Notes under the pieces: generated by a model | Told to the model about the DNA's origin: nothing | What the model saw: the letters and a program-made list of their open reading frames with translations, nothing else | Databases searched by the model: none | Shown here: piece after piece, positions 1-35,179 of the stretch | How positions within the stretch are numbered: the first letter of the stretch is position 1 | How the letters are laid out: every line of letters begins with the position of its first letter | NCBI GenBank assembly: GCA_964255285.1 | Contig: CAXUUL010000081.1 | Coordinates: 1-35,179 of the forward strand | DNA length: 35,179 bases | Direction: 5' to 3' | Source of the DNA: Ionaspis alba | Lineage: Eukaryota | Program-made: the position numbers and the translations under genes

Positions 1-416
1 CGCTGGGAGGGAGAGGGGTGGAAGAGGCAGGGAGAGCGGTGCGGGTGGGGACAGGTGGAGGTCGAGAAGGTGAGGAATGAGGGTACTTTATTCCAAGATG
101 CAGTTGGCAGAGTTGAGCATGGCGTTGTGGCTCGGGTTCCAGCACTAGGTATAGACAGATTTGCTTACATAATTTTCTCGTGTACAGATAGATCGTGCAG
201 GTCTGGGGAGGCTAGGATTTCGCTTCTCTGTACATCAATCTCCTAATCCTCGGATCCCTTTCAGATCCTGCTACTGATGTCAACCGATGCAGAAAATGTT
301 GACTCTCAAATAACAACCCGGACAATCAGGTTTCCAAACTGCTCGAGAAGAACAATGTCCAACAACGGATTGATCTCAACTCCAAATGCCCACTCCAAAC
401 CAAATTCTCGTCATTA

Positions 417-2425
417 TCAAGCTTGCTCCACGTGAACTACGTTTTGGTTAGCATCTAAAGCGATCTTCTTCTTCTCGAGCGAGGTTCGGGTAGGATTGTT
501 CGATGTAAAGATCTCGTCCAGTTCCTCAAGCTACACCATGAAGCGCACATCAGTATGTTCCTGTGCCTACAAGTTTACAGTATTAGAGCTTACCGTTCGG
601 TTTTTCGTCTCAGGAATGAAGAAATATATCGTGATGGTCTGGAACGTGCACCAAAGGATGAAGATGATATAGGTCTTCCAGCCAATACGCTCGAGCGAAA
701 CGGGCCACGCAAATTGGTTCAGTAGTCCAGCTAATCAATTCACTTAGAATTGGCAGAGCCCGATGAGAAGTGCAGTAAACTTACCAGCATTGACAGCCAG
801 ACTCGAAAATGCCATCCCTTTAGCGCGCATCTCAAAGTTCAATACCTCCACAGGGTAGAGTGCCTGTAGTGGCGTGAAGCCAAATGAAAAGACCATGCCA
901 AAGATGTAGATGAGACCAACGGTGGCCTTGGCTGCGGATGCGCTTTGGGTTTGCTCGTACTGAGATGTTGATATGGTGATGCCGAGCCAGACGGCTGCGC
1001 AAGCGCCGTTGGTGAACAAGAGAAGAGGGCGGCGACCCAAGCGATCAACGCATGCAGCACCAGTCATGGCAATCACAAATTGAAGGCAATTGAGGCCAAG
1101 ATTGATGTTGGTTTGGGTAATTGGATCTTTGATACCCGCTGTGTCAAGGACGGCGCCGAGGAAGTAGGATAAAACAGCTGTGGATTGACGTTTCACCTCA
1201 GCCAAAGCTCCTGCCTGAGGAGGTTCGAAACGTGGTTGACTTACCATTCCCAGCCCACTGTCCATATATGGAGATACCTACATTGCACCCAAGGCGATAC
1301 ATAGAGCTCCTGTTCCTGAAAAGCGCACGATAGTCCCACCAACGTTTATCAGCGCCATCCATCTCCAAGTACTGATTATACTCCCGCATCTGAAGCAGGA
1401 CCCAAGTGCTTTCTGGATTGCCTTCACCATGGTAGCGAGTCATCATAGCCTTCGCGCTATCGTGCTTGTTGTTCACGAAGAGCCATCGCGGCGACTCAGG
1501 AAGGATCCAGACAAGGGAGACAATGATGCCGGAGCAAAGAAGCTGCAGCCAGACAGGGATAAGCCATGTCGTGTTTCCGGAAAGATTGAGAGATGCGCGA
1601 ACTGCACCACTGGATATAATGGACCCAGTGAACCTTTCGACCTTGTAAGCAACTTCAAAGCCTCAAAGCCTCAAAGCCTCAAAGCTTCGAAAGATCGAGG
1701 AAGCGAGACGACGAAGGGAAGATACTTACCAGAATGTGTTATATAAAGCCGTTACGACACCACGATATGCTGGATGGCAGACCTCAACCACGTAGATGGG
1801 TCCCGCAGAAGTTGCAATAGCCACACCGAATCCGAGCAAAAAGCGACCACCCATGAACTGGCCCACACTGGCATTGTTGATCGTCGTTCCCTGAACAACT
1901 GTTCCAATGACTATGATGAGCGACCCGATGAACATGCCGATCTTGCGGCCCCAGCTATCTACCGCTGGTCCGATGAATGGGATAGCAATCACTCCACCGA
2001 TCTGATACATTGAAGAGACGATACCAGCCCATATTCCCGCGTTCGATCCATTGAAGAACTTTTTGAAATCGGGGTTCTCGAGGAGTCCGTTCAGGAGAGA
2101 ACCATCATAGCCATTCATGGTAGAGCAGAGGAAGCCGACCAGGCATGCAAGATAGAGCATACATGCTGCGCCGGAGAAAGGCTTGGGTTTCTCCTTGAGC
2201 ATGGCTTCATTGAAGGCTTCATTGCCTTTGATGACCTTGATCTCGGTTATGGTCTTCTCGTGGTCCATCTTTAGAACAAGTCTTAGTATATGGTAGGCGT
2301 ATATGATTTGATATATAGACAATACAATCGTTTGGAAGAGAGTGTGAACATACCTGTGCATCGTGATTCTCATGCTCCTCATAGGACCCTCCAGACCGTT
2401 TTTCTCTATCGATGGAGCTCGCCAT
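417..2425 (-). CDS. crt1: MFS sugar porter, Crt1/LacpB/CltB-type cellodextrin/lactose transporter (~547 aa, 6 exons)
   Basis: Exons 2425-2354, 2268-1730, 1633-1245, 1177-785, 730-594 and 530-417 join in frame across GT..AG introns. Sugar-porter motifs: NGYDGSL, DSWGRK, GGRFLLGFG, PESPRWL, VDRLGRRPLL, PETKNRTLEELDEIF. Blocks such as GIWAGIVSSMYQIGGV, DGADKRWWDYRALF and NAAGLLNQFAWPVS match my recollection of Trichoderma reesei Crt1. Confidence 0.93.
1655..1688 (+). repeat. Tandem 8-bp repeat (TCAAAGCC) x ~4 inside intron 2 of the sugar transporter
   Basis: tcaaagcc tcaaagcc tcaaagcc tcaaagct is read directly, within the intron at 1634-1729. Confidence 0.9.
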
Positions 2426-2520
2426 GTTGAAACAGGGATCGCGGCAATTTCCAGGTAGGGGAAGACGGTAAAATTGACTTGAGCCAAATGCAAAATATGT
2501 AGATATAGGAAAGGACGAGT

Positions 2521-2529
2521 TCTATATAA
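2521..2529 (-). promoter_or_regulatory. Putative TATA element of the sugar transporter
   Basis: TTATATAGA on the minus strand about 100 nt upstream of the ATG at 2425. Confidence 0.35.
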
Positions 2530-3624
2530 GAGTCTGGTGATAGACTCCTACGGCTAGCAAGCCCGGTGTGACAACGGAGTTCTTAACGATGCAGGTTAGA
2601 GCAAATAGAGATGCCGACAGCTTGAAGGTCATTGGACGCTGCGTCCATGCTGATGCAGAACAAGAGAGCTTGTCGCGTCAGTCCAGGCATTGTCTTTGTC
2701 CAACTGGGCAGGAGCTAGGGAGAGAATGATCGACTTGAGGGCCCCCCGCTCTACCCTAATGCTCTTGCGGGGATATAGCTCTATGCTATCAACCAGGCAT
2801 TCTTCGACCTCGGAGCAGACACGAGGACTCCAGAGGTGTGGGATCGTATGCGAGCCGTGCTGATGCGCGTCCAATCGATACATTGTAGTGCAGTTACACC
2901 AAGGTCACTCAAAATCTCGAGACACACGGGTCAACAGCTATCAAGGAGGAGGCCTTCAAAATTGACGACTAAGACTTGATCAGAATCTTTTTCAAGCAAT
3001 GGCAAGCCTCACGATTGAAGGCTGTGGGAATATAATAACGATTATGTTGTTGAATATTGAATTCGATCAGTCCGTCGGCCTCGGCACGCCGTGAGGCGAT
3101 CTGCAACTCTAGTTCGAGTACCCCAGGTTTGTTGGCCTGTCTCTCCGCATCTAACGGCCAATGAGCTGAGAAGCTAGAGCAGTATCTGGTAGGATTCAGA
3201 GCCAGTGTTCTAGCGAACAACTAGAGCGATTCTATGGTTTCTATGCATGACTCGTGTACACAATCATCCTTACTATATGCAAAACTTCTGAGGCTGCTGC
3301 TGGTTTTTGGAAGGCGAAGGAGAAGATCATGTTCTTATGACAATTTTATCCTCAAACAATTCCAACAATGTGCCAGCTTGACCACGAAGGAAATTATCCC
3401 GAGGAATTCGGTGATCGTTCGTTATCAATATCATACACAGAAATGTGACGCAGGTCCATATCATGTTCTCGTTCATCAGACAAGCCAGTCTAGGTATTGT
3501 AGAGGTCATCTTTCCACCATGGTCATGGGTAATATCCGTTAGCGGGTAAGTGTCGGTTCTGGAGAACAGGCACTGGACGCCAAACAATATGCTCTCATAA
3601 AACTGGCCTGGTGGTCGCGTGTAA

Positions 3625-5835
3625 TTAGTAATTGGGGGACAGCTGGTCGTACTTCACACATCTTTCCACCTATACGATTGTCAGCTCCATGATCGTAAAT
3701 CTAGATGTTTCAATACCTACACTTTCAGCCGAAGCCTGAAGAAATTCTCGAGCTTCCAACCCCACCCAAACTTTCAGCATGGAGAAGTCTCCTTCCCGAA
3801 TACTCTGGAGCAGCGATCTTCCTCCGCCTTGCGCTCCAAGCTGTCTAAGAATTGGTAGTGCACTGCACGACGTTAGTGGGACCGCTTTGTCTGCGTAGGA
3901 ACTGAGATGCTGTGTACCTCTTGAACAAGTCTAGGTTCGGATCTAAACTCCTCCCGATACCCTCTAACAACAAAATGCTGATAACGACGTTCACGAAATC
4001 ACCTTCCATTCTAACATGGTGGGCCCGTACCATGCCTAACACGCTGTCTAAGATATCTCCAATTTTGATGTTCCCTAGCGCAAACGTCTTGCTCTTGACA
4101 CCAAGTACGAGATGCTGCATTTTCAAGGCGAATACCTCTTTGTCTATGACTGCTTCAGGCTGCCTGCATCGGTCGACCATCAGGTGGCCCGCGCGATAGC
4201 CGTCGAACTCGGCGATGGCCTTGAAGAGGTCGAGGAAGTTGGTGCGGTTCGTCGCATTGAGTGCTGTCACGAGCCCAGTGTCGATAAATATGAGCTGGGG
4301 ACGATAGCCTTCTTGATCAATCTTCTCCAACTGAGCTATCCATTCCTTCGGATGATGCCGATGTGGCCGAAGTTGCTTTAGGACTTCTTCGGTGACGTCT
4401 GTCGAGTCCTCTGGGTTGTCTGACTGCTTCGTTCGACCGAACGCGAGCGAGAGCTGCTCAGGCTTGAGGAAGCGGACCATGATGTTTCCGGGATGCAGAT
4501 CAGAGTGTATGAAGTTGTCTATAAGCAGCATGTGGAGGAACGCGTCTAACCCCTCGTCGGCGATTTCTTGCTGGAAAATGCCTCCTCCATCTTCTAGGAA
4601 AGCGGCAAGAGGGATACCTTGAGCAAACTCCTCGACAAGGACCTGTCGTGTAGTGTAATCCTGGTAAGGGAAAGGAAACCATGCCGTTGTACGATCTCTG
4701 AAGTTCTTTCGGAACATAGTCAGATTGGCCGATTCAATGCGCAAATCGAGTTGTAGTCGCATCATTTCTCCGAATTGCTCAACTTCATCCGGCAATGACA
4801 ACCATTCGATTGTCGGTATGGCGTTCAGGATCGTGGCAAAAAAGGCCATAATCCTCAAGTCCCGTCTTACGACTTTCTCAACCTTTGGATGTAAAACTTT
4901 GATTGCCACATATGACGATGGGACACGCTGAGGAACACTCTTCACCAAGACATCCACATTTTTCCTGACTCTTCTACGAAGGTTCTGTGGCTGCTCTCCC
5001 AAATCCTCATCTCCAATAGCTGCTAGATCTGGTTTTAGTTTGGCCTTGTAGACCTGCGCTATCGCTCCAACTCCCAGAGGCTTCTCCTGAAACTCTTCAA
5101 AAATATCTTCAAACGGCCTGCCGTTGAAAGCTTTGACTATAGTCTTCTTAGTGGCTGCTAGAGAGTGCGCTGGCGCGTCTGAGTGAAGAGAGGACATGAC
5201 AGAGCACATCTCTTTAGGGAAGATATCAGCTCGGGACGCAGCCCATTGACCAAGCTGCACAAGATTGTTAGCATCCTGGTCCCTTACTGCTCATTCCAGA
5301 TATGTACCTTGATAAATGCAGGTCCAGCGCGCTCCATTGAAAGTACCAGGAAGCCATACCACCACAAGGTCCCACTTCTTTCATTGTCACGGTCTTTCTG
5401 CCGTCTGCCAACCCAAATCACTGGGACAGTCAATATGACGGGAATGAAGATGATAACGAGGTGGAGAAATCGAAAGCCTGTCGCCATAGGCTCAATAAAG
5501 TACTGATCGATGAAGAACACGAACTTCCTCCACACTCGTCGTACTCCATTAATGTTGTCAGGTATAGATTTCTTGAGTTCATCTCTCGATGCCTCGAGCA
5601 TGTGCTCCTCGGGTGTCTTGCCATCTCCGTTGTCCTCTTCACTCAGTTTTACGAATGCAGCCGGAGTGAGTGCACTTAGCAGTATAGGTCCTGCTATCGG
5701 TAATTTGCGTGTTGGTCGGTTCCATGCGATCTTCTTCGTGCTGAAAAGAAGTTGGCGCGGTCGGAATAGTAGGGGACGAACGGGCTTAAATCCATGGCGG
5801 AAGCAGAGGCGGCCAAAGGAGAAGGCCGCTCTCAT
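3625..5835 (-). CDS. CQD1: Mitochondrial UbiB/ABC1 (ADCK) atypical protein kinase-like, Cqd1/YPL109C-like (~683 aa, 4 exons)
   Basis: Exons 5835-5308, 5254-3918, 3862-3721 and 3669-3625. UbiB motifs: GPAFIKLGQW (KxGQ), PLGVGAIAQVYKA, VAIKVLHP, LDLRIES, HSDLHPGNI, FIDTGL. The N-terminus is Arg-rich and acid-free, like a mitochondrial presequence. Confidence 0.9.
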
Positions 5836-6164
5836 TGTAGGCTTCCACAACTGCCTTCACAGAGAGGGAAGAGGGGACGATAAGCCATTGATGAGAATCT
5901 TAGGTCAGTTGTTTACCTACAACGCTTGTGACAGAACAGAAACGCCGACGTCATGCTTGGCCGGCGATTTTTCCGATGTTGCGCCTCTAGAAATAATGCC
6001 GGGATAGGTAGAATTCTAGACTTTGCCTCTATGAGATTATTCTGCATGCACAAGACAACCAACGTCTTTCACCCCCAGCCGTTTCACGAAGGTCATAAGA
6101 CTCTCTTGACACGCCTGAGCTCCACAACTTTCATCTCATTACCACGGCCTGCGACACTCTCGCT

Positions 6165-7202
6165 ATGGGCTGGTTTTGGGCAGAATCCGCGGCTGGATCA
6201 AGACTGATAGCGCCCCATACTTTCCCTTCCTCAAATGCTACTCGTCCAGTAAGTTATGCAGCTTCTTGATTCTGCTGTGGCGAAGCTTATATTTACAGCC
6301 TGGGTGTCCGATGCATGCCTCAGATTCGATATCCATATCCGCTCCAAATAAAGGTACACTACCTTCGAGTGGTGGTTCCTGTCCGATCAAGGCCCCAAGC
6401 GACCGCATAGAACCACGCCCCTCTAGCACGTCAAGTTTGTCAAAATTGAATCCTCTTAACTATATGCCATCGAATTTGTCGCAAACGCGCGCTGTTCACC
6501 AAACCGTGGAGCTCCCCGTGGAGCGCGAGCTTTCTTCGATACCAAGAGGCGATGCTGATAGCAATTGGGAATATCCTTCGCCACAACAAATGTACAACGC
6601 CATGCTGCGGAAGGGATATGACGATACACCGCAAGATGCCGTGGAATCAATGGTAGCCGTACACAATTTCTTAAATGAAGGTGCTTGGGCTGAGATAGTC
6701 GAATGGGAGCGGAGGTTTGCGCGAGGGCTAGGCTATGGCTGGCAGGCCTGTAGGCACGGCGAGCAAGGATCAATGACCGGAGCTGGCATGATAGCGGACG
6801 AGGAAGATGTTCCGAGGCCACGGTTGCTTAGGTTTCAAGGCCGGCCTAACGAAATGACACCAAAAGCCAAAATATTACAAGCACTGGGCCAGGTCTATCC
6901 TTCAAAGTTTGGGTAAGCGCGCACAGCACCTTTTTATAGGGATGAACATTAATCTCAGCAGTGGGGAACCGCCGTTCGATCGTCATGACTGGTTCGTACA
7001 ACGGCAAACAGGAAGCAGCTCACCACAAGAGGTTCGATATGTCATCGATTATTATTCAGCGCCACCCGAGCCAACTGGAGAGCCTGTCTTCTATCTCGAC
7101 GTCAGGCCAGCCGTTGATAGACCGACTGCTGCCGTTGAAAGACTCATGAGGTGGGGAGGTGATGTTTGGCATAGGGCTAGTGGGGCCTCTACTCGAGCCT
7201 GA
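6165..7202 (+). CDS. CYC3: Cytochrome c heme lyase (holocytochrome-c synthase), ~312-313 aa, 3 exons
   Basis: Exons 6165-6248, 6299-6912 and 6959(or 6962)-7202. MGWFWA start, CPM/CPI heme-regulatory motifs, [50 protein letters not shown]. Similar to Neurospora cyt-2 as recalled. Confidence 0.96.
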
Positions 7203-7697
7203 GAGGTTTGTATAAGCCAATGTATTGTATAAGATATCCCGGATAATGGTCTTATTGTTTTCATGCGGAGAAACGGGTTGGGCTTGCGGAACATTCTGTT
7301 TTGTAATTTTAGATCATCTCTTCTCTCTAGACTTCTAGTCCTGTTGTCGAGTCGAGCTATGATGCTTGCCATATTTGGGTCATTCTTACCTGTTACGGAC
7401 CCCGGTTCCCGTTGCCGGTATCAGCGAAAAGAATTGAGAGATTGCCGATGATGCCAAGGCCAGATGACAATCTGATTCAGGGCTTATACCTCACTTCGAC
7501 CCCACAAATTATACGCGTGAAATTTCCATCTATATTGCCGTTTCTCCTCATCGTTCGTCTACTCGTCACTCCCTTCCCTCGTCAGTCAACCTTCATGGCG
7601 GCTATCTAACGAAGTTACTCTTTTCGTATCTACTTTTCGTTCCATTGTTTTCCTATAATTCTTCAACTTCTTTTCCATTAAGTCATCTTCGTTAGCC

Positions 7698-9076
7698 ATG
7701 AGCCGCATGTTTATCGATGCGTTGGAGTCGAACAAACATCCATCGCCGGAATGCCAATTCTGTGGCACCAGGTGCCTAGGTGACTGTGATGATCCGGATA
7801 CCTGTCGGACATGTTGGTCCGACCTCCACTGGGATGGCAGTTACACTAAAATGTATGTTCAGCCATACTGTAAGGCAGCTGACTGCTCGTGTGCTTGCCA
7901 TGTAGAAGACCGAGAGAGGAAGACTCGGAGATGGAGCTCCATTACCGGTAAGACCGAGGGTTATCTGCATCCCTTGGGACAATTGTTATACAATCGTCAA
8001 GGCATATTCCACTTCCTGAGACTACCTGGCGAGGTCAGAACTAAGATCTACAAGTGAGGTTAAAGACGATCTCCAACAAATCAATATACTGACGGGTGAG
8101 GAGGCTCTATTTCCGTCGATTTGGATCTGCTTGCAACAAAGGAACGTTCAGAGGCAGGATTCACACTGCGCTACTTCTGACAAACCGTCAAATCAACAGG
8201 GAAGCTCGCGATTACCCACTCTGTATCAATGAACTATGGTTTCAGAGCCCATCAAAGGCACTGGAATTCTTTGCTTCGGTGTTACACTATCAGCGTCACC
8301 TGGCCACCAACCTTCGCCTTGACGTGGACGACCTCGTGGTCTTCATGGGCGATGCGTTAGACCACTTGATCAAGCAACTCGGACATCTACAGGTCGAGCA
8401 TATCACCATTACCCTCAAAGGTGGTATCGTGAAAGAGTGGTTCGACAACTGGGACTGTTTCTTTGCACGATTCGAAGATCTAGTCCACCTCAAGTCCTTC
8501 AAGCTTCAGATTGGTTCTCGTGTGATCAAGGAGGCTGAAAAAGTGAGAATCCGTACGAGGATAGAGCAGAGCGTGCTCAAGCTACAGGAGTTGCAGCGCG
8601 CACGCGAAAGAAGTACGCTAGACGCCCGCTTTAAGTTTCGTGAACTTTCCATGTGGAACGATCTGTTGACCTTATTCATAGGAGACCAGCTCGCCAACCT
8701 CTCCGCAATCAAGGCGCATGCACATCGGTGCCAACCTCGCCTGGCAGGGCTTCAGACATTGGATCAAGAGTTCCAGCTTTTGCAGAGCAACCTCTTGATG
8801 AGGTATCGGCTACTGCACAATTACGCTGCGGCCTCCGGCGCTGGATTTCCCACTGTCTCGATTCGTCTTACAAAGGCTTATGAAGCTGCCAGAGCTGGCA
8901 AGGAGATAGACTTCGAGAGACTGTCTCTGTGGATCCAGGAGACTCTGGATGAGCAGACCGATGCTATGCTGAGCGCCAGGAGAGGTTTGAGGAGTCTTCC
9001 CTACAATGCTTTGTCAGGCTTCATAACTATGCTCTACGTTCGTATGATGATATCTCTATTCCTTCTAAGATGGTGA
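7698..9076 (+). CDS. Hypothetical protein with a Cys/His-rich N-terminus and an F-box-like 'FLRLPGEVRTKIY' motif (~420 aa)
   Basis: Exons 7698-8053, 8101-8612 and 8682-9076; introns 8054-8100 (branch TACTGAC) and 8613-8681. The LPxExRxxIY...LLxTNRQINREA pattern is typical of fungal F-box-like hypothetical proteins. The 3' end is uncertain (possible extra intron at ~9038-9099). Confidence 0.7.
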
Positions 9077-9700
9077 TGTTTGCTGACATGTTGAAGCAGA
9101 GTAGACAAGCGACATTGACGACCTAAGATTAGAGCGTTCACAGTCGAGAACAATGGTATTACTATGCTACACGAGATTGGCTGAAAGAGCATCGCCGCTA
9201 TGGAGTTTCTGTTAGCTTGCTTGAGGGCCTTGCTGAACAGCAGATCGATCTTGGATTGCGAATATTGCGTGCCATCTGTTCTAGCGCTATGTCGGGAATG
9301 TGCCCACCAAATCTGGGTTATTGCTAAAACTTCGTACTTAGCGTCTGTAGACCTTGTCTAGTATATTAGAAAGTCTTCCACAAACTTCCAGCAAGGATGC
9401 TACACTTCCGATAATGCGTATGCAGTAACCAACAGTGTGATGTTTCTCTTTCACAATTCAGTCGGCGGCTATCAGACAAAGATTGCTTGTTATGATTGTG
9501 ACACGATTCCACAGCATAAAACTGTGTATTCTTCTTCTATCTACCCGTAACGGAACCCTAAGCGTCTGTGGGCGGAATAACTCAAGGCCGGTCGTGCTTT
9601 ATGCCTCAACATGAAATTGTCACGCAGGCAATAGATGATTCAAAATGATGTCGTGAGACATGGGCCGGCTTGCTGATGGGCAACTCGAGTGGTAGGAGCG

Positions 9701-11739
9701 ATGGATTTCTCGCCTTTCAAAAAGCGGAAGCTCTCACCAACGAAGTCAGTCACGGTCGACGCGTCTGGAAACCTCCCGCCAGGTAGTAGCGTTGGGCGAC
9801 TTACACATCAGTCATCATACCTTTCACCCACCAAGTCGAGTCTTGCACGATTTAATCCGAGTCTACTACCGAGGGCGGTCTCAGCACAAACAGGTCTACA
9901 GGGGCAGGATGCACCAGAGGGTGAAGTTGAGAAAAAGAGGGAAGATCAAACACGTTCGGCGCGTCAGAGAAGTCTCAATCCTACGGCATTGCGGCCTTCC
10001 ACACCCAAAGACAAATTGGATGTACAGAATAGGACGAAACCGCGTGCGTCCACTGCTTCTCCGAGTAGGTATGGACAAGCTCAGGGCAAATCATCGGACA
10101 GGCCTCCCCGGCGCAAATCGCAAACTCCCCAGCCGGCACCTAGCTCCAGGCCATCATCGAGCTACGTCAATGCTGTGATTCCTGCATCGCCTCCGCAAAG
10201 AGCACAAGCAGCTCGAAAGAAGACACCAAATATAGCCAGTGATCAATTGGAGCATGAATTGCAGGAAGTTATGGCGCAGAGTACGGTCCAAGATTCACTA
10301 CCTGATGTGACCCCTACCTTGGATGAAAATGCTGCATCCGGTGAACCAGAACTACCTCCTACTCCTATACAGTTGGGCCTTGAGCAAGCGCCGACACCTC
10401 CCCAAGGATTGCTGTTCAGCAGTCCATCTCGCAGATTGAGAAAGAAGAAACCTTCTAGCGTCAGCTCCTCTCCGTTAAAGCCTAAGGATTCTCAGCCCGA
10501 CCTAGGCCTAGTCACGTCACAGACACAGGCAGCAGATCTTTCGACCGATGTCGAAGATCCCCCTGGAGACATCGAGCGGCGCAAAGATCCAGAAATACTG
10601 GATAGGCAGGCGACAATTGACCAATTGACCCTTCAATTGAAGGGACTTCAGGACGATGTTACACAACTGGAAAGGTGGCTCGAGCTGGCTGGGGACGCTG
10701 TTTTGTTTGATCAGCAGAGTCAGGAAGAAGCTGAAGAGTTACTGTATGTACCATAATTCTTACCCGTCAAGCAGTGCTAATTCTCAACCTCAGAGAAATA
10801 TTAACCTCCACCAATCCGTTCCACATGCCCGCGCCCCCAGCACCAAAACCGATATCAATATCGACACGTCTAGCAAACCTACTTCCTTTCTCTCGACGAC
10901 CACCTCCACCATCTCCTAAATCGGTCACCTCAAAATCAGCTCCACCGCGGCATCAGCCCATTCGACTGGAAGAGCCTCTTCCCTACCTCCAAGCCTTCAC
11001 ACCACTCGAGATATCCTCCATAGATACTCTAATCACCTCGTCCACGATTGACGAGCCCTATCTACAGCAACAACAGATCACTTTGACCTCCCCCGAACAT
11101 CTGCTTCGGGTCGAGTTGCAGCTCACCGTCGACGCCACAATAGAAGCCGTGCACTCGCTGTCTCTTGTGGCAATATCTCCATGGGCAGATTCGGAGCTCG
11201 GTACGTGGATCCGGAAGCAGGCTCCGAAGGGCGACATCTCCAGCATCGGCTGGGCATGCGGACGTTTTTGGGAAGTCGCCTCGATCAGAGCCACTTGCTG
11301 GAAGAGATGTCAGGAGAAATACAGCCATCTTCTTCCAAATGCTGAAATTCAAAGCGGCGATTTGGAGCATGTCGGGAAAGTGAGATCAGATGGCACGCGC
11401 GCTAGAACGGAGTCACCGAACGCAGGAATAGAAGCGGAGAGCATCAGCGGCTTGACGTCTGCTACTGGCCGTAACGTGCTTCTTGCTCACATGGGCAGCC
11501 AGAGCCTCCTTTTCACGCGTGCAGGGGTATCTCTTCTTATCGTTTGGCACATCTGCTTTGATTGGACGGGCGAAGTCGAGAATCATGTCTCTGCTTCTGG
11601 GGTTTTCCCGGCTTCATGGAGAAAAGCTGATAAAAGAGCTTCGTTGGGTAGGGTTGGTGAGCTATTTGAGAAGCTTGTGCAGGATAGAGGCGTGTCTCCA
11701 AGTGTCGAGGTAGTAGTCAGGTTGCTTTTCCCAGACTAG
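9701..11739 (+). CDS. Probable inner-kinetochore CENP-P/Ctf19/Fta2-like protein with a long disordered N-terminus (~662 aa, 2 exons)
   Basis: Exons 9701-10743 and 10794-11739 (GTATGT...GCTAAT...CAG). Ser/Pro-rich N-terminus, then a coiled coil (QLTLQLKGLQDDVTQLE), then a C-terminal region (CQEKYSHLL...LLIVWHICFDWTGEV...KADKRASLGRVGELFEKLV) resembling the CENP-P tandem-RWD tail. The CDS is secure; the family call is inferred. Confidence 0.65.
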
Positions 11740-12026
11740 GAGACTAGGAATTGGAAATGCAGATATGGGAGAGCTGCCGGTGAGCTTCAGTCTGACTTTG
11801 GAATCAGAGGAGGGCTTGGACGGTGAGGAGGAGTAAGCGGAAGTGTAGGCATTTACTGATAATTTAGCGAGGCGTCAACTGGTCGAGCTTTGCATTTGGG
11901 TACGATGGAAGAATTGCTGATCTAGGTTGGCGTGTCTGGGAACGAGGCGGAGAAACAGCCTCTCGCAGTGAATGGAATTGGTGAATGGTTGATATCGTCA
12001 GATTTCGCTATCGCTGGTGCACCCCC

Positions 12027-13557
12027 CTACATCAGAGAATCACTGTCCTCAGTGTCATCTCGTTTCCTCTTCAAATTTTTCGGTCGAGTGTCCTCGTTGT
12101 TTTCCAGAACAGGCGCCTCATCCTCACTCTCTGTCGATTCGGAGTCCTCGGAATCGGCACCATCACATGCTGGGAGAAGAATGTCAACACCTTCTACAGT
12201 CTCTTGCGTTTTCTCATACTCTTTCCACACCTTACGCAGGTACTGTGGAATCAAAAGACTGAAACCTCGTGACTCGAATGCGATGTTCTTATCGCTCCAG
12301 TCAATATCTAGAGGCGTTGTCCCGTGATATTGGTTGTTCTTGTGGGCAATGAAGGTGTTGGCAGCATTTTTGATGAGGACTCCATATTCGGCCAGGTAAA
12401 AGTTTCCTCCTTCAATGCTAGAGCCTTCATCACGTCTCGTCGTTAGGGATAGGACCCATGGTTCGGTGTCCTTTGACGTCTCTTTGTGACATGCTCGGGC
12501 ATACCGCGTAGAGCACAGGCCACTGGGAGGACCAAGAACAAGTCCAGATATCTCGTGGTCCTGGCCTTCTATGTTCAGAGACACAACGGGGTCCACAGGC
12601 AGGCCCTTCATGCTCCAGTCAAGCCCTGGCAGACCGTCCATCCCGGTCTCCATTTTCTGCACAATAATTGACGGAGCTTTTTTCTTGATGATATTCCAGA
12701 TCAAGGTGTGCGCTGAGCAGACGGCGTGATTATGGAGACTCAAGGCCTTCTGGCTATGCGAGCGGTTTGTCACGTTCCGTGCCCACGTGAAGACTTTGTT
12801 GTTCATTGACCCTGTGGTATACCCATATAGCGACATTTTCCCCATATCATCGCGCTGGCCAAAAGTTAGCAGACCTTATTGCGAAGAACATTCTATCTTG
12901 TACTTACCCGGACATCTCTTCCCCATTCGACCTGTTTTGCTGCTACAGAATCGAGCCAGGACAAGACCGCCTTATCTCCAACGAGGTTCCGAATGACAGC
13001 GCCTACAACATCTTTTGATTTCGTATCAACGATGATGCAGCTGGTGTCTTCACCGACTACCATTCGCCAGTCGATTTTATCAGAACGTCGCACGCTTTTG
13101 GCTGGCACCCTTTTGTCCGCTTTTTTGCCATTTAAACGCGTTTCCAGATGCGTGGCTGCAGACTCCGATTCTGGTGCCCAAAAATCTTTTGGAGGGATGA
13201 AGTCCTGCTTGCTGAGGCGCAAGAACTCGTACTCCGGAATAGATGACCTAAATTCCTCCGCCTCGTCCTCGGACCAATTCAGTGAGAGTGCGCGGCAAAG
13301 GTTAGGATCATCCAAAATGGCATTATTGCCGGGCAATGGCTCAGGTAGCCCTTCCGGAAACACAGCGCAGTGAGACTTCTGGGTCTTAAACTTGTCAATG
13401 ACGATCGATGCAGGTAATGTGGTACAATGTGTCTTATTTTTATCGTCTCATTCACGGTCTGTGGCGTCTTATCCCCTGAAGTATTGCTTTGTGCGCGTGC
13501 TGTCTCTACGCGTTTGCTTTTGCTCGGAAACACCTGTTTGCAATCTGTGGATGACAT
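12027..13557 (-). CDS. TET/JBP-like 2-oxoglutarate/Fe(II) dioxygenase (~476 aa, 3 exons)
   Basis: Exons 13557-13426, 13378-12908 and 12854-12027 (intron 1 GTACCA...ATTGAC...CAG, 47 nt, weaker; intron 2 GTAAGT...GCTAAC...CAG). Motifs: CHKE (HxE; His at 12488-12486), GGNFYLAEYGVLI, TFIAH...YHGTT (His at 12326-12324), ESRGFSL (Arg at 12269-12267), upstream GKMSLYGY. Acidic tail with KNLKRKR. Confidence 0.72.
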
Positions 13558-15173
13558 TTTGAGAATTGTTAAGCTTTGATCTGTACGGTAGAGCGTGTGC
13601 AGTTGCAGGTTGTGTGCGACTAAGGACAGTGGGATTTCCATAGCAATCTCGCCGAAGATGAAGGCTAAGGGTTCTCAACTCGGGTGTTTACCACACCGCG
13701 ATTCGGCTGCCTGACCGTACTTTGCTGACACCTGCCAGTACAGTGGTGCTGAAAGCAAAAGAAATCATGGCAGTTGACGAAAAATATCATATATATCGTC
13801 TTCGCCGACTTTGTTGCAAGCTGGGAAAGGGGTAAGCAGTTTTGGACTTGGTGGTTCAAATATCCAAGGAGCTCGAATAGTGCAAAGCTCATCTTCAAGC
13901 TTATTGTCATTGAACATGTGTTCTCATCCATCTTTCAGCCCGCTACCTTCTGGTAGAATGTCTTGACATCTCCTCAACACGAAGCCAATTCAAAGTTTTG
14001 TGCTCTGTTATTGTGCACATTGGATGTTGGCAGCAGAATGGCGTAACCTTGCTCTAGTTCCAATAGTCCTTCAAAGTTTTTGACCTCGAGACTTGATGCC
14101 TTCCATATTCGACTTACTTTGAAGGGACATAAGATCTTGATTGAGGCTTCATCGATCTAAAGCTTCTAGAAAGGACTTCTAAAAAATGCTGTGAGGAGAG
14201 ATGCAGGCATGTGATGTCAGGGGGGTTTTATTTACGCTCATATGGCAAATCCAGTTCTTGGAGGTTGGAAGAGCATAAATACAAGAAAATAAAGATTTCA
14301 TGAATTGCGTATGGATACATTGTTGCTGGATCAATATGAAGCGTAGAAGCAGAGGAGTAGTTAGTAGAGATATATATCCCTCCTCTGCCATTGTCATGCT
14401 TCGGAATACCAGCTGACATGTCTCAGCTTTCTTGCTAATACAGTTTCTGAGGCAGCAATCATCCACACCTATTCCAGAGTACGATCATGAGAATCTGGCA
14501 AATAGACAGACACCCTGCCACTGCTCTTTGTTGTGTCAAACTTCCATGCTCCCAATGTAAAGCTTCATGCATTTGTCTTCTAGCCTCCCATCCCGGGATC
14601 CTCACGTCCCATGCTCCCAGTCTCCACACCAAGATACTCCCAGCAGGGCTTGAAAGACCATGTACTGTCTGGTTATAGCATATCAGTATAGTTAGACGTA
14701 AGCACTCACTAGGACGGACAGTAGGACAAAAGGCTATGGCAATTGACGACTTGGTTCTATTTGATCATCAAGTAAGTGGTCAGAATTCCTATATGTGTTG
14801 AGGATAGTAGCGAAGCACATTGCCAGGCTCCATGACCTGATGCCGGCAGCCGAAGATTTCCCATGGCTCTGCCGGGCTTGAGGCTCTTTGATGTACAACT
14901 CAATTCTATAGTCTATTTATCTTCATTATTACTGTTCTCATTCGATTCAGAGGTAGGCAAGTGACATTTACAGTTCTGATATTGGCAGTCGACTCGATCT
15001 ATACAAACAAAGAGCCACCATAATTCCACCCAGATGGAACAACCATGCCAGCACCGACGCTAACCCTGGATGACATATGATACAGCCCCACCATCAATCC
15101 ATCATCATTCTCATGACCCATATACACATCCATAGCTTCCGAGATCTCCAAATCCTTCGTAAACATACAACCC

Positions 15174-17005
15174 TTATCCAGCAAACGACCCTCTCCTCCT
15201 CTCATCACCCGTGTGTGTAGTCCCCTCTGTGACCTCCGCAGTACTATGCCTGTTGCTCGGACCTCCCGCAAGGCCCTGATCCCACAACCGACTCAATCTC
15301 CCCTGCACTCTCCTCACCGTCCTCTCCCCAACCGCCATTCCCCCTTCTCTCTCGGCCTCACCACTCGCTCGATGAGCCGTCCGGACGCGCCTTAGCGCTG
15401 CAATTCGCTCATCGGGTGTGGCATCTCGCATACGACGTGCGTTGAGAGTGTGGTGAATGTAAAGCGCTAGCCCCCCACTGCGCCGACGATTTGTGTCCGT
15501 AGTACCTGGCTGGGATAGACTTGGAGAGCGAGGAGTGGATGCTGCGTCGTTGCTTGAATTGGAAACTAGGTAAGGGTTGGGAGAATGAGGCTCAGCGGTC
15601 GATGGTGGTTCATTCTGGGAGGCTGTGGGACGGAGATCAACGCGGCTATCAGAGATGTTAGCAAGGGGAAAGTTTCCTAGATTCAGAACGGGAGTGCCGG
15701 ACGAGCAAGATGACGAGGGAGGAGTCTTACCATAAGGGACAGGTACCCGAAACATTGAGGAGCCAGGGGTCGATGCATTCAGGGTGGAACTTGTGGTTGC
15801 AAGGGAGGAGGCGGATGTCTTGGCCCTTGACAAAGTCATCCGTACACACTGAGCAGGCGAGGCCATTCTCCGCGTTGCTTTCGAGTGTGCCACCTTTGGG
15901 AGCATCAGAGTCACCAATACCAGGAGCAGTCACCGTTGTGACTTCGTCGCTGGTGTTGTTTTCAGGAACCTCGCGTGCAGCGTGGCCTGATGAGGCTTCT
16001 GTATGCTCTGCCGGCGTATCTGGTGATGGAGTACGTTGGCTGTTTACACCGAGCTCAACGTCGCCATCATGTGCCGCATTCTTGTTTGCATCTTCATCTC
16101 GTTCGCCAAACTTGACAATCGGTATAGTCTCCAGCATTGCTCTTGCAATCCCTTTAGCCCTACTCTGCCTAGGCCGCCCTATGATCTGCCTGGGTCCATA
16201 GCGCTCGGGGTGTCGATGCGCTCTAATTGCACCAGTGACTATGATAATCAAAAAGAGTGCCGTGATAATTCCGGTAATGCTATAGAGAATGATCATGGCG
16301 ACTGCTGTTGTAGGAGAAGGACCAAGAGCATCAGTCGAGGCAGTATTGTTGTTAAGAGAAGACTGGTCTAAGCTGATTGTAGTCTGAGGAGGCGGTACTC
16401 CAGGTTGCTGGAATGCTTGCAGGAGACCATTTTTCAAGGTCATAGAGACGCTTGAATTCGTCGTTGTGTATATTGATTGATACATGAAGCCGTCGGAAAC
16501 GTCGAAGGTGCAAAAATTGGATATCGTGCTGTAGAGTATAATGGCTCCGCCGATATTCGATGACGGAGCAATCTTTTCAGCAGCATTTCTGACGACTCTC
16601 TTGACATCGACGTAGCCCTTGTAATCCCCTGGCTCACAACTTATGTACGCAAGAGCGCCGGGTTGAAGGCTTTGAGAATTGCTGTCATTTGTGAGCACGA
16701 GATTGCCGCTGATTTTGATAGACTGTGGGAGTCAGATCCTGGAGTCAAAGGTGGAAGAAGGTACGGGAGCTGACCTGTAGCTGCTGTATCTGATTGTGAA
16801 GCCCCGCGGCAGTCGTTAAAGGATCAACGTTGAACACGAGGTGTTTGGTCGTCACGGGTGAGTTGAGAACAAGCTGAGGACCGTTTGGATCCACTGGTAA
16901 CGCCGTACTATTTGATGGATGGATTTCTTGAGAGAATGCAAGGGCCAGATGCGAAAGGACAATCCATATCTTCGATCTCGGCCATTTCGAGGAATCCACC
17001 GCCAT
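15174..17005 (-). CDS. Membrane-anchored RING-H2 E3 ubiquitin ligase (PA-TM-RING / RNF13-Goliath-like), ~564 aa, 3 exons
   Basis: Exons 17005-16775, 16722-15731 and 15645-15174. Signal-like N-terminus, lumenal region (LAYISC...AIILYS...C), TM helix (AMIILYSITGIITALFLIIIVTGAI), and RING-H2 CSVCTDDF...[27 protein letters not shown]. Confidence 0.92.
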
Positions 17006-19089
17006 CTTCTCAACGTTGCTGGTGGGTCAACACAGGGCTGGAGAAGATACGGTCGTGGGGTTGAATCCTAGGGCTAATCCATGAGTATGTCGCGATTTCT
17101 TGATCAAGTCGAACAGATCGCCACCGCGTATGGGGAGAGATATCAGAGAACCTCTCTAGCAACTTATACAAGCTGAAGCAAGGTATTGTGTAGAGATTGG
17201 CCGCCAAGTAGGTAGTAACACGATTGCACAAGACCAGCGGTCGTCAAGTAGTATAGTAGTATCGATCTAACGCCATAGCCCAGCAGAGTAGCTGTCGCCA
17301 CGGCCCATCTCACCCCCAATGGGGATTTGCAAGACTGGAGGTGTGGGAGAACGATGACATGCTAGAGTCAGATGCTCCAATGGGATCAGCACCAAGACAC
17401 GGAAGACACGGCTTACTATCACTCGAAGTGTCCTGGACCCTCGATGGCCTCGTCCCTGCTGGGGTACCCCGGAAGCCGAAGCTGCCGATGAATCAGCCCT
17501 AAAGGGGTGGCATAGCTAAAGATGACGACGCTCCTGAAAGGATTCCAAATGCTGCTTATCCCCAGTTGAAGACTTGGGCGTCCGACAAATATTAGCTTAT
17601 TAGAGATTCCGAAAGTCAGACAGCGGCCGGCTACAGTCCAGCCTCCTAACATGTGGAGCCTGTTCGTCCTTGTGGATGTAGAGCCGATCAGGGTAAGGCC
17701 AGCCTGTTCCTGTGCCTTCTATTTCATTTCTCGTCAGCGTCTATTTCGTGCTTGTTATCCTAGAGCTCGGTCGACAAACTCTCCTGTCCAGCTCGATCAT
17801 GCTCTACGAGCCGCGTGGCTTGACTCGTTTTGCACAGCCGCTGCTATAGACCTAGCTTTGTAACGTCGAAACTCCACCTCTTCCCTGTCCACCAATGCAC
17901 GATGCCCAGACCTTAATTTGTCATGTCCACTCTGCAAGATAAGTCCAATTTCATATCTCGTCAATGATTACCGGTGCGAAGAGTCGCTTCGCGGTCTCTT
18001 ACACGTTCAGATGCTCCATGCGGCCAGCCGCAGGCTGACTGATATGTGGCGGTGTTTCTCTATCCCGGATTGGACTCCTGCGGCTCCGTGTGTTAAAAGT
18101 TGACACTGTGCTTTATGTCTCACAGTACATGTTCTGTGACCTGAATAACACCACATGTCAGCGGAGTATTGACGAGTGACACTGCAAAAAGATTCAAGCG
18201 GATTTCTTTTCCAAGCTTTAGAAACAATAACCTTGAATACAATGTACAAATTTCTTGACGATGTTCCGGGAGTCCTGTCTGAGAAGCTGTGGCTGAAACA
18301 ATGCAAAGAAGACATGTTTAGAGATTCCCGTCATACAAAGACACTGGAATTTACAACCGCAGCATGCTCCAACCCATCGTTTCAACAAATATCTTTCTGG
18401 CATGCTTGTACTTGCAGGAGACCACTGGAACGCAGTCCAGCTATGAGTGCCAATCTACCCAATTGTCCACCATTCATTGGTGTCATCAAGCAAGCTTCCA
18501 GACGCTGGCACGCTTTGTATTACCCACAATATGCAGAAAGCCGGTCCTGGATAGACTCATCCTAGATACCACGGGATCTGTCTATGTCGTTAACCGTTCA
18601 AAGGTTGATAAGTCTCAAGGCACGATCGTTGATCTCTGTTCTCATCCCAATAGATATTACGCTGCAGAGACCATCAACACATTCTATACATCGTCCAGTT
18701 GTTATTCAATGGTGGCTGTCGTGCAAGTTCAAGATTCGTCAGGGTGTTATTAAATGGGTCAATGATGTTGCTGCTGCTCAACGTTGGCCTGCAAAGAAGG
18801 CCTAGAAAGATGAAGGGCTTCGAAAAATTGGCAATATCGACTACGATGCGGGCGGTCTAGTAAACACCCACCTCATTTTCAACACACCAACCTCTACATC
18901 TCTTCACAACAACAACGCCACAACTGATCTACAAATACATCAGTCTACACTCTCTCCACTATCGCGCATTCGCTACTCTTGCTCGTTTCATTCTCTCTAT
19001 TAACTTCCTTCCAACCCCTTCAGGGAACCCCTTTTACCGGTCGCAAAAGATCTGCTTTACCGGTCGGCAAGGTAAACAGTAAGGTCAAG

Positions 19090-20815
19090 ATGTTTCACTT
19101 AATCGTGCGCGTCTTCTTTGGACTCCTCCTTGCCCAAGCAGCCATCAGTACCTTCGATGTACGCGTGAATACCAGTCTGGATGTCGGATTTCTCGGTGTT
19201 GCGGTCGGACGTTCATCTTTGATGAACGTCAGTACCATCAGCGTTGGCCACGGATTCACTGCTCCCTACTACCGCAACACTACTGCAGGAGCAGTCTGGG
19301 TCGTTCCTGACAGCCCATTCGACATTGGCGCTCGTTCTATGTCTTGTGAATGCTTTGAGAGCAACGGTAAGTCGAGCAGGTATAGGGGTTTTACCTTGGC
19401 ATAGACACTGATAAAAGAAATCAAACAGCTACTTGCTGCATGCCAGCGTCAACCACCATCGCTCCCTTCTGTATTGATAAGGAATCGACTTGCTGTGGGA
19501 ATACCTACTGCAAAACCGGTGAAAAATGCTGTGATGGCGGTTGTTGTCCGATCGTAAGTGAAGCCGTCACATGCTGCACAGTACCTTTTATACAATCAAG
19601 TGGCGCTTTTTTTATCTGCGCTCGATACAAATTCTGTTTAGCCATTAGTGCTTCGGCTGACATGATTGGCAGGATACTTCTTGCATTTCTTCTGGAGCTC
19701 GACAGGGCTGCTGTGCAAATGGCATGACTTGTACCAGCCAAGCTAAATGTCATGACCACGAATCTACCAACTGTGCAAGCAACAGTTCTACCCCAAGCGA
19801 CTGCTGCCCAGTGGAAGTACCAATCTGTCAATCATTGGGGTCAGGCGCAGGATGCTATGCGTCAACCATTCAGAAATCCGTGGCAAGTGATACAACTGGC
19901 ACGGTAGCAATGCAGTCAGCTTCTGGCGCGGCAGTGGCTTCTGTAGGATCTGATGCTGGTTTTGTGGGTGTCGAGACTCCAAGCGTGCCCACGGACCTCG
20001 GACTCACCCCACCAAAGGCTGCTCCAAGTCTGCCTACAGACCTTGGACTCACCCCCCCAAAGGCTGCTTCAAGTCTGCCCACAGACATCGGACTCATCCC
20101 ACCACAGGCAGATCCCAGTGTGCCTACAGAACTCGGACTCACCCCGCCAAAAGCACATCTGCCTCTAATGACCGCTACATCCACAGTCATCAAAACTCTT
20201 TCCCTAGTAGCCAACTCTGGATATCTCACAGCTGTCTTTCCGACCACCGATTCGTTCACTGTGTCTTCACCTCCGATGGTCAATATCGACACTATATGGG
20301 AAATAGTTCAAGAAACGGTCAGTATCCATACTACTACACCGGCTTCGACTGCATGGGATGCAAATACGCGAATTGTCCCACTTATTGACACTCCTGAAAC
20401 CGCACTTTGCTATGATTCTAAGCTGTCGACAAATCTACCCTGTTCTACTTCCACTGCATGGGACGCGAATACAAAGGTAGTCCCGCTCATCGATACTCCC
20501 GGGAGTGCACTGTGCTGGAACCATCAGTTGCAGACGAACCTTCCCTGCTCGACATCGACTACCCTCACTTCAGACTCTCCTGACGCAACTTCTTCGGATA
20601 GTGCTGGCTTCGATCCTCCTGGTGTGCTAATGGTCGGTGTTGGCTCTACCGCAAATAGAGCCAACAATCCCATCGGCAATTTCTTCACCTCGATCCTTCC
20701 CCGTCGTGAGGTCCCGCGTATGAAGCAGGATCTCTCTGTTGGCAACGGTGCTGTCGGATGGGTTTGGACCAAGGTGTCGAAGGCAATGAGTATTGGTGGA
20801 CGTCGTGCTGCTTAA
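19090..20815 (+). CDS. Secreted Cys-rich, Ser/Thr/Pro-rich repeat protein of unknown function (~514 aa, 3 exons)
   Basis: Exons 19090-19366, 19429-19553 and 19673-20815 join in frame. Signal peptide MFHLIVRVFFGLLLAQAAIS, a region with repeated CC pairs, and two internal repeat arrays. Confidence 0.8.
19979..20158 (+). repeat. Coding tandem repeat, 4 x 45 bp (PS[V/L]PT[D/E][L/I]GL[T/I]PP[K/Q]Ax)
   Basis: Units start at 19979, 20024, 20069 and 20114. Confidence 0.92.
20345..20554 (+). repeat. Coding tandem repeat, 2 x 105 bp (STAWDANTxxVPLIDTPxxALC...L.TNLPCST)
   Basis: Units start at 20345 and 20450; the amino acids are largely conserved while the codons have diverged. Confidence 0.9.
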
Positions 20816-21325
20816 GCCATCCGCACATATACTGTTGTGTCATGGCTTGCTACCTGTCATCGTATGGGCGGCTTTATCTCGTTCAAAATTGACGTGGCCC
20901 TCTTGACCAGTCAATTCAGTCCTAAATAGACACAGAATAAGACCTCTTCAAACTTTCTCGCTCCAAAGTGATGTGGCTTCCGTGGCCAGTCAATTCAATC
21001 CTAAGTAGACATAGAAAGTATGAAGTGGTCTTGTTCTTTTTCGCTCGGTACGAATGTAAGATAGAAACAGTTCAATCAATAAGGGTCGATAAAAGTAATA
21101 AATATGAAAGTGAATTGCCTGGAAGGTCGTGTAGAAGAGAGAGAATTTTGAGACAATTCATATATATACTGTCCTCTAGGGTGATATAGTCGCTGTAGTC
21201 TAGGCGATACGGACAACCACTGTTTCTTACAACCCCAAAATCTCTGTTGTAGTCCTCCTGTGCTCCTACTCATCTTCCAGCTGTCCTGATACCTCTCTCA
21301 CTTCTCACCACGTAGCTTCCAGAGC

Positions 21326-22274
21326 CTAGACGGTCGCCTCACCCTTCTTGGGCCTTTCCCCAAAGATACCTGTCCCTACCCTAACCTCATCACTCCCTTG
21401 CCTCACGGCCGCTTCAAAGTCTCCACTCATCCCCATACTGAGCTCCAATCCTCCCATTCCCAGCGCCTTCTCAACTTCATCTCTAACTTCCTTCAGCACT
21501 CCAAAATCCTCATTCTCCTCACCCTCCTTCATTGCCTGACTGCGCGCTATAGCCCCAATGGTCATCAAGCCCCCAAGCTTCAAGTGTTTCTGCTCCACCA
21601 CATGTTTGCACAGCGTTATAGCTTCCTCACCTGGCGCAACACCGCTTTTCCAGTCCTCGCCCGATGTGTTCACTTGCACCAGAACCTTCAACCCTCCCTC
21701 TCCAGGCAGATTCCTCCCAGCTTCCGAGGCGCATAGCTCCGCGCGGCCCTTTTCGAGAAGGGAAGCTTTCTTGGCTGTATCGACGGAGGAGACACAGTAT
21801 AGATTTGGGATGGAGGCGAGGCGTACGCACTTGTTGCTTTGAAGGGCGCCAATGAAGTGCCAGTGAATGGAACGGGGAAGGAGGCTGGATTTGGTCTGGA
21901 GTTCTTGGAGATAGTTCTCGCCGAAGTGAAGATGGTTGAGTGGGGAAGGACAAGAGGAGGATTGGAGGGAGGAGGGAGGCTGATGGAGGGCGAGGATGTC
22001 GGTGGCGGGTTTTAGTTTAGAGACTGCTATCAGGCGTATCTGGAATTGAGGTAGGAGATCAGCTTTATTCCGAGTCAGGTAGGTCCAGGGAGTCTGAAGG
22101 TGCCGTAGCTGGAAACTTGAGGAAGGGCAGACTGGAAGGATTGGGAGTCACCTCTTTTCCGCCAGTGCTCGCGGCCTGAATCTTGTGAGTAATGTCTTGG
22201 AGGTTGGTGAGGAGCTGCTTTGCACGGTGGGGATTGATTTGCATGTTTGGCTCTTGCTCGTCATTTGAGGCCAT
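21326..22274 (-). CDS. PLPBP: Pyridoxal-phosphate homeostasis protein (PLPBP/PROSC/YggS, YBL036C-like), ~278 aa, 2 exons
   Basis: Exons 22274-22152 and 22039-21326. Motifs: RLIAVSKLKP (PLP lysine), HFGENYLQEL, WHFIGALQSNK, VQVNTSGE..KSG, GLMTIG, LSMGMSGDFE.A...GSDEVRVGTGIFG. Confidence 0.95.
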
Positions 22275-23661
22275 GGCAGGGATATTGAGCTCTAAAGGGT
22301 TGGGGCCGCAGGTGGGGAAGCATGGGGGTAAACGCTTAGGAATCGGTGCTCCGACTGATGCGCTCACAACCTTTTCAATACATGGTTAGCTCATCATCCA
22401 TCTAGGTTGTTTGGAAAATGTCGAGTGTGGCGAGATTTTGCGATGTACTGCCCACTTCAAACCACCATTTCAAGACGTCTGTGTTGGCTACGCTTGCTGG
22501 CTGTCGTTTTCTACGGAGCGTAAGTCGTTCGACTCATTCATGCTATCTGCTACCAAGTGGCCAAACTCAAGAGCACCCAATACCGGTGTTGCTTGGTGCT
22601 TCTCATCCACGGTTTATCGTGGAGGAAGACTCTTTCAGCATCTTCATCATCGTGCAAGCTCGACAGATTGACATGGAAAATTTGGTTCACCCGAAGGGTT
22701 ACATCTTTCGTATCGTAGAAGTCTTCTGATCAGACTCAGCCTACCATGCTCAAGTACGAGTGTCCGGTTGAAAGGCTGGAGTCATACAGCAGACTGGATA
22801 CCACCAAGAAAACTATGGAGCTTTGCAGAGACCAAAGATAGATGTGAGTATGTATGACGGCTATGAGCATAACGAAGTCTCACTTAGCCATTATCGTCGT
22901 GCCAAATCATCAAGCATGTGAACAGTAGCACAAGAGACGCGGAGCGGCATCGGTATTCTGTCATACGGAAACCCCCTGGTAGAATGATCATGGAAATTTG
23001 TGCAGAAGAATATGAATTTGAATTGCCACTAAGAGAGAATTTAGGTCGAGTGCTCATGAGCTCTTTCCATGCTTTCCAGTATTTGCATACTGTGTTGATC
23101 AAGACGTCAAATCGGCAAAAATAAATACTCTCGTTAGCTGTTCCGGTACGCACAAGCATTTGAGAAATAGCCATTGGCGGGGAGAGGCCGAGGGAGGCTG
23201 TTTCAGAATGCAGGCGGGGGCGGTACCTGGCATTAGCGGCCCTTAGGGAGAACTCTGAATCCTTGGCTCCGAGTCTTTTCTTCTCCCCACCAAAGCCCCC
23301 TGAAGCCATACCCGTTTCTCTCTCAGCCCTGTCTTCCTTCAATTTCAACATATTCCACCTTCACTCCCGGTGTGTCACGACTCCCACTGTCTTTACCGCT
23401 CCTTCTATGCTTGATGATCTCTCCACATATTCAATCGATCTTTGGTTGAGTTACTTGTGAAGTATTCGATACCGATTAGTCCAGCTGGCTCAGACGATCG
23501 ACAGGGGTGTGGCTCAGCAGTTCGATTGGAACGATTACATTGCTCTGCCGTTTAGTCCTGCATTCTTTCCCTCCCAGATCTGCTTTGCTCAACACATCTC
23601 TCGAGATTTGCTGTAAACACATTGCTCTCGCCCGCAACTCAACACCTCTCAATTGCCGTTC

Positions 23662-26632
23662 ATGTCCAAACGGAACTCCCTTCTGGGTTCTCGCCGTTTT
23701 TCAAATCAAGGCTTCCAGCAGCTGCCAGACCTGCCCACAGCCAAGATGAGCAATCCGAATGATGCCACCATCGATATCCCGCTTACCGCCGTCACTACCA
23801 AGACTGGAGCACGCCGACAAGAAACCTCCCCAAACGATACAACGAATGAAAAAGCTGGCTTTCTCAGAAGACATGGCGGCGGAGGACGTCGAAAGCAGAA
23901 AAAGGACGATGCTTCGCCGGGCCTGGACCCAGAAGCTGATACTCTGACGCGTATGGGGAGGATCTACAACAAAGTTCTGAACTTCTCAATCGTCACCCGT
24001 TACTTTTTCTATGTTCTTCCGCTGGCTGCAATGATAGCAGTGCCTATTATTGTGGGAGCTACTGCTAAGCCAAAGGCCAAATTTGGAGGCGATGATGGTG
24101 TTCGAATCGTCTGGATCTTTACCTGGGTCGAGATTGTCTGGCTTAGTCTTTGGGTTTCCAAGCTATTTGCCAAGTCAATGCCATATATTTTCCAATTTCT
24201 TTGTGGCATCGTGAGCTCTGGAACACGCAAATATGCTTTGGTTTTGAAGTCTTTGGAAATACCTCTCTCGCTCGCTGGCTGGGCTTTGGCTTCGCTAGCT
24301 ACATTCAAACCCGTAAGTGACAGGACGTTTCGTGTATCCATGTTGCATCCATACTAATGAATTTGCAGTTGATGACCCAAAACCCTGATCAGAAAGCGGC
24401 GAACCAGACTGAACCCAAAGACTGGGAGACTGTCATGGAACACATTCTGGCGGCAACCTTGATTACTTCGCTCATTTTTCTTGCAGAGAAGCTGCTAGTA
24501 CAGCTCATCTCCATTAGCTACCACCGGATGCAATATGAAACCAAGATCAGAGAATCTAAGCACAGCATTCATTTGCTCAGCCTGCTTTACGATGCCTCAC
24601 GCGCTTTGTTTCCAGCGTACTGCTCCGAGTTTGCCGAAGAGGATGTCCTCATCAATGATTCGATCAACTTAGGTACTAGTAAGAGTCCGAGCGGCCATGC
24701 TAGGTCGGGATCTGCTACTCCGATGCGTCTCCTCGCAAACGTCGGACAGAATGTCGGACGAGTGGGCGATAAGATCACGGCTGCATTCGGCAACATCGCT
24801 CATGAGGTCACTGGAAAGCAGGTTTTCAATCCCACTGCAGCCCATTCCGTCGTCGTCGAAGCCCTTGAAAAGACCAAGTCCTCGGAGGCATTAGCAAAGC
24901 GCATCTGGATGAGCTTTGTTGTCGAAGGGAGAGACGCTCTTTACCAAGAAGACATTGCCGAGGTTCTTGGAAGTGAAAGAGAAATTGAAGCCGAGGAATG
25001 CTTCGCATCTTTGGATCGTGATGGGAATGGTGATATCAGTCTTGACGAAATGATTCTTACTGTCTGTGAATTTGGTCGGGAGAGGAAGTCCATTGCCAGT
25101 AGTCTTCATGACGTTGATCAGGCTATCAATGTACTGGACAACCTTCTTTGCACAATTGTATTCCTCCTTTGCGTGTTTGTCTACGGTAAGAGCGTCCCCC
25201 AAGATTGATGATTGCTTGACTGATTATACATAGTGGGCTTTCTGAATGCATCCTTCACAACGACACTTGCGACCGCCGGGACGGCACTTTTGTCGTTGTC
25301 TTTTGTCTTTGCAGCAACGGCCCAGGAAGTACTTGGATCTTGTATCTTCCTATTTGTCAAGCACCCCTTCGACGTGGGTGATCGAGTTGATATTTCAGGC
25401 GAGCTACTTGTCGTTGAACGTATCTCCCTACTTTTCACAGTCTTCAAGAAGATCCAAAACCACAAAACTACCCAAGTCCCCAACATTGTCCTCAATGGCG
25501 TATGGATTGACAACATCTCGAGGTCAAAAGCGATGCGGGAACAGCTTCTCATGTATATCAGCTTTGACACCTCTCTTGAAGACATTCAGCTCCTCAAGAA
25601 AGAAATGCACAATTTCGTCTCCGACAAAGAAAACTGCCGCGACTTTCAACCAGATGTCGATGTCGAAGTTACGGGCATAGCTGAGATGAACAAGCTGGAG
25701 CTGAAGGTCGAGATCAGGCATAAGGTTGATGCCTTCCCCTCTTCTTACTTCCAAGTGTCTTGGCTAACAAGTATTATCCACAGTCCAACTGGTCAAACGA
25801 AGCTATCCGCGCTTCTCGTCGTTCAAAATTCATGTGCGCCCTCGTCCTCGCGCTCCGCAAAATCCCCATCTATGCACCCGGCGGCGGAGGTGCCGCTCTC
25901 GGCAGTGCCGATCAACCTACCTACTCCGTCTCCGTTCCAGACAGCGTAGCAGCTGCCAATCGCGACGCTTTCGCCAAGGCCAAAGAGGCCAAACGCTTCG
26001 TGCCCACTTCAAAACCTGCACCACCACCTCCGACACGCTCCCCGTCGAATCCCTTTACCCGAGCACATATACCCTCCGCTCCTTCGGCTCCTCCCGCTGA
26101 AACCTCTGCTCTCACAAACCTCAATACCCGGAATCCAACCGCCGACCCTGCACACGAATGGCAGGATTCTCCGCCGGTGCCGTCCTCACCGCCATCAGAT
26201 CGACGCTCCTCAGACCTCGAAGAAGTACGCGGACTTTTACATCGGCAGAGTACGCGTGGCAAGAGGAAGGGCGGCGAGACAGTGACTCCGAAGCGGCCAA
26301 GGCAAGAACCACCAGGCGGCGCTGTTCCCACTATTGAAGAGGGCCATCCACTATTCAGGGATTACGCCCCTGGTGGTGTGACGGGATTGGCATCATCCAG
26401 TCACCAGCAACCACTCCAGTATTATCCGACAGGTTCGCCGATGGGGCTATCTTTGGCTGGGCAGAGTCCCGAAACGGGCTACTTCCCAATCAGTCAAAAT
26501 GGACCACAAGGCGGCGCACAGGTCAGTAAGCCGTTTCCTAGAACGGAGGGTGAAGGCCAAACTCAGCGGTGGAAGGAGCGGAATAATGCTTTTGCTATGG
26601 AAATGGAGGGGAGTAAAAGAGGAGCGCCGTAG
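23662..26632 (+). CDS. MscS-like mechanosensitive ion channel with EF-hand (Msy1/Msy2-type), ~935 aa, 4 exons
   Basis: Exons 23662-24312, 24369-25185, 25234-25724 and 25784-26632 (alternative start 23746). Multiple TM helices, EF-hand DRDGNGDISLDE, and MscS core IFLFVKHPFDVGDRVDI...LVVERISLLFTVF...QVPNIVL...IDNISRS. Confidence 0.93.
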
Positions 26633-27116
26633 GCTTGGTTCGGTCCCGTATGAGGATAGCCGATTGGCCCAAAAGTTATGTGATATCTGCTGCAATGTAT
26701 CCACACTATATGTGAGCTTCTGGGTAGCCCATGGTTATAGATTTGCCCGAGTCTTAATGTGATGTTCCTACTACGAAGTATTACTGTCACAGAGAGATAC
26801 TAGGATTCACTCAAGTTTACGACTTAATAACTACATAAGTTGGCAAACTCATTCCTAGCGAATTACTCACTATCCTTGATCAGTACTGAGGTATTCGTAA
26901 CGGGCTGTGACCTCTTCAAAATTGCCACACAATGATCTTCTGAGATTGCATGATAGAAGGGTACTCATGCATTGCCAAGCAGAGCAATTTCAAGCACTTC
27001 AGTGTTGATTGGTCAAAAATCTAAGATTCAGCCATCTACATACAGCGTTCCTGCAAGCAATATGTCGTCGTGCTGGCGGGAAAATGCTTATGAAACCCAG
27101 CCCCCTTTCAGATTCT

Positions 27117-28035
27117 CTACGCGTCCGGCAATCGGAGATAGAGCCAATGTAACAGCTTTCCAATGCTAGCCGACCCTTCGTGAACCCCTTCACCGCAAGC
27201 CAGACTCTCAACATGCTGCACCAATCCACTGAGCAGGACAAACCTCGCATCACACTCAGGACACTTGTAAGCATAAGGCCGATGAGTGGCAGAGTGCAGA
27301 TGGCGATGAAGGTCTTTCTCGTTATTGAATTCTGCATTACAGTTGTTGCACCACCAGACCTTGGCCCAGTCATCCCATTCCCCTGTCGCAAGCGGGGAAG
27401 AATATTGGTTGTGGGTCAAGAAGTGAGCGTACTCTTCAGCAATATACTTCTTCCATTGATAGCATTGACGAGCTAAACGATCCATGTCTTCCACCTGGAC
27501 TGTGCAGCCGTTTTCGAGATGAATTATCATCGCCGCGAAGGTTGCGAAGGTGCGGGAACACACGAAGCACTCTTTGTCTTGGGGAAGGTGGACCTGAGCA
27601 TGCTGAAAGCTAGGGGTCAGTGTTACTCGGCGAAGGACATTGGGAGTCTTGAACTTTGAATATACCTGCTGCAACTCATTTGGAGTCCAGAAATCATAGT
27701 CACACTGCTCGCACACGTTGTGGTCTCTATCCGTACGGCGATGCTGCTCGAGCTGCTCTCGAGAACAGAAGTCGTAGGCGCTACCATGGCTGATACAGCG
27801 ACTGCACTCCCAGTGGCTCGACGACATGCGCTTGTGCGACGCCAGAGCTTTTTCGTCAACGAAGGCTTTGTTGCAACGATAGCAATATTCGTGGCGACCA
27901 GAGCTTAGATGCTGCCTCAGGGCCTGTTGGTGAACGAAACTGCGGCCGCAGAAGACGCATTCGTGTGTTCTTCATGGGATCGGATTAGAAAGGGATAATG
28001 GACGCCAGATTGGAGTGCACGTACTGGTAGAGCAT
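27117..28035 (-). CDS. Multi-C2H2 zinc-finger protein (~266 aa, 3 exons)
   Basis: Exons 28035-28025, 27969-27666 and 27602-27117. Fingers include CVFCGRSF...LRQHLSSGRH, CYRCNKAF...LASHKRMSSSH, CEQC...LQQHAQVH, CFVCSRTF...MIIHLENGC, CNNCNAEF...LHRHLHSATH and CPECDARF...LVQHVESLAC. Confidence 0.88.
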
Positions 28036-28975
28036 GGTCGTGTCGACCTCCCGTTCTGTATGACTAGTAACCAGCTATTGTAAAACCTTCCTCGCCAGAG
28101 CAAGTTGCCCCCGCAGCTGGGTCCAAAGTCGTTTTGTTCTCAGACGGATCTGCCTGTGTTTGCACTCAGGGGTGTCTGGGGTGTCCATCAACATGATGAC
28201 TGGGCCAGTCACAGCAGGACTTAGCACCGCGAGGCTGCGGGAAGGAGCGGAGAGAGCATGGGGGAGTCCCTGCTTGTATAATCCATGTATTGTGCTGTGT
28301 CCAATACTAGTCAACTATTTGTTTTTGTGAATGTGCATACAACATCTTCCGGACAAGATAATGGAGATTTGTGATGGGCAACTTTACTGAAGAGGACCTT
28401 GGCTCGCTAATGTTGACTCCCTCGACTCTCGAGCTCATTGATAGGCGCCATAAAGTGGCTCAAAGTGGTTAGTGCACTCTGATCCATAGTGCGGATCTTG
28501 CCAGCCCTATTAGCTGATAACAAAAATTCGCGACCGATCACCATTCCACAAACACCATATGCGCCTATGGCATCTTCCATCTCGCCCTAAGCTTTCGAGT
28601 GCGCATCTCGAAAATGTCGACGCAAGACTTTCATTCTTTTTCGTGAGCACAAAGTTCTTCTGTACGCCGTGAGAACGGATTCGTTTCAAGAAGAGGTGGA
28701 TGAGGTCGAGTTCAAAAAGTAGGCAGTTCAGCCCATATCCCTTGATTTACTTGTTTTTGCCTAGCTTTTTTGTGGCACCTGAATGTTGAGCACTTATTGC
28801 ACAACCACTGTTGCTTTCTATTCGGTGAAGTGGTCCTCGGTCTCCGTGCGTGGGTGCACAACACGCAAGACGTGTATCAACGTCATTCTCGCTCAACTTA
28901 TTCTCCCAAACGAGGAGGCAAATCGATGCGAAATGAGCGTGTCGCTAAAAATTTATGTACTGCAGGGACTTCGCA

Positions 28976-31900
28976 ATGTACGCTCATCCGTCGACTTACT
29001 ACGATGATCCTCCGCCTCCGCCTCCACCTGAATTGCCGCCTCTCCCGCCTGGCCGTCCTCCACCATCAATAATGTATCGATTTGGTACTACCAACTCAAA
29101 TGGCGGACCTCATGAGCGTGGTGGCGATACTGGCTTTGACTATCGTGCCAACGATGCAGCACCTCAATATCCGAAGCATGATCTTTATCGCCCAGGCGCT
29201 TCAATTACAGAGCAAAGCCGCATGGCTGACAACCGAAGACAACGTGGACATGATCGGTCAGAACGCCAAGTTGCGGCCAATGGAATTAGACGGAGAAATA
29301 GATATAATTCGAACAGAGGTCGGGTGCACCCAAAAACGCCCACAGCCGATCGCCCGCTTTTGAATTTCCAACGTGGTACCACACCCGATCAGCTGGCTGG
29401 TATGAAGGAAGATCAGCAAGGGGCTCGTCGCTTTCTCGACATTGATGATATGTCTGACAGCCAAGAGGAGGAGATGGATGAGTCAGAGCAGGACAATTAT
29501 GATCCTATACTGGATACGGTGGCAGCAGGAGACGTCACACAAGATGTTCCACAAAAGCAACTGGTCGACACTGGCACACAGGCTGTCAATGAAGACGCGG
29601 TCGTTGAGACAGGATCACCAGAAAAGAAACAGACAACTGCCTTTCCCAAATGGTCAAACCCAGAATACTACACGGCGCTCCCGCCACCAGATGAATCGCA
29701 GAGAAAGAGAAAGGATGTCGTGAAATTGATCCGCAAAGCGCGTGTCAACGTCGAGAAGCAAAAGCAAGTCCCAAGCCAGGCCGCCGCGAACGATGATTTC
29801 ATCTCGTTTAATTTCGCGGACGAAGACCAAGCTTTAGAGGACGAAGGTGGCAGTGAGAGCGATGCATCGGACTATGGCAAAGGTGTTCCAGGCGCACCAT
29901 CCGGACCTCGAGTTCCCACAATTCGTGGCCAAGGGCTGGCTCAAATACCTGGAGTAAATGGAGCTTTCACGCCGATCAACGTTATCGGACCCCCTCCAAA
30001 CGCTGTGGCTGGCCTACCTCCAAAGCCCGCAGCCATTGACAATCCAGGTCAGACCGAAAGTAGAAAACGGCAACGATCGATTGAGTCCGTCAATGGAGAG
30101 GCACTTCGTGCTCCAAAACGCAAGAAAGGCGTTACTCCATTCTCTGGTGGATACGTTTTGGACGAGTGGATCTCACCTAAACCCGCCAACCCTATACCTT
30201 GGGTGACTCACTCGCACAAGCTGACGGAGAGCCCTGGTTTTCGGTATTTGCTTGTTCCCAGAACTTGATGAACTCCTGAACTGACAGGGCATTAGACTTC
30301 ACAAAGAGATCTGCGATTTCTACGACTTTGTGAAACCTCGTGAATTTGAGCAAGTTGTTCGAGAAGATCTACTCAGTCGGATGCGGAAGGTAATTAAAGC
30401 GTGGAGTAAGCAGGAATGCGAACTTCATTGTTTTGGGTCGTTTGCTGCTGGCATATATCTTCCCAATGCCGATATGGATGTCGTCGTCGTCTCTCGCAAC
30501 TTTCTGAGCGGCGGCTATCCAGACGTTTGCCAAAGCTCCAGTCAGATGTACAAACTTGCGAAGCACCTCGAACGCAGAGGAATCGCAGATCCCGCTTCAA
30601 TCGAGATCATCTCGAAAGCTAAAGTCCCGTTGGTCAAGTTCATCGATCGCGTCACGAGTCTTCGAGTCGATATGTCGTTTGAGAACGAAACGGGGCTCAT
30701 TGCGAATGATACGTTCACGAAATGGAAGCAAGCATACCCTGCGATGCCCATAATCGTCACTGTCATCAAGCAGTTCTTGATGATGAGAGGCCTGAACGAA
30801 GTTGCCAATGGGGGCCTCGGAGGTTTCTCAGTAACATGTCTCGTAACGAGCTTACTGCAAAATATGCCAAGGGTGCAGCTTGGCCAATTAGCTCCAGAGA
30901 ACCATCTTGGTGAGATACTGATTGAGTTTCTCGATCTCTACGGGAATCAACTGGATACCAATCGCACAGGAATCATGATGAATCCACCTGGATATTTCGA
31001 CAAAGTGAGTGGCACAATTCGTTACTAGTCCCGTGATCCAGATGCTTATACCCTTCACTAGCGGAAGTCTCATATGCCTAGTAAGGCCGATCGACTTGCC
31101 ATCATTGATCCAAACAAAGCCGACAATGATATATCTGGTGGCTCCAAGAACGTCATGCTGATATTTAGTCGCTTTTCACGGGCTAGAGAGGAGATCCTGC
31201 AAGCCATGCGAAGCTCGAACCGTGCAAGTTTGCTGGACTGGATGCTGGGTGGCAATTATAACAACTTTCTATGGCAAAGGAATCGTCTTCGGGAGTGCTA
31301 CGACGCTCAACGAGGAGATCTTGGCCCAGATCACGAGTAAGTCTAAGGTCTTTCCTTTCTCGTCAGCGTCTCTGAGTAAATCAGAGATAGTGATGCGTTA
31401 GGCGAGGATGTCTCTTTGTCACAGCCACCCAACGAAGAGATCCAGAATTCTGACTCAGGCGCTGTCCTAGCTGATGGGAAAGATCATCAAAATGCACCAC
31501 TCACTGGACAACAGCACCCTTCCACATTGCCCAAACCAGTAGCAGAGCATACTGAACCTATTCTCGCTCCGTCTGTTAGAACCAAAAGAAGATTGCGGCA
31601 CAAGGAACATAACATGCAGCTTCCCATACCTATGATCGATTTTTCAGCTTTGAAGCAGGCGAAAGATGCACTGAGCTCTGTGCAAAAAGCCCAGCGAAGG
31701 TTGGAGGCGTATCGAACCAGTGAGAGAAAGAGAACCGGACTCAAGGGAGATCCAGCCATGAGACTGAAGATCACACAACAACAAGATGAGATGAACAGAT
31801 GCCGTGCAGCCATTTTCAAACTTGAGTACCCAGAAATAGTAGCCGTCAAGAAGCTCCCTATTACTACTACGAAGAGCAAGGAGAAGCTTATCAAACGACA

Positions 31901-32357
31901 ATACGAGGAAAAATATGGCACATTAGCTCCACGTCCGAAACCAGGACCCCAATCCGTGCATCCTCAAGCAAAGCTTCCTCAAGCGAAGACCACTGAGGTG
32001 AAGCCTACTACAACAAACCTCACCCCTTCAAAGCCTGTTCAAGCAGATTTGACAGCAGGGATAGAGAAGACTGAAAAAAAATGGCGTATGGCAGAAAAAC
32101 GAGAGTGTCGAGCCCGGAGATTTAAGCAGAACCATCCAGACATCAAGGATGTTCCTGCAAGACTATCTATCAAACAGGCCAAGAGGCTTTTATCGACCGC
32201 TGGTGCTCCAAAGTCCGATAATGAGGGTCGTGCTACTCGTGCTAGCCAGCGAATTGCCACTCGACACATATCTCAGGCAAGCGTCGATGCTATGCCTGTC
32301 CGAGCTGACATATCGAGGGTGGGAAATTCGATCGATTGTCCTATTACTATCGATTGA
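28976..32357 (+). CDS. TRF4: Non-canonical poly(A) polymerase Trf4/Cid14/PAPD5 (TRAMP subunit); ~751 aa if it stops at 31340, ~1074 aa if intron 31337-31384 is spliced
   Basis: Exons 28976-30243, 30296-31004, 31062-31336 and probably 31385-32357. Nucleotidyltransferase motif FGSFAAGIYLPNADMDVV, KAKVPLVKF, RVDMSF, KQFLMMRGLNEVANGGLGGFS, LIEFLDLYG, LAIIDPN...NDISGGS. Confidence 0.93.
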
Positions 32358-33342
32358 AGCCTGTACTTCTTGTCTAGCAGAGGAAGGAGAGGTTTCAATT
32401 TCACTACTGATGTTGTATCAAAAGATGTCTATGATAAGCAGGGCGTTTGATTTTAGATTTTCCATGTTCGCATGGCCATGGCGTTAGCTGACAGTGGAGC
32501 TACTAGGTCGATATGATTGCCCATACCCATTTGCATTGCATTGCTAGCTGGAGCATGGGTTACGGTGGCATGGTACGACGATCGAGAGCTGCTTTTACAC
32601 GACTGCACAGATAGATAGACATGAGCTCTTCTTCCATTTTCCCCCTTTCTCCATGTGAACCCATGATATGAAATCACATACTTTTGCCAGGTTGGCGGTT
32701 TCTGCTGACCAATTCTCGTGCTCCAGATTTGGGCTCACGGTGAATATGGCCGCCGAGAGACTCACCAGAGCTCTTATGAACGCTCAAGCATCCTCTGCGG
32801 GAAGCTACGTCGAACGAGCCGTCTCTGGCATTGACACCTTTACCTCTGTCTTAGTTGGCTAGGTTCAAGTGGAGGTGTCAAAACCAGGACACCTTTCTCA
32901 TCGCAGCAGTGCTATATGCACTGCTGTGAAGAGAACTGGTTACTCTCTGACACAATTGCGCATGAGTATGGGTTGTCTGCGGTTCAAATGGCAAGCATGG
33001 AAGACGATCTTCCTGTTGGCGGTGAACCCAGTTTTATGGCAGGCTTCTGCCGCATTCTCCCGCACGTTCACACCAGCTCGATAACCTCATCCTTCTCGTT
33101 GGATGTATCTTGTCTAGATCCTGAGATCTTTTTCTTGCCTCATGAGAGCTGGCTGGGCCTTGGCGAACAAGGATTTGGTCCGTGCGAATACTGAGTGCAG
33201 AAACTTATATCAGATCAGATCACATTTTCGAAGTCCTGAAGGAGGAAATCCAGTTCTTCAAGTAACCAACATTTAATGCAGCCAACAAGTCATTCGGCAT
33301 CGTGTCTCACGACAAAGGAGACCAAAACCCTGGTACTATCAA

Positions 33343-34597
33343 ATGCAAAGGGACACAATCAGAAAGCCGATGCACCTGATAAATGGCTTCGACAAGCAGT
33401 GTGTCAGTCACAGCAGCAGGCAATTGTGCGATGATTTGACCATACAAATTGATGCACGGAGTACATCCTCGACCATTCAGGCGTTCGCCTCATCTAAAGT
33501 ACGTGCCCACTGTCAGCCGTATTCGTACTACTGCAGACGTGGTTGACTTGGCGCACTTGGCCGTCAAGATCATTATCCTACGTCCTCCTCACTTCGAACT
33601 TCGATAGATGGCGCTTTACCAAGACCTGTGGGAGAATGTATGACTTGGCAAGTAATGGTACAAGCTGGGAAGACGGCCACTTCCTGATCTGTCGAATCAC
33701 CGGCCTCACCACGTGCATTCCTGATCCAGTCCGCCAGCTCTCTATTTTGACATTTCTTCTCAGCTACCTGGAGGCATACTGCGATGAGCAGAACGTCGAT
33801 GTCATGTGAATGACGTTAGGGAGAGATGAATGGTTGGCAAAGCTCTTGATCATGGTGGGTTTCGAGCACTTCGGCCAGAACGAAGACGGACATGAAGACA
33901 ATCGCGGGGAGGGGAAAGAGATCCTATGGAAGAAGGTTCGTGGGAGCCAAGGTGAGTGGAACCATGGGCAGAACCTGGACGTGGAAACGGGCTTTGGTGG
34001 AAATGTCAATGAAGACTCTAGCTTCAATGGTGACCGAAAGATCGAGGGTAATTCTATGCATAATCTACAAGGATCATCTCTCTGACTGCACTACAGAAGC
34101 TGACAGAATTCCAGAACCCGCACCCAAGCCATCATCTCCTATGGAGGAAGAGGAGGAAGCCAAACGAGCAGCATCATACCTCAAACGCTTTTCCGAATTG
34201 TACCCCCGCCCATCCGTGAGACTACCACGAACCTCATTTCTGGCTGCAGCCGACGCACCGATTGTTTCGACTCTATCTCACAGTCCACTCAAGAGCCATC
34301 TCGTTAGCCTTCCTAGGAAAGATGTTGTATCATCTGATCGTTTATTGAGATACTTGCCAACCTCATTAGAAGCCTTCGAACCTAATCAGTCCATCGACGC
34401 TATCTCCATTATCGCCGCCAGGTTCCCCATGCTCCTCTCGTCTTGCTCGTTCTGACGAGCGGATGTCTCGGAAAAGAAAAGCATCAAGCTCAGAGCCTCT
34501 TCCATCTGACAAAGCCTTCATGCACCGTCTCAGCTTGAGTGAGAGAGAAGAGGAGGACATAAAGCGGATGAAAAGAGCGAAGAGGTTGGCAGCATGA
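33343..34597 (+). pseudogene. Stop-interrupted multi-exon gene with a weak GNAT-acetyltransferase-like segment
   Basis: Putative introns 33499-33536, 34048-34096 and 34327-34369 each join adjacent ORFs in frame, but a TGA at 33807-33809 remains (DVM*MTLG). LLSYLEAYCDEQNVDV...LAKLLIMVGFEHFG loosely resembles GNAT C-terminal motifs. The 5' end is uncertain. Confidence 0.4.
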
Positions 34598-35179
34598 CAT
34601 TTCTATCTCTTATCAACATATAGCTTTGCCAGACCTCTGAGATGTTGAAGAGAGCTTGGTGGTGCCAATAACTTTGACATGGGCCTGCGAAACTTATAGT
34701 TATACAGCAAAGCTTTATTCTCTACTAGAACCTGCACAGATCGTCCTGCTACCCAAAATTCTGGGACTTGCTCTGTTTCAAAACATCCTGTACTACACGC
34801 GTATTTGACTTCGACGGTGCCGTTTGATCAGCTCATGCTACAATCTAGCAGCATTTCAACCTTAACGAGGTATTGACAGCTTCTCAGCCACGATCCCCAA
34901 TGCAATATACTAATTCATTTACCTCATCGCTCTTCATCTTGCTATCACTTTGACTCTCCGCAAATAGGTCCCTCAGCATGTTCACTTGTTACGAGAAAAC
35001 TCGAACGAGATTCTACATCTGAATTCTTGTATTCCATACAGCACATCCACACAACATCTAGCATACAGTACACCAACTATCCCCCCGTCACAGCCAGATG
35101 AGAAGCAGCCCATACATCGCGCCCAGCGCCGGAGCTAAATCGTATGCAAACTAGTAGAACAAGGTATATCCACCGCCAC

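Follow-up and report, generated by a model that had tools for sequence, protein, structure and literature searches.

The window, a stretch of 35,179 nt from contig CAXUUL010000081.1 of Ionaspis alba, contains on its minus strand an intact gene of three exons (13557..12027) coding for a protein of 470 aa. The ATG is located at 13557 and the stop codon at 12029..12027, exactly as placed in an earlier note on this DNA. That note had also described a spliced open reading frame of ~476 aa. The gene model is likewise a spliced one, with a predicted length of 470 aa. The elements of the gene and the motifs of the encoded protein are the following:

13557..13456, minus strand: exon 1 (predicted), 34 aa, with the ATG at 13557
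13455..13391, minus strand: intron 1, 65 nt, GTGAAT..AAG, acceptor site predicted
13390..12908, minus strand: exon 2, 161 aa, N-terminal part of the TET-like domain
12907..12855, minus strand: intron 2, 53 nt, GTAAGT..CTAAC..CAG
12854..12027, minus strand: exon 3, 275 aa plus stop codon, double-stranded beta-helix core and acidic tail
12819..12842, minus strand: GKMSLYGY, residues 200-207
12480..12488, minus strand: H318-K-E320, HxE motif within CHKE (residues 317-320), predicted to bind metal
12378..12410, minus strand: GGNFYLAEYGV block, residues 344-354
12318..12326, minus strand: H372-G-T with the distal His, predicted to bind metal
12267..12269, minus strand: R391 within ESRGFS, candidate 2-oxoglutarate-binding Arg
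12060..12080, minus strand: KNLKRKR, basic NLS-like patch, residues 454-460 in the acidic, disordered C-terminal tail

The presence of introns, which had been proposed before, is in line with the two introns of our model. The junction of exons 2 and 3 is validated by the spliced protein, which aligns gaplessly across it with a relative of 463 aa (P0156, pairwise E 6e-114). It is likewise ungapped in the alignments with P0159, P0012 and P0014. Exon 2 aligns with P0156 from residue 45 and with the Morchella protein P0014, a PE-type enzyme (see below), from residue 98. In the structural model of P0156 the corresponding residues belong to a single compact domain. A Pfam search of exon 2 returned no match. 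The 5’ part of the three-exon structure is predicted from the DNA. Exon 1 is the sole upstream ATG-bearing frame that joins exon 2 in phase 0 via a GT..AG intron and, as N-termini differ among the relatives, homology does not confirm it. The acceptor of intron 1 is uncertain because in-frame AGs end at 13391, 13385, 13379 and 13376; the first of these four (13391) was used in the model.

Using exon 3 as query, 276 homologues were found at E<=1e-3 among 1.84 billion representative proteins. Word-indexed protein searches gave three matches with the single exon and four with an alignment, none of them beyond the 276. In phmmer, exon 3 matched P0014 at E 3.4e-25 and P0029 from Sphaerosporella at E 1.3e-19. 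The spliced protein aligns with P0014 over residues 98-431 (pairwise E 2e-47, 29% identity over 343 aligned positions). P0014 occurs in several copies per Morchella genome. Compared by eye only with Table S1 of Kojima 2025 (PMC12730594), it is ~95% identical to the 'PE' TET domain of Helitron-1_MoIm, and P0029 matches the TET domain of Helitron-1_SpBr. The PE type of TET/JBP enzymes was established on copies carried by Helitrons and further DNA transposons in Pezizales and Agaricales, with HxE replacing HxD as its hallmark (section 3.4 of PMC12730594). Every PE-type copy studied there is transposon-borne, yet the type itself is defined by residues. Section 4.2 of that work states that activity has been measured for no PE-type member, and its introduction links fungal TET/JBP expansions to KDZ transposons.

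In the comparison with Pfam TET/JBP profiles, none reaches its threshold. PF20515 (2OG-FeII_Oxy_6, Tet-like 2OG-Fe(II) oxygenase) matched exon 3 in the distal-His region with E 0.023 and 15.2 bits (cut-off 27). It is the sole recurring Pfam family among 92 homologues, being seen in 8 of them with a best E of 0.0015. Since all scores fall below the gathering cut-off, the family is not captured by this model. PF12851 (Tet_JBP) had no match at E<=1 in any of the 92. In the protein atlas the clusters of PF20515 and PF12851 are given as look-alikes. Moreover, a profile of the 92 homologues yielded no match to PDB sequences at E<=10, and exon 3 as query gave noise only (dysferlin at E about 0.5). 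What connects the protein to characterised TETs is therefore its fold, together with the HHpred/AlphaFold analysis published for the PE type.

All motifs listed in the earlier note are present, i.e. GKMSLYGY, CHKE, GGNFYLAEYGV, HGT, ESRGFS and the acidic tail with KNLKRKR. That 276 homologues were found and that residues are kept among them argues that these motifs do not occur by chance. Residues were counted in an alignment of 92 homologous sequences. The first His of the metal triad (H318) is kept in 89/92, while the position of E320 is occupied by Glu in 83 and by Asp in a further five sequences. For the distal HGT the counts are 88 (H), 85 (G) and 86 (T) out of 92. G149 and F152 of the GGNFYLAEYGV block (exon-3 numbering) are invariant (92/92), and Gly is found in 85/92 at each of the exon-3 positions 11 and 15. 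Two residues after the second Gly, at position 17, the family has Arg in 70/92, where this protein has Met. Altogether 84 of the 92 homologues possess a complete H/E-or-D/H triad, including all 16 aligned members of the clade of this protein, itself counted.

The expected conservation of H, E, H and R thus applies to the triad but not family-wide to the Arg. At the position of R391 only 22/92 sequences have Arg; however, these include this protein and all eight of its closest relatives in the alignment. R315 is better kept, with R or K in 86/92. In 2OG oxygenases, 2-oxoglutarate is bound by an Arg located on the strand that follows the distal His. The Glu in place of Asp had been pointed out for this copy in the earlier note. 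It is indeed present (E320) but, as a hallmark of the whole PE type (PMC12730594), it is not special to this protein. The C-terminal tail with KNLKRKR has a pLDDT of about 50 in the model of exon 3 and is not kept in relatives. From its sequence, the patch may target the protein to the nucleus.

The structure of exon 3 was predicted using AlphaFold with a pLDDT of 85.9. HxE lies at the end of strand 120-123 of this model (exon-3 numbering), HGT forms strand 177-179, and R391 is located on strand 195-201 following the distal His. The Foldseek matches listed down to rank 20 all belong to the TET family, with CMD1 on top (8e-6), followed by TET2 (1.4e-4), CcTet (1.9e-4) and NgTET1 (5.6e-4). In an unbiased VIA-align scan of 48,161 chains just four reached Z>=8, namely NgTET1 (10.8, 167 residues aligned), TET2 (10.7, 180 residues), CMD1 (9.5) and PolD (8.5). 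Cupins scored Z 7-8.

Full-length fold evidence comes from the AlphaFold model of P0156 (pLDDT 86.1, pTM 0.84), which is 44% identical and was used as a stand-in for the protein itself. Here the Foldseek matches listed down to rank 22 are all of the TET family with CcTet first (2e-9). VIA-align gave Z 17.8 for TET2 (275 residues aligned), 16.7 for CMD1, 16.5 for NgTET1 and 14.1-14.6 for the CcTet entries. Of the minimal NgTET1 chain, which has about 266 residues, 224-226 are aligned (85%), and both this and the TET2 alignment begin at model residue 67. The 16 best entries are all of the TET family (Z 14.1-17.8), the next family being PHD2 at Z 12.3. The structural comparison with NgTET1, CcTet and TET2 hence agrees with the earlier note in giving a double-stranded beta-helix with TET-family enzymes on top. 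Homology to the PE type, together with fold searches headed by the TET family, supports a predicted TET/JBP-like dioxygenase.

NgTET1 (Naegleria), TET2 (human) and CcTet (Coprinopsis) are 5mC oxidases, and CcTet also acts on 6mA. The protein is predicted to share with these best structural matches a 2-His-1-carboxylate triad on a double-stranded beta-helix. Identity to them is however just 8-14%, with no sequence or profile match. Their carboxylate is Asp where the protein has Glu, and it contains no Cys-rich or CXXC region. Resemblance to the PE type, with Helitron-1_MoIm of Morchella importuna as reference, comprises sequence homology, HxE, the distal HGT, the GG.F block, a length of about 470 aa and a core located C-terminally. 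A difference is seen after the distal His, where the close clade of this protein has Arg and the copies of Morchella and Sphaerosporella have Ile or Leu.

Based on these results we consider it probable that the gene encodes a TET/JBP-superfamily Fe(II)/2-oxoglutarate dioxygenase of the HxE (PE-type) branch, standing in a separate lichen-fungus clade and occurring here as one intact gene surrounded by ordinary ones, with 5mC as the most probable substrate. In such an enzyme H318, E320 and H372 would hold Fe(II). R391 on the next strand, possibly together with R315, would anchor 2-oxoglutarate by its distal carboxylate. The substrate would be a methylated base flipped out of a nucleic acid, most probably 5-methylcytosine in DNA, with oxidation taking place at its methyl group.

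The same fold might serve another chemistry on nucleic acids, i.e. JBP-like thymine hydroxylation, CcTet-like 6mA demethylation or a CMD1-like transfer from a co-substrate other than 2-oxoglutarate. Chlamydomonas CMD1, a TET homologue, uses vitamin C to produce 5-glyceryl-methylcytosine. In Foldseek it ranks first for the exon-3 model, and it reaches Z 16.7 with P0156, yet TET2 and NgTET1 score comparably to or above it in VIA-align. Moreover, CMD1 is only 13-16% identical and far larger (chains of about 860 residues), and no sign of its co-substrate is seen in the protein. Of the family members, 70/92 lack the canonical Arg that follows the distal His, which leaves room for an unusual mode of co-substrate binding in a large part of the family; the protein itself however has R391 and all three metal ligands. 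Kojima leaves other activities possible for the PE type (PMC12730594, sections 3.4 and 4.2), whereas among the ORFs of the window no glycosyltransferase or other partner gene adjoins the dioxygenase gene. We therefore regard such a chemistry as unlikely for this protein, and oxidation of 5mC remains the preferred assumption.

A 2OG oxygenase of TET-like fold may also act on a protein or a small molecule instead of nucleic acid. The missing sequence-level match to any characterised TET would fit, as would the scores of PolD (Z 8.5 with exon 3) and PHD2 (Z 12.3 with P0156) and the absence of a DNA-binding domain from the Pfam search of the protein. The earlier note had nevertheless expected other best matches than small-molecule dioxygenases, and indeed the three best VIA-align entries of exon 3 and the 16 best of P0156 are all nucleic-acid-modifying TET enzymes. 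The extent of the match to the minimal NgTET1 chain also argues against a protein or small-molecule substrate. Furthermore, the related branch moves in DNA transposons, fitting an action on DNA (PMC12730594), and one homologue (P0074) bears a chromodomain (E 5e-7). Taken together, this makes a substrate other than nucleic acid highly improbable. Regarding additional domains of relatives, a Myb/SANT-like N-terminal extension was considered for the homologues of Candelaria, Villophora and Wetmoreana but discarded, being sub-threshold in P0012 (E 0.047 and 0.16) and lacking in the other two. For P0024 no PDB match was found.

The genomic setting was described in the earlier note as housekeeping-type genes without a transposase, and within the window this holds. 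The neighbours of the gene are an unassigned ORF ending at 11739 and the RING finger gene at 15177-16731. None of the 23 ORFs of at least 150 aa matched a transposase or Helitron family. Those with matches code for an MFS transporter, an ABC1 kinase, a cytochrome c haem lyase, a RING finger protein, a YggS-like protein, an MscS/EF-hand protein, a C2H2 zinc finger protein and a Cid1-type poly(A) polymerase. Neither inverted or direct repeats bracketing the gene nor a second gene copy were found within the 35 kb. The GC content of the gene (0.494) equals the window mean, and with RIP indices of 0.55 and 1.27 the gene is not RIP-like. In the sequencing run containing the window, depth is 106-117 over the gene and 113-117 over its flanks. 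While the PE-type copies described so far are carried in transposons, the gene thus lies outside any recognisable transposon.

The relatives were arranged in a phylogenetic tree, which is unrooted and has no outgroup. A split with SH-aLRT 98 separates 17 from 15 sequences. The former comprise this protein, nine proteins named from lichen fungi and seven unnamed ones; the latter two Pezizales Helitron copies, eleven from Basidiomycota and two unnamed. All named members of the clade of this gene are hence lichen-forming ascomycetes, and the clade stands apart from the transposon-borne copies of Pezizales and Agaricomycetes. With neither root nor outgroup, the tree fits a position of this clade either inside or beside the PE type. 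In clusters at 90% the lichen-fungus relatives are represented by one protein per named species, compared to two to three per genome in the Morchella cluster. A literature search for TET-like enzymes in Lecanoromycetes or lichens found nothing in print. In Table S1 of Kojima 2025 the Pezizomycetes are the sole Ascomycota, with no Lecanoromycetes or lichen taxon (PMC12730594).

Both setting and tree bear on whether the gene could be transposon cargo or a recent relic rather than a host gene, the ends and transposase of the element being degraded or located beyond the recognised part. That all PE-type copies studied by Kojima are transposon-borne (PMC12730594) speaks for this, as does a region of about 1.6 kb upstream of the gene (13558-15170) that is non-coding at a GC content of 0.443. 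Against it stand the missing transposase and Helitron domains, bracketing repeats and RIP signature in the window, the equal depth of gene and flanks, the separate clade of the lichen-fungus relatives and their single proteins per species. An origin as cargo is thus very unlikely in our view, and from this one locus the gene may rather be a host gene.

More tentatively, we propose as one possibility that the HxE TET-like enzymes of lichen-forming ascomycetes form a clade that is passed on vertically and is free of transposons. It might represent a domesticated or an ancestral host copy of the transposon enzyme, modifying 5mC or some other base in the host nucleus, possibly by a non-canonical chemistry. 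If true, this would imply an undescribed pathway of active DNA demethylation or base hypermodification in Pezizomycotina outside Pezizales. To our knowledge, active oxidation of the 5mC methyl group is confined to TET/JBP proteins, and fungal ones are known, with few exceptions, as cargo of transposons in mushrooms, rusts and Pezizales. An intact and conserved gene outside transposons, with lichen-forming fungi as the named members of its clade, would broaden the known distribution of HxE enzymes. It would moreover offer a simple single-gene system for asking what this branch does, and whether hosts recruited a transposon enzyme or transposons captured a host gene.

A metagenome scan for related loci with a narrower alignment gave one contig of 1.1 kb (L001) without gene context. 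In addition, contigs of three sequencing runs were compared over positions 6000-20000. No contig of a relative spans the gene in this region, and in the second and third runs the main organisms match at >=80% only in parts of the haem-lyase and RING genes. The run containing the window shows even depth. The second run, which is from the same study, contains identical fragments at low depth that probably stem from the same organism and hence are not independent.

The earlier note had read a real gene at 12027..13557, and the DNA reading, the frame listing and the location of the splice signals bear this out for the minus strand. The gene model consists of the following parts.

Gene model of the HxE TET-like dioxygenase gene
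13557..13456, minus strand: putative exon 1, 34 aa from the ATG
between exons 1 and 2, minus strand: intron 1, 65 nt, GTGAAT..AAG, exact acceptor presumed
13390..12908, minus strand: exon 2, 161 aa
between exons 2 and 3, minus strand: intron 2, 53 nt, textbook fungal signals GTAAGT..CTAAC..CAG
12854..12030, minus strand: exon 3, 275 aa
12029..12027, minus strand: stop codon

The spliced ORF claimed before thus stands, its product being 470 aa long instead of ~476 aa. The spliced protein aligns without gaps across the exon 2/3 junction with four relatives, the best of which is P0156 (463 aa, 44% identity, pairwise E 6e-114), and this homology confirms the junction. Exon 1 was placed because the conserved N-terminal region needs a start codon, and the acceptor of intron 1 is provisional since four in-frame AGs are possible. 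All motifs named in the earlier note are found in the protein, namely GKMSLYGY, CHKE, GGNFYLAEYGV, HGT and ESRGFS, and KNLKRKR sits in the acidic tail.

The fold of exon 3 was predicted with AlphaFold using an alignment of 92 homologues (pLDDT 85.9, pTM 0.77). The model shows strands as expected for a double-stranded beta-helix; HxE ends one strand, HGT forms a later one and RGFS lies on the next. Foldseek against the PDB gave 22 matches at E ≤ 1e-3, and those listed, down to rank 20, are all of the TET family (CMD1 8e-6, TET2 1.4e-4, CcTet 1.9e-4, NgTET1 5.6e-4), AlkB-type repair enzymes following after the TET-family entries. When 48,161 chains were scanned independently of Foldseek, only four reached Z ≥ 8: NgTET1 (10.8, 167 residues aligned), TET2 (10.7, 180), CMD1 (9.5, 177) and PolD (8.5). 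CcTet reached 7.8 and lies among generic cupins at 7-8.

The full-length fold was read from P0156, the closest full-length relative, standing in for the spliced window protein. Its model (pLDDT 86.1, pTM 0.84) folds as a single compact domain that spans residues ~55-430. The Foldseek matches listed, to rank 22, are again all of the TET family with CcTet on top (2e-9), and VIA-align gave TET2 Z 17.8 (275 aligned), CMD1 16.7, NgTET1 16.5 (224-226 of ~266 residues aligned) and CcTet 14.1-14.6, the next family below being PHD2 at 12.3. As the model forms one compact domain with TET-family matches, the TET-like domain is predicted to include what exon 2 encodes. Structure prediction and search, which had been proposed as a check, hence return a double-stranded beta-helix with the TET family on top and not small-molecule dioxygenases.

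The suggested Pfam search does give a signal for PF20515 ('Tet-like 2OG-Fe(II) oxygenase superfamily') in exon 3, but below threshold (E 0.023, 15.2 bits vs a cut-off of 27), and exon 2 matches no Pfam family. A sequence search of the PDB returned noise only. Run exhaustively over 1.84 billion representatives, phmmer detected 276 homologues at E ≤ 1e-3, of which 109 reach E ≤ 1e-10 and 7 reach E ≤ 1e-30; many are 450-500 aa long and matched in their C-terminal half. At E ≤ 0.01, 38 of 40 homologues scanned carry no Pfam family, one a weak PF20515 and one the unrelated DUF4139/DUF4140. PF20515 is touched at E ≤ 1 by 8 of the 92 aligned homologues (best E 0.0015), PF12851 (Tet_JBP) by none of them, and the alignment profile had no match at E ≤ 10 among PDB sequences. 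With 276 homologues and almost no Pfam matches, the family is large and real but is missed by curated models. One homologue, P0058 (709 aa), has the TET-like domain followed by DUF4140/DUF4139 (E 2.7e-9 and 8.9e-16), probably a fused gene model from two adjacent genes.

The kind of protein is already known. Kojima 2025 (PMC12730594), published in December 2025, describes three types of transposon-borne fungal TET/JBP superfamily dioxygenases, one of which, the PE type, is found in Agaricales and, with Helitron and IS3EU elements, in Pezizales. There, PE is tied to CMD1, NgTET, CcTET and TET2 by HHpred and AlphaFold comparisons only. Among the homologues with a recovered organism name these taxa appear again: Morchella (P0014, with three copies of M. 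importuna and two of M. sextelata in its 90% cluster), Sphaerosporella brunnea (P0029) and numerous Agaricomycetes (Leucoagaricus, Amanita, Paramarasmius, Pluteus, Suillus, Rhodofomes, Ephemerocybe). Compared by eye with Table S1 (PMC12730594), P0014 is ~95% identical to the 'PE' TET domain of Helitron-1_MoIm, and P0029 agrees with that of Helitron-1_SpBr. P0014 in turn matches window exon 3 (phmmer E 3.4e-25) and the spliced protein (pairwise E 2e-47, residues 98-431). Based on these matches and the likeness of P0014 to the Helitron domain, the window protein is, as judged by sequence, a homologue of the PE type. It shares the HxE that replaces HxD; Glu for Asp, noted before, is the known hallmark of the type (PMC12730594) and not peculiar to the window copy.

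In the alignment the first His is present in 89/92, Glu in 83/92 (Asp in 5 more) and the distal His in 88/92, while G149 and F152 (exon-3 numbering) are invariant. The triad with Glu or Asp is complete in 84/92 homologues and in 16/16 aligned members of the window clade. The postulated conservation of H, E, H and R therefore holds for the triad, whereas the ESRGFS Arg is not family-wide (22/92): the window protein and each of its 8 closest aligned relatives have it, and T, W, Y, I, S or G occupies the position in farther clade members and in the Morchella/Sphaerosporella copies. Two basic positions are better conserved: R or K three residues N-terminal of the first His occurs in 86/92 and R336 in 72/92. 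The Arg of the family motif G-Y-S-A-G-x-R (70/92) is Met in the window protein. Arg tends to alternate between exon-3 positions 17 and 196, with R/K at 196 in 10/20 sequences lacking R/K at 17 vs 14/72 having it (raw counts, kinship ignored), which might reflect alternative 2-oxoglutarate binding.

By homology and predicted fold the window protein is most likely an Fe(II)/2OG dioxygenase. H318, E320 and H372 would bind the metal, with R391 and/or R315 as candidate 2OG anchors, and a flipped-out modified base would be oxidised, most probably 5mC in DNA. The substrate is the least certain step, since by Kojima 2025 (PMC12730594) no PE-type enzyme has been assayed; the chemistry may instead involve thymine, 6mA or CMD1-like adducts. 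The KRKR patch in the disordered acidic tail fits nuclear import at the level of a sequence pattern. P0074 (425 aa), alone among the 92 homologues, has a C-terminal chromodomain above threshold (PF00385, residues 368-412, E 5.1e-7, 29.9 bits vs 25.1). Either the fusion to a chromatin reader is genuine or two gene models were merged, and the domain is only a weak pointer to chromatin.

The nearest named relatives are lichen-forming ascomycetes only (Ptychographa, Xylographa with three species, Trapelia, Circinaria, Lepraria, Candelaria, Villophora, Wetmoreana), and each named species is represented by a single protein in their 90% clusters. A quick maximum-likelihood tree (32 rows, 380 columns, unrooted, no outgroup) was built from 22 organism-named proteins, 9 top matches without name and the spliced window protein. 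An SH-aLRT 98 split separates 17 rows (the window protein, all 9 named lichen-fungus proteins, 7 without name) from 15 (two Pezizales Helitron copies, 11 Basidiomycota, 2 without name). At this sampling of homologues the tree shows the lichen-fungus side as a distinct clade; being unrooted and lacking an outgroup it is silent on the direction of transfer. The Candelaria, Villophora and Wetmoreana proteins (P0012, P0024, P0035) have in common a long N-terminal extension of 150-250 residues with spaced Trp. Among the three, P0012 alone has Myb-like matches there, sub-threshold (E 0.047 and 0.16); for P0024 the PDB yielded no match.

Ascomycota in Table S1 are Pezizomycetes only, with zero Lecanoromycetes (PMC12730594). 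Searches of the main text of papers found no relevant publication on TET/JBP in Lecanoromycetes, one match being judged by title, and none for PF20515 or 2OG-FeII_Oxy_6; for TET, 5-hydroxymethylcytosine and lichen the matches listed are medical or unrelated. New are the clade with lichen-forming ascomycetes as its named members and the transposon-free setting of the window copy, in contrast to the transposon-borne copies of Kojima.

As noted before, the window holds no transposase: among its 23 ORFs of at least 150 aa, Pfam finds no transposase or Helitron family. Ten of them bear Pfam families, namely MFS sugar transporter, ABC1 kinase, cytochrome c haem lyase, RING finger, YggS-like PLP protein, MscS/EF-hand channel, C2H2 zinc finger and Cid1-type poly(A) polymerase. 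No bracketing repeats were found around the gene, and tblastn matches only its own three exons within the 35 kb. GC content equals the window mean (0.494), and with RIP indices of 0.55 and 1.27 the gene bears no RIP-like signature. Source-run contig depth, a crude measure, is 106-117 over the gene as in the flanks, which argues against a recently amplified repeat. The copy may be a domesticated host gene.

Two further features without Pfam families lie nearby.

9677-11739, plus strand: convergent neighbour, two overlapping frames
8093-9076, plus strand: ORF within a deeper segment

The frames of the former are probably one spliced gene. In the protein atlas it resembles Ascomycota hypothetical proteins; CENP-O and CENP-P, both of the kinetochore, come up as weak leads at scores of 0.83-0.85, which is below trust level. 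The latter lies in 7868-9268, where summed source-run contig depth is 143-207 vs ~113-117 elsewhere, suggesting that the segment is a repeat or has a counterpart in another sequence of the sample. At 7356 contigs of the source run (depth 104.8 of 104.8) and of a second run are missing 8 bases that the window has; the site is intergenic or intronic, and the difference stems from assembly or strain.
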